Source: Halioglobus sp.
GTDB lineage: Bacteria > Pseudomonadota > Gammaproteobacteria > Pseudomonadales > Halieaceae
DNA length: 64,000 bases
NCBI GenBank assembly: GCA_029287595.1
Contig: JARFQU010000035.1
Location: 88-64,087 of the forward strand
Direction: 5' to 3'
Shown: positions 1-64,000 of the stretch, in pieces
Position numbering within the stretch: position 1 is the first letter of the stretch
Layout of the letters: each line of letters starts with the position of its first letter
Position numbers and translations under genes: made by a program
The notes under the pieces: model-generated
The model's database searches: none
Told to the model about the DNA's origin: nothing
The model's input: the letters and a program-made list of their open reading frames with translations, nothing else

Positions 1-2183
1 AGATAGCCCTGGATGATATGGGCGCCGTGCTGCCTGAGGAAGTGGTACTGCCCATCCGTTTCTACGCCCTCTGCGACCAGTTGCAGGTTCATGCTGCGCC
101 CCATGGCGATGATTGCGATGATCAGACTGGAATCATTGCGGCTCTTGTCGTAGTCGACGACAAAACTGCGATCGATCTTTAATTCATCCAGGGGGAAGCG
201 GCTGAGGTAGCTCAGGGAAGAATAACCCGTGCCGAAGTCGTCTATGGAGAGACTGACTCCCATCTCCTTCAGCTCTTCCAGCGAACTAATGGTAGCGTCG
301 GTATCTTCCATCATGATGCCCTCGGTCAATTCCAGTTCCAGGCGAGAGGGCTTTAACGCGGTTTCATGCAGCACTTCGCCCACGCGGGCAATAAAAGTCT
401 TATTGAATTGTAGGGCTGAGACGTTGACTGAAACCTTGGGCAGGTCCAGGCCCATGCCCTGGAACTCTATCATCTGGCGGCAGGCCTCCTGCAGACCCCA
501 CTCCCCCAGGGCTCTGATCAAGCCCATCTCCTCAGCCAGCGGAATGAACTTGAATGGGGGGATCAGGCCCTGCTCGGGGTGTTGCCAGCGCATGAGTGCT
601 TCTGCACCAACTACAGAGCCCGTTAAACTGTCGACCTGTGGTTGGTAATACAGCACCAGTTCATTGCGCTCCAGGGCTTTGCGCAGATCGGTTTCCAGTG
701 TGAGGCGTTCAACTCCGGCGGCATCCATGCCACTGTTGTAGAACAGGAAATTATTTTTACCCGAGCTTTTGGCGTGATACATGGCGGTATCCGCGGATTT
801 AAGTAGCCCCTCCACGTCCTCCGCATCCTGTGGTGCCACTGCGATACCGATGCTGGGGGTAACCACCAGCTCGTGCCCATCTATAATCATGGGCTTGATC
901 AGTGCACTGATCAGGCGCTGGGCGACAACGCCGGCAGACTCGGTGCTGTCCAGCTGGTTCAGCACCACTGTAAACTCGTCGCCCCCCAGCCGGGACACGT
1001 CTATCCTGGCATTGGATTCGACATAGTGTGCGACCACGTCACTATCACGTACACAGGCGGACAGGCGCTTGCCCACCTCGCGCAACAACAGGTCCCCGGC
1101 ACTGTGGCCCAGTGAATCGTTGATTCGCTTGAAGTTGTCCAGGTCCAGGAACAACAGTGCCAGCATCTCTTTGTTGCGCTTGGCAAGGCGCAGCAGCAGG
1201 TCCAGTTGCTCAGTGAACAGGCGTCGATTGGGCAGGGAAGTAAGGCTGTCATAGTAGGCCAGCTGCCGCAGCCTGTCTTTGGTCTCGGTAACTTCCCGTA
1301 CCGCCTTGTTCAATTCCTCATTGCGCCGGGAGAGCTGTACGGTGCGCTCTTCCACCTTCATGCTGAGCAGTTGGTGATCCACATCCATCTGGGTTTTGTA
1401 GCTGCTGATGTCGCCGATTATGGTGTTGAGCAGGGCGAAGATTTCCTTCAGTTCGCCGCCTCCCTCAAGGCGCATAGACTGGTCCAGCTTGCCGGCTGCG
1501 ATATCGTCAGCGACGCGCACCAGCAGTGAAAACGGGGCGGTGATTCTGCGGGTAAAAAAAATGCTGACAGCGGCACACAGCAGCACGAACAGCAGTGAAA
1601 ATCCAGCGGTGAGGGCGGCGGCGGGCAGGGTGCCACGCAGTAGCTGCAGACGACTTATACCCAGTTGTACATAACCTACCACATGCAGACTGGCCGCCTC
1701 TGTCGCGGTTGAGAGGGCTGCGCCGAAGGTTGAGCGGGAGACATTTTTCTCCAGCGGGTTGACCAGTGAAAGAACGGGCACTGTCAGTACATACAGGTGC
1801 TCAGCCATTCCCTGGTCAGTGGTTTGGCTGGTCAATACCTGGTCGGAGGGTGAGGCATTGCCCCGGATGTCGGGCAGTAGAGGAGCGTTTGCCGCCCTAC
1901 CTTTGCGTGCCAGAGGTGCCCCCGCGGGGTCATGAATTATGGCGTATTTGATGGCGGGGGAACTGCTGGTAAATCCCTCCAGCAAGTTGCCCAGTGCCCC
2001 GATATCACGATAGTAGATATCCAGTTGCAACTGGGGCTGGCTTGCGACTCCAGTGGAGGCTTGCTCGATGATTCGATCCAGTGAGTCACGATACTCGCTA
2101 TGCACTGTGTGTGCGATCAGCAGACATCCTGCAGCGGCCGCGATCGCAATGACCAGCGCATTGATCTTGCCCGCGACGGTCAA
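1..2183 (-). CDS. Membrane-anchored HAMP-GGDEF-EAL cyclic-di-GMP turnover protein, partial (C-terminal end runs off the left edge)
   Basis: Absent from the ORF track because it has no in-window stop. My minus-strand translation gives RLGGDEF (972-992), ELVLYYQP at the EAL start (~639-665) and IIQGYL at 1-20. It also shows a HAMP-like AAGKLDQSMRLEGGGELKEIF and two hydrophobic segments. No in-frame ATG lies after the upstream stop (2256-2258). TTG at 2183 (MTVAGKINALVIAIAAAAG) or CTG at 2255 are candidate starts. Confidence 0.85.
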   Translation of the reverse strand, partial: MTVAGKINALVIAIAAAAGCLLIAHTVHSEYRDSLDRIIEQASTGVASQPQLQLDIYYRDIGALGNLLEGFTSSSPAIKYAIIHDPAGAPLARKGRAANAPLLPDIRGNASPSDQVLTSQTTDQGMAEHLYVLTVPVLSLVNPLEKNVSRSTFGAALSTATEAASLHVVGYVQLGISRLQLLRGTLPAAALTAGFSLLFVLLCAAVSIFFTRRITAPFSLLVRVADDIAAGKLDQSMRLEGGGELKEIFALLNTIIGDISSYKTQMDVDHQLLSMKVEERTVQLSRRNEELNKAVREVTETKDRLRQLAYYDSLTSLPNRRLFTEQLDLLLRLAKRNKEMLALLFLDLDNFKRINDSLGHSAGDLLLREVGKRLSACVRDSDVVAHYVESNARIDVSRLGGDEFTVVLNQLDSTESAGVVAQRLISALIKPMIIDGHELVVTPSIGIAVAPQDAEDVEGLLKSADTAMYHAKSSGKNNFLFYNSGMDAAGVERLTLETDLRKALERNELVLYYQPQVDSLTGSVVGAEALMRWQHPEQGLIPPFKFIPLAEEMGLIRALGEWGLQEACRQMIEFQGMGLDLPKVSVNVSALQFNKTFIARVGEVLHETALKPSRLELELTEGIMMEDTDATISSLEELKEMGVSLSIDDFGTGYSSLSYLSRFPLDELKIDRSFVVDYDKSRNDSSLIIAIIAMGRSMNLQLVAEGVETDGQYHFLRQHGAHIIQGY

Positions 2184-2358
2184 GGCGTGCCGCTCCGCGT
2201 AAAGACTGCGCCCTGTCCGTGCATGCTGCCGGTCCTTGTCATGTTGATACCCCAGTTACCGGTGGCAGCTCTTTTTGTCGTACTGACTGCCTTGGCCGGC
2301 GCGCTCCCTGGCGATAATTACCGCCGGGCCACCGCGCTGAACAACCGCCTTTCTGGCG

Positions 2359-2380
2359 AACATAGCACGACTGCTATGTT
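2359..2380 (-). terminator. Hairpin downstream of the DUF1330 gene (9-bp perfect stem, 4-nt loop, no clear U-tract)
   Basis: aacatagca-cgac-tgctatgtt read directly. It lies 46 nt past the DUF1330 stop on the minus strand. The missing T-run keeps confidence low. Confidence 0.25.
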
Positions 2381-2425
2381 GGCGCAAACTGTAATAAAAA
2401 CAATCTCTTGGGACAACTCTATAAA

Positions 2426-2740
2426 CTACTTTCGCGGTGGCAGGCCGTGTACCATGGTAATGAACTTCAGTTCTGTCCCGGCGCGACGGTGCTCGGACAG
2501 TGCCTGGTAATCCGGGTCGTTATACCACTCGGTGGCGGCTTGCTCCGACGGGAACATAAACATCACCACACGACCCTCGCGGGGATCGGCTCCCTCAAAG
2601 GTGAGAGGACTGTCGTCGTAAGTGAAGAATTCACCGCCGTGGCGCTTGAGAATGGGGAAAAACCCCTTCTCATATTTGCGGTATTCATCCGCATCATTAA
2701 CGATGAAGTTGGCGATGACATAGGCAGGTGCTGCTGACAT
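2426..2740 (-). CDS. DUF1330 family protein
   Basis: 104-aa ORF MSAAPAYVIANFIVNDADEYRKYEKGFFPILKRHGGEFFTYDD... This matches my recollection of the DUF1330 (dimeric alpha/beta barrel) family in length and motif pattern. Confidence 0.75.
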   Translation of the reverse strand: MSAAPAYVIANFIVNDADEYRKYEKGFFPILKRHGGEFFTYDDSPLTFEGADPREGRVVMFMFPSEQAATEWYNDPDYQALSEHRRAGTELKFITMVHGLPPRK

Positions 2741-2824
2741 GGGTGGCCTCCGGCAGGTGTCGATTTTGGGATGTCAGATGATAGCCCATGGGGCGGGTTG
2801 TAACACAACTTCTGTTGAGAAAAG

Positions 2825-2909
2825 TGGTACCGGTGGGCGGACTCGAACCGCCACTGCTTGCGCAACCAGATTTTGAATCTAGCGTGTCTACCAATTTCAC
2901 CACACCGGC
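2825..2909 (-). tRNA. tRNA-Leu (anticodon CAA)
   Basis: Reverse complement reads GCCGGTGTGGTGAAATTGGTAGACACGCTAGATTCAAAATCTGGTTGCGCAAGCAGTGGCGGTTCGAGTCCGCCCACCGGTACCA. It has an acceptor stem, D-loop, anticodon stem CTAGA/TCTGG with loop TTCAAAA, a long variable arm, T-arm GGCGG-TTCGAGT-CCGCC and an encoded CCA. Confidence 0.93.
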
Positions 2910-2958
2910 ACAGGAGGGTTGGGTGCGGTGCCAGCACCGCCCCATCGGGGAGCGCGCG

Positions 2959-2986
2959 ATTATAGCAACCGGCGCTTAAAGTTCAA
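2959..2986 (-). promoter_or_regulatory. Candidate sigma70 promoter for tRNA-Leu
   Basis: Minus strand reads TTGAAC-16 nt-TATAAT, followed by a GC-rich discriminator (CGCGCGCTCC) typical of stringently controlled stable-RNA promoters. It lies ~50 nt upstream of the mature tRNA 5' end. Confidence 0.45.
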
Positions 2987-3107
2987 TAAATTTTCCCTTA
3001 ACCCGCGTCGGATTTGCCTGTAAACTCCGCGCCAGTTGAAAAGTGAACCCCTGAACTACAAGTCACCCACGGGGTGGCGATCTGAGTACCTTTAAGGAGA
3101 AAGGACC

Positions 3108-3458
3108 ATGGCCATGAAATTGGTTAAGAAAACAGCAGAATACAGCATCTATCAGCGCAGCGACGAGCGCTACGCGGTAAAGGACGCCAACAAAAAATCA
3201 GTCAACGGTGATGAAAAAGTACGCATTCTGGTGGCTGAGGAATTGATCAAGGTAGCCCTGCCCGCAGAACCGGAACCCGAGCCGGAACCTGAAGTCGAAG
3301 AGGAAGAGCCCGCTGCTGAAGCTGAAGAAGTTGTAGCTGAGGAGGCCGCTGCAGAAGAGGCGCCTGCCGAGGAAGAGGCCCCGGCCGCAGAGGAAGCTCC
3401 AGCTGAGGAAGCTCCTGCAGAGGAAGAAGCTCCCGCAGAGGAAGATGACAAGAAGTAG
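3108..3458 (+). CDS. Small bipartite protein: basic 51-aa N-terminal domain plus 65-aa Glu/Ala/Pro acidic repeat tail
   Basis: 116-aa ORF with a strong SD (AAGGAGA 8 nt upstream) and an intrinsic terminator right after the stop. The tail is [23 protein letters not shown]...[22 protein letters not shown] (28 Glu + 2 Asp in the last 65 residues by my count). No family recognised. Confidence 0.75.
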
Positions 3459-3479
3459 GTCTTCATGCCGAGCATCTGC

Positions 3480-3505
3480 AAGCCGGCCCCGCGCCGGCTT
3501 TTTTG
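3480..3505 (+). terminator. Rho-independent terminator after the acidic-protein gene
   Basis: aagccggc-cccgc-gccggctt gives an 8-bp GC-rich stem and 5-nt loop, followed by a T-run (3499-3504). Confidence 0.75.
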
Positions 3506-3508
3506 TCT

Positions 3509-5694
<2,186 letters not shown>

Positions 5695-6015
5695 TTGTAC
5701 AAGCTCGGATTCTATGTGCCACAAAGCCACCTGGAACAGGTCAAGGAAGCGCTGTTTACTGCGGGCGCGGGACGCATTGGTGATTACGAAAAATGCTGCT
5801 GGCAGGTGTTGGGGCAGGGGCAGTTTCGCCCCCAGGCCGGCAGCAATCCCTTTATCGGGGCGTCCGGAGAGCTGGAGCGAGTGGCGGAGTATCGGGTGGA
5901 GTTGGTGTGCGCGCCGGAGTGTGTGCGCTCTGTGGTTGCCGCGCTGCAGCGCGCGCACCCCTACGAGGAGCCTGCCTGGGACCTGGTGCAACTGATAACG
6001 GAATTGCCCTCATAA
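5695..6015 (+). CDS. YqfO / Nif3 C-terminal-like small protein
   Basis: 106-aa ORF with a TTG start immediately after the tgt stop. MYKLGFYVPQSHLEQVKEALFTAGAGRIGDYEKCCWQVLGQGQFRP... matches my recollection of the ~100-aa YqfO-family proteins of pseudomonads. Confidence 0.7.
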   Translation: MYKLGFYVPQSHLEQVKEALFTAGAGRIGDYEKCCWQVLGQGQFRPQAGSNPFIGASGELERVAEYRVELVCAPECVRSVVAALQRAHPYEEPAWDLVQLITELPS

Positions 6016-6632
6016 TGATCCCGCACAACTCGGTTTTTCAACGCCTGCAGGCGCGGCTACCGTTGCACAGACGGGAATGGAGTTCGGATCTCGATGCCGT
6101 ATCCCGGCCCCAGGCGGCGGTGCTGGTGACGCTCTCCGACAGCCCGCAACCCGAGGTTCTGCTGGGGCGCAGGGCCATGCATTTGCCCCTGCACCCGGGA
6201 GAAGTAGCCTTTCCCGGCGGTAAACGCGAAGTGGAAGACGCTTCGCCCTGGGCCACCGCAATACGTGAGGCCGTGGAAGAGGTTGGGCTCGATGCGCAGC
6301 AGGTGTCTCCGCTGGGTGAACTGCCCCCGCTGGTTACCCGCACCGGCTTCGAGGTGTACCCTTGTATAGCACGCGTGCCGGCCGGTTTGGCCCTGGTTGT
6401 AGACCCCGGCGAGTTCGACAGTCTGTTCCAGTTGCAACTGGACACATTTGCCGATCCCGCGCTGTTTCGCCTGGAGGAAATGTCGGATGGCGAGCGCTCG
6501 CGCATGGTTCCCCACTACCAGGTCGAGCAGGACAATATCTGGGGGGTGACCGCGGCGGTACTGGCACAACTGGCCAATGTCGCCTACGATGCGGGCCTTG
6601 ATTTACAACGAGACTGGAAACTAACACCATGA
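6015..6632 (+). CDS. NUDIX hydrolase, CoA pyrophosphatase type (NudL-like)
   Basis: Nudix box [25 protein letters not shown], preceded by [21 protein letters not shown] (CoA-pyrophosphatase signature). ATG 6015 overlaps the previous stop (TAATG). The track's 5793 start is a spurious upstream extension. Confidence 0.85.
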
Positions 6633-7153
6633 AATACAGCCTGGGTGATTTACGGGTAAAGCTCCTCGGGGAAGGTCACTTTATCGCTCCCAATGCCGCC
6701 GTTATCGGTGATGTCACGCTGCATGAAAACGCCAGCGTGTGGTTCTCATGCACCCTGCGCGGTGATGCGGATAGCATCGAGATTGGCGCCGGTAGCAATA
6801 TCCAGGATGGTACAGTGATCCATGCGGATCCCGGCTTTCCCACGGTGGTGGGTGAGCAGGTGACCGTGGGGCACAATGCCATGCTGCACGGCTGCACCGT
6901 CGGTGACGGTTCACTGGTCGGTATCAATGCGGTGGTGCTCAACGGGGCCGTCATCGGCAAGGGTTGCCTGATAGGCGCCAATGCACTGGTGACCGAGGGC
7001 ATGCAGATTCCCGATGGTTCCCTGGTGCTGGGTTCCCCGGCGAAGATTCGCTCTCAGTTATCGCCGGAGCAGCAACTGGCATTGATGCATAATGCGGATC
7101 ACTACATGGGCAATGCCCGGCGCTTCACCGGGCAACTGGAGGAACAGGAATGA
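6629..7153 (+). CDS. Gamma-carbonic-anhydrase-like hexapeptide-repeat protein (YrdA/PaaY family)
   Basis: The whole length aligns with E. coli YrdA, e.g. IGDV...[10 protein letters not shown]...[16 protein letters not shown]...[15 protein letters not shown]. Its start overlaps the upstream stop (ATGA). Confidence 0.9.
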
Positions 7154-7341
7154 CGGATGCCGAGCCACAATCTCCCTGTATCTCGGTCTGCCTGCTGGAT
7201 GAGCAGGATATCTGTGTCGGTTGCTACCGCTCGGCGGACGAAATTACCGACTGGTTTATGACCGATGCGCAGGGCAAATGCGAAATTCTGCAGCGTGCGC
7301 GAGAGAGGCTGAAGGCCTCAACGGATATTCGCCTGAGCTAG
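7150..7341 (+). CDS. DUF1289 (YdhL-like) small Cys-rich protein
   Basis: 63 aa with [28 protein letters not shown], the characteristic DUF1289 Cys pattern. A 4-bp overlap joins it to the upstream gene. Confidence 0.8.
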
Positions 7342-8603
7342 TGCACTCTGCCGCTGAGTTGTACCCGGGCCGCCTGCACCACATTACCCTCCAGTTTCAG
7401 AATCTCCAGCCGATACCTGCCTATGGCTAATCCGGTATTGGCGTCCGGGAAGGATTCCAGGTGCTCCAGGATCAGGCCGGACAGGGTTTTGGGTCCATCG
7501 GTGGGCAGCTTCCAGTGCAGCGTCTTGTTGATTTCCCGGATATTCGCGGTACCGTCGATGATAAAGCTGCCGTCGCGCTGGGGGTGAATGTCTTCCTCGG
7601 CGTCTGCCATGCTGGAGGTAAACTCGCCGACGATTTCCTCCAGAATGTCCTCCAGGGCCACCAGTCCGAGCACATCCCCGTACTCATCCACCACCACAGC
7701 CAGCGGTTTTTTCTTTTGCTGGAAGTTCAGTAACTGGGTGTGCAGCGGCGTACTCTCGGGGATGAAGTAGGGCTTTTCCATCTCTCGCTCCAGCGCTTCC
7801 CTGTCCAGTCCCTGCGGGTCAATCACGCGACTGATGCTGCGGGTGTGCAGCATACCGACAATATTGTTGATGTCCTCGCGCCATACCGGCAGGCGGGTGT
7901 GCGAACTGGTCTGGATGCAGCGCAGGATGTCATCGTCGCTGTCGTCCAGGTCCACGCCATAGACCTCGTTGCGTGGCACCATGATGTCATCCACGGTGAC
8001 CTCTTCCAGGTCCAGGATGTTCAGCAGCATGCCGCGGTGCCTGGAGGGGATCAGCTGCCCGGCATCGGTGACAATGGTGCGCAACTCCTCTGAAGAAACA
8101 TGCTCATCGTCCATTTTGGCGGGGTCGAAGCCCATTATGCGCAGCAGGCCGTTGGTAACACCGTTCACCAGTGCCACAACCGGGTACATGAGCTTCATCA
8201 GCGGTATCAATATCAGGCTTGCGGGAAAGGCTATTCTCTCCGGGTGCATTGCGGCAATGGTCTTGGGTGTTATTTCCGCGAATATCAGGATCACCAGTGT
8301 CAGTGCGGCGGTGGCGATGAAGATCCCCGCGTCACCCCAAAGGCGTATGGCGATCACCGTGGCGATCGCCGAGGCGAATATATTCACCAGGTTGTTGCCG
8401 ATCAGGATCAGGCCTATCAGCCTATCCGGGCGCTGCAGCAGCTTGCCGGCGCGAATTGCGCCCCGATGCTTGTTTTTCTGTAGATGCTTCAACCGGTAGC
8501 GGTTGAGGGACATCATGCCGGTTTCAGAGCTCGAGAAAAAGCCGGATAGAATGACGAGTGCTGCGAGAATCGAGAAAAGTAGACCCAGCGGTGCTTCGTT
8601 CAA
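7338..8603 (-). CDS. HlyC/CorC family transporter (DUF21-CBS pair-CorC_HlyC)
   Basis: 421 aa with four N-terminal TM helices, SSSETGMMSL, a CBS region (VDDIMVPRNEV...) and a C-terminal CorC/HlyC domain. Confidence 0.9.
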   Translation of the reverse strand: MNEAPLGLLFSILAALVILSGFFSSSETGMMSLNRYRLKHLQKNKHRGAIRAGKLLQRPDRLIGLILIGNNLVNIFASAIATVIAIRLWGDAGIFIATAALTLVILIFAEITPKTIAAMHPERIAFPASLILIPLMKLMYPVVALVNGVTNGLLRIMGFDPAKMDDEHVSSEELRTIVTDAGQLIPSRHRGMLLNILDLEEVTVDDIMVPRNEVYGVDLDDSDDDILRCIQTSSHTRLPVWREDINNIVGMLHTRSISRVIDPQGLDREALEREMEKPYFIPESTPLHTQLLNFQQKKKPLAVVVDEYGDVLGLVALEDILEEIVGEFTSSMADAEEDIHPQRDGSFIIDGTANIREINKTLHWKLPTDGPKTLSGLILEHLESFPDANTGLAIGRYRLEILKLEGNVVQAARVQLSGRVH

Positions 8604-8682
8604 CTGAGTTGTGAACCCCGTGCTTGGAAAGAGCGGGTATCTTGAAGAAAAAGATCCGTGGGATCAAGCACTGATAAAGGCG

Positions 8683-9486
8683 TCATGCACGCTGCAGCAC
8701 CAGCTCCAGCACCAGCTTGGAACCAAAAAATGCCAGCATCAGTAGGGCGAAGCCCGCCAGGGTCAGGCGCACGGCAGTCTGGCTGCGCCAGCCGAGTTGG
8801 TAGTGGCCCCACAGCAGTAGTGAGAACAGTAGCCAGGCTATCATGGTGAGCACTGTTTTGTGCACCAGGCTCTGGGCGAAGATGTCGTCGATGAACACAA
8901 AGCCTGAAACGATGGCAATAGTCAGCAGGGAAACGCCGATCCACAGCAGTTCAAACAGCATGCTCTCCATTAATTGCAATGGCGGTAGTATTTGTATGAT
9001 ACCCCGGGTGTGGCGGTGTTTGAGTTGGTGATCCTGCGCTGCCAGCAGGGCAGATTGCACCGCCGCCAGGGTCAGCACCGCGTAGGCCAGGATCGAACTG
9101 CTGATATGCAGCATCATGCCGGCGCTGAGTTGGCTGGATACCGGGGCGGTATCGGGTGCGAAGGTGGAAACAAGTACCGCCAGTGCCGACAGCGGAAACA
9201 GTGCAATCAACAAGTTTTGTAGTGGTCGCCGTGCCAGGGAGCTGATGCAGGCCACGTTGATCACCAGGAACATCAGCGCGGATACCTTGTAAAAGCCCAG
9301 GTTGACGCCGCCTCCGGCAAAGACCGTTTCCCAGGTAACCACGGCATGACACAGCAGGGCGACCAGGCTGACCGCGACGACCGCGCGATTGACCTGCTGG
9401 CGTCGCTGGGAAACATGCAGCAACAGCAGTCCCGCTGCGACCAGGTACATCAGGGCGGCGATTGGGGCAATAAAGTTGGCAGACAT
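8683..9486 (-). CDS. Cytochrome c assembly family inner-membrane protein (YpjD-like)
   Basis: Polytopic membrane protein starting MSANFIAPIAALMYLVAAGLLLL, divergent from ffh as in many gammaproteobacteria. The track ORF 8683..10224 is extended upstream through the antisense of ffh, so ATG 9486 (in frame) is chosen. Confidence 0.8.
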   Translation of the reverse strand: MSANFIAPIAALMYLVAAGLLLLHVSQRRQQVNRAVVAVSLVALLCHAVVTWETVFAGGGVNLGFYKVSALMFLVINVACISSLARRPLQNLLIALFPLSALAVLVSTFAPDTAPVSSQLSAGMMLHISSSILAYAVLTLAAVQSALLAAQDHQLKHRHTRGIIQILPPLQLMESMLFELLWIGVSLLTIAIVSGFVFIDDIFAQSLVHKTVLTMIAWLLFSLLLWGHYQLGWRSQTAVRLTLAGFALLMLAFFGSKLVLELVLQRA

Positions 9487-9597
9487 CTGTTTGGGGGTTG
9501 GGCCCGGGTAACGTATACTTCGCACCTTTGTACCGGCTTGTCCTGCCATAATCAATAGCGGCCACAATAGTAGTCCGGATAACCCCGAGAGAGACCC

Positions 9598-10989
9598 ATG
9601 TTCCAGAGTTTGAGTGATCGACTTTCCCAGAGCCTGCGCAATGTTACCGGCAAGGCCCGGTTGAGCGAGGAAAACATCCAGGAAACCCTGCGCGAGGTGC
9701 GCATGGCGCTGCTGGAGGCCGATGTGGCGCTGCCGGTGGTGAAAGATTTCGTGGAATCGATCAAGCAGCGCGCCCTTGGCCAGGAGGTGATGAAAAGCCT
9801 CAGCCCCGGTCAGGCCTTCCTGAAGATTGTGCAGGATGAGCTGGAAACAGTGATGGGCAGTGCCAACGAGGGTTTGGACCTGGCTACCACGCCCCCCGCG
9901 GTGATTATGATGGCCGGGCTGCAGGGCGCGGGTAAAACAACCACCGTGGCGAAGTTGGCCAAGCTGCTCAAGGAGCGCGACAAGAAAAAAGTCACCGTGG
10001 TCAGCGCGGATATCTATCGGCCCGCGGCGATAAAGCAGCTGGAGACGCTGGCGGCGGAAGTGGGCGCGGATTTTTTCCCCAGCGATGCGGGGCAGAAGCC
10101 AATTGACATCGTCCAAGCGGCCGTGGCGCACGCGAAAATACAGTTCAGTGACGTGCTGATCGTGGATACAGCGGGGCGCCTGGCGATAGACCAGGAGATG
10201 ATGAAAGAAATCGCTGAGCTGCATGGGGCGATTAATCCCGTAGAAACCCTGTTCGTGGTGGATGCCATGACCGGTCAGGATGCGGCGACTACGGCCAAGG
10301 CTTTCGGGGAGGCACTGCCGCTGACCGGCGTTATTCTTACCAAGGTAGACGCCGATACCCGTGGTGGTGCCGCGCTATCGGTGCGCTCGGTGACGGGTAA
10401 GCCGATCAAGTTTCTCGGCGTGGGTGAAAAGACGGCTGCCCTGGATCCCTTCCACCCCGACCGCCTTGCCTCGCGCATTCTGGGTATGGGCGATGTACTG
10501 TCGCTGATAGAAGAGGCAGAACAGAAGGTCGATAAGCAAAAGGCCGAACGTCTCGCGCGCAAGGTGCGCAAGGGGCAGCGCTTTGACCTGGAGGATTTTC
10601 GCGACCAGTTACAACAGATGAATAACATGGGCGGCATCACCGGTATGCTGGACAAGCTGCCCGGCATGGGCAATATGGCCCAGGCGGCGCAGAACCTGGA
10701 TATGAAAATGTTCGCCCGCATGGAAGCCATGATCAATTCCATGACACCCGACGAACGCCGCCGTCCCGAACTGATACAGGGTTCGCGCAAGCGGCGTATT
10801 ACCCAGGGCTCCGGTACCCAGGTGCAGGACCTCAATCGCCTGCTCAAACAGCACAAGCAGATGCAGAAAATGATGAAAAAGATGAAAGGCGGTGGCATGG
10901 AGAAGATGATGCGCGGCCTGGGTGGTATGGGAGGCGCCGGTGGTCCCGGTGGTATGGGCGGTGGCCCGGGAGGCCTGCCTTTCCGCTAA
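9598..10989 (+). CDS. ffh: Signal recognition particle protein
   Basis: GLQGAGKTTT P-loop, DTAGR, TKVDADTRGGAALS, a Met-rich M domain and a Gly-rich C-terminal tail. Confidence 0.97.
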   Translation: MFQSLSDRLSQSLRNVTGKARLSEENIQETLREVRMALLEADVALPVVKDFVESIKQRALGQEVMKSLSPGQAFLKIVQDELETVMGSANEGLDLATTPPAVIMMAGLQGAGKTTTVAKLAKLLKERDKKKVTVVSADIYRPAAIKQLETLAAEVGADFFPSDAGQKPIDIVQAAVAHAKIQFSDVLIVDTAGRLAIDQEMMKEIAELHGAINPVETLFVVDAMTGQDAATTAKAFGEALPLTGVILTKVDADTRGGAALSVRSVTGKPIKFLGVGEKTAALDPFHPDRLASRILGMGDVLSLIEEAEQKVDKQKAERLARKVRKGQRFDLEDFRDQLQQMNNMGGITGMLDKLPGMGNMAQAAQNLDMKMFARMEAMINSMTPDERRRPELIQGSRKRRITQGSGTQVQDLNRLLKQHKQMQKMMKKMKGGGMEKMMRGLGGMGGAGGPGGMGGGPGGLPFR

Positions 10990-11099
10990 GGTGCGGAATT
11001 TACTAAAAAATTTCCTCGGCCGGGGTTTAAAAACAGACCCGTTTTCCGTATGATACGCCACCTTTCCGGCCTGCGTGTCGGTTTTTGTCGTGGATGATG

Positions 11100-11128
11100 T
11101 TGCAAGATCGCAGCAAATCCCCACTAAT
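11100..11128 (+). promoter_or_regulatory. Candidate promoter of the rpsP-rimM-trmD-rplS operon
   Basis: TTGCAA-17 nt-ACTAAT, ~20 nt upstream of the rpsP start. The -10 match is moderate only. Confidence 0.3.
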
Positions 11129-11147
11129 TTTTAGGAATTAATGAAAA

Positions 11148-11396
11148 ATGGTCACAATTCGTCTTGCTCGCGGCGGTTCCAAGAAGCGCCCGTTTTACCA
11201 CCTGACTGTCTCTGACAGCCGCAATTCGCGCAACGGCCGCTTTATAGAGCGTGTGGGTTTCTTCAACCCGGTTGCCCGTGGCCAGGAAGAGCGCCTGCGT
11301 GTCGACAACGACCGCATCGAGTACTGGCAGGGCCAGGGTGCACAGTTGTCTGAGCGCGTTGCCAAGCTGGTGAAGGATGCAGCTGTCGCAGCCTGA
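11148..11396 (+). CDS. rpsP: 30S ribosomal protein S16
   Basis: [41 protein letters not shown]. Confidence 0.97.
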
Positions 11397-11422
11397 ATCG
11401 GGCTGTTAGCGGGGCGGGTTTG

Positions 11423-11965
11423 ATGGGTGAGCCCGAAACCAGCGCTACCATGGCCGTCGGTAAGATCACCGGCTGTTACGGCATCAAGGGCTGGGTAAAA
11501 ATTCACTCATATACCGATCCACAGGAGAATTTTCTGGGATTCGGGCAGTTACAGCTGCGGCGTGGCAGGGCATTGGAGCCCGTGGAGTTCGACGCCGGCA
11601 GGCGCCAGGGTAGAGGTCTGGTGGCGCACATTGTCGGGGTAGACGACCGCGATGTGGCGGAGTCCTACCGGGGCCTGGAGATACTGGCCAGCGCAGACAG
11701 CCTGCCAGATCTGGAAGAGGGCGACTATTACTGGCACCAGCTGCAGGGTTTGCAGGTCTGGTGCGGCCAGGGTGATGAGCGGGAGTTGCTGGGCACAGTG
11801 GACTACCTGATCGAAACCGGTGGTAATGACGTGCTGGTGGTGAAAGCCAGCGACCAGAGCATTGATGACAGGGAGCGCCTGATTCCCTACCTGCCGGACG
11901 ACGTGGTCACCCGGGTGGACCTGGAGCAGGGCGTGATAGAGGTTGACTGGTTCCTCGACGAGTAG
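11423..11965 (+). CDS. rimM: 16S rRNA processing protein RimM
   Basis: [20 protein letters not shown] and [15 protein letters not shown] (PRC barrel). The start is ambiguous among TTG 11420, ATG 11423 and ATG 11450. Confidence 0.92.
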
Positions 11966-11988
11966 GAGCCACATGGAGACAGGGCGGA

Positions 11989-12741
11989 ATGCATATTGCA
12001 CTGGTAAGCCTGTTTCCCGAGATGTTTGCGGCGGTGTCCGAGTACGGTGTAACCGGGCGGGCAGTTAGCGAGGGACTGGTGGTATTAAGCCACTGCAACC
12101 CTCGCGATTACACGCAGGACCGCCATAGGACGGTGGATGACAGGCCCTACGGCGGTGGCCCGGGCATGTTGATGAAGATTGACCCCTTGCGGCAGGCGAT
12201 AGCCGCAGCGAGGGATGCGGTGGGCGAGCGTGCCAGGGTTATTTACCTGTCGCCCCAGGGCCGGCGCCTGGACCATGGCAAGGCGGTGGAGTTGGCGGCT
12301 GAAGACGCGTTGATCCTGGTTGCCGGACGCTACGAAGGCGTAGATGAGCGTCTCATTGAGGCCGAGGTGGATGAGGAACTGTCCATCGGAGATTATGTCT
12401 TAAGTGGCGGCGAACTGGCCGCCATGGTGGTAATCGACACGGTGACGCGCCAGTTGCCGGGCGTATTGGGGCACGAGTTGTCAGCGCAGGAGGATTCACA
12501 TGCTGATGGCCTGCTGGATTGTCCCCACTACACCAGGCCGGAGGAGTACCTGGGTAAGCGGGTACCGGAAATATTACTCAGCGGCGATCACGAAAAGATT
12601 CGCCGCTGGCGCCTGCAGCAGGCGCTGGGCAGAACCTTTGAACGACGCCCGGATTTGTTGCGGGGCAGGGCGATGACGCCCGAGGAACAGGAATTGTTGG
12701 CGCAATACCAGCGCGAGCAGGGATTATTAACTGATAACTAG
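11989..12741 (+). CDS. trmD: tRNA (guanine37-N1)-methyltransferase
   Basis: [13 protein letters not shown]..., [10 protein letters not shown] and [21 protein letters not shown]. Confidence 0.96.
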
Positions 12742-12777
12742 CTGTGAAGCTATGAACGACACTAACAGGAGCGCACC

Positions 12778-13134
12778 ATGAGCACCAACAAGATCATTTC
12801 CCAGATTGAAGCTGAGCAAATGCAAAAGGAACTCCCTGAGTTCAGCCCCGGTGACACCGTGGTCGTCCAGGTAAAGGTAAAGGAAGGCACCCGCGAGCGT
12901 CTGCAGGCCTTTGAAGGTGTGGTGATCGGCAAGCGCAACCGCGCCCTGAACTCTGCTTTCACTGTGCGCAAGATCTCTCACGGTGTGGGCGTGGAACGTA
13001 CTTTCCAGACCTACAGCCCGCTGGTGGAGAGCATTCAGGTCAAGCGTCGCGGTGACGTGCGCCAGGCCAAGCTCTACTACCTGCGTGAGCTGAGCGGCCG
13101 TGCCGCTCGCATCAAGGAAAAGCTGGCCAACTAG
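12778..13134 (+). CDS. rplS: 50S ribosomal protein L19
   Basis: 118 aa with [12 protein letters not shown]...[18 protein letters not shown] and [14 protein letters not shown]. Confidence 0.97.
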
Positions 13135-13157
13135 GCAGCGCTTCCCCGGCATTTTCC

Positions 13158-13184
13158 AAAGCGGCCCTGGTGGCCGCTTTTTTG
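13158..13184 (+). terminator. Rho-independent terminator of the rpsP operon
   Basis: aaagcggcc-ctggt-ggccgcttt gives a 9-bp stem, followed by TTTT. Confidence 0.8.
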
Positions 13185-13372
13185 TGGGCGTCTTTTTGGT
13201 GCGTAGCGTATTTGCGGGATAGCTGGTTACAGGATCTTTTGCGCCAGGCGGCCAGCTCGATCGCGGTATACACCACTGTGGCCGACCGCCTGGCCTGAAA
13301 GACCCAACCAACTTCAAGGCCAAATCCTCAATACACAACTAACAAACAATCCATTCGTGTTAACGTAGCAAC

Positions 13373-14278
13373 ATGACAGACGATGTTTTAATACACCCCG
13401 AAATCGAGCGTTATATCGATGCCATGTGGATGGAGAAGGGGCTGAGTGACAATACCCTGGTGTCTTACCGGCGCGACCTGAAGCAGTTCGACGACTGGCT
13501 GGGTAAGAACAAGGGCAGCTCCGTGCTGCGCACAGACCGCTCGCAATTGCAGGCGTATCTTGGCGCCAGGCTGGAGCAGGGGCAGTCACAGCGCTCCACT
13601 GCGCGATTTATGTCCTGTATGCGGGGCTTCTACCACTATTTGCTCAGGGAGGGGCGCATTACCGTTGACCCCACCCTGGATGTGGATAGCCCCAAGCTGG
13701 GGCGGCCCTTGCCCAAGTCCCTCTCGGAGGCCGAAGTCGATCGCCTGTTACAGGCGCCGGACCTGGAAGTGGCTCTGGAACATCGCGATCGCACCATGCT
13801 GGAACTGCTGTATGCCTGTGGCTTGCGCGTCAGTGAGCTGACCAGTCTGCAGCTGGTGCAGGTCAGTGTTAACCAGGGCGTGGTGCGGGTATTCGGCAAG
13901 GGTAACAAAGAGCGTCTGGTGCCCATGGGGGAAGAGGCGCTGGACTGGTTGCAACGCTACCTGGCGGGCCCGCGCGGGGAGTTGCTCAAGGGAATTCCCT
14001 GTGATGTACTGTTTCCCAGTCGCCGCGGGCGGCAAATGACTCGCCAGACCTTCTGGTATCGTATTAAAATCTACGCCCAGCGCGCGGGTATCAACAAAGA
14101 CCTGTCTCCCCATACCCTGCGCCATGCCTTTGCCACCCATTTGCTGAATCACGGTGCGGATCTGAGGGTGGTGCAGATGCTATTGGGCCACAGTGATCTC
14201 AGCACCACGCAGATATACACCCATGTGGCCAAGCAGCGCATGCAGGAACTGCACGCGGAGCATCACCCGCGAGGTTAA
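13373..14278 (+). CDS. xerD: Site-specific tyrosine recombinase XerD
   Basis: ACGLRVSEL, HTLRHAFATHLL and LLGHSDLSTTQIYTHV (R-H-R-Y catalytic set). The length is typical of XerD. Confidence 0.93.
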   Translation: MTDDVLIHPEIERYIDAMWMEKGLSDNTLVSYRRDLKQFDDWLGKNKGSSVLRTDRSQLQAYLGARLEQGQSQRSTARFMSCMRGFYHYLLREGRITVDPTLDVDSPKLGRPLPKSLSEAEVDRLLQAPDLEVALEHRDRTMLELLYACGLRVSELTSLQLVQVSVNQGVVRVFGKGNKERLVPMGEEALDWLQRYLAGPRGELLKGIPCDVLFPSRRGRQMTRQTFWYRIKIYAQRAGINKDLSPHTLRHAFATHLLNHGADLRVVQMLLGHSDLSTTQIYTHVAKQRMQELHAEHHPRG

Positions 14279-14360
14279 GGAACTAAAACGGCACCGGCCG
14301 TTCCAATGGACGAACGGTGAATCAACCGGCGGGAATCGACCGCCCATGCAGAGGAAAAAC

Positions 14361-15113
14361 ATGATGTTTCGAGTAATGACAAGGGCGCTGGTCGCCGCGC
14401 TGGGCCTGTTGGCCCCCCTGGTATTTGCGGGCGAGCCGGTGGATCAGGCCCTGCAGGACAAATTGCGCGCCAAACTCGAAGTGCCGGCCATGGGCCTGAA
14501 GGTTGAGAGCGTTACTGCCAGTGAGCTGCCCGGCCTGTACCAGGTGCAGTTCGCCAACGGCGGCCCCCTGGTCTACGCCACGGCAAGTGGCGATCATTTC
14601 CTTCTCGGTGACCTCTACCAGGTGGGACCTGAGGGCTATGTCAATCTGGCAGAGCAGCGCCGTGACGGAGAGCGCAAAGAAAAGGTGGATGCCATAGCCG
14701 AAGAAGACATGATCGTGTTTTCGCCCGAGGGTGAGCCGCGCGCTTATATCACCGTCTTTACCGATGTGACCTGTTTTTACTGCCAGAAACTGCACCGCGA
14801 AGTGCCCGCGCTCAACAAACAGGGTGTGGAAGTGCGCTACCTGGCCTATCCGCGGGCGGGTGTAGACTCGGACGGCTATCGCCAGTTGGCCAGCGCCTGG
14901 TGTGCGGACAATCCCCAGGATACTCTCACCAGGCTGAAAAATAAGGAAACGGTGACCGCCAAGGCCTGTGACGAGAACCCGATCGCGCAGCAGTACCTCC
15001 TGGGTCAGCAACTGGGCGTGCGCGGCACTCCCGCCATTATCACCCAGAGTGGTCAGATGATTCCCGGTTACCAGTCTGCAGATGAACTGATGGTGACGCT
15101 GGGCCTCAACTGA
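14361..15113 (+). CDS. dsbC: Thiol:disulfide interchange protein DsbC
   Basis: Signal peptide MMFRVMTRALVAALGLLAPLVFA and thioredoxin motif FTDVTCFYCQKLH. GAGGA lies 5 nt upstream of ATG 14361. The track start 14193 overlaps xerD and is rejected. Confidence 0.88.
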   Translation: MMFRVMTRALVAALGLLAPLVFAGEPVDQALQDKLRAKLEVPAMGLKVESVTASELPGLYQVQFANGGPLVYATASGDHFLLGDLYQVGPEGYVNLAEQRRDGERKEKVDAIAEEDMIVFSPEGEPRAYITVFTDVTCFYCQKLHREVPALNKQGVEVRYLAYPRAGVDSDGYRQLASAWCADNPQDTLTRLKNKETVTAKACDENPIAQQYLLGQQLGVRGTPAIITQSGQMIPGYQSADELMVTLGLN

Positions 15114-15118
15114 GTATA

Positions 15119-15137
15119 AAGGCCCGGCCCGGGCCTT
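15119..15137 (+). terminator. GC-rich hairpin after dsbC (weak terminator candidate)
   Basis: aaggcccg-gcc-cgggcctt gives an 8-bp stem with a 3-nt loop. No clear T-run follows. Confidence 0.25.
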
Positions 15138-15278
15138 ACCCTATTGGGCGGCATCAATAGCGTCAATATTGCCTGCTGTAGCGCTGCTGCGTTGACAGTT
15201 TGGGGCTGACTCAGTACTGTTTGCCACCTTTTTAAGTGACCGCGCCCCGTCAGGGGCGCTCAGCAGGCCCGGTGTAAC

Positions 15279-16469
15279 GTGGACGACCAGTTTCGGCGTA
15301 TTGAACGCCTCCCCCCGTATGTTTTCAATATTATCGGCGACCTGAAGCAGCAGGCCAGGGCCGCGGGCGAAGATATTATCGATTTCGGCATGGGTAACCC
15401 CGATCAGCCTACCCCCGCCCATATTGTCGACAAGATGATAGAAACCGCCCAGCGCGGAGATACCCATCGCTACTCCCAGTCCAAGGGCATCCCGCGCCTG
15501 CGTAAGGCCATCTGCGACTGGTACCAGCGTCGCTATGATGTGACCCTGGATCCCGCATCCGAGGCCATTGTCACCCTGGGTTCCAAGGAGGGGCTGGCGC
15601 ACCTGGCACTGGCTACTACAGGCCCGGGCGACGCTATTCTGGTGCCGAATCCCTCCTATCCTATTCACCCTTACGGTTTTGTGATTTCCGGAGCGGATAT
15701 TCGGCATGTGCCCATGGGCGAGGACGAGAACGCGTTCTTCGACGAGTTGGAAAAGGCGATTCATAACAGCTGGCCGAGGCCCAAGATGCTGGTGCTGAAT
15801 TTCCCCTCTAATCCCACAGCCCATTGCGTCGAGTTGGAGTTCTACGAAAAAGTCGTCGCCATTGCCAGGGAGCACTCCATCTGGGTCGTGCAGGACCTGG
15901 CTTACGCGGATCTTTGTTACGACGGTTACGTGGCGCCTTCTATTTTACAGGTGGAGGGGGCGCGGGACGTGGCGGTGGAATTCTTCAGCATGTCCAAGAG
16001 CTATAATATGCCGGGTTGGCGCGTGGGCTTTTGCTGTGGCAACAGGGTTTTGGTAGGTGCCCTGGCGCGCATCAAATCCTATCTGGATTACGGCATGTTC
16101 ACCCCGATTCAGGTGGCGGCGATCGCGGCACTGGAAGGCGACCAATCCTGCGTGTCGGAAATCAACGCCATGTACCAGTCGCGCAGGGATGTGTTGTGCA
16201 ATGGGTTGAACGCCGCCGGTTGGCCGGTTAAACCGCCCCGTGCCACCATGTTTGTATGGGCCCGCGTGCCGGAGTTTTATCGCCACATGGGTTCCCTGGA
16301 ATTCAGTAAGAAACTGCTGGCAGAGTCCCAGGTTGCGGTTTCTCCGGGTATTGGTTTTGGCGAATACGGCGAGGATTATGTACGCTTTGGCCTGATCGAG
16401 AATGAACACCGGACACGCCAGGCGATTCGCAACATAAAGCGTATGATCAAGAACGACGGCTTCGCCTGA
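15279..16469 (+). CDS. Class I/II PLP-dependent aminotransferase (AlaC-like)
   Basis: [23 protein letters not shown]-like FPSNPTA and PLP-Lys motif [17 protein letters not shown] start. Confidence 0.88.
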
Positions 16470-16506
16470 GCGCGAGCGCTATTAAAGGTTATTCTCAAAT
16501 ACAGGT

Positions 16507-17820
16507 ATGAGTTTGAAACCAGTCAAAATAGGAATCTGCGGTCTTGGCACCGTTGGGGCGGGCACCTTCAATGTGCTGTCCAGAAACGCACAATCGATAG
16601 CCGCTCGCGCCCAGGCAGTGCTGCAGGTTGTTCATGTGGGTGCGCGGCGGGACAATCCCGATTGCGCCCTGGGTGATACTCGCGTCAGTCGGGATATTTT
16701 CGATGTGGCGCGCGATCCCGAGGTGGATATCCTGGTGGAGCTGATCGGCGGCACCACGGTGGCTCGCGAACTTACCGAGGAAGCGATCCGCAATGGCAAG
16801 CACGTGGTGACGGCCAACAAGGCACTGATCGCCGAGTTCGGTAACGAGATTTTTGCCCTGGCGGAAGAGCACGGGGTGAGCGTGCGATTCGAGGCGGCTG
16901 TGGCGGGTGGCATTCCGATTATCAAGGCCCTGCGAGAGGGGCTGGCGGGTAATCGCATCGAGTGGCTGGCGGGTATTATCAACGGCACCGGCAACTTCAT
17001 TCTGAGTGAGATGCGCGAAAAGGGCCGGGATTTTGCTGACGTGCTGGCGCAAGCACAGGACCTGGGTTATGCGGAAGCGGACCCGACCTTTGACGTGGAA
17101 GGGATAGATGCCGCACACAAGTTGGTGATTCTCGCATCCCTGGCCTTTGGCATGCCCCTGCAGTTTGCAGCGGTTTATACCGAGGGCATTAGCCGCCTGA
17201 CGACCCAGGATGTGGATTACGCCGAGGAGTTGGGTTACCGCATCAAGCACCTGGGTGTGGCCAAGCAAAATGGCGACGGTGTCGAGTTGCGGGTGCACCC
17301 CACACTGATTCCCGAGCAGCGTTTGTTGGCGAACGTCAACGGGGTCATGAACGCGGTGCTGGTGGAGGGAGATGCGGTAGGCCCTACGCTTTACTATGGT
17401 GCCGGAGCAGGGGCCGAGCCCACCGCGTCAGCCGTGGTTGCCGACCTGGTAGACCTGGCGCGGGATCTGGCTGCGGGGCAGTCCAATCGTGTGCCGGCAC
17501 TGGGTTTTGCCCGGGAGCAGTTGCGCGACCTGCCCGTTGTGCCCATGGCCCAGGTTGTCACTCCCTGGTACCTGCGCATGGAGGCCGAGGATAAGCCCGG
17601 TGTTTTGTCCGCGGTGGCGAGCCTGTTCAGTGAACAGGGTATCAGTATAGAAGCCCTGATCCAGAAAGCTCCGGCGGAGGGCGAGACCCGCGTGCCCCTG
17701 ATTGTGCTGACCAACAGGGCGGCCCAGGGCAGTGTCGATGCGGCAGTGCAGGCGATTGAGGCACTGGATTCTATCACCGGCGAGATTACCCGTATTCGGG
17801 TAGAAGCACTGGACGGTTAA
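16507..17820 (+). CDS. hom: Homoserine dehydrogenase
   Basis: N-terminal GICGLGTVGAG NAD fold, VVTANKALIA, and a C-terminal ACT domain (YLRMEAEDKPGVLSAVASLF). Confidence 0.95.
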   Translation: MSLKPVKIGICGLGTVGAGTFNVLSRNAQSIAARAQAVLQVVHVGARRDNPDCALGDTRVSRDIFDVARDPEVDILVELIGGTTVARELTEEAIRNGKHVVTANKALIAEFGNEIFALAEEHGVSVRFEAAVAGGIPIIKALREGLAGNRIEWLAGIINGTGNFILSEMREKGRDFADVLAQAQDLGYAEADPTFDVEGIDAAHKLVILASLAFGMPLQFAAVYTEGISRLTTQDVDYAEELGYRIKHLGVAKQNGDGVELRVHPTLIPEQRLLANVNGVMNAVLVEGDAVGPTLYYGAGAGAEPTASAVVADLVDLARDLAAGQSNRVPALGFAREQLRDLPVVPMAQVVTPWYLRMEAEDKPGVLSAVASLFSEQGISIEALIQKAPAEGETRVPLIVLTNRAAQGSVDAAVQAIEALDSITGEITRIRVEALDG

Positions 17821-17825
17821 GCGCT

Positions 17826-19223
17826 ATGAAATATATCAGTACCCGGGGGGAAGCCCCCGCCCTCAACTTCGAGGAGGTCCTGCTGACCGGGCTGGCCTCC
17901 GATGGCGGCCTGTATGTGCCGGAGCATTTGCCCACTTTCAGCCGCGAGGAGATCGCGGAGATGGCCGGTATGGATTACCCGCAGCTAGCCGGAAAAATCA
18001 TCACTCCTTTTGTTGATGACTGTATTCCTGCGGATGACCTGAAGGAGATCCTGAACGAGACCTACGCCGAGTTTCGTCACAACGCCGTGGCGCCCCTGGT
18101 ACAGATCGATGCCAATCAATGGGTGCTGGAGCTGTTTCACGGTCCTACCCTGGCGTTCAAGGACTTTGCCCTGCAACTGCTTGGCCGCCTGTTGGATTAT
18201 GTACTGGAGCGCAAGCACCAGAAAGTGGTGATCATGGGAGCGACCTCGGGTGATACCGGTTCCGCTGCCATTGAGGGCTGTAAACGCTGCCACAATATCG
18301 ACATCTTCATCCTGCATCCTCACCAGCGGGTGTCAGAGGTGCAACGTCGCCAGATGACGACTGTTGCCGGTGACAATATCCACAACCTGGCGGTGGCGGG
18401 CAACTTTGATGATTGTCAGGCCATGGTCAAGGCGAGCTTTGGTGATCGCAGTTTCCTCCCCGAAGATCGCAGCCTGGTGGCTGTCAACTCAATCAACTGG
18501 GCGCGTATCATGGCCCAGATTGTTTACTACTTCTACGCCGCGGTCGCCCTGGGTGCGCCGGCACGCCCGGTCGCATTTTCCGTGCCCACAGGTAACTTTG
18601 GCGATATTTTCGCGGGTTACCTGGCGCGGCAGATGGGCCTGCCGGTAGAGCAACTGATCATAGCCACGAACCGTAACGATGTACTGCATCGCGCGCTGAC
18701 GACCAATACCTATGGCCGTCAGTCCCTGGAGCACACCCTGTCTCCCAGCATGGATATCACGGTATCCAGTAATTTCGAACGCCTGTTGTTTGACCTGTAC
18801 CAGCGCGATGGCGCGGCCATCGCCGATCTGATGCGGCGCTTCGACCATGGGGATATCGATTTCAACGCCGCCGCTATGGAGCAGGCCCGCAGTTTGTTCA
18901 GCAGTCAGTGCGTCAGCGACGAGGAGACCTGCCTGCAGATTGCCAATACCTGGCAGGAATGCGAATACCTGCTGGACCCCCACAGCGCCATCGGCGTAAA
19001 AGCGGCCCTGGAGTCGGGCCTGCCTCCCGAAGTGCCGGTGGTGACCCTGGCGACGGCTCACCCCGCGAAGTTCCCGGATGCGATAAAAGCAGCGATTGCA
19101 GGTCATGAAGTGTCGTTGCCGCTGCATTTGAGCGATCTGTTTTCGCGTGAAGAGCGCTTTTCCGTACTGCCCAATGAGCTGGCTGCGGTGCAAGCCTTCA
19201 TGACGGAAAATATCAACGCCTGA
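17826..19223 (+). CDS. thrC: Threonine synthase
   Basis: HGPTLAFKDFALQ (PLP Lys), ATSGDTGSAA and PTGNFGDI. Confidence 0.95.
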   Translation: MKYISTRGEAPALNFEEVLLTGLASDGGLYVPEHLPTFSREEIAEMAGMDYPQLAGKIITPFVDDCIPADDLKEILNETYAEFRHNAVAPLVQIDANQWVLELFHGPTLAFKDFALQLLGRLLDYVLERKHQKVVIMGATSGDTGSAAIEGCKRCHNIDIFILHPHQRVSEVQRRQMTTVAGDNIHNLAVAGNFDDCQAMVKASFGDRSFLPEDRSLVAVNSINWARIMAQIVYYFYAAVALGAPARPVAFSVPTGNFGDIFAGYLARQMGLPVEQLIIATNRNDVLHRALTTNTYGRQSLEHTLSPSMDITVSSNFERLLFDLYQRDGAAIADLMRRFDHGDIDFNAAAMEQARSLFSSQCVSDEETCLQIANTWQECEYLLDPHSAIGVKAALESGLPPEVPVVTLATAHPAKFPDAIKAAIAGHEVSLPLHLSDLFSREERFSVLPNELAAVQAFMTENINA

Positions 19224-19240
19224 CGGGCGCGGGCGCCGGG

Positions 19241-20974
19241 GTGCAGAAAATCATTCGCAGGCGCGACCCCGTCACCACCGAGCTGTCGGATGGGTCCTCT
19301 GTTCATCCCCTGCTCGCGCGGGTGTACGCCGGTCGCGGCGTGAGCTGCGCCGAACAGTTAAACCTCGCTTTGGATCAGTTACTACCGCCCGAGGGCCTGC
19401 TCAACGCGCACTTGGCGGCTGCACTGCTTGCCGACGCGCTGGCAGGCGATAAGAAAATACTGGTGGTTGGCGATTTTGATGCCGACGGCGCAACCAGTAC
19501 CACCCTGGCGGTAAGCGCGTTGCGGGCATTCGGTGCCGCCCGGGTCGATTTCCTGGTTCCCAATCGCTTTGAATACGGCTATGGGCTGACGCCGGAAATT
19601 GTGGCCCTGGCGGCTCGGGAGCAACCGGACCTCATTATCACGGTGGACAATGGCATCTCCAGCCTGGAGGGGGTGGAGGCGGCCCGCGAGCTGGGTATCG
19701 CCACGCTGATAACCGATCACCACCTGGCCGGGCGCGAATTGCCGCAGGCGGATGTCATTGTCAATCCCAACCAACCTGGCTGTACCTTCGCCAGTAAGAA
19801 CCTGGCGGGTGTGGGAGTGATCTTCTACGTCATGCTGGCGCTGCGCGCCGAGCTGCGCTCGCGCAACTGGTTTGACTCACGTCCCCAGGTCAACCTCGGC
19901 CACTACCTGGACCTGGTGGCGCTGGGTACCGTGGCTGATGTGGTACCCCTGGACTACAACAATCGCATATTGGTCGCCGCGGGACTGGCGCGTATTCGCG
20001 CCGGCCAGGCCCGCCCCGGAATTCACGCACTGCTGGAAGTGGGCTCGCGGCCCTACCGCTCCGTGGTGGCGTCCGATCTGGGCTTTGCCGTTGGCCCGCG
20101 CATTAATGCGGCGGGTCGATTGGAGGACATGTCCATCGGCATTGGCTGCTTGCTCAGCGAAGATATGGCCGAGGCCGCTGCTCTGGCCGGGCGCTTGCAA
20201 CAACTCAACCTGGACCGCCGGGTGATTGAGCAAGGCATGCAGGATGAGGCTTTGCAAATACTTGCAAAGCTGCCACTGCAGGCGGAACAGGAGCCGCCGC
20301 TGGCCATGACTCTGTACCAGAGTGGTTGGCACCAGGGTGTTATCGGTATACTGGCATCGCGTATCAAGGACCGCCTGCACCGCCCTGTAATCGCTTTTGC
20401 CGATGGCGACCCGGGTCAGATCAAGGGATCCGCACGTTCCATTCCCGGCATTCATATCCGCGACATTCTCGATGCAGTCGCCACCCGGCATCCGGGATTG
20501 ATCAGCAAATTCGGTGGCCATGCCATGGCGGCGGGATTGACCCTGCCGCTGGAAGCCTACGATGCTTTCGCCACAGCCTTCACCGAGGAGGTCGCCCGGC
20601 ATGCGCAGGACGTGGAGTTACAGGCGGTGATTGCTTCCGATGGAGAACTGTCGGAAAGGGATTTCCAGCTCGAGCTGGCCAATGAGTTGCGCTACGCCGG
20701 TCCCTGGGGACAGCACTTTCCCGAGCCGGTATTCGACGGCCGCTTCACGATTGTCAGCCAGCGGCTGGTGGGGGAGAAACACCTCAAGCTGGTACTCTCG
20801 CCCCCGGGCAGTGCCCGGGTACTGGATGCTATCGCGTTCAATGTGGATCTCGATATCTGGCCCGACCAGGCCATCGAGCAAATCGACATTGCCTACCGCC
20901 TGGACGTGAACGAATTTCGCGGTCAGCGGACGGTGCAACTGGTGGTTGAGCACCTGGTTCCAGTTCGCTCCTAG
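19241..20974 (+). CDS. recJ: Single-stranded-DNA-specific exonuclease RecJ
   Basis: DHH motifs VGDFDADGATS, TVDNG and ITDHH, plus DHHA1 GGHAMAAG. GTG start. The N-terminus aligns with E. coli RecJ (LLARVYAGRGV). Confidence 0.95.
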   Translation: MQKIIRRRDPVTTELSDGSSVHPLLARVYAGRGVSCAEQLNLALDQLLPPEGLLNAHLAAALLADALAGDKKILVVGDFDADGATSTTLAVSALRAFGAARVDFLVPNRFEYGYGLTPEIVALAAREQPDLIITVDNGISSLEGVEAARELGIATLITDHHLAGRELPQADVIVNPNQPGCTFASKNLAGVGVIFYVMLALRAELRSRNWFDSRPQVNLGHYLDLVALGTVADVVPLDYNNRILVAAGLARIRAGQARPGIHALLEVGSRPYRSVVASDLGFAVGPRINAAGRLEDMSIGIGCLLSEDMAEAAALAGRLQQLNLDRRVIEQGMQDEALQILAKLPLQAEQEPPLAMTLYQSGWHQGVIGILASRIKDRLHRPVIAFADGDPGQIKGSARSIPGIHIRDILDAVATRHPGLISKFGGHAMAAGLTLPLEAYDAFATAFTEEVARHAQDVELQAVIASDGELSERDFQLELANELRYAGPWGQHFPEPVFDGRFTIVSQRLVGEKHLKLVLSPPGSARVLDAIAFNVDLDIWPDQAIEQIDIAYRLDVNEFRGQRTVQLVVEHLVPVRS

Positions 20975-21070
20975 CGGTTCCGGGTGGGAAGGTATTGTTC
21001 AGTCTAGCGGTTCCGGGTGGGACAGTGTTTTTCAGTCTAGCGGTCCCGCGCGGGAAAGTGTTTCTCAGTC
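20972..21070 (+). repeat. Three tandem 33-bp direct repeats, the first beginning at the recJ stop codon
   Basis: Units: tagcggttccgggtgggaaggtattgttcagtc / tagcggttccgggtgggacagtgtttttcagtc / tagcggtcccgcgcgggaaagtgtttctcagtc. Each starts with TAG in the recJ frame, since 33 = 11 codons. Confidence 0.9.
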
Positions 21071-21108
21071 GCTCCACGATATTCGCTTGGTGAGAAACAC
21101 TTTCCCGC
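21050..21108. repeat. Palindromic element 1: 18-bp perfect inverted arms around a 23-nt core
   Basis: gcgggaaagtgtttctca [gtcgctccacgatattcgcttgg] tgagaaacactttcccgc. The left arm is the end of tandem unit 3. Confidence 0.85.
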
Positions 21109-21211
21109 CCGCTCCCTCGTATGTGCTTATCCTTTCCAATCGCGGAATTGAATAAAGGACGCCGTTGTGGCCTCTTATTTCCTCAGTATGGGTTGGAGCT
21201 TCACAATTCCA

Positions 21212-21286
21212 GGGTCCGGGCGAAAACAAATTTTTCACCAAGCGAATATCGTTGAGCGACTGAAAAACTTGTTTTCGCCCGGACCC
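21212..21286. repeat. Palindromic element 2: 26-bp inverted arms (25/26) around the same 23-nt core in opposite orientation
   Basis: gggtccgggcgaaaacaaatttttca [ccaagcgaatatcgttgagcgac] tgaaaaacttgttttcgcccggaccc. The core is the reverse complement of the element-1 core with 1 mismatch. Confidence 0.85.
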
Positions 21287-21299
21287 GCTGGCCGACACC

Positions 21300-21335
21300 A
21301 AACCCAAATCCAAACCCAAACCCAAACCCAAAACC
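21300..21335. repeat. Hexanucleotide microsatellite (AAACCC)n, six units
   Basis: aaaccc aaatcc aaaccc aaaccc aaaccc aaaacc, read directly. Confidence 0.9.
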
Positions 21336-21501
21336 AGAAAGCATCCAATAACAGAATATTTCTATAATTGCCCGAGCACCCCGTAGTCAGACAATAGAAA
21401 TGAAACACATAGCGATATGCCTGGCAGCGGGAAAATGACGCGTTTCCTAACTGCCGCGGCTACGGTAAAATGCGCGGCTTTTCACGGAACTGGCCAGACA
21501 G

Positions 21502-22600
21502 ATGCTCGAGATAAACCCGCTGCTTAACACACTCAAGGACATAGAGGCGCGTACTGACGTGCTTAGGGGGTATCTTTGACTTCGATAATCGCAAAGAGCG
21601 CCTCGCCGAGGTAGAGCTGGAGCTGGCTGAACCCAGCGTCTGGGATGATCCCGAGCGGGCCCAGGAGCTGGGGCGCGAGCGCTCATCCCTGGAAGCTATC
21701 GTCCACACCATAGAAAAGCTCGATATCGGCAGGGCGGATGCCAGCGACCTGCTGGAGATGGCGGCAGCGGAGGACGATGAAGCCACGGTGGAGGAAATCC
21801 AGGCGGAGGTAGATGGCCTGGTGGTGCAACTGGAGCAGTTGGAATTCCGCCGTATGTTCAACGGCGAGATGGATGCCAACAACGCCTTCCTCGACATACA
21901 GTCGGGCTCCGGTGGTACCGAGGCCCAGGACTGGGCAGAGATGTTGCTGCGTATGTACCTGCGCTGGGGAGAGGCCAGGGGGTTCAAGACCGAACTGATC
22001 GAATGTTCCGGTGGTGACGTAGCGGGCATCAAAAGCGCCACTATCAAGTTCGAGGGTGAGTATGCCTTTGGCTGGCTGCGCACCGAGACCGGTGTGCACC
22101 GCCTGGTGCGCAAGTCGCCCTTTGACTCCGGCAATCGTCGCCATACCTCCTTTGCCTCGGTGTTCGTGGCCCCGGAGATCGATGACAATATCGAGATAGA
22201 CATCAACCCGGCGGACCTGCGGGTGGATACCTACCGCGCCAGCGGCGCCGGTGGCCAGCACGTGAACAAGACCGACTCTGCGGTGCGCCTGACCCACAAC
22301 CCCAGCGGCATCGTGGTGCAGTGCCAGACCGAGCGCTCCCAGCATCAGAACCGGGACAATGCCATGAAGCTGTTGCGCGCCAAGTTATACGAGATGGAAA
22401 TTCTCAAGCGCAACGTGGAAAAACAGGCGATGGAAGACAGCAAGGCCGATATCGGCTGGGGCAGCCAGATCCGCTCCTACGTGCTGGATGCTTCGCGCAT
22501 CAAGGATTTGCGCACCAATGTCGAAACCAGCAACACCCAGGCGGTGCTGGATGGGAGTATTGATCAGTTTATCGAGGCCTCGCTGAAAAGCGGGCTGTAA
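21502..22600 (+). CDS. prfB: Peptide chain release factor 2 (requires programmed +1 frameshift at 21574-21580)
   Basis: ORF0 is [25 protein letters not shown] followed by TGA. The +1 frame continues [34 protein letters not shown]... into track ORF 21758..22600. SPF motif ([15 protein letters not shown]) and GGQ motif (SGAGGQHVN) are present. Confidence 0.95.
21562..21580 (+). promoter_or_regulatory. prfB: RF2 autoregulatory +1 frameshift site
   Basis: CTT AGG GGG TAT CTT TGA C: an internal SD-like AGGGGG, 3-nt spacer, slippery CUU and an in-frame UGA followed by C. This is identical in form to the E. coli prfB site. Confidence 0.92.
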
Positions 22601-22612
22601 ATGAGGCAGAAC

Positions 22613-24109
22613 ATGAGCGAACAGGACAAGCCGGCAGATAACCAGCATGATGAGAACAAACTCATCGCCGAGCGCCGCGCCAAGCTGGCGCAGTTGCGGG
22701 AGCTGCGCAACCCCTTCCCCAATGACTTTCGGCGCACCGCCCTGGCGGCAGATTTACAGAGCCAGTACGGTGAGTGCAGCAAGGAGGAGCTGGAGCAGGC
22801 GGGGCGGGAGTACGCAGTCGCCGGCCGCTTGATCCGCAACCGCGGGGCGTTTCTGCTGATCCAGGATGATGATGGGCAGATCCAGTTATATATCGATCGC
22901 AAGGGCCTGGATGAAAACACCCTGGCACAAATCAAGGGTTGGGACCTGGGCGATATCGTAGCGGCTCGCGGCCCGATTCAAAAATCCGGCAAGGGCGATT
23001 TGTATATCAACATGGCTGAGGCGCGTCTGCTGACCAAAGCGCTGCGCCCCTTGCCCGACAAGTACCATGGTCTGGCAGACCAGGAAATGCGCTATCGCCA
23101 GCGCTATGTGGATCTGATCGTCAATCCCGAGTCCCGGAAGGTGTTTCGCACGCGCTCGCGTATCATCGAGTTCATTCGCGACTATATGAGCGAACTGGCC
23201 TTTATGGAGGTCGAGACACCCATGATGCAGGTGATACCCGGTGGCGCGGCCGCCAGGCCCTTTGTCACCCATCACAATGCGCTGGATCAGCAGATGTACC
23301 TGCGCATCGCCCCCGAGCTGTATCTCAAGCGCCTGGTAGTGGGCGGCTTCGAACGGGTGTTCGAAATCAATCGCAGTTTTCGCAACGAGGGGCTGTCCAC
23401 CCGTCATAACCCCGAGTTCACCATGCTGGAGTACTACTGGGCCTATGCCGACTACGAGGATGCGATGAACCTCACCGAGGACATGCTGCGCAAACTCACC
23501 GCGTCGGTGCTGGGCGATACCACAGTGCACTACCAGGGCAGCAGCTACGATTTTGCGCAACCCTTCCAGCGCATGACAGTGTTTGATTCTATCGTGCAGT
23601 ACAACCCGGATATTTCGGCGCAACAGCTGGCGGATGATGACGCGGCACGCGAGATCGCGCGCGGCCTGGGCATTGAACTCAAGAGCAGTTGGGGCCTGGG
23701 TAAGGTACAGATCGAAATTTTCGAGAAAACGGTGGAACACCTGCTGGACCAGCCCACGTTTATTACCGCCTATCCCACTGAGGTTTCACCGCTGGCCCGG
23801 CGCAGTGACCAGGACCCCTTTGTTACTGATCGCTTCGAGTTTTTCGTCGCTGGTCGGGAACTGGCTAATGGCTTTTCCGAATTAAACGACGCCGAGGACC
23901 AGGCGCAGCGTTTTCTCGCGCAGGTGGCGGAGAAGGATGCCGGCGATGATGAAGCGATGCATTATGATCACGATTATATCCGCGCGCTGGAATACGGCCT
24001 GCCGCCAACCGCTGGTGAAGGTATTGGTATAGACCGTCTGGTCATGCTGTTTACCGACTGTCAGTCCATTCGCGATGTACTGTTGTTTCCCCATATGCGC
24101 CCGGAGTAG
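22613..24109 (+). CDS. lysS: Lysine--tRNA ligase
   Basis: MSEQDK... aligns with E. coli LysS MSEQHA..., and GAGG lies 5-8 nt upstream of ATG 22613 (track start 22601 is possible). Class II motifs FRNEG and [11 protein letters not shown] and the OB-fold N domain are present. Confidence 0.95.
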
Positions 24110-24196
24110 GGCATCTCGCCACGCCCCTGGCAGGGTGCGCAATGCGCTGTGAATGCGCTACACTCCGGTGAGCATAACTGCCGAGGAAGTACGCTG

Positions 24197-24772
24197 TTGC
24201 CAGCCATTAGAACAAATGCCTTAGCCACTGCCGGCCTGCTGGTGTTGCTGCAGGCCTGTAGCTCAACCCCAGCGACGCAGCAGTCCGCAGCTGAGTCCGC
24301 ACCCGAAGCAGTGCCCGAGCTAACCTTGAACCTGCCTGAACAGGCTCAGGATTGTGCCTGTGTGGTTACCGAGGAAGCGGATTACACGTTCCTCGACAAA
24401 GGCTTCAATGCCCTGGTTGCCGGTGATCATATTGAGGCGGTGCAGTACTTCCAGCGTTACCAGCGACTTGAGTCGTCCCCCCAGGCAAACTGGGAGGCCG
24501 GTATCGCGATCGCCTATGACAGTATGTTGCCTGACAGCCCTTTTTACGACCCGGCGGCGGCGCGCACTGCCTATGGCAATCTCAAGGACCAACAGGTTGG
24601 GGGCGTGCCCATACACACCAAGGCCCTGATGATGCGTGATGCCCTGGAGACCTTCGTCGCCATGGAGCAACAGATCAGCGATCTGAAAAGTGATAATGCC
24701 CTGCTCAGGCAAGACCTGGAAAAACGCGAGGAGGCGCTCAAACGCCTGCGAGAGCTAACTCTGGGTCAGTAG
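24197..24772 (+). CDS. Hypothetical lipoprotein with C-terminal coiled coil
   Basis: Lipobox LLQAC after a hydrophobic stretch (PAIRTNALATAGLLVLLQAC). GAGGA sits at 24183-24187, so TTG 24197 or CTG 24194 is preferred over the track's GTG 24149. The C-terminus QQISDLKSDNALLRQDLEKREEALKRLRE is coiled-coil-like. No family recognised. Confidence 0.55.
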   Translation: MPAIRTNALATAGLLVLLQACSSTPATQQSAAESAPEAVPELTLNLPEQAQDCACVVTEEADYTFLDKGFNALVAGDHIEAVQYFQRYQRLESSPQANWEAGIAIAYDSMLPDSPFYDPAAARTAYGNLKDQQVGGVPIHTKALMMRDALETFVAMEQQISDLKSDNALLRQDLEKREEALKRLRELTLGQ

Positions 24773-26267
24773 GCAGCACCACCTTGAAAGTGGAGCCCTC
24801 ACCGGCAGCACTCTCCACCTGGATAGTGCCGCCCATCAGGTCGCAGTAATCCCGGCAGATAGCCAGTCCCAGTCCAGTGCCGCCATAGTTCGCGCTGGTG
24901 GAGACTTCGGCTTGCACGAAGGCCTCGAACACCCGTAGCTGTTGATCCTCGTTCATGCCTATGCCGGTATCGCGCACGGAAAACTCAACCCAGCCGGGAC
25001 GTTCTGCCAGCGGTCGGGCAGAAACACTGATGTAACCGTTTTCAGTAAACTTGCAGGCATTGCTCAACAGGTTGGTAAAAATCTGGCGGAATTTGGTAGC
25101 GTCGTTATACAGGGTAGGCAGGTGGCTGAAGTCGGATATTGCCAGCTCGTTGTTATTGTCGCGCAGCAGGGGTGCCAGCGCCTCGCACACCCCGGTGAGT
25201 ATCGCCCCTGGCTGGAACGTTTCACAGTGCAGGGACATTTTCCCCGTTTCGATCTTCGACAGGTCCAGAATGTCATTGATCAATGCCAGCAATTGACGCC
25301 CTGACATGATGATTTTTTCCAGATCGGTCTGGAACTGCTTGCGGTCCACTTGCTGTGGGTCGGTGAGTTCATCGTGCAGCATTTCACTGTAGCCGATGAT
25401 GGCATTCAACGGTGTGCGCAACTCGTGGCTGACGTTGGCCAGGAAAATACTCTTGGCGGCATTGGCCTCGTCGGCAGTGTCCCTGGCCTTGCTCACGTCG
25501 TAGATGGCGTTGCGCAACTTGTCGGACATGTCGTTGAATGCCTGGGCCAGGTCCCCCAGTTCGCCCGTGTCATCGATATTGTCGATGCGGTAGTTGAGGT
25601 CGCCGCTGCCAAAACGCTGGGTGCCGGTCTTCAGTCGCTTCAGCGAGGTATTGGTATAGCGCACCAGGAAAAACCCCAGGCTGGCAGTGAGGAAGATAGA
25701 TGCCAGGAAGCCGATCACCGTGATGCGATCGGTCAGGGCGATGGTGCGATCGATGATGTTGGCACGTTGTCCGGCGATAAAAGCCTGGCGCTGCTCCAGT
25801 TCCTGTAATCGTTGACTGGCTTCCAGGTAGGGCAGGGGATTATCCATGTCCATCTGCAGTTCGGGGTTGTTGTAGCCGCGATAGAAGGTCAGCCAGTCCT
25901 CCAGCAGCTTGCTGGAGCTGTCCCACAGCTGTTCGTAGTGCAGCTCGGTGACACTGTGGCTCAGTTTTCCCAGCTTCTCGATCTTGTTGATGATCCCGGA
26001 GATTTGTTGCTCGGCCTGCCGCAACTCGTCCCCGTCCAACTGGTCATCGGTGGACTCGCGCAGGGTTGACAGTACCAGGATCTGCTGGCGCTGGTCCTCT
26101 AGCAGTTGTTCGACTTCGGTAGACAGCTGTGCAGCGTCGACTGAATTACGGTAGGCGATCATGCTCTGGTTTCGCGCATAACTGCCCCAGAAATGGGTGC
26201 CCACGTTGCCCGCGAACAGAACCAGGATAGTGACCAGAGACAGGGTGAGTCGGCGTCGTAGACTCAT
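24738..26267 (-). CDS. Sensor histidine kinase (TM - helical periplasmic domain - TM - HAMP - HisKA - HATPase_c)
   Basis: H-box FLANVSHELRTPLNAIIGYSEML, N-box FTNLLSNACKF, G-boxes RDTGIGM and GGTGLGLAI. A HAMP-like GDLNYRIDNIDDTGELGDLAQAFNDM follows the second TM (ITVIGFLASIFLTASLGFFLV). Confidence 0.9.
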   Translation of the reverse strand: MSLRRRLTLSLVTILVLFAGNVGTHFWGSYARNQSMIAYRNSVDAAQLSTEVEQLLEDQRQQILVLSTLRESTDDQLDGDELRQAEQQISGIINKIEKLGKLSHSVTELHYEQLWDSSSKLLEDWLTFYRGYNNPELQMDMDNPLPYLEASQRLQELEQRQAFIAGQRANIIDRTIALTDRITVIGFLASIFLTASLGFFLVRYTNTSLKRLKTGTQRFGSGDLNYRIDNIDDTGELGDLAQAFNDMSDKLRNAIYDVSKARDTADEANAAKSIFLANVSHELRTPLNAIIGYSEMLHDELTDPQQVDRKQFQTDLEKIIMSGRQLLALINDILDLSKIETGKMSLHCETFQPGAILTGVCEALAPLLRDNNNELAISDFSHLPTLYNDATKFRQIFTNLLSNACKFTENGYISVSARPLAERPGWVEFSVRDTGIGMNEDQQLRVFEAFVQAEVSTSANYGGTGLGLAICRDYCDLMGGTIQVESAAGEGSTFKVVLPTDPELALAGV

Positions 26268-26638
26268 GCGCGGGAGAGTTTCTCGATTTTGATCAGCAAA
26301 CCGGGAAAATCAACGGGCTTGGTCGCATAGTCATCGCAGCCCGCTTGCAGTGCGTTGAGGCGGTCTGACTCCATGGCGTGCGCGGTCAGCGCGATAATCG
26401 GAATATGGCTGATACGCGGGTCCTCGCGGGCGCGGCGGCAGGCGGTCCAGCCATCCAGCACAGGCAGGTTCATATCCATCAATACCACGCGAGGTTGTTC
26501 GCTGACCATGGCATCCAGTGCCTGTTGCCCGTCTCCCGCGACAATGACCTCCACGCCGGCCCGGTTCAGTCGCCGTACCAGCATATCGCGGTTGAGTTCA
26601 TTGTCCTCGACCAGCAGTACCGGCGCCTGATTGGTCAC
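26264..26638 (-). CDS. Single-domain response regulator (receiver only)
   Basis: 124 aa: LLVEDNELNRD, phospho-acceptor context VVLMDMNLPVLDG, ALTAHA and YATKP. GTG start overlaps the cyclase stop (GTGA), and its stop overlaps the HK start (ATGA). Confidence 0.9.
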   Translation of the reverse strand: MTNQAPVLLVEDNELNRDMLVRRLNRAGVEVIVAGDGQQALDAMVSEQPRVVLMDMNLPVLDGWTACRRAREDPRISHIPIIALTAHAMESDRLNALQAGCDDYATKPVDFPGLLIKIEKLSRA

Positions 26639-28080
26639 AAGGCGCTCCCCAGTATCTGGTGCACCACGATGGACTCTTCTATGCCTTTCACCTTGAGCTC
26701 CTGGCAGTCGCCAACCAGAAAATCGCCCTTGAGGCTTTGCAGGGTGCTGTCGGACACCAGGATTCCGCCCCCGGCAGTGAGATCCTCTATGCGCGAGGTC
26801 ACATTCATGGCGTGACCGACAAAGCCGTATTTGCTGCGTCTTTCCGACCCTATATTGCCGGCGATGACGTCGCCCGTGTTGAGGGCTATCCCTGTCTTGA
26901 TTACCGGCAGGCCCTCGGCCTCATTGACTTCATTAATCTGGGCCATGGCAGCCTGCATCTCCAGGGCGCAGGAAACCGCCCGGTCGGCATCGTCGTCGCG
27001 ATGTTGGGGTGCGCCGAACACCGCGAGTATGGCGTCCCCGATAAACTCATCTATGGTGCCCTGGTGGGCCATGATGATGTCGGTCATGGCGCCCAGGTAA
27101 CGATTCAGCATGGTGACTACCTGGGCTGGTGCCAGGTGCTCACTGAGGGTGGTGAAACCGCGGATGTCTGACATCATGATGGTGACCCGGCGCAGATCGC
27201 CACCCAGCTCCAGGCCCTCGGGTCGTTCCAGTATGTCGGTGACGATTTCGTCGGACAGGTAGCGGCCGAAGGTGGCGCGGATGAATTTTTCGTTGCGCTC
27301 CAGCTGCTGCCGATACTGCTCTTCGCGATCGTGCCACCGCTTGCGCTCTATGCCGGCCTTGATACGCGCCTGCAGTAGTACCTGGTTGAAGGGTTTGAAC
27401 AGGTAGTCGTCGGCGCCGGCCTCAATGCACTCTATGATGCCGTCCATGTCCTGTTGACCGGAAATCACGATTACCGGGGTGGCCCGCCAATCCGGATGCT
27501 CCTTGATGCGGCGCAATACCTCCCGTCCGTCCATCCCCGGCATCAGCAGGTCCAGCAGTACCACGTCCACATCGCTTTGTTCCAGTGCGCGCAAGGCTTC
27601 CTCGCCGCTGGCAGCAGTAACCACGAAGTGACCGATGCGCGACAGGTTGCGGGCTACCAGCTCACGGTTTTCCTTCAGGTCGTCTACAGCCAGGATATAG
27701 CCCGGTTCGGATTCGATAACGCGCTTATCGCCGGAGTCACGCGACTTTCCGCTTCCGGGCTGGGCGGATTGCAGGGCCTTGAGCAGTCGGGCTAGGCTGT
27801 CACTGAGCTGGACCTGTTGCGCATCGAGATCTTCCTGCAGCAGTTCTGCGTAGCCGCGTATTGCGGCAAAAATGTTCATCAGGTCGTGGTTGTCGATATC
27901 CGCAGTCGCGCGCGCCAGCATCGCCTCCAGCCGGTTGCCGCCTTCGAACAGGCGGGAGAAATCCTCCAGGGACTCGGCGGGCAGGTGCTCCTGTGTGGCG
28001 GCAAAGGTGTCACGCAGTTCTACCAGTGCCCGGAGCAGGAGATCGCTCGATTGCGTGATGGTATGGTTACTGCCGGTCAC
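26635..28080 (-). CDS. H-box(DHp-like)/receiver/class III nucleotidyl cyclase fusion, predicted guanylate-cyclase-type specificity
   Basis: 481 aa. Residues ~55-105 carry an H-box-like HDLMNIFAAIRGYAELL (His65, 27886-27888). The REC domain has ILAVDD, VVLLDLLMPGMDG, VISG and YLFKP. The cyclase domain has metal Asps in MSDIRGFT and IGDAIL and transition-state N/R in AMNVTSR. Specificity positions are Glu345 (27046-27048, DEFIGD) and Gly419 (26824-26826, KYGFVG). Confidence 0.88.
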   Translation of the reverse strand: MTGSNHTITQSSDLLLRALVELRDTFAATQEHLPAESLEDFSRLFEGGNRLEAMLARATADIDNHDLMNIFAAIRGYAELLQEDLDAQQVQLSDSLARLLKALQSAQPGSGKSRDSGDKRVIESEPGYILAVDDLKENRELVARNLSRIGHFVVTAASGEEALRALEQSDVDVVLLDLLMPGMDGREVLRRIKEHPDWRATPVIVISGQQDMDGIIECIEAGADDYLFKPFNQVLLQARIKAGIERKRWHDREEQYRQQLERNEKFIRATFGRYLSDEIVTDILERPEGLELGGDLRRVTIMMSDIRGFTTLSEHLAPAQVVTMLNRYLGAMTDIIMAHQGTIDEFIGDAILAVFGAPQHRDDDADRAVSCALEMQAAMAQINEVNEAEGLPVIKTGIALNTGDVIAGNIGSERRSKYGFVGHAMNVTSRIEDLTAGGGILVSDSTLQSLKGDFLVGDCQELKVKGIEESIVVHQILGSAL

Positions 28081-28281
28081 GGTAGTGGAGTGTCCTTTCG
28101 GTGTTGTTATGGCGTTCCTCAGAGTATAACGAGGGCGGTGCCTGTGTGGAAACGCGGATTTTGCGTACTTTCGTGAAAGAAGCAGACCAAATTTGCTCTC
28201 AGAGGTGCGATTTTACAAAAGTTTAGGTTAGTATTATCGTCATAGCGTCAGTGATAGGGCTAACAAGGGTCGGGTGAATTA

Positions 28282-28929
28282 ATGTTAGAGCAAGTTGAAA
28301 TATTCCAGGGTCTGTCACAGGAAGAACTGGAGGCGCTGTCCGCCAGCAGTACCAGTCGCTCGTTTCCCAAAAATACGGTGGTAATTCATGAGAATGACCC
28401 CGCCGATTCGCTGTTCGTGATTGAGAGTGGCAAGGTCAAGGTCTACTGCAGCGACAAGAATGGCAAGGAGTTCATTATGAACACCCAGGGCGCCGGGGAT
28501 TATTTTGGCGAGCTGGCCCTGTTGGATGACTCCACCCGCTCGGCTTCGGTGCGCACGGTGGAGAAGTGTTCTTTCTGTATTATCTACAAGGAAGATTTCA
28601 ACCGCGTACTGGATGAGCACCCCAATATCGGCCGCCAGCTGGTGCGCAATCTGGCACAGCGCGTGCGCAAGCTCACCGCCGATGTGAAGAGTCTCGCGCT
28701 GCAGGACGTCTATGGCCGCGTGGCCAATGTGTTGATGGACCTGTCGGAAGAGCGCGGTGACGGCACGCTCTATATCCCAGAGAAATTGACCCAGCAGGAT
28801 ATAGCCGACCGCGTGGGTGCGTCCCGCGAGATGGTGGCGCGCATTCTCAAGGACCTGACCATCGGCGAATATATCCGCTTTGAGGGTCGCCACATCATTA
28901 TTAACACCCGCTTGCCCGCCAAGTACTGA
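28282..28929 (+). CDS. Crp/Fnr family cyclic-nucleotide-binding transcriptional regulator
   Basis: cNMP pocket motif FGELALLDDSTRSASV and a C-terminal HTH QQDIADRVGASREMVARILKDL that aligns with CRP [22 protein letters not shown]. It has no N-terminal Cys cluster, so it is not FNR-like. Confidence 0.9.
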   Translation: MLEQVEIFQGLSQEELEALSASSTSRSFPKNTVVIHENDPADSLFVIESGKVKVYCSDKNGKEFIMNTQGAGDYFGELALLDDSTRSASVRTVEKCSFCIIYKEDFNRVLDEHPNIGRQLVRNLAQRVRKLTADVKSLALQDVYGRVANVLMDLSEERGDGTLYIPEKLTQQDIADRVGASREMVARILKDLTIGEYIRFEGRHIIINTRLPAKY

Positions 28930-29011
28930 TCGCTACTGACTGGTGCTACATTAGCAGACCATTAGAGCCTGCTGCCCGGCCATTGGCCGCTGACATTGTA
29001 TTGGCTGCGCT

Positions 29012-30385
29012 TTAGTTTTCCTTCTTTTCTACTCCAGTGACTGTCAGTGCCAGCTTACCTTTTGCCAGCCTGGCCTCGACCTGGTCTCCAGCAGAAACGG
29101 TCGCGGCATCGGTCAGCACCTTACCCTTGCCATCGGTGACAATGGCGTAACCTCTTTGTAATGTTCCCAGCGGGCTGAGCGAATCCAGCATCTGTGCCAG
29201 GTGCGCCAGGCGAGCACCTGCCTGTTGCAGTTTATGTTGCATCGCCGCTTCTAGGCGCTGCTGCAATTGTGCGGTATCGCGCTGCAGTTGCTGCAGGCGC
29301 GGCAGCGGTGAGCGGGCGTGCAGGCGGCTCTCCAGCAGTGCCAGTTCTGCGCGGCGACGTCGCAACAGATTGGTCTGCGCCAGAATCAGGCGCTGCTCCA
29401 GGTCGTCCAGGCGCTGGGCCTGTTCCCGCAGTTGCGCGCCAGGGTGTTTCAGACGCTTGCGCAGATGTTCCAGTTCGCTGGCGGCACCGGCCAGCTTGCG
29501 CTTGATCAGGCGCACCAGGTTTGCCTCGATCTGGGTCAGGCGCTGCTGCCATTCAAGCTGGTCGGGGCTCAGCAGTTCAGCTGCAGCGGAGGGGGTGGCC
29601 GCGCGGTGGTCCGCAACCATGTCCGCTATGCTGAAATCAATCTCGTGTCCTACCGCGCTGACAATGGGCAACTCGCTGGCGGCAATCGCACGGGCCACAA
29701 TTTCCTCGTTAAAGGCCCACAGATCCTCCAGTGAGCCCCCGCCGCGGCCCACGATGAGGGCGTCCAGTTGCACCTTGCCTTCACTCTGCCAGCGATTGGC
29801 GTTGCTGATAGCGGTGGCGATTTCCCGGGCCGCACCATCACCCTGTACGGCCACCGGAATGATCGAAACAGCGATCGCCGGGCAGCGGCGCCGCAGGACG
29901 GTGAGAATGTCGTGGATGGCGGCCCCGGTGGGCGACGTGATCACGCCCAGGTGGGAGACGCTCTGGGGCAGCGGCTTTTTGTTTTCCGGGTTGAACAGCC
30001 CCTCCGCCAGCAGTTTCGCCTTGAGTCTTTCGAAGGCCGCCTGCAGTGCGCCGGCGCCGGCGTGCTCCATATGCTCTACAATGAGCTGGAATTCGCCGCG
30101 CCCCTCATACAGGGAGACCCGGCAGCGCAGGCGGATGGCATCGCCGTTTTTGGGCTTGAATTTGACCCTCTGGTTGCGGTTGCGAAACATGGCACAGCGC
30201 ACCTGGGCGTCGTCGTCCTTGAGGGAGAAGTACCAGTGCCCGGACCCCGGGGCGACGAAGTTGCTTATCTCGCCCTCGACCCAGACGAAATCGAAGTGAC
30301 TCTCCAGCAGGGTCCTTGCCTGGCGATTCAGTTGGCTGACACTGAGCGTCTGTGGCGGATTATCGTTGTCGAAGGGGTTGGACAA
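29012..30385 (-). CDS. xseA: Exodeoxyribonuclease VII large subunit
   Basis: N-terminal OB fold (VWVEGEISNF), VITSPTGAAIHD, GRGGGSLEDLWAFNEE and a long C-terminal coiled coil. Confidence 0.95.
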   Translation of the reverse strand: MSNPFDNDNPPQTLSVSQLNRQARTLLESHFDFVWVEGEISNFVAPGSGHWYFSLKDDDAQVRCAMFRNRNQRVKFKPKNGDAIRLRCRVSLYEGRGEFQLIVEHMEHAGAGALQAAFERLKAKLLAEGLFNPENKKPLPQSVSHLGVITSPTGAAIHDILTVLRRRCPAIAVSIIPVAVQGDGAAREIATAISNANRWQSEGKVQLDALIVGRGGGSLEDLWAFNEEIVARAIAASELPIVSAVGHEIDFSIADMVADHRAATPSAAAELLSPDQLEWQQRLTQIEANLVRLIKRKLAGAASELEHLRKRLKHPGAQLREQAQRLDDLEQRLILAQTNLLRRRRAELALLESRLHARSPLPRLQQLQRDTAQLQQRLEAAMQHKLQQAGARLAHLAQMLDSLSPLGTLQRGYAIVTDGKGKVLTDAATVSAGDQVEARLAKGKLALTVTGVEKKEN

Positions 30386-30396
30386 GGGAACTTTTG

Positions 30397-30426
30397 TTTA
30401 CCTGGGGTGGGCCTGGGATTTATAAT
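30397..30426 (+). promoter_or_regulatory. Candidate guaBA promoter
   Basis: TTTACC-18 nt-TATAAT, with the -10 ending 41 nt upstream of the guaB ATG. Confidence 0.4.
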
Positions 30427-30467
30427 TGCACGTTTAACTTAAACCCGCTAGCCGGAGATGTCCCCTT

Positions 30468-31937
30468 ATGCTGCGCATTGCCCAGGAAGCCCTCACTTTT
30501 GATGATGTCCTGTTACTGCCCGGATATTCCGAGATCATCGCCACGGAGGTATCCCTGCGCACGCGGCTAACCCGGGAAATCGAGCTGAACATACCTCTGG
30601 TCTCAGCGGCCATGGATACGGTGACCGAGTCGCGTCTGGCTATCGCCATGGCCCAGGAAGGCGGTATCGGCATCATCCACAAGAGCATGAGCCTGGAGGA
30701 ACAGGCGGAGCAGGTGCGCAAGGTCAAGAAGTTCGAAAGTGGCGTGGTCAAGGACCCGATCACCATCCAGCAGTCGGCCACCATCGCGGAATTGATCGAG
30801 TTGACCAGTGCCCACGGTATCTCCGGAGTGCCTGTGCTGGACGGCGGCGACCTGGTGGGTATCGTTACCCGCCGCGATCTGCGCTTCGAATCCAACCCCC
30901 AGAAACTGGTGTCCGCGATCATGACCCCGCGGGAGCAGCTGGTCACGGTGAAGGAAGGAGCCGGTTCCGAGGAGGTGCAAGGCCTGTTGCACAAGCATCG
31001 TATTGAAAAGATCCTGGTAGTAAATGATGCCTTTGACCTGTGCGGCATGATTACCGTCAAGGACTTCGACAAGGCAGAGAGCTTTCCCCACGCCTGCAAG
31101 GACTCCTACGGGCAGCTCCGGGTAGGTGCCTCGGTGGGAACGAGTCCGGATACCGATGACCGGGTGGAAGCGTTGGTGCGCGCCGGCGTGGATGTGCTGG
31201 TGGTGGATACCGCCCACGGGCACTCGCGCAACGTCATCGAGCGGGTCAGGATGATCAAGGCGAATTATCCCTCCATTCAGGTCATTGGCGGCAATATAGC
31301 CACGGGTGCCGCAGCGGTGGCCCTGGCGGACGCCGGCGCAGATGGTGTGAAAGTTGGCATTGGTCCGGGCTCCATCTGCACCACACGTATTGTGACCGGT
31401 ACCGGTGTGCCGCAGATCACTGCCATTGCCAATGTCAGCGAGGCACTGCGCAACCGGGGCATTCCGCTGATTGCCGATGGCGGAATCCGTTTCTCCGGGG
31501 ATGTCGCCAAGGCCCTGGTGGCGGGGGCGCACTCGGTGATGATGGGCAGCATGTTCGCCGGAACCGAAGAAGCGCCGGGCGAGGTTGAGCTGTACCAGGG
31601 GAGAACGTATAAATCCTACCGCGGTATGGGCTCCCTGGGCGCCATGTCCCAGACCCAGGGCTCCTCAGACCGCTATTTCCAGGACGCCAGCAAAGGGGCG
31701 GAAAAACTGGTGCCCGAGGGTATCGAGGGCCGCGTGCCCTATAAGGGCCCGGTGTCCGCCATCGTGCACCAGCTCATGGGTGGCGTTCGTTCCGCCATGG
31801 GCTACACCGGCAGTGCCGACATGGAAACCATGCGCACCCGGCCGGAATTCGTGCGTGTCACCGCGGCCGGTATGTCCGAGAGCCATGTCCACGACGTTTC
31901 GATCACCAAGGAAGCACCGAACTATCCTGTTCGCTAA
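30468..31937 (+). CDS. guaB: IMP dehydrogenase
   Basis: [21 protein letters not shown], a CBS pair, catalytic loop [11 protein letters not shown] and GGIRFSGD. Confidence 0.97.
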
Positions 31938-31952
31938 CCCCCGGGTACCAGC

Positions 31953-33530
31953 ATGAGCGCAGATATACACTCCCAGAAAATCCTGATTCTGGATTTCGGT
32001 TCCCAGTACACCCAGCTTATTGCCCGCCGGGTGCGGGAGGTGGGGGTGTACAGCGAGATCCGCGCTTTTGATGTGACTGAACAGGAGATTCGCGATTTCG
32101 CTCCCAGGGGCATTATCCTCTCAGGGGGTCCGGAATCCGTAGCCGCCGATGCTTCGCCGCGCGCCCCGGCCTGTGTTTTCGAGTTGGGCGTTCCGGTGTT
32201 GGGTATCTGTTACGGCATGCAGACCATGGCGGAGCAATTTGGCGGTAAGGTCGCCGGTTCCCACGTCAGCGAGTTTGGCTATGCCCAGATACAGCTGGTA
32301 GCCACAGGCGGGCTGCTGCATGACATCCGCGACCACATAGACGAGCAGGGTAATTCCCTGCTCGATGTCTGGATGAGCCATGGCGACAAGGTGGTGGAAT
32401 TGCCACCCGACTTTGAATTGATCGCTGCCACTGACAGTTGCCCTATCGCCGGCATGGCGCACCGCGACAAACCCTTTTACGGCATCCAGTTCCACCCGGA
32501 AGTTACCCACACCCTGCAGGGCAAGCGTATCTTTGAACATTTTGCCCTGGAGCAGTGTGGCTGCGAGGCCCTGTGGACCCCCGCCAATATTGTCGAGGAC
32601 GCGATTGCCCGGGTACGGGACACGGTAGGTGGCGACAAGGTACTGCTGGGTTTGTCCGGTGGCGTGGACTCATCAGTGGTGGCCGCCCTGTTGCATCGCG
32701 CTATCGGCGACCAACTCACCTGTGTCTTCGTGGACAACGGCCTGTTGCGCCTGCATGAAGGCGATCATGTGATGGACATGTTTGCCCGCAACATGGGGGT
32801 CAAGGTCATACGCAGCGATTCTCAGGAGCTCTTTTTGGGCAAGCTGGAGGGCGTCTCCGACCCTGAAGAAAAGCGTAAGGTTATAGGTAATACCTTCATC
32901 GAGGTATTCGATCAGGAGGCGGCCCGACTCACCGGGGTGAAGTGGCTGGCCCAGGGGACGATCTACCCCGACGTGATTGAGTCAGCCGGCGGCAAAACCG
33001 GTAAGGCCCACGTGATCAAGTCGCACCACAACGTCGGTGGCTTGCCGGACGATATGAGCTTTGAACTGGTGGAGCCACTGCGCGAGCTGTTCAAGGACGA
33101 GGTGCGCCAGATTGGCCTGGAACTGGGGCTGCCCTACGATATGGTCTACCGGCACCCCTTTCCCGGTCCCGGCCTGGGTGTGCGCATCCTGGGTGAGGTG
33201 AAAAAGGAATATGCCGACCTGCTGCGTCTGGCCGATGCTATTTTTATCGAGGAACTGCACCGGGAAGGGTACTACCAGAAAACCAGCCAGGCGTTTGCTG
33301 TATTCCTGCCAGTGAAGTCCGTGGGTGTGGTGGGCGATGGTCGGCGCTACGAGTACGTGATTGCCCTGCGCGCGGTAGAGACCATCGATTTCATGACTGC
33401 CCGCTGGGCGCACCTGCCCTACGAACTGCTGGAGCGTTGCTCCAATCGCATCATTAACGAGATCTCCGGGGTTTCCCGGGTGACCTACGATATCAGCAGC
33501 AAGCCGCCCGCCACTATCGAGTGGGAGTGA
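31953..33530 (+). CDS. guaA: GMP synthase (glutamine-hydrolysing)
   Basis: GATase GICYGMQ, PP-loop SGGVDSSV and the C-terminal PPATIEWE. Confidence 0.97.
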
Positions 33531-33730
33531 CCGATAAATTGCGCAGCAATGGAGTCGCACATCGGGAGCTGATCCCCGAGACGATTCAGAGTGCCAAACG
33601 GTTGAGGTTTTTACCCCACGCTTGATACGGGTCAATCAGGTGGGGCTTGCTCCGTGGTAGTCTTGAGGCGCTGAGGGGTCAGTGTGGTCGAGGTTTCCCG
33701 CTCAATGACGACATCCCGGAGATAGAGGTT

Positions 33731-34207
33731 ATGAACAAAGTTATTGGTTTGTTTCTGGCTACCGCAATGCTTGGCCTCGCCGCCTGCGATACCGGACCAA
33801 AAGGTTCTCTGGGTTTTTCCCTGCCGGATGGCAATGCGGAGAAAGGTAAGGCGAACTATGTCAGTTTTCAGTGCCACAGCTGTCATGACATCAACCAGGT
33901 AGCTCAGCTGAAAGAGGATGGGTCAGCGGCGGTCAGCATTCCTCTGGGTGGAGAGACCACACGAATAAAAAGCTACGGCGAGCTGGTGACGTCCATCATC
34001 AACCCCTCCCACAAAATCGTCAGGAGAAAATCGCCAGGCATGACCACCGAACTAGGCGAGTCGCGCATGGTGGTTTACAACGATGTGATGACGGTCACCC
34101 AGTTGATCGACCTGGTAGCCTTTGTGCAATCCAGCTATGTATTGGCGCCATATAATCCCTCCCACTATCCGGTTTATTGGGTGCCTGAGACCCCCAAGGA
34201 CAACTGA
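33731..34207 (+). CDS. c-type cytochrome lipoprotein (single CXXCH)
   Basis: MNKVIGLFLATAMLGLAAC lipobox and heme motif FQCHSCHD. GAGG lies 3 nt upstream of ATG 33731. The track start 33647 is an upstream extension. Confidence 0.75.
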   Translation: MNKVIGLFLATAMLGLAACDTGPKGSLGFSLPDGNAEKGKANYVSFQCHSCHDINQVAQLKEDGSAAVSIPLGGETTRIKSYGELVTSIINPSHKIVRRKSPGMTTELGESRMVVYNDVMTVTQLIDLVAFVQSSYVLAPYNPSHYPVYWVPETPKDN

Positions 34208-34226
34208 GTACCCGGTCCCGGCAATC

Positions 34227-34252
34227 GAGTCACAAGTTCCCACTTGTGACTC
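34227..34252. other. Perfect 11-bp stem / 4-nt loop palindrome after the cytochrome gene (terminator-like hairpin or operator)
   Basis: gagtcacaagt-tccc-acttgtgactc. No U-tract follows. It contains TCACA/TGTGA half-site-like pentamers. Confidence 0.4.
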
Positions 34253-34429
34253 ACGCAGTATTTGTGATGCTGCACAAACATGCGCCTCCCCGGAACGTAA
34301 AACTCAAACCCTTGCTAAAGAGGCGGGAGGGCAGCACCAATGCCTACTGGGATATTGGCTGGGCCTACAATATAGTGGGTGTCGCTGCATCAATGGAACA
34401 ACGGTAAACCTATCCACCGAGGGTTTTAC

Positions 34430-35839
34430 ATGAGTACAAGTGACCTGCATTACGCGCGTATCACCGATATCGCCGGGCTTATGGCGCGTCGGGAGCTTTC
34501 ACCCGTTGAGTTGACGGCGCATATGCTGGAACGTATCTCGGTGCTGGATAGCCAGCTCAACAGCTATCAGACAGTGATGGCAGAGCAGGCCATGGAGGCG
34601 GCGGCGAAAGCCGAGTCGGAGATCGTATCAGGCCGCTACCGCGGGCCTTTGCACGGTATTCCAGTGGCGGTAAAGGATCTCTGCTTTACACGCGGTGTGC
34701 CTACCCGGGGCGGACTGGCCGTACTCAGGGACTTCGTCCCGGACTATGATGCGACCGTTGTTGCGCGTCTGGAATCCGCGGGTGCCATCCTGCTGGGCAA
34801 ACTCAACCTGACCGAGGGGGCGATGGCGGGCTACCATCCGGATTTCAAGATCCCGGTGAATCCCTGGGGGAGCGATCTCTGGCCGGGGGCTTCGTCCAGT
34901 GGCTCTGGTGTTGCTACTGCCGCGGGCCTGTGTTTCGCCGCCCTGGGAACGGATACGGGCGGATCCATTCGTTTTCCCGCGATGGCCAATGGTGTCGTCG
35001 GCCTCAAACCTACCTACGGCAGGGTAAGTCGCCACGGTGTGCTGGATCTGGGGGAAACACTCGACCATGTGGGGCCTCTTGCCCGGGGCGTAGAGGATGC
35101 GGGGCTGGTTCTCGTTGCTATCTCGGGCCAGGATAACGCCGATCCGACCTCGCTACCGGCACCATTACCGGATCTTTCGGATATCGGCGCCGGTGTCGCA
35201 GGTTTGCGGATCGCTTACGATTCAGAATTCGCCAGCCAGGGTTCTGACCCCGAGCTTGTTGCATCCATTGAAGCCGCGTTGGCATTACTGGAATCCCTTG
35301 GTGCCATTGTCGTGAATGTCAAGGTGCCCGACGAGATACTTGGCCTTGGGGAGCTGTGGTTCCTCATCTGCACCTATGAAGCCCATCGGGCTCATGCGTC
35401 CAACTACCCCTCCCGGCGCGAGGAGTATGGCGGCTATTTTGGTGACTTTCTTGAGATTGGTGCGGCTGTCACCGACGCGCAGTACCACGATGCCATGGCC
35501 GCAAGGCGTGACTTCAGTGAGCGCTATGAGGCGGTTCTGGCCACGGTAGATGCAATGCTGTGCCCGGCGGGTGGGATAACCATGCCCGTAGCCGCTGATC
35601 AGTACGGTGGACTGGAAACACTGGCGCCCCTGTTTGGCCGGATACAGATGCACTTCACCATCCCGGACAACTTCGCCGGCACGCCAACACTTACGCTGCC
35701 CTGCGGCCGGGGTAAAAGCGGTATTCCCCACGCCATGCAGCTCGTTGGCAAGGGGCTGTCGGAGGCTACGCTATGCCGTATAGGCCGGGCCTATGAAGCG
35801 GCAACAGACTGGCACCAACGCCGGCCGGCGTTGTCTTGA
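34430..35839 (+). CDS. Amidase-signature family amidase
   Basis: GIPVAVKDL and [14 protein letters not shown] (amidase signature Ser-cisSer-Lys region). ATG 34430 ([13 protein letters not shown]) is chosen over the track's 34379. Confidence 0.88.
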
Positions 35840-35852
35840 GTTGGCTGTAAAC

Positions 35853-36323
35853 GTGGAAATATCCGTTGAGGAGCACGAACATTGGATGCGCCGCGCCCTG
35901 GCGCTGGCCGATCGTGCCGCCAATGAAGGCGAGGTGCCGGTAGGCGCCGTCGTGGTGCAGGGAGGTCAATTACTGGGGGAGGGCTGGAACCAGATGATTG
36001 CCGCACAGGATCCCACGGCCCATGCGGAAATCGTGGCCCTGCGCGATGCCGCCCGTGTCGCCGGCAACTACCGCTTGCCCGGCGCCACGCTGTACGTGAC
36101 CCTGGAACCTTGCACCATGTGTGCCGGTGCGATGATTCATGCGCGTATTGAGACACTGGTGTTCGCCGCGCAGGAGCCCAAAGCAGGGGTGGTATGCAGT
36201 ACCTGCAGCATGCTGGATGAGCCGCGCTACAACCACCGGATCAACTGGCGCGGCGGTATCCTGGCGCAGGACAGCAGTTCCCGCCTGCAGGCATTTTTCC
36301 AGGCTCGTCGCCAGGGGCTATAA
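35853..36323 (+). CDS. tadA: tRNA adenosine(34) deaminase
   Basis: EEHEHWMRRALALADRA aligns with E. coli TadA SHEYWMRHALTLAKRA. Zinc motifs HAE and PCTMCAG are present. GTG 35853 is preferred, with ATG 35886 as the alternative. Confidence 0.9.
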   Translation: MEISVEEHEHWMRRALALADRAANEGEVPVGAVVVQGGQLLGEGWNQMIAAQDPTAHAEIVALRDAARVAGNYRLPGATLYVTLEPCTMCAGAMIHARIETLVFAAQEPKAGVVCSTCSMLDEPRYNHRINWRGGILAQDSSSRLQAFFQARRQGL

Positions 36324-37748
36324 AGCGCGCAAACTGAGATTACTCAGTGCCGCTGGCAGGTAGTCCTGCGCCCGCAATGGCGGCAACACCTTGTTCTGCT
36401 GTATATCCTGCCACTCCAGAATGCTGTAGTAGTGGCGAATGTTTTGCACGTAGGTTGCCGCTTCCTTGCCGCGGGCATAACCGTGGCGGGTGTTCTGGTA
36501 GTGCTTGCTCTTCTGTAACAGGGGCAGGTGCGTCATCACATCCTGCCACAGGTGGGGGTCGCCCCCGTGGCGTTCGGTAATAACCCTGGCGTCTTCCAGG
36601 TGTCCCATGCCGATATTGTAGGCCGCCAGGGCCATCCAGGTGCGGTCCGGTTCGTAGATGTCATTGGGCAGGCGCCGTTTGATATTTTTCAGGTAGCGCG
36701 CCCCGCCGCGCAGGCTTTGTGCGGGATCCAGACGATCTTTGACGCCCATTTCCCGGGCGGTGGGCAGGGTCAACATCATCATGCCGCGCACTCCGGTGGG
36801 GGAGGCGGCCTGTGGATCCCAGTGGGATTCCTGGTAGGCGATGGCGGCCAGCAGGTGCCAGTCCAGCTGGTATTCGGCGGCGACCTGCTTGATCAGTTTG
36901 CGATAGGGCGGCAGCGATTTATGCATATTGCGGGTAAAGGTGTGTGAGCCGATACGCGATACCCCCTGGCTGTGTCCGAAATATTCCTCGCGCATTTTCT
37001 CCAGGGTGCCATCGGACTGCAGGCGTGCGATGAACTGGTCAATGCGCTGCAGCAGGCGTTCGTTGTCTGTTGTGGGTGGCAGGTACCAAACCATGTCCTG
37101 CTCCTGGCCCAGGTCGAAAGCGACCTTTAACCGGGGATAGAGGCTCTGCTGCACGTCGAACTCATTGGAGTCGATAATCGCCAGCTCCGCCTCTCCCGCA
37201 TTGACCAGCTCCAGCAGTTCCATGGAGTCAACTTCGGAAATTTCTCGCCATTGCAGGTCGGGATAGCCTTCCTGTCGCAATGCGCTCAGGGTTTGCGCGT
37301 GGCTGGAGCCGGCCAGTACCACGATGGACATGCCCACCAGATCCTCCACCTTGCGCGGCTTGTAAGTGCCGGCGACATAGACGACCTGTGGCTTGAGACG
37401 GTAATACCCCTTCGAGTGGGGATACGTCGCCTGTCTCTTCTCGGTCAGGGTCAGCCCCGCCGCGGCAAAATCAGCTTCCTGTCGTTGCAGGTGTTCAAAC
37501 ACACCGTCCAGGCTGAAGGCCGGCTTGATAGTCAGCTCCAACTCCAGTTCCTGTGCCAGCAGGCCCGCAAGGGCGTATTCGAAGCCGGTGGGCCCGCTCT
37601 TGTCCTGGTAGTAGGTGGTGGGACTGAAACGGCTGACCACGATCAACTCGCCCCGGGACTCGATACGCGCCAGGCTGTCGTGCTGCTCACACCCACCCAG
37701 CAGCGCTAGCGCGACCGTAGCGGTGAGAGTCAAAAGCAAACGTTTCAT
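36318..37748 (-). CDS. mltF: Membrane-bound lytic murein transglycosylase F
   Basis: Signal/lipoprotein-like N-terminus, a periplasmic-binding-protein-like domain, and an SLT domain with AIAYQESHWDP (catalytic Glu). The conserved tadA-mltF-purL neighbourhood supports the call. Confidence 0.92.
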   Translation of the reverse strand: MKRLLLTLTATVALALLGGCEQHDSLARIESRGELIVVSRFSPTTYYQDKSGPTGFEYALAGLLAQELELELTIKPAFSLDGVFEHLQRQEADFAAAGLTLTEKRQATYPHSKGYYRLKPQVVYVAGTYKPRKVEDLVGMSIVVLAGSSHAQTLSALRQEGYPDLQWREISEVDSMELLELVNAGEAELAIIDSNEFDVQQSLYPRLKVAFDLGQEQDMVWYLPPTTDNERLLQRIDQFIARLQSDGTLEKMREEYFGHSQGVSRIGSHTFTRNMHKSLPPYRKLIKQVAAEYQLDWHLLAAIAYQESHWDPQAASPTGVRGMMMLTLPTAREMGVKDRLDPAQSLRGGARYLKNIKRRLPNDIYEPDRTWMALAAYNIGMGHLEDARVITERHGGDPHLWQDVMTHLPLLQKSKHYQNTRHGYARGKEAATYVQNIRHYYSILEWQDIQQNKVLPPLRAQDYLPAALSNLSLRAL

Positions 37749-37903
37749 GGCAACTATTCTAGCGTCCGCCCTGCGGTCAGTCGAAGGGCACTATTACCAT
37801 GGCAAGCGGCGTTAATTTCGGCTATCTGCGCTTAACGCCGGGGCGTCAAATAAAGTACAATGTCGCCTCTCAAAATCCACCTCCTTCTGGAGCTTTCCTG
37901 AGT

Positions 37904-40900
37904 ATGCTAACCCTGCGCGGCGCCCCCGCCCTGTCAGCCTTTCGCCTCGATAAGCTGGCGCAGAAATTCTCTGCAATTCATCCCGAAATACAGCTTTTGT
38001 GCCCGGAGTATCTGCACTTTGCCGAGTTGCTGGCCCCGCTGGAGCCTGCGCGCCTGGAGATTCTCAACAGTTTGCTGACCTATGGTCCGGCACCCGCCGC
38101 GTTGCCTGAAGACAAGATGGCGCGTGCCGCTTTACTGCTGGTCGTGCCGCGGCCGGGAACGATTTCTCCCTGGTCCAGCAAGGCGACCGATATCGCACAT
38201 AACTGCGGTCTGCATGAGATAGAGCGCCTGGAGCGCGGTATCGCCTGGTACTTCCTGCTGCCGGGTGATATCACCGGGGAGCAGACGGTGGCACTGCGAG
38301 CCCTGGTGCACGACCGCATGACCGAGTCGGTATTCGACTCCGTGGATGCGGCGCAGCAACTGTTCAGCCATGCCACGCCCGCGCCGATGGAGTCGGTAGA
38401 CGTGCTGGTCGGCGGGCGCGATGCCCTGGCGGCGGCCGACAGTAAGCTGGGCCTGGCATTGGCCGGGGACGAAATCGATTACCTGGTAGAGAGCTTCACA
38501 GCGCTGGGTCGCAACCCCAACGACGTGGAATTGATGATGTTCGCCCAGGCCAACTCGGAACATTGCCGGCACAAGATATTCAACGCCAGTTGGAGCATCG
38601 ATGGCCAGCAGCAGGAACATTCGCTGTTCAAGATGATTCGCAATACCCACGAATGCGGCGGCGAGAATGTGCTGTCGGCCTATTCCGATAATGCGGCCGT
38701 GGTGGCCGGTCACGTGGCGGGGCGTTTCTACCCGGATCCTGAGACTTGCGAATACGGCTTCTCCCAGGAGGATATTCACCTGCTGATGAAGGTGGAAACC
38801 CATAATCATCCTACGGCCATCGCGCCTTTTCCGGGGGCGGGTACCGGCTCCGGGGGTGAAATCCGCGATGAAGGTGCGGTGGGGCGGGGCTCCAAGCCCA
38901 AGGTGGGACTGACCGGTTTTTCTGTTTCCAACCTCAATATACCCGGCTATGAACAGGCCTGGGAGAGCCATTACGGCAAGCCCGGTCGCATCGTTTCGGC
39001 ACTGGATATCATGCTGGAGGGGCCTATAGGTGGTGCTGCCTTCAACAACGAATTCGGGCGCCCCAACCTGTGCGGCTATTTTCGCAGCTTCGAAATAACC
39101 GCCCCCGGGGTGAACGGCGACGAAGTGCGGGGCTATCACAAGCCCATCATGATCGCCGGAGGCTACGGCAATATTCGCCAGGAGCATGTGGAGAAGGGAG
39201 ACTATCGCCCTGGTGCCAAACTTATTGCCCTGGGCGGCCCCGCCATGCTGATCGGCCTGGGGGGCGGTGCGGCTTCTTCCATGGCCAGCGGCCAGAGCGC
39301 CGAAGACCTGGATTTTGCCTCGGTGCAAAGGCAAAACCCGGAAATCGAGCGCCGCTGCCAGGAAGTGATAGATCGCTGCTGGCAGTTGGGCGAGGATAAT
39401 CCCATCGCGTTTATCCACGATGTGGGCGCCGGCGGCCTGTCCAATGCCTTTCCCGAACTGGTGAAAGACGGTGGCCGCGGCGGTCGCTTTGAATTGCGCA
39501 ATGTGCCCAATGATGAGCCGGGCATGTCACCGCTGGAAATATGGTGTAACGAATCCCAGGAACGGTATGTGATGGCGGTTGAGCCGGAGAACCTGGCGCG
39601 CTTTACAGCCATCTGTGAGCGCGAGCGCTGTCCCTTCGCCGTGGTGGGTGAGGCCACCCAGGAGTTGCATCTCACCTTGACTGACAGCGAGTTCGATAAT
39701 GCCCCGGTAGACCTGCCCATGTCGGTATTGTTCGGCAAGGCGCCGCGCATGCACCGGGAGATACAGCGCAGCCCGGTGGCACATCGTGCGCTGCAACTGG
39801 ATATCGATGTAGGGCGCGCCACCGAGCGTGTTTTACAGCTGCCGGCTGTCGCCAGCAAGAGCTTCCTTATTACCATCGGGGATCGCACGGTTACCGGGAT
39901 GGTTGTTCGGGACCAGATGGTGGGGCCCTGGCAGGTACCGGTGGCCGACTGTGCGGTGACCACCGTGTCCTATGATTCCTTTGCCGGTGAGGCAATGGCC
40001 ATGGGGGAGCGCACGCCCCTGGCACTGGTAAATGGACCGGCCTCCGGGCGCATGGCGGTGGCCGAGGCCATTACCAATATTGCCGCCACGGCCATTGCGA
40101 AGATAAGCGACATCAAGTTATCGGCCAACTGGATGTGTGCCGCTGGCTACGGTGGCGAGGATGAAGCCCTCTACGATACGGTGCGCGCGGTGGGTATGGA
40201 GTTTTGCCCGGAACTGGGGATTACTATTCCGGTGGGCAAGGACTCCATGTCCATGCGCACCACCTGGCAGGACGGTGACGCGCACAAAGCGGTGACCGCC
40301 CCTATGTCACTGATCGTCTCGGCGTTTGCGCCGGTGAGCGATGTCCGCCTCACCGTGACTCCCCAGCCGCAGGTGCGTGAGGACGCGTCCCTGGTATTAC
40401 TGGATCTGGGGCGCGGCGCCAATCGATTGGGCGGCTCTGCCCTGGCCCAGGTGTGTGGCCAGTTGGGTGACAGCGTGCCCGATTTGAGCAAAGCGAAGGA
40501 TCTCAAGGCGTTTTTCAGCCTGGTGCAGGAACCCCTTGCCGCCCGGACTCTGCTTGCCTATCACGACCGCTCCGATGGGGGCTTGCTGGTCACTCTGGTG
40601 GAAATGGCCTTCGCGGGCCACTGCGGCCTGGAGATCGACCTGGGCTCGCTGCAAGGCGATGACCTGTCCCGGCTGTTCAATGAAGAGGCGGGCGCTGTGT
40701 TGCAGGTCGCAGACACCGACCTTCCAGCATTGCAAGCCAGGGCTGGCGAACTGGGCCTGGGGGATTGCTGCCATGTGCTTGGCCGGGCGGTCCCTGGGGA
40801 GCAATTGCGTATCAGCGACACGGGGAATGTGTTGCTGGATGACACCCGCTCGCGCCTGCAGCAGCTGTGGGGACGCACCAGCTACGAAATCCAGGCATTG

Positions 40901-41800
40901 CGTGACCATCCCGAGTGCGCGCGGGAAGAATATCAACGTATTACTGCGACTGACCCCGGCTTTTCCGCCCACTTGAGCTTTGACCCCCGGGACGACATCA
41001 GCGCACCTTATATCAATACCGGTGTGCGCCCGCCGGTCGCCATACTGCGAGAGCAGGGCGTCAACGGCCATGTGGAGATGGCGGCGGCCTTTCACCGCGC
41101 CGGCTTTGCACCCTACGATGTGCATATGAGCGATATTCTCAGTGGCCGTCGCGACCTGGAACAGTTCAAGGGGCTGGTAGCCTGCGGCGGTTTTTCCTAT
41201 GGCGATGTGCTGGGCGCCGGCGAGGGCTGGGCCAAGAGCATCCTGTTCAACGAGGGCGCGCGAGAGCAGTTCAGCCAGTTTTTCCAGCGCGATGACAGTT
41301 TTACCCTGGGAGTATGTAACGGTTGCCAGATGGTCTCTACCCTGCGGGACCTGATTCCCGGCGCCGGGCACTGGCCCCGCTTCGTGCGCAACCGCTCGGA
41401 ACAGTTCGAGGCGCGACTGGCCCTGGTAAAGGTGGAGTCCAGTCCCTCTGTGTTGCTGTCGGGTATGGCCGGCTCGCACCTGCCCATCGCTGTGGCCCAT
41501 GGCGAGGGGCGCGCGGAGTTCTCCAACGAGGGGGCACTGGGAGATTGTGAGGCCAGTGGCACGGTGGCGCTGCGCTACATCGAAAATGATCTATCGGTGG
41601 CCTCGCGTTACCCGGCCAACCCCAATGGTTCCCCCGCTGGTATCACCGGGATGAGCAGCCTGGATGGCCGAGCCACTATCATGATGCCCCACCCGGAACG
41701 GGTATTTCGCACGGTGCAGAATTCCTGGGCGCCGGCAGAGTGGGGCGAGGATGGCGGCTGGTTGCGCCTGTTCCGCAATGCCCGGAAGTGGCTGGGATAG
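37904..41800 (+). CDS. purL: Phosphoribosylformylglycinamidine synthase (large single-chain)
   Basis: 1298 aa from [21 protein letters not shown]-synthase-related repeats and a C-terminal GATase with GVCNGCQ. The track's 37799 start is a spurious extension. Confidence 0.97.
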
Positions 41801-41921
41801 CCCGGCCGTAGGAGCGGTAAGAGGACAACCCGGTAATCGGCCTTGTGGCCCACCACCGATTCCTTATAATGACGCACTTTTTGACGGGTACACACTATGC
41901 GCCCCCTGCTAGAGCAACACT

Positions 41922-43802
41922 ATGCTAAATAAGTACCCGCTGTGGAAATATCTGCTCGTACTCTTCGTTATCCTGTTGGGCGTGTTTTATGCGGCCCCCA
42001 ACCTGTACGCGCCTGACCCGGCCCTGCAGATAGCGGGCCAGAGCAGTGCGCAGATCATCGATGACCGGATTGTGGACAAGGCCCTGGAGGCCCTGGATGA
42101 AGCGGGCATAGAGCACTTTGGCGAGACTATCGAAGCCCAGGGGCGCAACGCCCTGGTGCGTTTGCGCGATAGCGAGCAGCAATTACAGGCGCAGGCACGA
42201 GTCTCCCGGGCACTGGGAGACGGTTTCATTGTCGCCCTCAACCTGGCACCCACGACCCCCGACTGGCTCAGCGATTACGGCGCGCAACCTATGAAGCTGG
42301 GCCTGGACCTCAGTGGCGGCGTGCATTTCAAGCTGGAAGTTGATGTGGATGCCGCGGCCGAGCGGCGCATGGAAAACTACTTCAACGGCATCAAGCGGGC
42401 CTTGCGGGAAGAGCGCATCCGGGGCTTCGTCACCATGAACGAGCAGGGCAAGCTGGAATCCCGTTTCCGCACCGAGGAACTGCGCGAGCAGGCCCGCGGT
42501 GTTATCGCCGATGCCTACCCGGAACTGGTGCTGGACAGGGTGGATGATGGCGACAGCTGGAACCTGCTGGCCGCCATGACGGAACAGACCCGCAAGGAGA
42601 TTGCCGACTACGCTGTGAGCCAGAACCTAACCACCTTGCGCAATCGGGTGAATGAACTGGGTGTGTCCGAGCCACTGGTGCAGCGCCAGGGCCAGAAACG
42701 TATCGTGGTGGAATTGCCGGGTATCCAGGACACGGCGGAAGCCAAGCGTATCCTGGGTAAGGTGGCTAACCTGGAGTTTCGACTGGTGGCCAACCTGGAT
42801 GCGGCGCCGTCGGAAAAGCAGCGCTTTGAATACCGCAGTGAGGACCGCGCGGGCAGGACCGAGTGGCTGGAGCGCGATGTGATCATCACCGGTGAGCGGG
42901 TTTCCAATGCCCAGGCCAGTTTCGACCAGAATGGTCAGCCCAACGTGCAGATCAGCCTGGATAGCGAGGGTGGCACCCTGATGTCCCGGGCAACGCGCAA
43001 CAATATCAAGCGGCGCATGGGCGTATTGTTTATCGAGCGCAAGTACCGCACCCGCTACGAGACTGGGGAAGATGGCAGCGAGGTGGTGGTGAAAGTCCCC
43101 TACGACGAGAAAAAATTGCTGACCGCCCCGGTCATCCAGTCAGCACTGGGTGCACAATTCCAGATTACCGGTCTGGACAGCCCGCTGGAATCCTCTGAAT
43201 TGGCGCTGATGCTGCGTGCCGGCGCCCTGGCAGCCCCGATCACCTTTGTGGAAGAACGTACCGTCGGTCCGTCCCTGGGTGCAGAAAATATTCGCATGGG
43301 GGTTAAATCGGTGCAGTACGGTCTGGCCCTGGTCGTGCTGTTCATGATCCTTTACTACCGCGTGTTTGGTGTGGCGGCCGTGGTTGCCCTGACTTTCAAC
43401 CTGGTGTTGCTGGTGTCCGTTATGTCGCTGATTGGTGCCACACTCACCTTGCCGGGTATAGCCGGTATCGTGTTGACAGTGGGTATGGCGGTAGATGCCA
43501 ATGTGCTGATTTTCTCGCGAATACGCGAGGAAGTGAGGGCGGGTCTATCGCCGCAAATGGCGATACATGCGGGCTTTGAGCGCGCCGTGGCTACCATTCT
43601 GGACGCCAACCTCACCACCCTGATTGTGGCCGTGATCCTTTACGCCGTGGGTACCGGACCGGTGAAAGGCTTTGCGGTGACGCTGTCGGTGGGTATTCTG
43701 ACCTCCATGTTTACCGCGATCATGGGCACCCGTGCCCTGGTCAACCTGATCTACGGCGGACGCCGGGTGCGAGCCCTGTCAATTGGAGGGCGCAAAGCAT
43801 GA
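41922..43802 (+). CDS. secD: Protein translocase subunit SecD
   Basis: MLNKYPLWKYLLVLFVILLG, a large periplasmic domain and a C-terminal six-TM bundle (GIAGIVLTVGMAVDANVLIFSRIREE). Confidence 0.96.
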   Translation: MLNKYPLWKYLLVLFVILLGVFYAAPNLYAPDPALQIAGQSSAQIIDDRIVDKALEALDEAGIEHFGETIEAQGRNALVRLRDSEQQLQAQARVSRALGDGFIVALNLAPTTPDWLSDYGAQPMKLGLDLSGGVHFKLEVDVDAAAERRMENYFNGIKRALREERIRGFVTMNEQGKLESRFRTEELREQARGVIADAYPELVLDRVDDGDSWNLLAAMTEQTRKEIADYAVSQNLTTLRNRVNELGVSEPLVQRQGQKRIVVELPGIQDTAEAKRILGKVANLEFRLVANLDAAPSEKQRFEYRSEDRAGRTEWLERDVIITGERVSNAQASFDQNGQPNVQISLDSEGGTLMSRATRNNIKRRMGVLFIERKYRTRYETGEDGSEVVVKVPYDEKKLLTAPVIQSALGAQFQITGLDSPLESSELALMLRAGALAAPITFVEERTVGPSLGAENIRMGVKSVQYGLALVVLFMILYYRVFGVAAVVALTFNLVLLVSVMSLIGATLTLPGIAGIVLTVGMAVDANVLIFSRIREEVRAGLSPQMAIHAGFERAVATILDANLTTLIVAVILYAVGTGPVKGFAVTLSVGILTSMFTAIMGTRALVNLIYGGRRVRALSIGGRKA

Positions 43803-44713
43803 AGGTGATCAATTTTATGGGTCGGCGTCGTATGGCCGCGCTGTTCTCCGTTATCCTGATCCTGGTTTCACTGGGTTCCCTGGCGACCCGGCAGCTCAAC
43901 TGGGGGCTGGATTTTACCGGTGGCACACTGGTGGAAGTGCATTATTCAGAGAGCGCCGATCTCAATGCCATTCGCGGGATTCTGGATAGCAGTGGCTACA
44001 GTGGCGCTATCGTGGTGAGCTTCGGCACAGATCGCGATGTGCTGATTCGCCTGCCAAAGGGTTACTCCGACAAGGAGGGCGCGGAACTACTGACCACCCT
44101 GCAGCAATCTTTTGCCGGGTCCGTGGAGTTGCGCCGTATCGAATTTGTGGGCCCACAGGTGGGTGACGAGTTGCGCGAGCAGGGTGGCCTGGCCATGCTG
44201 CTGGCTCTGGGCCTGGTGATGCTGTATATCGCTTTCCGTTTCCAGTTCAAGTTTGCCGTGGGTGCAGTCGTGGCCCTGGTGCACGATGTCATCATAACCC
44301 TGGGATTCTTTTCCCTCAGTGGCATGGAGTTTGACCTCACAGTCCTGGCAGCGCTGCTGGCGGTGATCGGTTACTCCCTCAATGACACCATTGTCGTGTC
44401 TGATCGTATTCGCGAGAATTTCCGCAAGATCCGTCGGGCGGAGCCTGTAGAGGTGATCAATATCTCGCTGACCGAGACCCTGGGCAGGACGCTGGTAACC
44501 TCCCTGACCACCTTGCTGGTGCTGGCGGCGTTGGCACTGTTTGGCGGGGAAATGATTAACGGTTTCGCTATCGCCCTGATTGTGGGCGTGGCGGTAGGAA
44601 CCTACTCGTCGATTTACGTGGCGGCCAATACCTTGCTGCTGATGGGCGTGAGCAAGGAAGACCTGATGATTCCGGTAAAAGAGGGCGGTGACCAGGAAGA
44701 CCTGACGCCCTGA
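43799..44713 (+). CDS. secF: Protein translocase subunit SecF
   Basis: NWGLDFTGGT and SLNDTIVVSDRIREN. A 4-bp overlap joins it to secD. Confidence 0.96.
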   Translation: MKVINFMGRRRMAALFSVILILVSLGSLATRQLNWGLDFTGGTLVEVHYSESADLNAIRGILDSSGYSGAIVVSFGTDRDVLIRLPKGYSDKEGAELLTTLQQSFAGSVELRRIEFVGPQVGDELREQGGLAMLLALGLVMLYIAFRFQFKFAVGAVVALVHDVIITLGFFSLSGMEFDLTVLAALLAVIGYSLNDTIVVSDRIRENFRKIRRAEPVEVINISLTETLGRTLVTSLTTLLVLAALALFGGEMINGFAIALIVGVAVGTYSSIYVAANTLLLMGVSKEDLMIPVKEGGDQEDLTP

Positions 44714-44741
44714 CGGGCAGCTTACACAGCTAATTACACAG

Positions 44742-45536
44742 CTATGCCAGTAGCGGTTTTACCACCTGCAGCACCGCTTTGAAACACTTGGGGTTGCCGC
44801 ACACAATATTGCCCGACTCCAGGTAGTTGTCAGACGCATCGATATCCGCCACCAGCCCGCCGGCCTCGCGTATCAGTAGTGCGCCAGCAGCGATATCCCA
44901 GGGTGCGAGCCCGATTTCCCAGAACGCGTCCAGGCGCCCCGCAGCCACATAGGCCAGATCCAACGACGCAGCACCGGCCCGGCGAATGCCGGCACATTGA
45001 CCCGCCAGTAAGGCCACCGACTTGCTGTAGGGTTCAAGCTTGTCATCACAGTGGTTCTTGAACGGTATGCCGGTGCCCAGCAAGGCACCGTCCAGGTTGG
45101 CCAGGCCACTGACGCGAATACGCCGGCCATTGAGTTGTGCCCCCCGCCCCCGGGAGGCGGTAAATTCCTCCCGGCGCACCGGGTCGATGATCACCGCGTG
45201 TTCCAGCTTACCCTTGTGCAGGCAGGCCAGGGATACGCCGTAGTGAGGGATGCCGCGAATAAAGTTGGTGGTGCCGTCGAGAGGGTCGATGATCCAGCGG
45301 TACTCCGCGTCCTCGTCACCGCTCAGGCCGGTCTCCTCGCCCTGTATGGCGTGGTCGGGAAAGGCTTTGTGCAGGTGATAGATGATGTCCTTCTCGGCAT
45401 TGATGTCCACTTCGGTAACGAAGTTATTCACGCCCTTGGCCTTGACTTCGAAACGATCGAGATCATCCGAGGCTCGCACGATATTCTCACCCGCTTTTCT
45501 GGCGGCGCGCAGCGCAATATTGATCATCGGTTCCAT
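44742..45536 (-). CDS. suhB: Inositol monophosphatase family protein SuhB
   Basis: MEPMINIALRAARKAG aligns with E. coli SuhB MHPMLNIAVRAARKAG. WIIDPLDGTTNF motif present. Confidence 0.93.
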   Translation of the reverse strand: MEPMINIALRAARKAGENIVRASDDLDRFEVKAKGVNNFVTEVDINAEKDIIYHLHKAFPDHAIQGEETGLSGDEDAEYRWIIDPLDGTTNFIRGIPHYGVSLACLHKGKLEHAVIIDPVRREEFTASRGRGAQLNGRRIRVSGLANLDGALLGTGIPFKNHCDDKLEPYSKSVALLAGQCAGIRRAGAASLDLAYVAAGRLDAFWEIGLAPWDIAAGALLIREAGGLVADIDASDNYLESGNIVCGNPKCFKAVLQVVKPLLA

Positions 45537-45682
45537 CTGGGTAGTCCTGGCTCTTCGTTGGGCGCGGGATTATAGCAGTATCGGGCAGGAGCAAGTAGCT
45601 TTGTATTGGTGATCCCGGGGCCGGGCTTACTCGCCCCCGCGTATGGAAAATCTGCTAGAATTGCCCGCCTTTTTCAGCTGTT

Positions 45683-46438
45683 GTGAGCAATATGGACCTG
45701 GATAACATCCGTATCGTACTGGTGAATACCAGCCACCCCGGGAATATCGGGGGGGTGGCCCGGGCCATGAAGAATATGGGGCTGTCGCGCCTTTACCTGG
45801 TGGAGCCAAGGCAGTTTCCTCACGAGGAAGCTGACTGGCGGGCGGCCTCGGCTGGCGACGTGCTGCAATCCGCGGTGGTCACACCGACCCTGGAGGAGGC
45901 TATTGGCGACTGCCAGTTCGTGGTGGGCACCAGTGCCAGGGAGCGTCGTATTCCCTGGCCGCTCCTGGATCCAAGACAGTGTGCCCAGCGCATGGCGAGC
46001 GCCTCAAGTCAGCAGCAGGTGGCGGTGCTGTTTGGCCGGGAGGATCGCGGCCTGACTAACGAAGAGCTGAAACTGTGTAACCTGCACCTTCATGTGCCGA
46101 CGTCCGAGGCCTACAGCTCCCTGAATCTGGCCATGGCGGTACAGATAGTCTGTTACGAGTTGCGCATGCTGCAGGCCCAGCCCGTACTGCCCCGGAGTGA
46201 GGACGACCAGTGGGACACGCCGTTTACCAGCGTGGAGAATATGGAACGGTTTTACGTTCACCTGGAGCAGACACTTACCGATATCGAATTTCTTGATCCG
46301 GCCGCGCCGCGGCAGTTGATGTCGCGCCTGCGCCGGCTATACAGCCGGGTGCGGCTGGATGAGATGGAACTCAATATTCTGCGCGGTATCCTGACCGAGA
46401 CGCAGAAGTGGGTCGCGCGGGCGAACAAGTCCAGATAG
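45683..46438 (+). CDS. trmJ: tRNA (cytidine/uridine-2'-O-)-methyltransferase TrmJ
   Basis: NIRIVLVNTSHPGNIGGVARAMKNMG aligns with the E. coli TrmJ N-terminus. SpoU knot SLNLAMAVQIV present. The start is GTG 45683 or ATG 45692. Confidence 0.9.
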   Translation: MSNMDLDNIRIVLVNTSHPGNIGGVARAMKNMGLSRLYLVEPRQFPHEEADWRAASAGDVLQSAVVTPTLEEAIGDCQFVVGTSARERRIPWPLLDPRQCAQRMASASSQQQVAVLFGREDRGLTNEELKLCNLHLHVPTSEAYSSLNLAMAVQIVCYELRMLQAQPVLPRSEDDQWDTPFTSVENMERFYVHLEQTLTDIEFLDPAAPRQLMSRLRRLYSRVRLDEMELNILRGILTETQKWVARANKSR

Positions 46439-46454
46439 TGCCCAGGTGGGGCCT

Positions 46455-46505
46455 ATTACCCGACAAAAATACTGGGATTTATAGTTGACTAAATTAGTGG
46501 GTTAT
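46455..46505 (+). promoter_or_regulatory. Two tandem IscR type-1-like operator sites in the isc promoter
   Basis: attacccgacaaaaatactgggattt and atagttgactaaattagtgggttat resemble the E. coli iscR promoter sites as I recall them (ATACCCGAC...; ATAGTTGACCAATTTACTCGGGAAT). They lie 36-86 nt upstream of the iscR ATG. Confidence 0.6.
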
Positions 46506-46540
46506 TGCATTCTGTAATCTTGTGAATACAGGGCAGAGTT

Positions 46541-47014
46541 ATGCGACTGACAACCAAAGGAAGATACGCGGTTACCGCTATGCTGGACCTCGCCTTACAC
46601 GGTGGCAACGGGCCGGTGAGCCTTGCGGATATCTCAGGGCGACAGGATATATCCCTGTCTTATCTGGAGCAATTATTTGCCAAGCTGCGGCGCAGGGAGC
46701 TGGTTAGCAGCGTACGCGGCCCGGGCGGTGGTTACCGGCTGAGTCGTGGTGGAGACCAGATTTTCGTGGCGCAGATCATCGATGCGGTGAATGAAGCGGT
46801 GGATGCCACCGGCTGTGGCGGTACCAGTGATTGCCAGCAGGGCCAGGTATGCCTGACCCACCACCTGTGGTGTGACCTGAGCGATCAGATACATGGTTTT
46901 CTCAGCCAGATCAGCCTGAGTAACCTGGTGGAGCGGCGTGAAGTACAGCATATTTCTGCGCGTCAGGACGCGCGCAGTGCACAGGAAGAAACCCTGGCTT
47001 TGACCCAGGTTTGA
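46541..47014 (+). CDS. iscR: Fe-S cluster assembly transcriptional regulator IscR
   Basis: Rrf2 [23 protein letters not shown] and a cluster-ligand region [19 protein letters not shown]. Confidence 0.95.
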
Positions 47015-47047
47015 CCCGGCATAAAGATACACGGAGTAATAAGCAGT

Positions 47048-48262
47048 ATGCAGAAACCGATTTATTTTGATTACCTGGCCACCACCCCGGCCGACCCCAG
47101 GGTTGTCGAGAAGATGGTGCATTGCCTGTCTATGGAGGGTAATTTCGGTAATCCCGCCTCACGCTCACATCTGTACGGCTGGAAAGCCGAGGAAGCAGTG
47201 GAAATTGCACGCCGCCAGGTGGCCGACCTGATCAATGCCGACCCCAGGGAAATCGTCTGGACTTCCGGCGCCACCGAATCGGATAACCTTGCCATCAAGG
47301 GTGTAGCGCACTTTTATCACAAGAAAGGCAAGCACATCATTACCTCTAAAATCGAGCACAAGGCGGTGCTGGATAGTTGTCGCCAGTTGGAGCGGGAAGG
47401 CTTTGAGGTCACTTACCTGGATCCGGGCAGTGATGGTCTGACCACGCCTGAGGCGATCGCATCAGCGTTGCGCGAAGACACTATCCTGGTCAGTATCATG
47501 CACGCCAATAACGAGATCGGCACCGTTAATGATATCGCCGGTATCGGTGAAGTAACACGCAACGCAGGCGTACTGTTTCATGTGGATGCGGCACAGAGCG
47601 CGGGCAAAATAGTGATTGATATGGAGCAGATGAAGGTCGATCTGTTATCCCTGTCAGGCCACAAAATGTACGGGCCCAAGGGTATTGGTGCGCTGTTCGT
47701 GCGCCGTAAGCCCCGGGTGCGCCTGGAAGCCCAGATGCACGGCGGCGGTCATGAGCGCGGCATGCGTTCGGGTACGCTCGCTACTCACCAGATTGTGGGT
47801 ATGGGCGAGGCGGCACATATCGCGAAAGAGGGCATGGCAGATGAGGCTTTGCGTTTGCAGAGCCTGCGCCAGCGCTTCTGGGATGGCATCAAGGATATCG
47901 AGGAAGTCCACGTCAACGGGGATATGGACCAACGCCTGCCGGGAGCGATCAATGTCAGCATCGCTTTTGTCGAAGGTGAATCCCTGATCATGTCGCTGAA
48001 GGATCTGGCGATCTCCAGCGGTTCGGCCTGCACCTCGGCCAGCCTGGAGCCTTCCTATGTGCTGCGTGCGCTGGGCCTGAACGACGAGCTGGCACACAGT
48101 TCACTGCGTTTCAGCTTCGGGCGTTTTACCACGGAAGACGATGTGGATGTGGCGGTAGCGCAATTGCGCACGGCGGTAGAAAAATTACGGGAGCTTTCGC
48201 CCCTGTGGGATATGTACAAGGATGGTGTCGATCTCGATACCATCGAATGGGCGGCGCATTAG
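47048..48262 (+). CDS. iscS: Cysteine desulfurase IscS
   Basis: [10 protein letters not shown] (PLP Lys), SSGSACTS (catalytic Cys) and the C-terminal [10 protein letters not shown]. Confidence 0.97.
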
Positions 48263-48286
48263 GAAACAGGACTGAGGAATACCAAT

Positions 48287-48673
48287 ATGGCTTACAGCGA
48301 CAAGGTACTGGATCACTACGAAAATCCCCGCAATGTGGGAAAAATGGATGACAAGGACGACAGCGTGGGCACCGGTATGGTCGGTGCGCCCGCCTGTGGT
48401 GACGTTATGCGCCTGCAAATCAAGGTCGATGAAGATGGCATCATCGAGGACGCGAAGTTCAAGACCTACGGTTGCGGCTCTGCGATTGCCTCCAGCTCCC
48501 TGCTGACCGAATGGGTCAAGGGTAAGAACCTGGATGAGGCGGAGCAGATCAAGAACACCCAGATTGCCGAGGAGCTGGCCCTGCCGCCGGTGAAGATCCA
48601 CTGCTCGGTGCTGGCCGAAGACGCCATCAAGGCGGCGGTCAAGGATCTGCGCGAGAAGCGGAGCCAGGGTTGA
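48287..48673 (+). CDS. iscU: Fe-S cluster scaffold IscU
   Basis: [35 protein letters not shown]. Confidence 0.97.
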
Positions 48674-48674
48674 T

Positions 48675-48998
48675 ATGGCAGTATCCATCACAGAATCTGC
48701 CGCGCGGCATGTGGCAGGGCAACTGGCCAGCCGCGGTAAAGGCCTGGGCATTCGCCTGGGGGTAACCACATCCGGTTGCTCGGGCATGGCCTATGTGCTG
48801 GAATTTGTTGATGAACAGTCCCCCGAAGACGAGGTATTCGAAAACCACGGTGTGAAGGTATTCATAGACCCCAAGAGCATGGTGTACCTGGATGGCACCG
48901 TACTGGACTTCGTGCGTGAGGGTCTCAATGAAGGGCTGCAGTTCAGGAATCCCAATGTATCAGCGGAATGTGGTTGCGGGGAGAGCTTCACCGTATAG
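48675..48998 (+). CDS. iscA: Iron-binding A-type carrier IscA
   Basis: 107 aa with GCSGMAY and the C-terminal CGCGESF. Confidence 0.95.
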
Positions 48999-49018
48999 CA
49001 CGCGGTGTATCGCCCGGC

Positions 49019-49561
49019 ATGGCAATTCCTGATTTCAAACAAAACTACTTTGAACTGTTTAACCTGCCCGTGCAATTTGCGCTGGATGGCGGCTTATTGG
49101 GCGAGCGTTACCGGCATCTACAGCAGGAGCTGCACCCCGATCGCTACGCCAGTACCTCGGCCCACGAACAGCGGGTTGCGGTGCAGTACTCATCCCTGGT
49201 CAATGAAGCCTATGCCACACTCAATAAATCCCTGTCGCGGGCCGTCTACCTGCTGCAACTGGCGGGTATGAGTCAGCAGCAGATAGCTGCTGAACCTGTA
49301 GACGGTGGCTTTCTGATAGAGCAGATGGAATTGCGCGAGAAACTGGAATCCATACACGACCTGGTCGACCCCGATGCCGTGCTGGATCACCTGGTGACGG
49401 AGATAGGCGCGGACATCAAGTCGCACCAGGCAGAATTTGCCGAAGCCTACAGCGTCCGGAATCTCGACGCGGCGGCAAGCGCCTGTGTAAAAATGCAGTA
49501 CCTGGAAAAGCTGTTGCAGGAAGCGGAACAGCTGGAGTCCGACCTGATGGATAAAAAGTAA
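49019..49561 (+). CDS. hscB: Fe-S co-chaperone HscB
   Basis: J-domain NYFELFNLP...[13 protein letters not shown] 49019 is chosen because the track's 48968 overlaps iscA. Confidence 0.92.
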
Positions 49562-51444
49562 TGGCCTTATTGCAAATTGCAGAGCCGGGACAGTCCCCGC
49601 TGCCCCACCAGGTAAAGCTCGCTGTGGGTATTGACCTGGGCACCACCAATTCACTGGTCGCCACTGTGCGCGGTGGTCGTGCCATGGTATTGCCCGATGA
49701 GCAGGGGGTGGCGATGTTGCCTTCCGTGGTCAATTATTCCGAACAGGGGACGGCCCTCGTCGGGCGCGGTGCCCAGGCGATGTCGGCAGACCACCCGTCG
49801 GATACCCTGGTATCGGTGAAACGCTTCATGGGCCGCGGCCGCGATGACGCTGCTGCAGAGGCAAGCCGCGCCCACTACCAGCTCGCGGAAGATGACGAGG
49901 GTATGGTGCGTTTTGTGACCAGCTCCGGCGAAATCAGTCCGGTGCAGGCTTCCGCGGAGATTCTGAAGCTATTGCACCGGCGCGCGGTTGATACCCTGGG
50001 CAACGAGCTGGATGGCGCGGTGATCACGGTGCCTGCGTATTTTGATGAGGCTCAGCGCCAGACAACCAAGGACGCCGCGACCCTGGCGGGACTCAAGGTG
50101 CTGCGGCTGCTCAACGAACCCACAGCCGCGGCGGTAGCCTACGGCCTGGATTCTGCCGAAAGGGGTGTTATCGCAGTGTATGACCTGGGCGGCGGCACTT
50201 TCGATATTTCCATACTGCGTTTGCACCAGGGTGTTTTTGAAGTACTGGCCACCGGCGGCGATACCGCACTGGGTGGGGACGACTTCGATGCCGCCATCGC
50301 AGACTGGGTGTTACAGCAAAGCGACACGGAAACCCCGCAGCCGGGCCAGTATCGTAAGCTACAGGGCCGCGCCCGGGCGGCGAAAGAGCAGCTGTCCAGT
50401 GACACCAGTGCGACCATTTCCCTGGACGGCCTGACGCCAGCCGGCGGAGCTGTGGCACTGACCAGGGAGTGCTTTGAAGCGCTTATCCAGCCACTGGTAA
50501 AGCAGACCCTGCGGGCCTGCCGCCGCTGCCTGCGCGATGCGCAGCTGGATGACGCGGTGGACAATGTGGTGATGGTGGGCGGCTCCACCCGGGTGCCGCT
50601 GGTGCGCGAGGCGGTGTCGGAGTTCTTCGAACGCGAGCCGCTACTGGACATAGACCCGGACCAGGTGGTCGCGGTGGGTGCGGCCATACAAGCGGATATC
50701 CTGGTGGGTAATCGCCCCGAGGGCGACCTGCTGCTACTCGATGTTATTCCCCTGTCCCTGGGTTTGGAAACCATGGGCGGCCTGGTGGAAAAAATTATTC
50801 CTCGCAACACCACTATCCCGGTCACCAGGGCCCAGGAATTTACCACCTTCAAAGATGGCCAGACAGCCCTGGCGGTGCATATCGTCCAGGGTGAGCGCGA
50901 ACTGGTCGCTGATTCGCGCTCTTTGGCCCGCTTCGAATTACGCGGCATACCTCCCATGGTGGCAGGTGCGGCGCGCATCCAGGTGACTTTTCAGGTGGAT
51001 GCCGATGGTTTGCTCAATGTATCGGCCCGGGAGCAGGCCACCGGGGCGCAGAGTTCGGTGACGGTCAAGCCGTCTTTCGGACTCAGTGACGACCAGATCA
51101 GTGGGATGCTGCAGGCCTCCTTCAGCCATGCGCAAGAGGATAAGCAGGCGCGGCAACTGGCGGAACAGCGCCTCGAGGCGGAACAATTACTGGAAGGCCT
51201 GGAAAACGCCCTGGCTGCCGATGGCGATGCGCTGCTGACACCGGTGGAATGTGCCGAATTGCATGCGGAGATGAAGCGACTGCAAGAAACCCTGGATGAT
51301 GGCGAACTCAGTGCGCTTCGCTTGCAGACCGAGCAAGTGGGCCGCGCCAGTGAGGCTTTTGCCGCGCGTCGCATGGACAATAGTATTCATCGGGCCCTGG
51401 CGGGGGTCTCGCTGGAAGCACTCGAAGACGGGGAAAGGAAATGA
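49561..51444 (+). CDS. hscA: Fe-S chaperone HscA (Hsp70 family)
   Basis: [31 protein letters not shown]. Confidence 0.96.
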
Positions 51445-51779
51445 CACAGATTGTGGTATTGCCCAATGAGAGCCTGTGCCCGGATGGGGCGGTGGTTGAG
51501 GCGGAGCCCGGGGAAAGTATTTGCCGCGCCCTGTTGCGCAATCATATCGAAATCGAACATGCCTGTGAGATGTCATGTGCCTGTACCACCTGTCATGTGA
51601 TCGTTCGCGAGGGCTACGACTCGATGGAAGAGCCGGACGAGCTCGAAGACGACTACCTGGACAAGGCCTGGGGGCTGGAGCCGGACTCCCGCCTGAGTTG
51701 CCAGTCGATTGTGGCCGAGGAAGACCTGGTGGTGGAGATTCCCCGCTACACTATCAATATGGTATCTGAACGGCACTGA
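51441..51779 (+). CDS. fdx: ISC-system [2Fe-2S] ferredoxin
   Basis: [11 protein letters not shown] plus a downstream LSCQ Cys. 112 aa, with a 4-bp overlap with hscA. Confidence 0.95.
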
Positions 51780-51792
51780 CCGGGAGCGTAAT

Positions 51793-51987
51793 ATGCTGTG
51801 GACCGATATTAACGATATTGCTGTCGAGTTACTCGAGGCCCACCCGGATGTAGACCCCCTGGCGATCAACTTTGTCGACCTGAGGGCCTGGGTGATGGCA
51901 CTGCCTGAATTCGAAGACGACCCCAATCACTGCGGTGAAAAGATCCTCGAGGCCATCCAGGCCGCGTGGATCGAAGAACTGGATTAA
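51793..51987 (+). CDS. iscX: Fe-S assembly protein IscX
   Basis: 64 aa MLWTDINDIAVELLEAHPDVDPLAINFVDLRAWV..., in the conserved position after fdx. Confidence 0.9.
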   Translation: MLWTDINDIAVELLEAHPDVDPLAINFVDLRAWVMALPEFEDDPNHCGEKILEAIQAAWIEELD

Positions 51988-52149
51988 GCCTGCTGCCCGC
52001 CGAGCTGAGCAGGCCGCGCAACCAGCAAATCGACGGCGCCCAGGTCCCGGGATACGCGCCCCGAATCCGAAATATTCCCTATTTCCACCAGGGTTTTGTA
52101 AGCCTCTGATTTCAAAAGAAAAGAATATCGGCTGCGCGGGGGTTTCAGG

Positions 52150-52178
52150 GTGAAAGAACAGCGCAAAATCCGTATAAT
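52150..52178 (+). promoter_or_regulatory. Candidate ndk promoter
   Basis: GTGAAA-17 nt-TATAAT, with the -10 ending 38 nt upstream of the ndk ATG. Confidence 0.4.
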
Positions 52179-52216
52179 TGCGCGCTTCTCGTAAATTCAC
52201 TTATTGGAGATCTCCC

Positions 52217-52642
52217 ATGGCGGTAGAACGCACTCTGTCCATCATCAAGCCCGACGCCGTAGGCAAGAACATTATCGGCAAAATCTATTCCCGGTTTGAA
52301 ACCAACGGCCTGCAGATCGTGGCCTCCCGCATGTTGCGCTTGAGCGATGAAGTGGCCGGCGGCTTTTACGCTGAGCATCGCGAGCGCCCCTTCTTTCCCG
52401 CGCTGATCGAGTTCATGACCTCCGGTCCGGTGGTAGTGCAGGTGCTGGAAGGTGAGGGCGCCATAGCCAAAAACCGCGACCTGATGGGCGCCACCAACCC
52501 TCAGGAAGCTGCCGAGGGTACCATTCGCGCGGATTTTGCCTCCTCCATCGATGCCAATGCGGTACACGGTTCCGATTCACCGGAATCAGCGGCCCGCGAG
52601 ATCGCCTACTTCTTCGCCGCCAGCGAGTTGTGCGAGCGCTAG
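52217..52642 (+). CDS. ndk: Nucleoside diphosphate kinase
   Basis: [15 protein letters not shown] and NAVHGSDS (active-site His). GGAGA lies 6 nt upstream. Confidence 0.96.
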
Positions 52643-52657
52643 GCGCGCGTCCAGCCT

Positions 52658-53803
52658 ATGACCACACCGGTTGCCAAGGCAGAGCCCCGGCCCATCGTTA
52701 ACCTGATGGGCCTGTCGCTGCGCCAGATGGAGCAGTTCTTCCTGGATATCGGGGAGAAGAAGTTCCGTGCGCAACAGGTTCTCAAGTGGATACATCATGC
52801 CGGTGTCGACGACATCGAAGAGATGACCAATCTTGGCAAGGCGCTGCGCGAAAAACTGCTGCGTATAGCCGAGGTCCGCCCGCCGGAGATTGTCAGCCAA
52901 CACGACTCCAGCGACGGTACCCGCAAGTGGGCGATTCGCGTGGACGGTGGCGGCCTGGTGGAGACGGTGCTTATTCCCGATGGCTCTCGCGCCACCCTTT
53001 GCGTTTCCTCGCAAGTGGGTTGCAGTCTCGACTGCAGCTTTTGCTCTACCGGCAAGCAGGGTTTCCAGCGTGACCTGAGCGCGGCGGAGATAATCGGTCA
53101 GGTGTGGCTGGCGATAAAGTCCTATGATGCGTTCCAGTCCGGCAATGGCCGGGTGGTCACCAATGTGGTGATGATGGGAATGGGCGAGCCGCTGCTGAAT
53201 TTTGACAACGTGGTGGCCGCCATGGACCTCATGTTGGAGGACCTGGCCTACGGCATCTCCAAGCGCAGGGTAACCCTGAGTACCTCCGGTGTGGTCCCCG
53301 CGCTGGACCGTCTGGCTGAGGTCAGCGAAGTTTCACTGGCGATTTCCTTACACGCACCCAATGATGCCCTGCGCAGCCAGCTGGTGCCGATTAATCGCAA
53401 GTACCCCATCGATATGTTGCTGCGCAGTAGCCGTAACTATATAGCTGCCCAGAGGGATAAAAAGCGTGTGGTCACGGTGGAATATACCCTGATAGCCGGG
53501 GTCAATGACCAGCCGGAACACGCGCGGGAGTTGGCCGTACTGCTGCAGGATTTTCCCTGCAAGATCAACCTGATTCCCTTCAACAGCTTTCCCCAGTCCG
53601 ATTACCAGCGCCCCAGCGGCAATGCGGTATCGCGCTTCTGGCAAGTACTGGTGGATGCGGGCTATATTGTCACTGTGAGGACCACCCGCGGCGACGACAT
53701 TGATGCCGCCTGTGGCCAGTTGGTGGGGCAGGTGGTCGATCGCACGCGGCGCAGTGAACGCCACCGTGCCGCCGCAGAAACTCAAATAATTGAAGTGGGG
53801 TAG
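52658..53803 (+). CDS. rlmN: 23S rRNA/tRNA adenine-C2 methyltransferase RlmN (radical SAM)
   Basis: [11 protein letters not shown], radical-SAM [11 protein letters not shown] and C-terminal DIDAACGQL. Confidence 0.95.
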
Positions 53804-53805
53804 GC

Positions 53806-54591
53806 GTGTTTAGCACTATGGAAACAAATCTCAAGCGCATTGGCGCACTGCTGCTGGTCCTGACTTGCACCGGCTGCATCACGACAACGGAAACAGTATT
53901 TACTGAAAAGGCGTCCCCTGAGAAAGCGCTGGAGCGGCGTGTGCAGCTGGCGCGAAACTATGTCGGCGAAGGCGATTATGAAAATGCCAAGCGCAACCTG
54001 AAGCTGGCCTACGAAATCGATCCCGATAATGCCGAGGTGCATGAGGCTTTTGGCCTGGTTTACCAGAGCACCGGTGAGATTGAATTGGCGGAGGAAAGTT
54101 TCAAGACCGCGATTCGCCTGGATAAGACCTTCTCCCGTGCGCGCAATAACTATGCGGCATTCCTGTATTCCCAGGAGCGTTATAAGGAGGCTGAGAAGCA
54201 ACTGGAGTACGTGGCGAGCGACACGCTGTACGACGGTCGCGCACGGGCTTTCGTAAACCTGGGCCTGTGCCGCCGCCAACTGTTTGATTCCCTGGGAGCT
54301 GAGGAGGCCTTCAAGCGCGCACTGGCAATGGATCGAACCAACCGTATAGCTTTGCTGGAATTGGCCGAGTTGCGATTTGAGGACGGAGATTTCGTCAACG
54401 CGGGTAAATATTACGATACCTACCGCACGGTGGCCCGGCAGCAATCAGCCCGTGGTTTATGGCTGGGCGTGCGCCTGGCCCGCGAGACGGGTGATCGTGA
54501 TGCCGAGGGCAGTTATGCCCTGGCGCTGAGTAACATGTATCCCGATTCTGTCGAGTTCCAGGCCTACCAACGGACCCAGCAGAGTGATTGA
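53806..54591 (+). CDS. pilW: Type IV pilus biogenesis/stability TPR lipoprotein PilW (PilF)
   Basis: Signal/lipoprotein N-terminus (LLLVLTCTGC) and TPR repeats (GDYENAKRNLKLAYEIDPDNAEVHEAFGLVYQ). It sits in the conserved rlmN-pilW-rodZ-ispG-hisS order. The start is GTG 53806 or ATG 53818. Confidence 0.85.
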   Translation: MFSTMETNLKRIGALLLVLTCTGCITTTETVFTEKASPEKALERRVQLARNYVGEGDYENAKRNLKLAYEIDPDNAEVHEAFGLVYQSTGEIELAEESFKTAIRLDKTFSRARNNYAAFLYSQERYKEAEKQLEYVASDTLYDGRARAFVNLGLCRRQLFDSLGAEEAFKRALAMDRTNRIALLELAELRFEDGDFVNAGKYYDTYRTVARQQSARGLWLGVRLARETGDRDAEGSYALALSNMYPDSVEFQAYQRTQQSD

Positions 54592-55066
54592 AGAGGCTCC
54601 CCAGCAGGTCGATGCATTTACCACTCCGGGCACGCTGTTAAAGGCGGCCAGGGAGAAAGAGGGCATGTCGGAGCGGGAGGCGGCAGACCGTCTCAATCTG
54701 ATGCCCGGCTATGTTGCCATACTGGAAAAGGATGATTACCAGGCGCTGCGTAGCCCCGCATTCGCGCGCGGCTATGTGAAGGCCTACGGCAAGATGTTGC
54801 ACCTCGATGAGCAGCAACTGTTGTCGCTGTACGATCAATTGGCCGCACCCAGTCAGGATAACGGCCAGAAAAGAGTTGAAACACGCCCATTGCAGTTGCA
54901 GCAAACCGGCGTGGGCGTGGTTATCGGCCTCACCGTGTTGGCCTTGTTGGTGTTGGGACTGTGGTGGTGGCAGGGTGACCGTGTTGAACGGGTGACGCAG
55001 TCCCAGGATGAGCCCGGCACGCAAACGCAAGCATTGCCCCAGACCGCGACAGCAGGTGAGCCATGA
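54584..55066 (+). CDS. RodZ-like HTH/TM protein, short form lacking the periplasmic C-terminal domain
   Basis: Xre-type HTH ([37 protein letters not shown]...[13 protein letters not shown]), one TM ([21 protein letters not shown]), then only ~33 residues. The stop overlaps the ispG ATG. Confidence 0.75.
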
Positions 55067-56193
55067 AAACGGAATCTCCAATCAAGCGCCGTGTTACCCG
55101 CAAGATCTATGTTGGTGAAGTGCCTGTGGGCGGCGATGCTCCGATCAGCGTGCAGAGCATGACCAATACGGAAACCTGCGACGTTGCCGCCACCGTGGCC
55201 CAGGTTCGCGCTATACAGGACGCGGGTGCGGATATCGTGCGGGTGTCGGTACCCAGCATGGAGGCAGCGGAAGCGTTTCGCGACATCCGCGCCCAGGTCA
55301 CCGTGCCGCTGGTGGCGGATATCCATTTTGACCACAAGATTGCGTTAAAGGTTGCTGAGTACGGGGTGGACTGCCTGCGCATCAACCCCGGTAACATCGG
55401 CCGTGACGACAAGGTGCGCGCGGTTATCGACAGCGCGCGGGATAAAGGTATCCCGATTCGTATCGGGGTCAACGCAGGTTCCCTGGGTAAGGACCTGCAG
55501 CGTAAATATGGCGAGCCCACCGCGGAAGCGCTGGTGGAGTCGGCCCTGCGCCATGTGGATATTCTCGACAAGTTTGACTACCAGGATTTCAAGGTCAGTG
55601 TGAAGGCCTCCGAGGTGTTCATGGCAGTGGAGGCCTATCGTCTGCTGTCGCAACAGATCGAGCAGCCCCTGCACCTGGGCATTACCGAGGCGGGCGGGCT
55701 GCGCGGCGGCACGGTTAAATCTGCTGTAGGCCTGGGTATGCTGTTGATGGATGGCATTGGCGACACGCTGCGGGTATCCCTGGCGGCGGACCCGGTGGAA
55801 GAGGTGAAGGTCGGTTTTGAAATCCTCAAGAGCCTCAAATTGCGCACCAATGGCATCAACTTCATTGCCTGCCCCAGTTGTTCGCGCCAGAACTTCGATG
55901 TCATTGGCACGATGAACACACTGGAACAGCGTTTGGAAGATATACGCACACCTATGGATGTCGCGGTGATCGGCTGTATCGTCAACGGCCCCGGCGAGGC
56001 GCGCGAAGCGGATGTGGGTTTGACCGGGGCGACACCCAGCAACCTGATCTACGTGGCAGGGGAGCCGGATCACAAAGTCAGTAACGAGGACTTTGTCGAT
56101 CACCTGGAGCAGGTGATCAGGCAGCGCGCCACCGAACTGGAGTGTGAGCGCGCCACCGCGGAAGAGCAGTTGATTGCGAAATCTTCTAGCTGA
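55063..56193 (+). CDS. ispG: 4-hydroxy-3-methylbut-2-en-1-yl diphosphate synthase
   Basis: VQSMTNT, and [4Fe-4S] ligands in ACPSCSR and GCIVNGPGE. Confidence 0.96.
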
Positions 56194-56219
56194 GCGCCGC
56201 GGTACATACTGGAGAACAT

Positions 56220-57515
56220 GTGAGTAATATCAGAGCCATCCGCGGGATGAACGATATCCTGCCGGTTGATACGCCCTATTGGCAGTACCTGGAGCGCACC
56301 GTCGAGCGTGTGCTGGGCAGCTATGGTTATGGCGAAATTCGCCTGCCGGTGGTGGAGCAGACTGAACTGTTCAAACGCTCTATCGGCGAAGTGACCGATA
56401 TCGTCGAGAAAGAGATGTATTCATTCGACGACCGCAATGGCGAAAGCCTTACCCTGCGCCCGGAAGGCACCGCCGGTTGCGTACGCGCGGCCATACAACA
56501 GGGTCTGCTGGGTGTCCCGCAGCGTCTGTGGTACGCCGGCCCGATGTTTCGTTATGAGCGACCACAGAAGGGCCGCCAACGCCAGTTTCACCAGATCGGC
56601 GTGGAAGCATTCGGCGTCGCAACACCTGATATGGACGCCGAGCTGATCCTGGTAAGCGCCAGGCTGTGGCGCCAGCTGGGCGTAGAGGACAGTGTGGAAT
56701 TGCAGCTCAATTCCATTGGCAGTCCCGCGGCGCGTCAGGCCTATCGCAGCGCGCTGGTTGCTTACCTGGAACAACATCGGGAAGCGCTGGATGAAGACAG
56801 TCAGCGGCGCCTGGACACCAATCCACTGCGTATTCTCGACAGCAAGAACCCGGATACCCAGGCGCTGCTGAATGGGGCACCGGAACTGGTGGCCTACCTG
56901 GACGATGAGTCCCGGGAAGATTTCGACCGACTGTGTGCACTGCTGGACGCGGCGGGTATTTCCTACGTAATAAACCCGCGCCTGGTGCGTGGCCTGGATT
57001 ACTACAACAAGACCGTGTTCGAGTGGGTCACGCAGCGCCTGGGCGCCCAGGGTACGGTGTGTGCCGGCGGCCGCTATGATGGCCTGGTAGCCCAGCTGGG
57101 CGGCAAGGCTACCCCCGGGGTAGGTTTTGCCATGGGCATGGAGCGCCTGGTGCTGTTGTTGCAGGAGATCGGTGCAGCGGGTGCCGTGGCAGCAACCGTT
57201 GACGTGTACGTGATAAGCGCCGGCGATGATGCGCAGCGTGCCGCGTTGGCCGCGACAGAGCAATTGCGCTTGCAAATGCCGGAACTGAATATTATCCAGC
57301 ACACCGGTGGCGGCAGTATAAAAAGCCAGCTGAAAAAAGCCGACAAGAGTGGTGCGCGGGTGGCGCTGATCTGGGGTGAAGATGAGGTGGCTGCTGGCAC
57401 GGTGACCATCAAGCCGCTGCGCGAGCAGGGGGGAGTGCGCCAGGCACAGCAATCGCTGCCGGTGCAACAAATACAGGCGGCGCTGCGTGCAGCGTTAGTC
57501 AGTGAGACTGAATAA
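56220..57515 (+). CDS. hisS: Histidine--tRNA ligase
   Basis: [33 protein letters not shown] start. Confidence 0.96.
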
Positions 57516-57529
57516 GAGGAATAGTCGAC

Positions 57530-58285
57530 GTGGATCAGTACCGTACAGAAGAGGAACAAGTTGAAGCTCTGCGCCGTTGGTGGAGCGAAAATGGACGCTC
57601 CATTTTCGCTGCCATTATCATCGCCGGGTCCCTGAGCTTCGCCTACCAGACCTGGAAGGGCAGCGTAGAAACCAAACAGCAGGACGCCTCGGACCTGTAC
57701 CAGGCGATGTTGCAACTGGTAAGCAGTGCCGATGCCAGCCCGTCACAGCAGCAGCAGGGTATTGCGTTGGGCGAACAGCTCAAATCGGATTTCAGTGGCA
57801 CGACCTATGCCCAGTTCGCCGCCCTGCACCTGGCGCGAATCGCGGTTGCCGAAAACGACCTGGCTGCGGCCGAGGAACAGTTGCGCTGGGTGCTCGGGGA
57901 GGCCAGCAAGGGCAGTGATACAGCCCAATTGGCACAGCTCAGGCTGGCGCGAGTGCTGGCGGCTTCCGGGGATAGCGACCAGGCGCTTGCTGTGCTTGAC
58001 TCACAGGAGCAGGGGACTTACCAGGCTTCCTATGCCATTGCCCGCGGGGATATCCTGCTTGGCCAGGGTAAAACAGAAGATGCCCGATTGTCCTACGCTG
58101 AGGCTCTGTCCCTGGCTGCCGTAAGCCCCGGACAGGTCAACCTGGCGACACTGCAGCAGAAACTGCAGGCCCTCAGCCCGGTCCCCGCGCGAGAGCTGGC
58201 AATACCAGAAGTGGAGACGCCCGAGGCGGTGGAACTGGAACCCGTGATAGACGAAATTGCCACCCCCGAAGAGCAGGAGGACTGA
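57530..58285 (+). CDS. YfgM-family TPR membrane protein (ancillary SecYEG subunit-like)
   Basis: EEEQVEALRRWWSENGRSIFAAIIIAGSLSFAY N-terminal anchor plus a TPR-like body. It sits in the conserved position between hisS and bamB. GTG start. Confidence 0.85.
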   Translation: MDQYRTEEEQVEALRRWWSENGRSIFAAIIIAGSLSFAYQTWKGSVETKQQDASDLYQAMLQLVSSADASPSQQQQGIALGEQLKSDFSGTTYAQFAALHLARIAVAENDLAAAEEQLRWVLGEASKGSDTAQLAQLRLARVLAASGDSDQALAVLDSQEQGTYQASYAIARGDILLGQGKTEDARLSYAEALSLAAVSPGQVNLATLQQKLQALSPVPARELAIPEVETPEAVELEPVIDEIATPEEQED

Positions 58286-58289
58286 CGTC

Positions 58290-59465
58290 GTGCGACAGCA
58301 ATTGAAGTGGCTTGTAACGCTGGCGATGGTATTCAGTCTGATGGGCTGCAGCACGATTTCCGGCTGGTTTGATTCTGATGATGAAGACCCCAAGCAACCC
58401 GTGGAACTGGAACGTATTACCCAGACGGTAAAGATCAAGCGGCTCTGGTCAGCCGGGGTTGGCGATGGCCAGGGAGACGGTTTCTATCGTCTGCAGCCGG
58501 TGATTGACGGTGACAGGATCTACGCCGCCTCCGCCGAAGGCGAGGTCGCAGCTTTCGAGCGCAGCCGTGGCAAGAAGCTGTGGAAGGCGGATATGGATAC
58601 GCAGTTATCGGGCGGCGTCGGTGTTTACGGTGATGCCCTGCTGTTGGGCAGCAGTGACGGCTTTGTGATCAAGGTCGATGCCAATACCGGAGAGCAACTG
58701 TGGAACACCCGACTGACCGGGGAGATTCTTGCGGCGCCCCAGGGTAATGGCCGGGTGGTGGTCGCCCAGACCTATGACGGCAAACTGCAGGGTCTGGATT
58801 TCGACAGCGGCGAGAAGCTGTGGACTTATGACAGCAATGTACCGGTGTTGACGATACGCGGTACCAATACGCCCATCCTGCGTGACAATACGGTTTACAC
58901 CGGTTTTGCCAATGGCCGCGTGGTCGCCTTCGATGCAATAACCGGTGCCGTGCGCTGGGAAGTGCGGGTGGCGATCTCCCAGGGGCGTTCTGAAATCGAA
59001 CGTATAGTCGACGTGGACGGCAGCATGGCACTGGTAGGGAACGAACTCTACGCGGCCAGTTACCAGGGCAGGGTTGTTGCTATTGATGTTACCAATGGCC
59101 GTAAGTTATGGCAGCAGGATATATCCTCATTTTCCGGTGTTTCCCAGGGCTTTGGTAACGTCTATGTGGCGGATGAAGATGGCTCTTTAAATGCCTATCT
59201 GCGCAATGGCCAGGGTTTGCGTTGGACCCAGGGGGCGCTGGGGTATCGCCAGTTGTCCCGTCCCACCCCGGTAAGCAGCTATGTGGCGGTGGCGGATTTC
59301 GAAGGTATTGTGCACATCATCTCCCAGGTGGACGGCGAATTTGCCGGCCGGGTGAAGGCAGACGGAGACGGGGTGCGCGCGGACATGCTCAGCGATGGCA
59401 ATACACTTTATGTATTCGGTAACAGTGGCAAACTTGTCGCCTATGAGATCACTGCGAAAAACTGA
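58290..59465 (+). CDS. bamB: Outer membrane protein assembly factor BamB
   Basis: Lipobox VFSLMGC and PQQ-like beta-propeller repeats (repeated G.L.A.D..TG...W pattern). GGAGG lies 9 nt upstream of GTG 58290. The track's 58257 start overlaps the upstream gene. Confidence 0.9.
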
Positions 59466-60877
59466 TGATCCCCGTGATCGCCCTGGTCGGGCGCCCCAAT
59501 GTCGGCAAGTCGACGCTGTTCAACCAACTTACACGCAGCCGTGACGCGCTGGTAGCAAACCTGCCCGGCCTGACCCGGGACCGCAAGTACGGCGAAGCCA
59601 GAATCGGCAGTCGGCCCTTTGTCGTTATCGATACCGGTGGTATCAGTGGCGATGAAAAAGGTATCGATTCCCAGATGGCCGGACAATCCATGACGGCGAT
59701 CGAGGAAGCCGATGCGGTATTGTTTATGGTGGACGCCCGGGAGGGGCTTAACCCTACCGACGAGGCCCTGGCCCGCCACCTGCGCCAGAGGAACAAGGCA
59801 TTTCACCTGGTGGTCAACAAGATAGATGGCATCAATGAAGATGTCGCCACCAGCGAATTCTATGCCCTGGGGGTGGGCTCCATGTACGCCATAGCCGCCA
59901 GCCATGGCCGCGGCGTACGCAATATGATCGACAGCGTACTGCAGGATTTTCCCGAAGAGCAGGAGCGCGAAGAAGAACAGCCCTATCCCAACAGCACCCG
60001 GGTGGCTATTGTCGGGCGTCCCAACGTGGGTAAATCGACCCTGGTCAATCGCCTGCTGGGGGAAGAGCGGGTGGTGGTGTACGACGAGCCCGGAACAACC
60101 CGCGACAGTATTTATATCGATTTTGAACGCGGTGAACGGCAGTACACCCTGATCGATACTGCCGGCGTGCGACGGCGTAAGAATGTCAGGCAGACGGTAG
60201 AAAAATTTTCCATCGTAAAAACCCTGAAGGCCATCAGTGATGCGCACGTGGTGGTTCTGGTGATGGATGCACATGAAGGCATTGTCGACCAGGATATGCA
60301 CCTGCTGGGGCATTGCATCGATGCCGGACGCGGTCTGGTGCTGTCGGTTAACAAGTGGGATGGCATAGAGTCCGATCAGCGTGACTGGATCAAGTCGGAA
60401 CTGGAGCGTCGCCTGCAATTTGCCGATTACGCTGATGTGCACTATATCTCAGCATTGCACGGTACCGGGGTCGGGCATTTGTATAAATCCATTGACGCCG
60501 CTTACCAGTCTGCAACGCGCAAGCTGAGTACCAACCAATTGAACCTGATACTGGAGGGGGCCGTGTTTGACCATCCTCCACCCATGATCAATGGTCGGCG
60601 CATCAAGTTGCGTTATGTCCATGCGGGCGGCCAGAATCCACCCCTGATTATCATTCACGGCAACCAGACTGGTAATGTTCCCAACAACTACGTGCGCTAC
60701 CTGGAAAAGGTGTTCCGCCGGGAGCTGGAGCTGGTGGGTACACCGGTGCGTATTGAGTTTCGCAGCGGCGACAACCCCTTCGCGGAGAAACGCAACAAGC
60801 TCACCCAGCGCCAGGTGCAGCGCAAGCGGCGCCTGATGTCGCATGTGAAGAAAAATAAAAAGAGTAAAAAGAAGTAG
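59465..60877 (+). CDS. der: Ribosome-associated GTPase Der (EngA)
   Basis: Two G domains ([12 protein letters not shown] and [12 protein letters not shown]), a KH-like domain and a Lys-rich tail. Confidence 0.96.
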
Positions 60878-60881
60878 TCCT

Positions 60882-61292
60882 ATGGTCGCTGGCAAAGACA
60901 AGCCAGATATGGATACGCGGCAGAATATAGAATTGTTCGTCGACCGCTTTTACCAGCGCCTGCTTAAAGACGAACAGCTCGCCCCTATATTTGTCGATGT
61001 GGCCCAGATTGACCTCGCGGTGCACCTGCCTCACATCAAGGACTACTGGTGTAAGCTACTGCTGGGAGAGCAGTCCTATCAACGGCATACCATGAACATT
61101 CACCGGCAGTTGCACGGCAAGCGCGAGTTACATCCGGATGACTTCCAGCGCTGGTTGTCATTCTTTATCCGCACTGTCGATGAAAATTTTGCCGGTGAGC
61201 GCGCGGAGCGCGCCAAGCGGGTAGCTACCGCTATCGCCGCGAACATGGCAAAGAGCCTGTCAATCGATCCCACTAAAGTGGACCAGCAGTGA
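60882..61292 (+). CDS. Truncated hemoglobin (group III-like globin)
   Basis: FVDRFYQRLLKDEQLAPIF...HIKDYWCKLLLGEQSYQR...H...FQRWLSFF follows the trHb pattern (F-Y...D..L.PiF...W...LG...Y.G.....H....F..WL.LF) seen in Campylobacter Ctb as I recall it. Confidence 0.7.
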   Translation: MVAGKDKPDMDTRQNIELFVDRFYQRLLKDEQLAPIFVDVAQIDLAVHLPHIKDYWCKLLLGEQSYQRHTMNIHRQLHGKRELHPDDFQRWLSFFIRTVDENFAGERAERAKRVATAIAANMAKSLSIDPTKVDQQ

Positions 61293-62152
61293 GTCAGGTA
61301 ATTAAGGCCAGTGGTGTCAGTCGCAGCTTCGGTAACGTCAAGGCAGTGGATGGCGTGGATTTTCGGGTTGAGAGCGGCTCCATCATCGGTTTGATCGGCC
61401 CCAACGGTGCCGGCAAGACCACCCTGTTACGCGCGCTGCTGGGACTGACCCGCTACCGGGGTGATATCGATGTGTTGGGTTACAGCCCGCTGCGGCAACG
61501 CGCTCAGGTCATGGAGCAGGTCTGTTTTATTGCCGATACCGCGGTGTTGCCGCGCTGGATGCGTGTAGCGCAGTTGCTGGATTACGTGGCGGGGGTGCAC
61601 CCGCGCTTTGATCGCGAGCACGCACAGGCGTTGCTCGCTGACACAGACGTGGCGCTAACGCGCCATGTGGGCAACCTGTCCAAGGGCATGGTGGTGCAGC
61701 TGCACCTGGCACTGGTCATGGCGATAGACGCCCGCCTGCTGATTCTCGACGAGCCCACCCTGGGGCTGGATATCCTGTTTCGCAAACGTTTCTTTGAGCA
61801 GATCCTGGCAGATTACCACCACAGCGAACGCACCATTATTATCTCCACCCACCAGGTGGAAGAAGTGGAAAATATTCTCACCGATGTGATGTTTATGGAT
61901 CGGGGAAAACTGCTGTTGCAGCAGTCTATGGCGGATATTGCCGGACAGTATGTGGAGTTGCATGCGCTGGGAGAGAATGTGCACAAGGCCAGGGGTATTC
62001 CTCACCTGGGGCAGCGCGTGATCCCCTCTGGTGTGGCATTTATCTACCGGGGCATACAGCCAGACCTGCTGGCACCTTTGGGAGAACTGCGCACACCCAC
62101 GGTGGCGGACTTGTTCGTGGCGATACTGACCGGGGAGGGCACCGATGGCTGA
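61289..62152 (+). CDS. ABC transporter ATP-binding protein (ABC-2 type)
   Basis: Walker A GPNGAGKTT, signature LSKGM, Walker B LLILDEPT and H-loop STHQ. The GTG start overlaps the globin stop. Confidence 0.9.
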   Translation: MSQVIKASGVSRSFGNVKAVDGVDFRVESGSIIGLIGPNGAGKTTLLRALLGLTRYRGDIDVLGYSPLRQRAQVMEQVCFIADTAVLPRWMRVAQLLDYVAGVHPRFDREHAQALLADTDVALTRHVGNLSKGMVVQLHLALVMAIDARLLILDEPTLGLDILFRKRFFEQILADYHHSERTIIISTHQVEEVENILTDVMFMDRGKLLLQQSMADIAGQYVELHALGENVHKARGIPHLGQRVIPSGVAFIYRGIQPDLLAPLGELRTPTVADLFVAILTGEGTDG

Positions 62153-63134
62153 AGGGCGCTCGCAAACGTACATCACCCTGGTGCTGCGTGAATTGCAGGA
62201 GTACCGCACTTCGCTGTGCTGGACGCCACTGGTGCTGGTGATGACCTTGTGCGGTGTGCTGCTGGTTGCCGTGTTGCTGGCGGATCATATCAGCGCCATT
62301 GGCGAGTCGGTCTCCCAGGTGCTGCCCTCCCGCGATGAAGCCGGCAATATCAGTATTCGTATCGACAGCAGCGTGGATGGAGAACCCGCGCTGGAGTACC
62401 GGCTTGAGCAAACGCCTGCTGCGCCCGGTAATCTGAACCCCGGTAGTGTAGGCCAGGAGCAGCCGGAAGTGCTCGCCGGCACGCTCAACCCCTTGCTGCA
62501 GGGCATCCACAACCTGTTCCTTTTTATCCTGATCCTGGTGTGTGCCAATTACCTGCTGGCAACGCTGTTTAATGACCGGCGCGACCGCAGCGTCCTGTTC
62601 TGGAAATCCATGCCGGTGTCCGAATGGGAAGAGGTGCTGGCCAAGTTCTCAGTGGCGATCCTGGTGACTCCGGCCCTGTATTTTATCGCCTCACTGCTGG
62701 CCCAGGTGATGTGCCTGCTGCTGGGCATGCTGCTGTTATGGCGCATGGAGATGGATCCTTATGCGCTGGTGCTGGCCAGGGTCGACGGTGCGACACTCAT
62801 CCTGGGGCAACTCGGGGGCTTCGCGTTGATGGCATTGTGGTTGGCGCCCAGCTACGCCTGGTTATTGTTCGCCTCTGCGGGCGCCCGGCGCTCGCCCTTT
62901 ATGCTGGCCGCGGGGCCCCTGCTGGCATTTATACTCGGTGAGAGGATTTTCCTGGGCACGTCTCACCTGGCAACGGTACTGAGTCGTCACCTGCCGCACT
63001 ATTCCGGTGGCGGTTACGCCGGCTTTTCCTGGCTGGGAGCTGCAGATATTCCGCAAATGATTCTGGGTCTGTTATTTACGCTCGCCGCGCTGGCAGGTGC
63101 GGTGTATCTGCGGCGTTACTATTTCGAGCTGTGA
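62145..63134 (+). CDS. ABC-2-type polytopic membrane (permease-like) protein
   Basis: 329 aa with multiple hydrophobic segments and a large first extracytoplasmic loop. An 8-bp overlap joins it to the ATPase gene. No specific family recognised. Confidence 0.7.
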   Translation: MAEGRSQTYITLVLRELQEYRTSLCWTPLVLVMTLCGVLLVAVLLADHISAIGESVSQVLPSRDEAGNISIRIDSSVDGEPALEYRLEQTPAAPGNLNPGSVGQEQPEVLAGTLNPLLQGIHNLFLFILILVCANYLLATLFNDRRDRSVLFWKSMPVSEWEEVLAKFSVAILVTPALYFIASLLAQVMCLLLGMLLLWRMEMDPYALVLARVDGATLILGQLGGFALMALWLAPSYAWLLFASAGARRSPFMLAAGPLLAFILGERIFLGTSHLATVLSRHLPHYSGGGYAGFSWLGAADIPQMILGLLFTLAALAGAVYLRRYYFEL

Positions 63135-63173
63135 TTTTGGCATGGCCCCGCTGGGGCGCCAGGCCCATTCCAG

Positions 63174-63962
63174 TTAAAGAAATTCGCGTAGAGCGTCCAG
63201 CAGCAGATTCGGCGCCTCGGTCATCAGCGAGTGGCCTGCATCCTCCAGAACCACTACGCGTGGATCGGGCAGTGCCTGCTGCAAGGGAGGGGTGCCGCGT
63301 AGCGGTGTCAGGCGGTCGCCTTTGCCCAGCACCATCAGCACCGGGCAGCGCACCGTTGCAGCGCGTTCCAGGCCTGCGCTATAGGTATTACAAGCGCTCA
63401 TGTCGTTGTGCAAAACATGGGGTCGGGAGCGCTCGTACAGGCGCAGGGTGCTGCCCACCATCCACATGCCGGGGTTGCTGTTGCCACCAAACAGATGGCG
63501 TTTACTGTAACCGTACTCGGTCAGCATGTTGAAAGCGGCGGGGTCATTCGCGGCGCAGGCGTCGAGAATGGCATCTGAAACCGGCATGGGTGCGGTAGAG
63601 CCGACCAGGGCGATAGCCCTCACGCGCTCGGGGTGGCGCGCTGCGCCATCCAGCGCAACCAGGCTGCCCATGCTGTGTCCGGCTACTGCTGCCTCGGAGA
63701 TGCCCAGGGTGTCCAGCAAAGCGATAACCCAGTCAGCCATCTCCTCGATACTGCCCAGCGGTTCACCGTCAGAGCGGCCGTGACCGGGCAAGTCTACGGC
63801 GATGACATTGCGACCGTGGCGGGCAAAGTGGCGGGAAAACAGGGTCCATACGGTATGGTCCATGCCGGAGCCGTGAACGAACACTACGCTGTCCTTGTCC
63901 GGTTCAATCTCGCGATTATTGGTATAGCAGTAGGCACTGACGCCATCTACCTGGATCTTCAT
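63174..63962 (-). CDS. Alpha/beta hydrolase fold protein
   Basis: HGSGMDH oxyanion region, nucleophile elbow GHSMGS and C-terminal DAGHS (His). 262 aa. Confidence 0.88.
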   Translation of the reverse strand: MKIQVDGVSAYCYTNNREIEPDKDSVVFVHGSGMDHTVWTLFSRHFARHGRNVIAVDLPGHGRSDGEPLGSIEEMADWVIALLDTLGISEAAVAGHSMGSLVALDGAARHPERVRAIALVGSTAPMPVSDAILDACAANDPAAFNMLTEYGYSKRHLFGGNSNPGMWMVGSTLRLYERSRPHVLHNDMSACNTYSAGLERAATVRCPVLMVLGKGDRLTPLRGTPPLQQALPDPRVVVLEDAGHSLMTEAPNLLLDALREFL

Positions 63963-64000
63963 TGGTCAGCCTCCCTGGAGGCTACTTTCTCGGCGGCGCG
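63959..64000 (-). CDS. 3' end of an unidentified upstream gene (partial)
   Basis: Minus-strand frame reads ...RAAEKVASREADQ followed by TGA, overlapping the hydrolase ATG (ATGA). It is too short to identify. Confidence 0.3.
   Translation of the reverse strand, partial: RAAEKVASREADQ

Follow-up and report, generated by a model that had tools for sequence, protein, structure and literature searches.

Signalling through cGMP is still a rare route in bacteria. In the alphaproteobacterium Rhodospirillum centenum, a cGMP source (GcyA/GcyB/GcyC) is linked to the CRP homologue CgrA, whose ligand is cGMP (PMC4681086, PMC10187061); gcyB and gcyC, whose products are non-catalytic subunits annotated as hypothetical, run in the same direction as cgrA, the promoter carries a perfect TGTGA-N6-TCACA site, and the locus comprises no histidine kinase, receiver or DHp domain. 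In the gammaproteobacterium Xanthomonas campestris, a class III guanylate cyclase gene adjoins that of an effector with a cNMP domain (XC_0250/XC_0249; PMC3770947). There the cyclase is fused to tetratricopeptide repeats, and its partner is a diguanylate cyclase of cNMP-GGDEF type, which reads guanine by an Asn/Glu pair.

The guanylate cyclase Cya2 of Synechocystis sp. PCC 6803 (PDB 2W01) is membrane-bound and carries an extracellular sensor of the CHASE2 type but neither a receiver nor a DHp domain. It has no known cGMP receptor of its own (PMC10187061). A guanylate cyclase controlled through phosphorylation of a receiver is known from green algae: 2c-Cyclop, whose product is cGMP and whose phospho-Asp form is active (PMC6284317). 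In this eukaryotic protein rhodopsin, HK, REC and GC form one polypeptide, and phosphate passes from His to Asp in a simple transfer; in cyanobacterial CyaC-type proteins, too, an adjacent receiver, phosphorylated by way of a histidine kinase, switches a class III cyclase, CyaC itself having Lys/Thr at its specificity columns and being deposited as an adenylate cyclase. Spo0B and ChpT, histidine phosphotransferases of the DHp type that serve in multistep relays, occur as proteins of their own and retain a degenerate ATPase-like domain.

The window analysed here, a 64-kb stretch of DNA, contains four genes that probably form a conserved cGMP signalling cassette of marine gammaproteobacteria of the Cellvibrionales type. 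As in R. centenum, the gene of a CRP-family transcription factor is linked to a cGMP source, here a predicted one, but the CRP gene is divergent, the host is a gammaproteobacterium, and histidine kinase, receiver and DHp domain are all present. In contrast to X. campestris, the cyclase is fused to DHp and REC domains and its partner is a DNA-binding CRP protein; in contrast to Cya2, it is soluble, predicted to be driven by phosphotransfer, and paired with a CRP-family gene. The parts joined in 2c-Cyclop are spread over three genes, and the DHp-only domain fused to the output enzyme is found neither there nor in CyaC. The cassette is predicted, with good support, to lead from an outside signal through cGMP to gene regulation in the Halieaceae, which are abundant coastal marine bacteria.

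Gene arrangement

The cassette and the candidate promoters in its spacer are as follows.

24738..26267, minus strand: membrane histidine kinase gene, third in the operon (509 aa; ORF, Pfam HAMP, HisKA and HATPase_c)
26264..26638, minus strand: stand-alone receiver gene, second in the operon (124 aa, Asp55; ORF, Pfam Response_reg alone)
26635..28080, minus strand: predicted guanylate cyclase gene, first in the operon (481 aa, DHp-REC-cyclase; ORF, Pfam)
28123..28152, minus strand: promoter-like site of the cyclase operon (TTTCCA/TCCACA, 16-18 nt spacer, TATACT; consensus scan)
28212..28240, plus strand: promoter-like site of the CRP-like gene (TTTACA, 17 nt, TATCGT; consensus scan)
28282..28929, plus strand: CRP/FNR-family regulator gene, divergent (215 aa; ORF, Pfam cNMP_binding and HTH_Crp_2)

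The three minus-strand genes are translationally coupled, as the earlier note had observed: the cyclase stop and the receiver start overlap as GTGA (26635-26638), and the receiver stop and the kinase start as ATGA (26264-26267), both read directly, while the CRP-like gene diverges across a spacer of 201 bp (28081-28281). The note had placed the kinase first, but transcription runs from the cyclase through the receiver to the kinase. Both promoter-like sites, which may act as promoters, fall on conserved parts of the spacer alignment, that of the cyclase operon on blocks conserved in 61 aligned spacers and that of the CRP-like gene on a conserved block. In contrast to the R. centenum promoter, the spacer shows no conserved operator of the CAP type; autoregulation by the CRP-like protein is thus unsupported. 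An additional ORF (24149-24772, plus strand) lies between lysS and the kinase gene, overlapping the 3' end of the latter by 35 bp. No further CNB or cyclase gene occurs within the 64 kb.

Distribution of the cassette

Synteny of the four genes extends to about 66 genome loci; wherever the DNA reaches that side of the cyclase operon (60 of them), the CRP-like gene diverges from it, and the same divergent pair recurs in 73 of the 75 metagenome loci that were informative. The cassette occurs throughout the Halieaceae (OM60/NOR5 clade), with cyclase orthologues that are 58-97% identical, and also in BD1-7/HTCC2143-type genomes; the divergent pair is further found in a more distant gammaproteobacterial MAG, and the whole cassette once in an unrelated chromosomal neighbourhood (locus L076). 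The comparison supports a real functional unit of four genes. The module had also been described as inserted, which holds for its position but not as an event: its G+C content is unremarkable, the synteny is the same throughout the Halieaceae and the BD1-7 clade, and the arrangement is, on this comparison, ancestral to at least two families, so that a recent insertion is rejected.

Linkage of this kind could also reflect inherited gene order only, the cyclase making cGMP and the neighbouring CRP-like protein binding another ligand or none. Most of it does come from one family, in which synteny is near-perfect over more than 12 kb, unrelated housekeeping genes included; the CRP neighbour is often absent beside more distant DHp-REC-cyclase genes, several of which lack it; and the shared spacer has no visible operator for the regulator. 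We nevertheless consider such a passive association quite improbable, as the four genes are together in the completely different L076 neighbourhood, and as the divergent pair persists where the cyclases are 47-49% and the regulators 63-72% identical, the phosphate-binding residues of the regulator's cNMP domain being invariant across lineages.

Catalytic domain and predicted substrate

The cyclase protein, matched in Pfam by Response_reg and Guanylate_cyc, is built from four segments, all on the minus strand.

27721..27948, minus strand: helical DHp-like domain of HisKA type, lacking an ATPase domain (residues 45-120, approximate)
27361..27696, minus strand: receiver domain, residues 129-240 (PF00072, E 6e-28)
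27190..27360, minus strand: helical linker and cyclase-transducer-like segment, residues 241-297 (...RKRWHDREEQY...FIRATFGRYLSDEIV)
26653..27189, minus strand: class III cyclase catalytic domain, residues 298-476 (PF00211, E 8e-28)

All catalytic motifs are present: MSDIRGFT (D305), EFIGD (E345, D349), KYGFVG (G419) and AMNVTSR (N426, R430); the metal-binding Asp305 and Asp349 and the transition-state Asn426 and Arg430 are thus kept, as the earlier note had read them. The base-specifying residues are Glu345 (codon 27046-27048), Lys417 (26830-26832) and Gly419 (26824-26826). The nearest solved relative of the domain is Cya2 (phmmer, E 4e-53), which aligns to it without gaps at 47% identity over 188 residues and confirms the note's assignment of E345 and G419, having E and G in these columns; all six catalytic and specificity columns are the same, as is Lys417, two residues before Gly419. 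The engineered adenylate-cyclase form of Cya2 (6FHT) has K in the Glu column and differs at exactly that column, and the adenylate cyclases CyaB and CyaC have K and D-x-T at the specificity columns of the alignment. Glu345, Lys417 and Gly419 are invariant in 63 genome orthologues, and E-K-G recurs in 67 of 67 metagenome orthologues (about 130 in total). The triad moreover reproduces the three substitutions, K197E/D265K/T267G, by which the adenylate cyclase bPAC was turned into the guanylate cyclase bPGC (PMC4569695). Since it is shared with Cya2 and bPGC and invariant in orthologues, GTP rather than ATP is the predicted substrate, in agreement with the note, and this prediction could hardly be made stronger from sequence; that Glu/Gly means GTP is itself known from Cya2 as the one characterised natural enzyme, and from engineered ones. 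The pocket of Glu345, Lys417 and Gly419 would accordingly select GTP for conversion to cGMP. The module is less exceptional than had been suggested: Glu/Gly receiver-cyclases are common in sequence databases, making up 99 of the 150 nearest protein clusters.

Engineered Glu/Lys/Gly enzymes, bPGC among them, still yield some cAMP (PMC4569695), and the cyclase could make mainly cAMP despite its Glu/Gly pair, in a cAMP or mixed system whose regulator would be the general cAMP receptor, functionally equivalent to Vfr/CRP. We regard this as unlikely: the triad is invariant in some 130 orthologues, Cya2 needs the Glu-to-Lys change to become an adenylate cyclase (2W01 against 6FHT), and the bacterial adenylate cyclases in the same alignment have Lys and Asp-x-Thr instead.

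Proposed phosphotransfer to the cyclase

The kinase has two transmembrane segments around a periplasmic domain, helical and some 150 aa long, which matched no Pfam family and no PDB sequence, together with HAMP, HisKA (His281) and HATPase_c domains; it is not of the hybrid type. The receiver of the cyclase protein has its predicted phospho-acceptor at Asp177 (codon 27550-27552) in a conserved motif, VVLLDLLMPGMDG. The linker that follows is nearly invariant among the 63 orthologues; residues 267-290, within what we take to be a cyclase-transducer element, align with the segment preceding the catalytic core of Cya2 in 6FHT. The circuit is more elaborate than the earlier note had read it, as the cyclase receiver is preceded by a DHp domain with an invariant His65 (codon 27886-27888) in the H-box NHDLMNIFAAIRGYAELL. 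The Pfam HisKA match to this N-terminus is weak (E 1e-3); HisKA is precomputed for many orthologues, and a profile built from 24 diverse homologues hits HK853 (4JAS) in its DHp domain, with E 1e-10 and the phospho-His aligned.

This domain suggests a His-Asp-His-Asp relay. The kinase would sense a periplasmic cue via its helical sensor domain and autophosphorylate on His281, and the phosphoryl group would end on Asp177, most likely by way of Asp55 of the stand-alone receiver and then His65 of the ATPase-less DHp; phospho-Asp177 would act through the linker on the dimeric catalytic domain, presumably activating it. With its DHp-like hairpin, conserved His and lack of a working ATPase, the domain resembles Spo0B and ChpT and could by analogy shuttle phosphate between receivers; unlike these, it is part of the same protein as the terminal receiver and enzyme, immediately upstream of them, and its phosphotransfer role is a putative one. 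A plain two-component pathway, in which the kinase phosphorylates Asp177 directly while the small receiver drains phosphate or forms a competing branch, is a serious possibility, although not the one we favour. The DHp domain could then serve for dimerisation or docking only, or as a phosphatase: class III cyclases must dimerise, and DHp hairpins mediate dimerisation. Phosphate sinks in the form of single-domain receivers are well known; compared with many homologues, the window protein has a more divergent H-box (NHDLMN), which scores weakly in Pfam. Against this, His65 varies in none of the 63 orthologues and in none of the 24 diverse homologues that were aligned, many relatives have the textbook H-box RHDLRTPLNQIIGYSE, and the genes supply exactly one each of His1, Asp1, His2 and Asp2. 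A stand-alone receiver gene also accompanies the window's DHp-REC-cyclase gene and those of six out of seven distant contexts (directly downstream in five, on the opposite strand in one); it is absent from the seventh, and from the one REC-cyclase context without a DHp match.

The CRP-like regulator

The regulator (cNMP_binding, E 3e-27, and HTH_Crp_2) has the phosphate-binding residues G76-E77 and R86-S87, L131-T132 in its C-helix, and a recognition helix, R182-E183-M-V-A-R187, with the R-E-x-x-x-R pattern of CAP. It is 87-98% identical across the Halieaceae, more conserved than guaB, guaA and lysS, and 63-72% identical in three further lineages, with the phosphate-binding, C-helix and recognition-helix residues invariant. 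Such extreme conservation would also fit a general cAMP regulator, as would the canonical Glu...Arg-Ser contacts, the CAP-like recognition helix and the absence of a second CNB or cyclase gene from the window; however, the protein shares only 33% of its residues with E. coli CAP and has Leu at the position of the adenine-contacting Thr127. With 135 bits against the NCBI CRP equivalog cut-off of 266, it is ruled out as a CAP/Vfr equivalog.

The Leu/Thr pair that the earlier note saw at CAP T127/S128 is confirmed (L131/T132, with L131 in all four lineages), but it is only a hint of ligand preference. T127I combined with Q170K yields a cGMP-activated CAP (PMC6603298); T127L and T127I are also recurrent CRP* alleles, aliphatic residues at this position making CRP* behaviour independent of ligand (PMC2743635), and Leu131 might instead reflect a relaxed ligand requirement, in line with a regulator that is no cGMP receptor. 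The cGMP-responsive CRPs CgrA and Clr have Thr at this position, so that Leu131 does not discriminate between ligands; and CgrA, a proven cGMP receptor, keeps Thr/Ser in its C-helix (PMC10187061) and has an Arg-Thr phosphate cassette where the window regulator has Arg-Ser, so that the ligand is not settled by any sequence signature. The Asn/Glu pair of the X. campestris effector is absent. In the cGMP cassette that we favour, cGMP would bind the regulator through the ribose-phosphate contacts of Glu77 and Arg86-Ser87, with Leu131-Thr132 where CAP contacts adenine, and the cGMP-bound protein would change transcription at sites read by its CAP-like helix.

Organization of the cassette

The cassette probably encodes a guanylate cyclase controlled by a phosphorelay together with a dedicated CRP-family receptor, a chain that appears conserved in Halieaceae and the BD1-7 clade; judged from sequence, the GTP specificity of the cyclase taken alone is predicted with greater confidence than the chain as a whole. 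Three genes on the minus strand encode the cyclase, a stand-alone receiver and a histidine kinase, and a CRP-like gene diverges from them. All four ORFs proposed in the earlier note are recovered at exactly the same coordinates, together with its 201-bp spacer and the overlaps of the minus-strand genes, which are read directly in the sequence as GTGA at 26635-26638 and ATGA at 26264-26267. The order in its title, kinase-receiver-cyclase, has to be reversed, as transcription runs from the cyclase through the receiver to the kinase.

Features of the cassette and its surroundings (window positions; domains from Pfam)
26635-28080, minus strand: cyclase gene, 481 aa; Response_reg (E 6e-28) and Guanylate_cyc (E 8e-28)
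26264-26638, minus strand: stand-alone receiver gene, 124 aa; Response_reg only
24738-26267, minus strand: histidine kinase gene, 509 aa; HAMP, HisKA and HATPase_c
28282-28929, plus strand: CRP-like gene, 215 aa; cNMP_binding (E 3e-27) and HTH_Crp_2
28081-28281: divergent spacer between the cyclase operon and the CRP-like gene, 201 bp
28152-28123, minus strand: promoter-like site of the cyclase operon, -10 TATACT; overlaps a block conserved in 61 aligned spacers
28212-28240, plus strand: promoter-like site of the CRP-like gene, TTTACA-N17-TATCGT; overlaps a block conserved in 61 aligned spacers
24149-24772, plus strand: ORF between lysS and the kinase gene, 207 aa; convergent with the kinase gene, 35-bp overlap

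The ORF at 24149-24772 is syntenic in Halieaceae, at a weak conservation of 32-76% identity; it is missing from the BD1-7 loci (L079 and L080), and the search for a family match returned none. As it also lies on the opposite strand, it was rejected as a part of the system and is treated as a neighbour only. Its product has a coiled-coil-like C-terminus, and LLVLLQAC may be a lipoprotein signal. Domain HMMs for cyclic-nucleotide binding and for cyclases, built for the purpose, detect no cyclic-nucleotide gene in the 64-kb window besides those of the cassette.

A window-wide scan for TGTGA-N6-TCACA with at most two mismatches gives 21 matches, against 21.5 expected. The only such match within the spacer (28250-28265) shows no conservation in the spacer alignment, and the spacers of distant lineages, when compared, have no common palindrome. 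With matches at chance level and no conserved palindrome, autoregulation via an operator of the type bound by CAP (E. coli CRP) was dropped and no operator is claimed; the window thus contrasts with the Rhodospirillum centenum locus in that nothing in it supports feed-forward autoregulation. A 16-nt imperfect palindrome, AGACCAAATTTGCTCT, is located at 28184-28199, between the two divergent promoter-like sites, and is weakly conserved in the spacer alignment.

Substrate pocket of the cyclase

Residues 298-476 of the cyclase score 97.7 bits against Pfam PF00211 (cut-off 21.9; E 8e-28), which places the domain among the class III nucleotidyl cyclases. Among solved structures, the catalytic domain is closest to the Synechocystis guanylate cyclase Cya2 (2W01; E 4e-53), to which residues 291-478 align without gaps at 47% identity. 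The metal-binding D305 and D349 and the transition-state residues N426 and R430 are identical to those of Cya2 and invariant in 63 orthologues, which gives the domain the residues that a catalytically competent homodimer needs; the base-specifying E345 and G419 likewise coincide with the Cya2 columns, as does K417, so that the protein reads E345 ... K417-Y-G419. In an engineered adenylate-cyclase derivative of Cya2 (6FHT), the deviation falls precisely on the Glu column, which holds Lys, and the bacterial adenylate cyclases CyaB (3R5G) and CyaC (1WC0) have Lys and Asp-x-Thr in the same columns. Conversion of the photoactivated cyclase bPAC into a guanylate cyclase, bPGC, was achieved by K197E/D265K/T267G (PMC4569695); E345, K417 and G419 match these three substitutions, and the protein thus carries the residues of the Cya2-like Glu/Gly subclass of guanylate cyclases. 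The specificity residues are invariant in the 63 genome-derived orthologues, and the E-K-G combination recurs in every one of 67 metagenome orthologues.

Identity to Cya2, the bPGC triad and this invariance together bear out the earlier assignment of E345 and G419 as the specificity positions, and make a preference for GTP as strong a prediction as sequence allows, while it remains a prediction. The relationship to Cya2 holds at the level of the catalytic domain only, because the architectures differ: Cya2 has an extracellular sensor, a membrane anchor and a cyclase, whereas the window protein is composed of a histidine-phosphotransfer helical (DHp) domain, a receiver and a cyclase, without a membrane segment. 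A Pycsar-type cCMP or cUMP cyclase was also considered and dropped, given the close relationship to Cya2, the purine-type pocket, and a neighbourhood of two-component and CRP genes in place of defence effectors.

A putative phosphorelay ending at the cyclase

The DHp domain, which had been missed in the earlier note, occupies residues ~45-120 of the cyclase protein; it is of HisKA type and lacks an ATPase domain. Pfam gives only a weak HisKA match here (E 1e-3), although HisKA is precomputed for many orthologues. A search with a profile of 24 diverse homologues finds the DHp domain of HK853 (4JAS), a Thermotoga kinase, at E 1e-10, with the phospho-acceptor His aligned. His65 is invariant within the family and in all 24 diverse homologues, and many relatives have an H-box of textbook type, RHDLRTPLNQIIGYSE. 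The separate kinase scores over the cut-off for each of its domains (HAMP 54.9, HisKA 74.4 and HATPase_c 100.5 bits), its H-box being SHELRTPL with His281. Both receivers are also over the Pfam cut-off (97.8 and 90.4 bits), and their Asp177 and Asp55, Ser/Thr and Lys, as read in the sequence, are conserved.

The operon thus supplies exactly one residue for each station, His1 (His281 of the kinase), Asp1 (Asp55 of the stand-alone receiver), His2 (His65) and Asp2 (Asp177), followed by the enzyme. Phosphate would pass along them in a four-step His-Asp-His-Asp relay that ends at the cyclase, with the DHp domain around His65 inferred to act as the phosphotransfer site between the two receivers. The main alternative to this relay is a plainer route, in which the kinase phosphorylates Asp177 directly and the small receiver serves as a sink; the invariance of His65 speaks for the relay. 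Beyond the receiver of the cyclase protein, the linker to the catalytic domain (residues 241-297) is nearly invariant and aligns in its distal part to the segment preceding the Cya2 core, which is consistent with a helical element carrying the signal. In the algal 2c-Cyclop proteins, experiments have shown a guanylate cyclase to be activated when its receiver is phosphorylated (PMC6284317).

For the periplasmic domain of the kinase (~150 aa, helical), searches of PDB sequences with a profile and of Pfam up to E 10 return noise only (TarH at E ~2). In the more distant locus L075 (4037-6334), the genes for a DHp-receiver-cyclase protein and a stand-alone receiver are followed not by the HAMP kinase but by a PAS-rich hybrid kinase, and a CRP gene is lacking next to them; different sensors appear to have been combined with the same cyclase-receiver core.

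The CRP-like regulator

The product of the divergent gene belongs to the CRP/FNR family, with scores over both cut-offs (cNMP_binding 94.7 bits, HTH_Crp_2 47.5 bits). It is not an equivalog of CAP/Vfr: against NCBIfam NF008732 it reaches 135.4 bits (cut-off 266), and it is 33% identical to CAP. With phmmer its scores to CAP and Vfr are lower than those to mycobacterial Rv3676 and corynebacterial GlxR, and Clr (7PZA; E 2e-21) is a weaker hit than CAP or Rv3676. Across four lineages, at 63-72% identity, the ribose-phosphate contacts G76-E77 and R86-S87, the recognition helix R182-E-M-V-A-R187, and L131-T132 of the C-helix, which align to CAP T127/S128, are all invariant.

Activation by cGMP is said to have been found for CAP T127L by Gorshkova et al. 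in 1995 and Moore et al. in 1996. The T127I exchange (with Q170K) yields a cGMP-activated CRP*, and T127L and T127I are recurrent CRP* alleles (PMC6603298; PMC2743635; PMC11445507). Among CRP proteins, no sequence signature distinguishes receptors of cGMP from those of cAMP: Thr/Ser is retained in the cGMP-specific CgrA, and some Gram-positive CRPs have Leu at that position (PMC10187061). The wording of the earlier note, that Leu/Thr is compatible with altered nucleotide preference, therefore has the right strength, and the linkage to a Glu/Gly cyclase and Leu at the CAP-127 position are indirect hints at cGMP as the ligand.

The CRP-like gene is the most conserved of the block, at 87-98% identity across Halieaceae as against 82-94% for guaB, which points to very strong constraint, as a pleiotropic regulator would experience. 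In the related loci L001-L066, its product is more conserved than those of guaB, guaA, lysS and prfB. Such constraint would also suit the main rival to the whole chain, in which cAMP, alone or with cGMP, is the messenger and the regulator is the general CRP of the lineage; we consider it unlikely, the cyclase pocket being of Cya2 type and the protein falling far short of the CRP/Vfr equivalog cut-off.

Conservation and distribution

Named homologues come from Halioglobus, Haliea and Halieaceae (the OM60/NOR5 clade), which assigns the window to this family. The order prfB-lysS-orf-kinase-receiver-cyclase / CRP / xseA / guaB-guaA is kept in ~66 genome loci, wherever the DNA reaches. A metagenome set of 80 loci, all Halieaceae-like (89-99% identity), served only to count linkage: the divergent cyclase lies beside the CRP-like gene in 73 of the 75 loci whose sequence upstream of the latter spans 700 nt or more, and the two exceptions have only ~700 nt on the cyclase side. 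The same scan reached no more distant members of the CRP subfamily. BD1-7 genomes have the same arrangement, with a cyclase 49% identical and a protein cluster that includes marine gamma proteobacterium HTCC2143, as does another gammaproteobacterial MAG (cyclase 48%, regulator 71% identity); in locus L076, the four genes form one group in unrelated surroundings, flanked by a Na/Ca exchanger gene and rapA.

The co-occurrence of the four genes, proposed earlier as a check, thus holds in Halieaceae, BD1-7, a further MAG and L076, and this linkage identifies the cassette as an ancient functional unit. A recent horizontal insertion between lysS and xseA is rejected, since G+C content and skew are unremarkable and the synteny is old. 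The earlier interpretation is thus supported in part: a phosphorylation-driven cGMP cyclase read out by a CRP protein is the strongest reading, on the Cya2-type pocket and the conserved linkage, and the insertion falls.

When 1.84 billion representative proteins were searched exhaustively, the 150 clusters nearest to the enzyme read as follows at the specificity positions: 99 have Glu/Gly, 16 Glu/Ala, 7 Glu/Ser and 3 Glu/Thr, and the first position is Lys in only 7; the N-terminal H-box is present in ~35. Fusions of receiver and cyclase that belong to this clade are common, and predicted guanylate cyclases of the type are thus widespread in sequence space; we found no experimentally characterised member of the clade. 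In its more distant members, a CRP neighbour is often missing, which makes the CRP pairing specific to the sub-clade around the window locus.

Relation to known cGMP systems

To our knowledge, bacterial cGMP signalling has been demonstrated experimentally in a handful of organisms only: Synechocystis, Rhodospirillum centenum, Xanthomonas and, in part, Sinorhizobium. Compared with Cya2, CgrA, XC_0250/XC_0249 and 2c-Cyclop, the cassette is a variant within known types and not a new category. It offers a testable prediction in an ecologically important group, and the clade of predicted guanylate cyclases is already large. Halieaceae are abundant and cosmopolitan in coastal seawater and respond to phytoplankton blooms (PMC10100682); a literature search found no paper linking them with CRP or cyclases.

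If the chain is as predicted, Halieaceae and the BD1-7 clade would have inherited cGMP signalling vertically as a core trait, organized as a compact, self-contained path that leads from the input via phosphorelay and cGMP to a transcription factor, and the DHp-receiver-cyclase architecture would represent a new wiring of a multistep phosphorelay to an enzyme output. The discrimination of cGMP from cAMP by CRP proteins is listed as open in a 2023 review (PMC10187061), and the regulator would provide a natural cGMP-responsive CRP for its study; generator and sensor would also form a pair orthogonal to cAMP for synthetic biology. A bolder possibility, put forward tentatively, is that the most conserved CRP-family global regulator of Halieaceae/OM60-NOR5 and BD1-7 uses cGMP instead of cAMP, made by a relay-switched guanylate cyclase at the end of a split His-Asp-His-Asp path in which an ATPase-less DHp domain is fused to the output enzyme. 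Were this so, cGMP would be a primary, lineage-wide bacterial second messenger and not a curiosity, and the natural Leu at the CAP Thr127 position would be part of the ligand switch.

Flanking sequences

Upstream of prfB (ORF 21758-22600), CTTTGAC at 21574-21580, ~180 nt before the first in-frame RF2 start, fits the classic programmed +1 frameshift site; in the related locus L079 the called RF2 product has 364 aa. The gap further upstream, where G+C drops to 0.51, contains three copies of a 33-bp unit (86% matches) and 6.5 copies of a CCAAAC hexamer (20971-21070 and 21298-21336), which may be REP-like intergenic repeats. Beyond guaA, two relatives carry mobile or addiction elements, with a phage-type integrase and an AlpA-like gene in L080 (494-1687) and ParE-toxin, HTH and Gp49-like genes in L073 (1-1080); a hotspot for integration may lie at the end of the guaBA block.

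What the first reader, a model, noticed from the sequence alone, without database searches (positions are those of the whole stretch)
26635..28080. Orphan H-box/DHp-like segment without an ATPase domain fused upstream of REC-cyclase: candidate built-in His-Asp-His-Asp relay
Residues ~55-105 read ...ADIDNHDLMNIFAAIRGYAELLQEDLDAQQVQLSDSLARLLKAL. The stretch HDLMNIFAAIRGYAELL aligns position by position with the neighbouring kinase's H-box HELRTPLNAIIGYSEML and with the common HDFNNLL-type H-box, and it retains the His (His65, 27886-27888). No N/G1/G2 ATP-binding boxes follow. A receiver domain follows directly. The operon also encodes a stand-alone receiver (26264-26638) and a non-hybrid HK. Inference: phosphate may flow HK-His -> single-domain REC-Asp -> His65 -> internal REC-Asp, making a Spo0F/Spo0B-like four-step relay whose output is nucleotide cyclisation. 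Alternatively the helix pair is only a dimerisation module for the obligately dimeric cyclase. I do not recognise a DHp-REC-class III cyclase arrangement as a characterised architecture.
Basis: inference. Interest (0 to 1): 0.65.

Follow-up and report, generated by a model that had tools for sequence, protein, structure and literature searches.

The report
Kinase-less His-box domain on receiver-cyclase
A marine bacterial signalling enzyme that probably makes cGMP carries, in front of its receiver domain, a small helical domain copied from a histidine kinase's phosphorylation site but without the kinase engine. This domain most likely works as a built-in phosphate hand-over station in a four-step relay, though that has not been shown.

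Summary
Residues 64-106 of the 481-aa protein (26635-28080, minus strand) are homologous to the HisKA/DHp H-box hairpin. His65 aligns with the phospho-His of the neighbouring kinase. No ATPase domain follows, and a complete receiver (Asp177, not Asp176) and a class III cyclase come next.

- **Conservation:** in 209 family members the N-terminal domain is the fastest-evolving folded part (mean identity 47%). His65, Asn69, Gly76 and Asp40 are nevertheless invariant.
- **Fold:** AlphaFold2 predicts a monomeric up-down four-helix bundle with His65 at the start of helix 3, not an obvious DHp dimer. Dimer prediction was not possible.
- **Distribution:** the cyclase / single receiver / kinase operon, with 4-nt overlaps, is found only in Halieaceae here and is always in the same place.
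- **Co-evolution:** the N-terminal domain co-varies with the single receiver (partial r 0.47) and the kinase DHp (0.37), but hardly with its own receiver (0.13).
- **Output:** the cyclase is Cya2-like, with the Glu345/Gly419 pair, so the product is probably cGMP. A very conserved CRP-family gene lies divergently upstream.

The His-Asp-His-Asp relay is the best-supported reading (about 0.45) but is unproven. A receiver-docking or phosphatase role, or a purely structural role, remains possible. I rate it a new variant of a known kind.

The parts
26635..28080 (-). Gene for the 481-aa protein: N-terminal four-helix H-box domain, flexible linker, receiver, coiled coil and cyclase-transducer element, then class III (Cya2-like) cyclase
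   Evidence: ORF; Pfam Response_reg 129-240 and Guanylate_cyc 298-476; 209 orthologues with the same layout
27763..28074 (-). N-terminal helical domain, residues 3-106. Helices are 3-32, 35-56, 64-84 and 90-106. Predicted as an up-down four-helix bundle
   Evidence: AlphaFold2 on alignment A2: pLDDT about 85-94 in the helices, pTM 0.68. The same helices appear in the full-length model. Foldseek finds only generic four-helix bundles, E>=0.14
27829..27891 (-). H-box helix (residues 64-84, NHDLMNIFAAIRGYAELLQED), homologous to HisKA helix 1 from the phospho-His onward
   Evidence: Pfam HisKA; hhalign against the neighbouring kinase, E 6e-8; PDB profile alignment to histidine-kinase chains 4JAS and 5UKV
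27886..27888 (-). His65 codon (CAC), the candidate phospho-accepting histidine. It begins the H-D-x-x-N motif together with Asn69 (27874-27876)
   Evidence: His65 and Asn69 are invariant in 209 of 209 family members, while the domain averages 47% identity. Codons checked
27763..27813 (-). Helix 4 (residues 90-106), equivalent to the first part of DHp helix 2
   Evidence: The Pfam HisKA match runs to residue 102; AF2 helix 90-106
27703..27762 (-). Variable, disordered linker (residues 107-126) that tethers the receiver next to the His end of the bundle
   Evidence: pLDDT below 50; mean identity 25% and variable length
27361..27702 (-). Internal receiver domain (REC2, residues 127-240) with Asp133, Asp134, Asp177 (27550-27552), Ser207 and Lys229
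   Evidence: Pfam Response_reg E 5.6e-28; the five residues are invariant in 209 sequences
27190..27360 (-). Long helical linker and cyclase-transducer-like element (residues 241-297), the most conserved part of the protein
   Evidence: AF2 helices 233-271 and 277-284. It aligns with the segment preceding the cyclase domain in 6FHT. Mean identity 93%
26653..27189 (-). Class III cyclase catalytic domain (residues 298-476). Metal-binding Asp305 and Asp349, specificity pair Glu345/Gly419 with Lys417-Tyr418, and Asn426 and Arg430
   Evidence: Best solved relative is the Synechocystis Cya2 guanylate cyclase 2W01, E 5.7e-54 and 47% identity. All these residues are invariant. The Glu-Gly pair gives Cya2 its GTP preference (PMC6005667)
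26264..26638 (-). Stand-alone 124-aa receiver (REC1), Asp55 (26474-26476), Thr85, Lys107. Its start overlaps the cyclase stop by 4 nt
   Evidence: Pfam Response_reg E 1.1e-25; residues; present downstream of the cyclase gene in all 80 loci from the genome scan, plus L081 and L082
24738..26267 (-). Membrane sensor histidine kinase (509 aa): TM1, a sensor region of about 155 aa, TM2 (182-202), HAMP, HisKA (His281, 25425-25427), HATPase_c. No receiver or HPt domain
   Evidence: Pfam. The best NCBIfam scores are to hybrid-kinase models TorS, BarA and LuxQ. Motifs
28282..28929 (+). Divergently transcribed CRP-family regulator (cNMP_binding plus HTH_Crp_2), the candidate receptor of the cyclase product
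   Evidence: Pfam; 93-98% identical and syntenic in every locus that reaches upstream of the cyclase gene. The Arg86-Ser87 motif is kept, and Leu131-Thr132 replace CAP Thr127-Ser128

Best explanation
The N-terminal domain is a HisKA-derived phosphotransfer module that lacks a kinase domain. It is built into the terminal response regulator of a four-step relay.

Proposed path (all steps inferred):
1. The membrane kinase autophosphorylates on His281.
2. It passes the phosphoryl group to Asp55 of the 124-aa single receiver.
3. That receiver docks on the H-box hairpin of the cyclase protein and phosphorylates His65.
4. His65 hands the group to Asp177 of the receiver, which is tethered by a flexible linker of about 20 residues.
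5. Phosphorylation of that receiver acts through the long conserved helix and the transducer element to align two catalytic domains and switch on a Cya2-type cyclase. The product is most likely cGMP, read by the adjacent CRP-family regulator.

Shown: the homology, the invariant His and Asn, complete catalytic residues in both receivers, the kinase and the cyclase, the operon structure, and the pattern of co-variation.

Inferred: every phosphotransfer step, the direction of flow, the oligomeric state of the bundle, and the nucleotide made.
For: 1. HisKA homology with His65 on the phospho-His position. Weak extra hits to the Spo0B-type SPOB_a profile appear in 15 of 34 sequences.
2. In 209 sequences the domain averages 47% identity (minimum 32%). 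His65, Asn69 (H+4), Gly76 and Asp40 are nevertheless 100% invariant, and Tyr77 and Glu79 about 100%. With 5 invariant columns out of 127 in A2, the chance that two given positions are both invariant is about 0.001 (my arithmetic).
3. Only the part of the DHp from the His downward, where receivers dock in kinase-regulator complexes, is retained. The kinase-facing upper part and the CA domain are gone.
4. The operon supplies exactly the other three relay parts, translationally coupled. It is conserved in all 80 Halieaceae loci from the genome scan and in a second clade.
5. The kinase core scores best against hybrid kinases. The single receiver scores relatively better than the internal one against hybrid-kinase receivers and DivK.
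6. Mirror-tree partial correlations over 60 loci, controlling for LysS, GuaB and XseA:
- N-domain with REC1: 0.47 (bootstrap 0.34-0.57, Mantel p 0.0005)
- N-domain with kinase DHp: 0.37
- REC1 with kinase DHp: 0.44
- REC2 with kinase DHp: 0.05
- N-domain with REC2: 0.13
7. No Hpt domain turned up in the operon or among the 46 other large ORFs of the window scanned with Pfam.
Against: - No phosphotransfer was tested, and multimer modelling was unavailable.
- The window's own sequence stays below Pfam's HisKA gathering score (24.1 against 26.9 bits).
- The AF2 monomer is an intramolecular four-helix bundle that matches only generic bundles. No HPt, Spo0B or DHp structure appears in the top 50 Foldseek hits.
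- His65 sits at the very N-terminus of its helix, which is atypical for DHp and HPt domains.
- Co-variation with the internal receiver, the proposed final acceptor, is near zero (0.13). The mirror-tree signal may partly reflect fast- and slow-evolving rate classes.
- Both receivers carry the same alpha-1 signature, N-R-[DE]-[ML]-[LV]-x-R-x-L-x-R-x-G, so the kinase might phosphorylate both directly.
- All sequences come from one bacterial family, so conservation and synteny have limited phylogenetic depth.
- An HPt protein elsewhere in the genome cannot be excluded.
Confidence: 0.45

Rival explanations
1. The domain is a receiver-docking regulatory or phosphatase module in a branched pathway. 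The kinase phosphorylates both receivers directly, as DivJ/PleC do with DivK and PleD. The H-box domain then uses its H-D-x-x-N motif in one of two ways. It may dephosphorylate the attached or the single receiver, setting signal lifetime. Or it may bind the phosphorylated single receiver as an allosteric input, as the pseudokinase DivL binds DivK~P.
For: - H-[E/D]-x-x-[T/N] is the HisKA motif in which the fifth residue is needed specifically for phosphatase activity (PMC3510030, listed). Asn69 is invariant and Asp66 is 95% conserved.
- Both receivers have PleD's first receiver as best solved relative, and the single receiver also hits DivK.
- The two receivers share the alpha-1 docking signature, so one kinase could serve both.
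- Co-variation of the N-domain with REC1 fits binding as well as it fits transfer.
Against: - REC2 shows no co-variation with the kinase DHp (0.05), whereas REC1 does (0.44). That is not what a direct kinase-REC2 pair predicts.
- A docking-only role would not require the His. DivL has Tyr at that position (my recollection).
- The kinase is itself a canonical HisKA enzyme with HELRT and could supply phosphatase activity.
Confidence: 0.25
2. The domain is a structural relic. It descends from a degraded histidine kinase and now only stabilises, dimerises or autoinhibits the cyclase. The His plays no chemical role.
For: - Class III cyclases act as dimers, and N-terminal helical bundles often set the dimer register.
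- The HisKA score is below threshold and the domain evolves fast.
- The predicted fold is a generic four-helix bundle.
Against: - The invariant positions are exactly the catalytic H-box ones (His65, Asn69, Gly76, Tyr77, Glu79), while the rest of the domain drifts down to 32% identity.
- The receiver, long helix and transducer element already provide the usual dimerisation and activation route.
- The domain co-varies with REC1 and the kinase rather than with its own cyclase.
Confidence: 0.15
3. This is a split kinase. The CA domain of the neighbouring kinase, or a heterodimer between the two DHp-like modules, phosphorylates His65 directly with ATP. His65 then phosphorylates Asp177, and the single receiver acts as a sink.
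For: - The H-box helix is close to canonical and resembles the neighbour's: HELRTPLNAIIGYSEML against HDLMNIFAAIRGYAELL.
- The N-domain co-varies with the kinase DHp (0.37) and HAMP (0.37).
Against: - The segment of helix 1 above the His and the upper part of helix 2, which hold the CA domain in kinases, are missing.
- The monomer model closes the hairpin with its own helices 1-2, leaving no free face for a heterodimer.
- The strongest co-variation is with REC1, not with the CA domain (0.27).
Confidence: 0.05

Closest known systems
Spo0F-Spo0B-Spo0A (Bacillus) and CckA-ChpT-CtrA (Caulobacter) phosphorelays
   Same: A His on a DHp-type helical hairpin, with no ATP-driven autophosphorylation, would shuttle phosphate from an intermediate receiver to a terminal receiver. 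The H-D-x-M-N motif resembles the Spo0B-type profile (weak SPOB_a hits).
   Different: - Spo0B and ChpT are separate dimeric proteins with a C-terminal pseudo-CA domain. Here the module is fused N-terminally to the terminal regulator and has no CA-like domain.
- It has two extra N-terminal helices and is predicted to close its bundle within one chain.
- The intermediate receiver is a separate protein, as Spo0F is.
Hybrid-kinase / HPt relays (ArcB, BarA-UvrY, TorS-TorR, LuxQ-LuxU-LuxO)
   Same: Four-step His-Asp-His-Asp logic. The kinase core scores best against these hybrid kinases. A four-helix bundle would carry the second His.
   Different: - The kinase and its receiver are split into two genes.
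- The second His lies on a HisKA-derived sequence, not a Pfam Hpt domain. There is no Hpt hit at E<=1 and no HPt structure among the top Foldseek hits.
- The module is fused to the output regulator rather than to the kinase.
Cyanobacterial CyaC and Dictyostelium ACR (cyclases with kinase and receiver domains)
   Same: A class III cyclase sits in the same polypeptide as His-Asp phosphotransfer domains. [quoted passage not shown] The CyaC layout is from my own knowledge.
   Different: Those proteins carry a complete kinase with its ATPase domain. Here only the H-box hairpin is present and ATP-dependent phosphorylation must come from another protein.
Synechocystis Cya2 guanylate cyclase (PDB 2W01)
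   Same: 47% identity over the catalytic domain and the same preceding transducer segment. It shares the Glu-Gly specificity pair with the supporting Lys-Tyr, and the Asn and Arg catalytic residues.
   Different: Cya2 is regulated by an extracellular CHASE2 domain through membrane helices (PMC6005667). Here the input is a receiver domain plus the H-box domain.
Rhodospirillum centenum gcyB-gcyC-cgrA cGMP module
   Same: Guanylate cyclase genes lie next to a CRP-family regulator that responds to cGMP (PMC10187061).
   Different: In R. centenum the cyclase genes and cgrA are in one operon whose promoter has a perfect CAP site. Here the CRP gene is divergent, and no site beyond chance was found. 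The ligand of this CRP is unknown.
DivJ/PleC-DivK-PleD and the pseudokinase DivL
   Same: One kinase, a single-domain receiver and a receiver-fused nucleotide cyclase. A DHp-like surface would be used to bind a phosphorylated single receiver.
   Different: PleD has no H-box domain. DivL is a full kinase-like protein with Tyr in place of His (my recollection). The output there is c-di-GMP through a GGDEF domain.

Membership tests
HisKA / DHp domain (PF00512) | H-box with the phospho-accepting His in register with the family consensus | tested here: met
   His65 aligns to the kinase His in Pfam, PDB-profile and hhalign comparisons. The consensus H-[DE]-L-x-[TN]-x-L-x-A-I-x-G-Y-x-E-x-L is matched.
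HisKA / DHp domain (PF00512) | Score at or above Pfam's gathering threshold over the whole domain | tested here: inconclusive
   The window scores 19.3 bits (full protein) or 24.1 bits (isolated domain) against a cut-off of 26.9. Only profile positions 11-49 of 66 are covered. All 34 of 34 relatives hit, best E 5.4e-8, and many orthologues carry a precomputed PF00512 hit.
HisKA / DHp domain (PF00512) | Helix-loop-helix hairpin that forms a homodimeric four-helix bundle | not testable with these tools
   A hairpin is predicted (helices 64-84 and 90-106). The monomer model packs it against helices 3-32 and 35-56 of the same chain. No multimer prediction was available.
Sensor histidine kinase | A catalytic ATP-binding (HATPase_c) domain with N, G1 and G2 boxes after the DHp | tested here: not met
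   No HATPase_c hit at E<=1. Only about 20 disordered residues lie between helix 4 and the receiver.
Spo0B/ChpT-type histidine phosphotransferase | DHp-like hairpin with a conserved His | tested here: met
   The SPOB_a profile hits 15 of 34 members only weakly (best E 0.0013).
Spo0B/ChpT-type histidine phosphotransferase | C-terminal alpha/beta pseudo-CA domain | tested here: not met
   A receiver follows directly after the linker.
Spo0B/ChpT-type histidine phosphotransferase | Accepts phosphate from one receiver and donates it to another | not testable with these tools
   The only indirect evidence is co-variation with REC1 (0.47) but not REC2 (0.13).
HPt domain (PF01627) | Match to the Hpt profile | tested here: not met
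   No Hpt hit at E<=1 for the window protein, and Hpt is not among the 25 families that most of the 34 relatives match.
HPt domain (PF01627) | Monomeric four-helix bundle with an exposed His | tested here: inconclusive
   The AF2 model is a monomeric up-down four-helix bundle (pTM 0.68). Foldseek returns only generic bundles at E>=0.14, with no HPt structure in the top 50. Exposure of His65 could not be measured.
Receiver (REC) domain, both copies | Acidic pair, phospho-acceptor Asp, Ser/Thr and Lys | tested here: met
   REC2 has D133, D134, D177, S207 and K229, invariant in 209 sequences. REC1 has E11-D12, D55, T85 and K107. Pfam E values are 5.6e-28 and 1.1e-25.
Class III nucleotide cyclase, Cya2-type guanylate cyclase | Two metal-binding Asp and the transition-state Asn and Arg | tested here: met
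   D305, D349, N426 and R430 are invariant.
Class III nucleotide cyclase, Cya2-type guanylate cyclase | Glu-Gly base-specificity pair, where adenylate cyclases have Lys-Asp/Thr | tested here: met
   E345 and G419, with K417-Y418, align to the Cya2 residues. The engineered adenylate-cyclase chain 6FHT has Lys at the Glu position. These residues are invariant in 209 sequences. The role of the pair is from PMC6005667.
Class III nucleotide cyclase, Cya2-type guanylate cyclase | Measured preference for GTP | not testable with these tools
   This needs an enzyme assay.

The most novel reading that the evidence does not exclude
Halieaceae carry a complete, self-contained cGMP pathway. A membrane sensor kinase feeds a split four-step relay. 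Its second histidine sits on a single-chain, HisKA-derived four-helix bundle, a DHp that has become a monomeric functional equivalent of HPt and is fused to the final regulator. The relay switches on a Cya2-type guanylate cyclase. The cGMP made is read by the neighbouring, extremely conserved CRP-family regulator, which has Leu-Thr in place of the adenine-contacting Thr-Ser.
Probability: 0.2. Interest if true: 0.8.

Novelty: new variant of a known kind. Interest (0 to 1): 0.6.

Why it matters
**An intermediate in HPt evolution.** If the relay is real, a DHp hairpin can be cut loose from its kinase, closed into its own bundle and fused to the output regulator. That would be an evolutionary intermediate between dimeric Spo0B/ChpT-type phosphotransferases and monomeric HPt domains. 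It would also make the second His-Asp step intramolecular. This gives a simple, testable system for asking how relay steps are insulated.

**A candidate bacterial cGMP pathway.** The output domain carries the specificity residues of one of the few proven bacterial guanylate cyclases. It sits next to a CRP-family regulator in every member of an abundant group of coastal marine Gammaproteobacteria. Bacterial cGMP signalling is known from only a handful of cases, so a family-wide, two-component-controlled example with a candidate receptor would be a useful addition.

Tried and rejected
- **Internal duplication.** I tested whether helices 1-2 are a degenerate copy of the H-box hairpin. hhalign gave probability 1.9%, P 0.026, so this is not supported.
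- **Fold search.** Foldseek of the N-domain model against the PDB returned only generic four-helix bundles (copper storage proteins, designed bundles), all at E>=0.14. No fold-level assignment is possible.
- **Sequence search of the PDB** with the single N-terminal sequence found nothing meaningful.
- **Exhaustive search of 1.84 billion representatives** with residues 1-125 found only 42 hits. Those I read (13 sequences) were fragments of this same family or one repeat protein. No other architecture carrying the domain was seen.
- **Looking for relatives that lack the N-domain or the single receiver,** as a natural experiment. All 80 loci from the genome scan and the second clade have the identical layout, so no such contrast exists in the data reached.
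- **Intermediate versus terminal receiver.** The published 'FATGUY' signature is specific to the CckA family and not general (PMC9981736), so I did not use it.
- **CRP-type site.** TGTGA-N6-TCACA gave 21 matches with up to 2 mismatches in the window, against 21.5 expected. The only intergenic match, at 28250-28265, has 2 mismatches, so this is uninformative.
- **Hpt or other signalling genes elsewhere in the window.** None was found among the 46 ORFs scanned outside the operon region; all that had a Pfam match are housekeeping genes. Twelve small ORFs and secF were not scanned.
- **Literature.** Searches for a described HisKA-only, receiver, cyclase architecture found none. They did show that 'incomplete kinases' lacking HATPase are a recognised class in P2CS.
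Full report
**What is at the coordinates.** The minus-strand ORF 26635-28080 encodes a 481-aa protein. Pfam finds a receiver domain (residues 129-240, E 5.6e-28) and a class III cyclase domain (298-476, E 7.8e-28). It also finds a sub-threshold HisKA match on residues 65-102, covering profile positions 11-49 of 66 (E 0.0012, 19.3 bits, cut-off 26.9). No HATPase_c hit appears even at E<=1.

The next two genes overlap by 4 nt each. They encode a 124-aa single receiver (26264-26638) and a 509-aa TM-HAMP-HisKA-HATPase kinase (24738-26267). His65 is the CAC codon at 27886-27888.

**Is the H-box resemblance more than chance?** Yes, on four lines of evidence.
- The isolated N-terminus scores E 3.7e-5 against HisKA.
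- All 34 diverse N-terminal sequences of the family hit HisKA, best E 5.4e-8. Fifteen of them also touch the Spo0B-type SPOB_a profile weakly.
- A profile of the family aligned to the neighbouring kinase's DHp gives hhalign probability 94.7%, E 6e-8, with His65 on the kinase's His281.
- A profile search of PDB sequences aligns His65 to the 'SHELRTPL' histidine of a solved histidine kinase (4JAS) and of the DHp chain 5UKV.

The match starts at the His. The stretch of helix 1 that precedes the His in real kinases is replaced by a variable loop.

**Shape of the domain.** AlphaFold2 was run on the full-length alignment and on the N-terminal alignment. Both give the same four helices (3-32, 35-56, 64-84, 90-106), with pLDDT about 85-94 and pTM 0.68 for the isolated domain. 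A disordered linker follows at 107-126.

The monomer model is an up-down four-helix bundle. Foldseek against the PDB returns only generic bundles at E>=0.14, with no HPt, Spo0B or DHp entry in the top 50. The domain is therefore not just a helix pair. Whether the hairpin pairs with its own helices 1-2 or with a second chain could not be tested, because no multimer tool was available. An internal duplication of the hairpin is not supported.

**Conservation.** Two protein searches gave 208 full-length relatives, all 440-540 aa with the same layout. In the alignment of 209 sequences the mean identity to the window protein differs sharply by region.

| Region | Mean identity |
|---|---|
| N-terminal domain | 47% (minimum 32%) |
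| Linker | 25% |
| Receiver (REC2) | 85% |
| Helical linker / transducer element | 93% |
| Cyclase | 76% |

Within the fast-evolving N-domain, His65, Asn69, Gly76 and Asp40 are invariant. Tyr77 and Glu79 are invariant but for one sequence each, and Asp66 is 95% conserved. These are the H-box positions: H, H+1, H+4 and the G-Y-x-E of the consensus. That is hard to reconcile with a purely structural helix.

**Distribution and context.** The exhaustive search of 1.84 billion representative proteins with residues 1-125 found only 42 hits. Those I read were fragments of this same family or an unrelated repeat protein. A scan of one genome per species returned 80 loci, nearly all labelled Halieaceae or unclassified Gammaproteobacteria: Halioglobus, Haliea, Seongchinamella, Pseudohalioglobus, Kineobactrum, Mangrovimicrobium and Sediminihaliea.

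Wherever the contig is long enough, the order is guaB, xseA, crp (divergent), cyclase, REC, kinase, a convergent lipoprotein-like gene, then lysS. A more divergent clade has the same order and the same 4-nt overlaps. The module is thus a fixed, family-wide feature in a housekeeping neighbourhood. The rest of the window is housekeeping as well, and no Hpt gene was found among the ORFs scanned. The drawback is that no natural variant lacking one part was available for comparison.

**Who talks to whom?** The kinase core scores best against hybrid-kinase models (TorS, BarA, LuxQ). The single receiver scores relatively better than the internal receiver against hybrid-kinase receivers and DivK. The two receivers are 34% identical. 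They share a conserved alpha-1 signature, N-R-[DE]-[ML]-[LV]-x-R-x-L-x-R-x-G, so both could dock on the same type of DHp surface.

I computed pairwise distances per domain over 60 complete loci and removed the component explained by LysS, GuaB and XseA.

| Domain pair | Residual correlation |
|---|---|
| N-domain and single receiver (REC1) | 0.47 (bootstrap 0.34-0.57; Mantel p 0.0005) |
| N-domain and kinase DHp | 0.37 |
| N-domain and its own receiver (REC2) | 0.13 |
| N-domain and its own linker / transducer element | -0.04 |
| REC1 and kinase DHp | 0.44 |
| REC2 and kinase DHp | 0.05 |

This fits a chain of kinase, single receiver, N-domain. It argues mildly against a direct kinase-REC2 pairing. 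The evidence is weak, however. Mirror-tree signals can reflect shared rate classes, and the last proposed link (N-domain to REC2) is not seen.

**Most likely mechanism.** The kinase's His281 passes phosphate to Asp55 of the single receiver, which passes it to His65 on a kinase-less, HisKA-derived bundle. His65 passes it to the tethered Asp177. Activation of the cyclase then runs through the highly conserved helix and transducer element that also precede the Cya2 catalytic domain. I put this at about 0.45.

The main rival, at about 0.25, is a branched DivK/PleD-like design. There the H-box domain docks or dephosphorylates a receiver, and its H-D-x-x-N motif is the HisKA phosphatase motif. A purely structural relic (0.15) is disfavoured by the pattern of invariance. 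Direct phosphorylation of His65 by the neighbour's ATPase domain (0.05) is disfavoured because the parts of a DHp that hold the ATPase domain are missing.

**The output.** The catalytic domain's best solved relative is the Synechocystis guanylate cyclase Cya2 (2W01, E 5.7e-54, 47% identity). The window protein keeps Cya2's Glu-Gly base-specificity pair (Glu345, Gly419) with the adjacent Lys417-Tyr418. The engineered adenylate-cyclase version 6FHT has Lys at the Glu position. All these residues, together with the metal-binding Asp and the Asn and Arg, are invariant in 209 sequences. The review PMC6005667 states that this pair underlies Cya2's strong GTP preference. The product is therefore probably cGMP, and the databases' 'adenylate cyclase' label is likely wrong.

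**The neighbouring regulator.** The divergent CRP-family gene (28282-28929) is 93-98% identical across the family, more conserved than GuaB. It keeps the phosphate-binding Arg-Ser. It has Leu131-Thr132 where CAP has the adenine-contacting Thr127-Ser128, and this is invariant in 60 loci (CAP residues from PMC10187061). Whether it reads cGMP is untested. No CAP-type site beyond chance lies in the intergenic region.

**Comparison with known systems.** In function, the closest are the Spo0F-Spo0B-Spo0A and CckA-ChpT-CtrA relays and the hybrid-kinase/HPt relays. In architecture, the closest are cyclases that carry full kinase and receiver domains, namely cyanobacterial CyaC and Dictyostelium ACR (PMC3009899).

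This protein is not a member of any of these families. It lacks the ATPase domain of kinases and the pseudo-CA domain of Spo0B and ChpT. It does not match the Hpt profile. 'Incomplete kinases' lacking HATPase are a recognised bookkeeping class, but I found no paper that describes a HisKA-only, receiver, cyclase protein.

**Verdict.** The finding is a new variant of a known kind (a phosphorelay), with an unexpected probable cGMP output. Interest 0.6.

Noticed in passing
window 26653-27189 (-), residues 298-476: The cyclase domain is Cya2-like (47% identity to PDB 2W01). It has the Glu345/Gly419 specificity pair with Lys417-Tyr418, invariant in 209 relatives. It is probably a guanylate cyclase, although public records call it an adenylate cyclase.
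   Followed up: yes
window 28282-28929 (+): The divergently transcribed CRP-family regulator is 93-98% identical across Halieaceae, more conserved than GuaB. It keeps the Arg86-Ser87 motif but has invariant Leu131-Thr132 where E. coli CAP has the adenine-contacting Thr127-Ser128. It may be the receptor of the cyclase product.
   Followed up: partly
window 24149-24772 (+): A convergent 207-aa ORF has a lipoprotein-like signal (LLQAC) and a coiled-coil tail. It overlaps the 3' end of the kinase gene by 35 nt. It is syntenic in nearly every locus that extends past the kinase gene, fast-evolving (41-65% identity), and has no significant Pfam match (only two weak hits, E 0.098 and 0.2).
   Followed up: partly
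window 21503-22600 (+), site at about 21565-21580: prfB (release factor 2) carries the classic programmed +1 frameshift site AGGGGGTATCTTTGAC. This explains why the ORF list shows only a 280-aa piece.
   Followed up: partly
window 27961-27963 (-), Asp40 of the cyclase protein: Asp40, at the start of helix 2 in the motif [ED]-D-F-S-x-L-F, is the only invariant residue of the N-terminal domain outside the H-box helix. Its role is unexplained. In an up-down bundle it would lie at the opposite end from His65.
   Followed up: no
window 1-64000: Apart from the three-gene operon and crp, every scanned gene with a Pfam match is housekeeping: queA, tgt, rimM, trmD, dsbC, hom, thrC, recJ, prfB, lysS, xseA, guaBA, purL, secD, iscRS, hscBA, rlmN, ispG, hisS, bamB and der. 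The signalling module is an island in a conserved core region.
   Followed up: yes
window 60882-61292 (+): A small bacterial-type globin ORF (Bac_globin, E 6.4e-6) sits just upstream of an ABC transporter pair. I did not examine it further.
   Followed up: no
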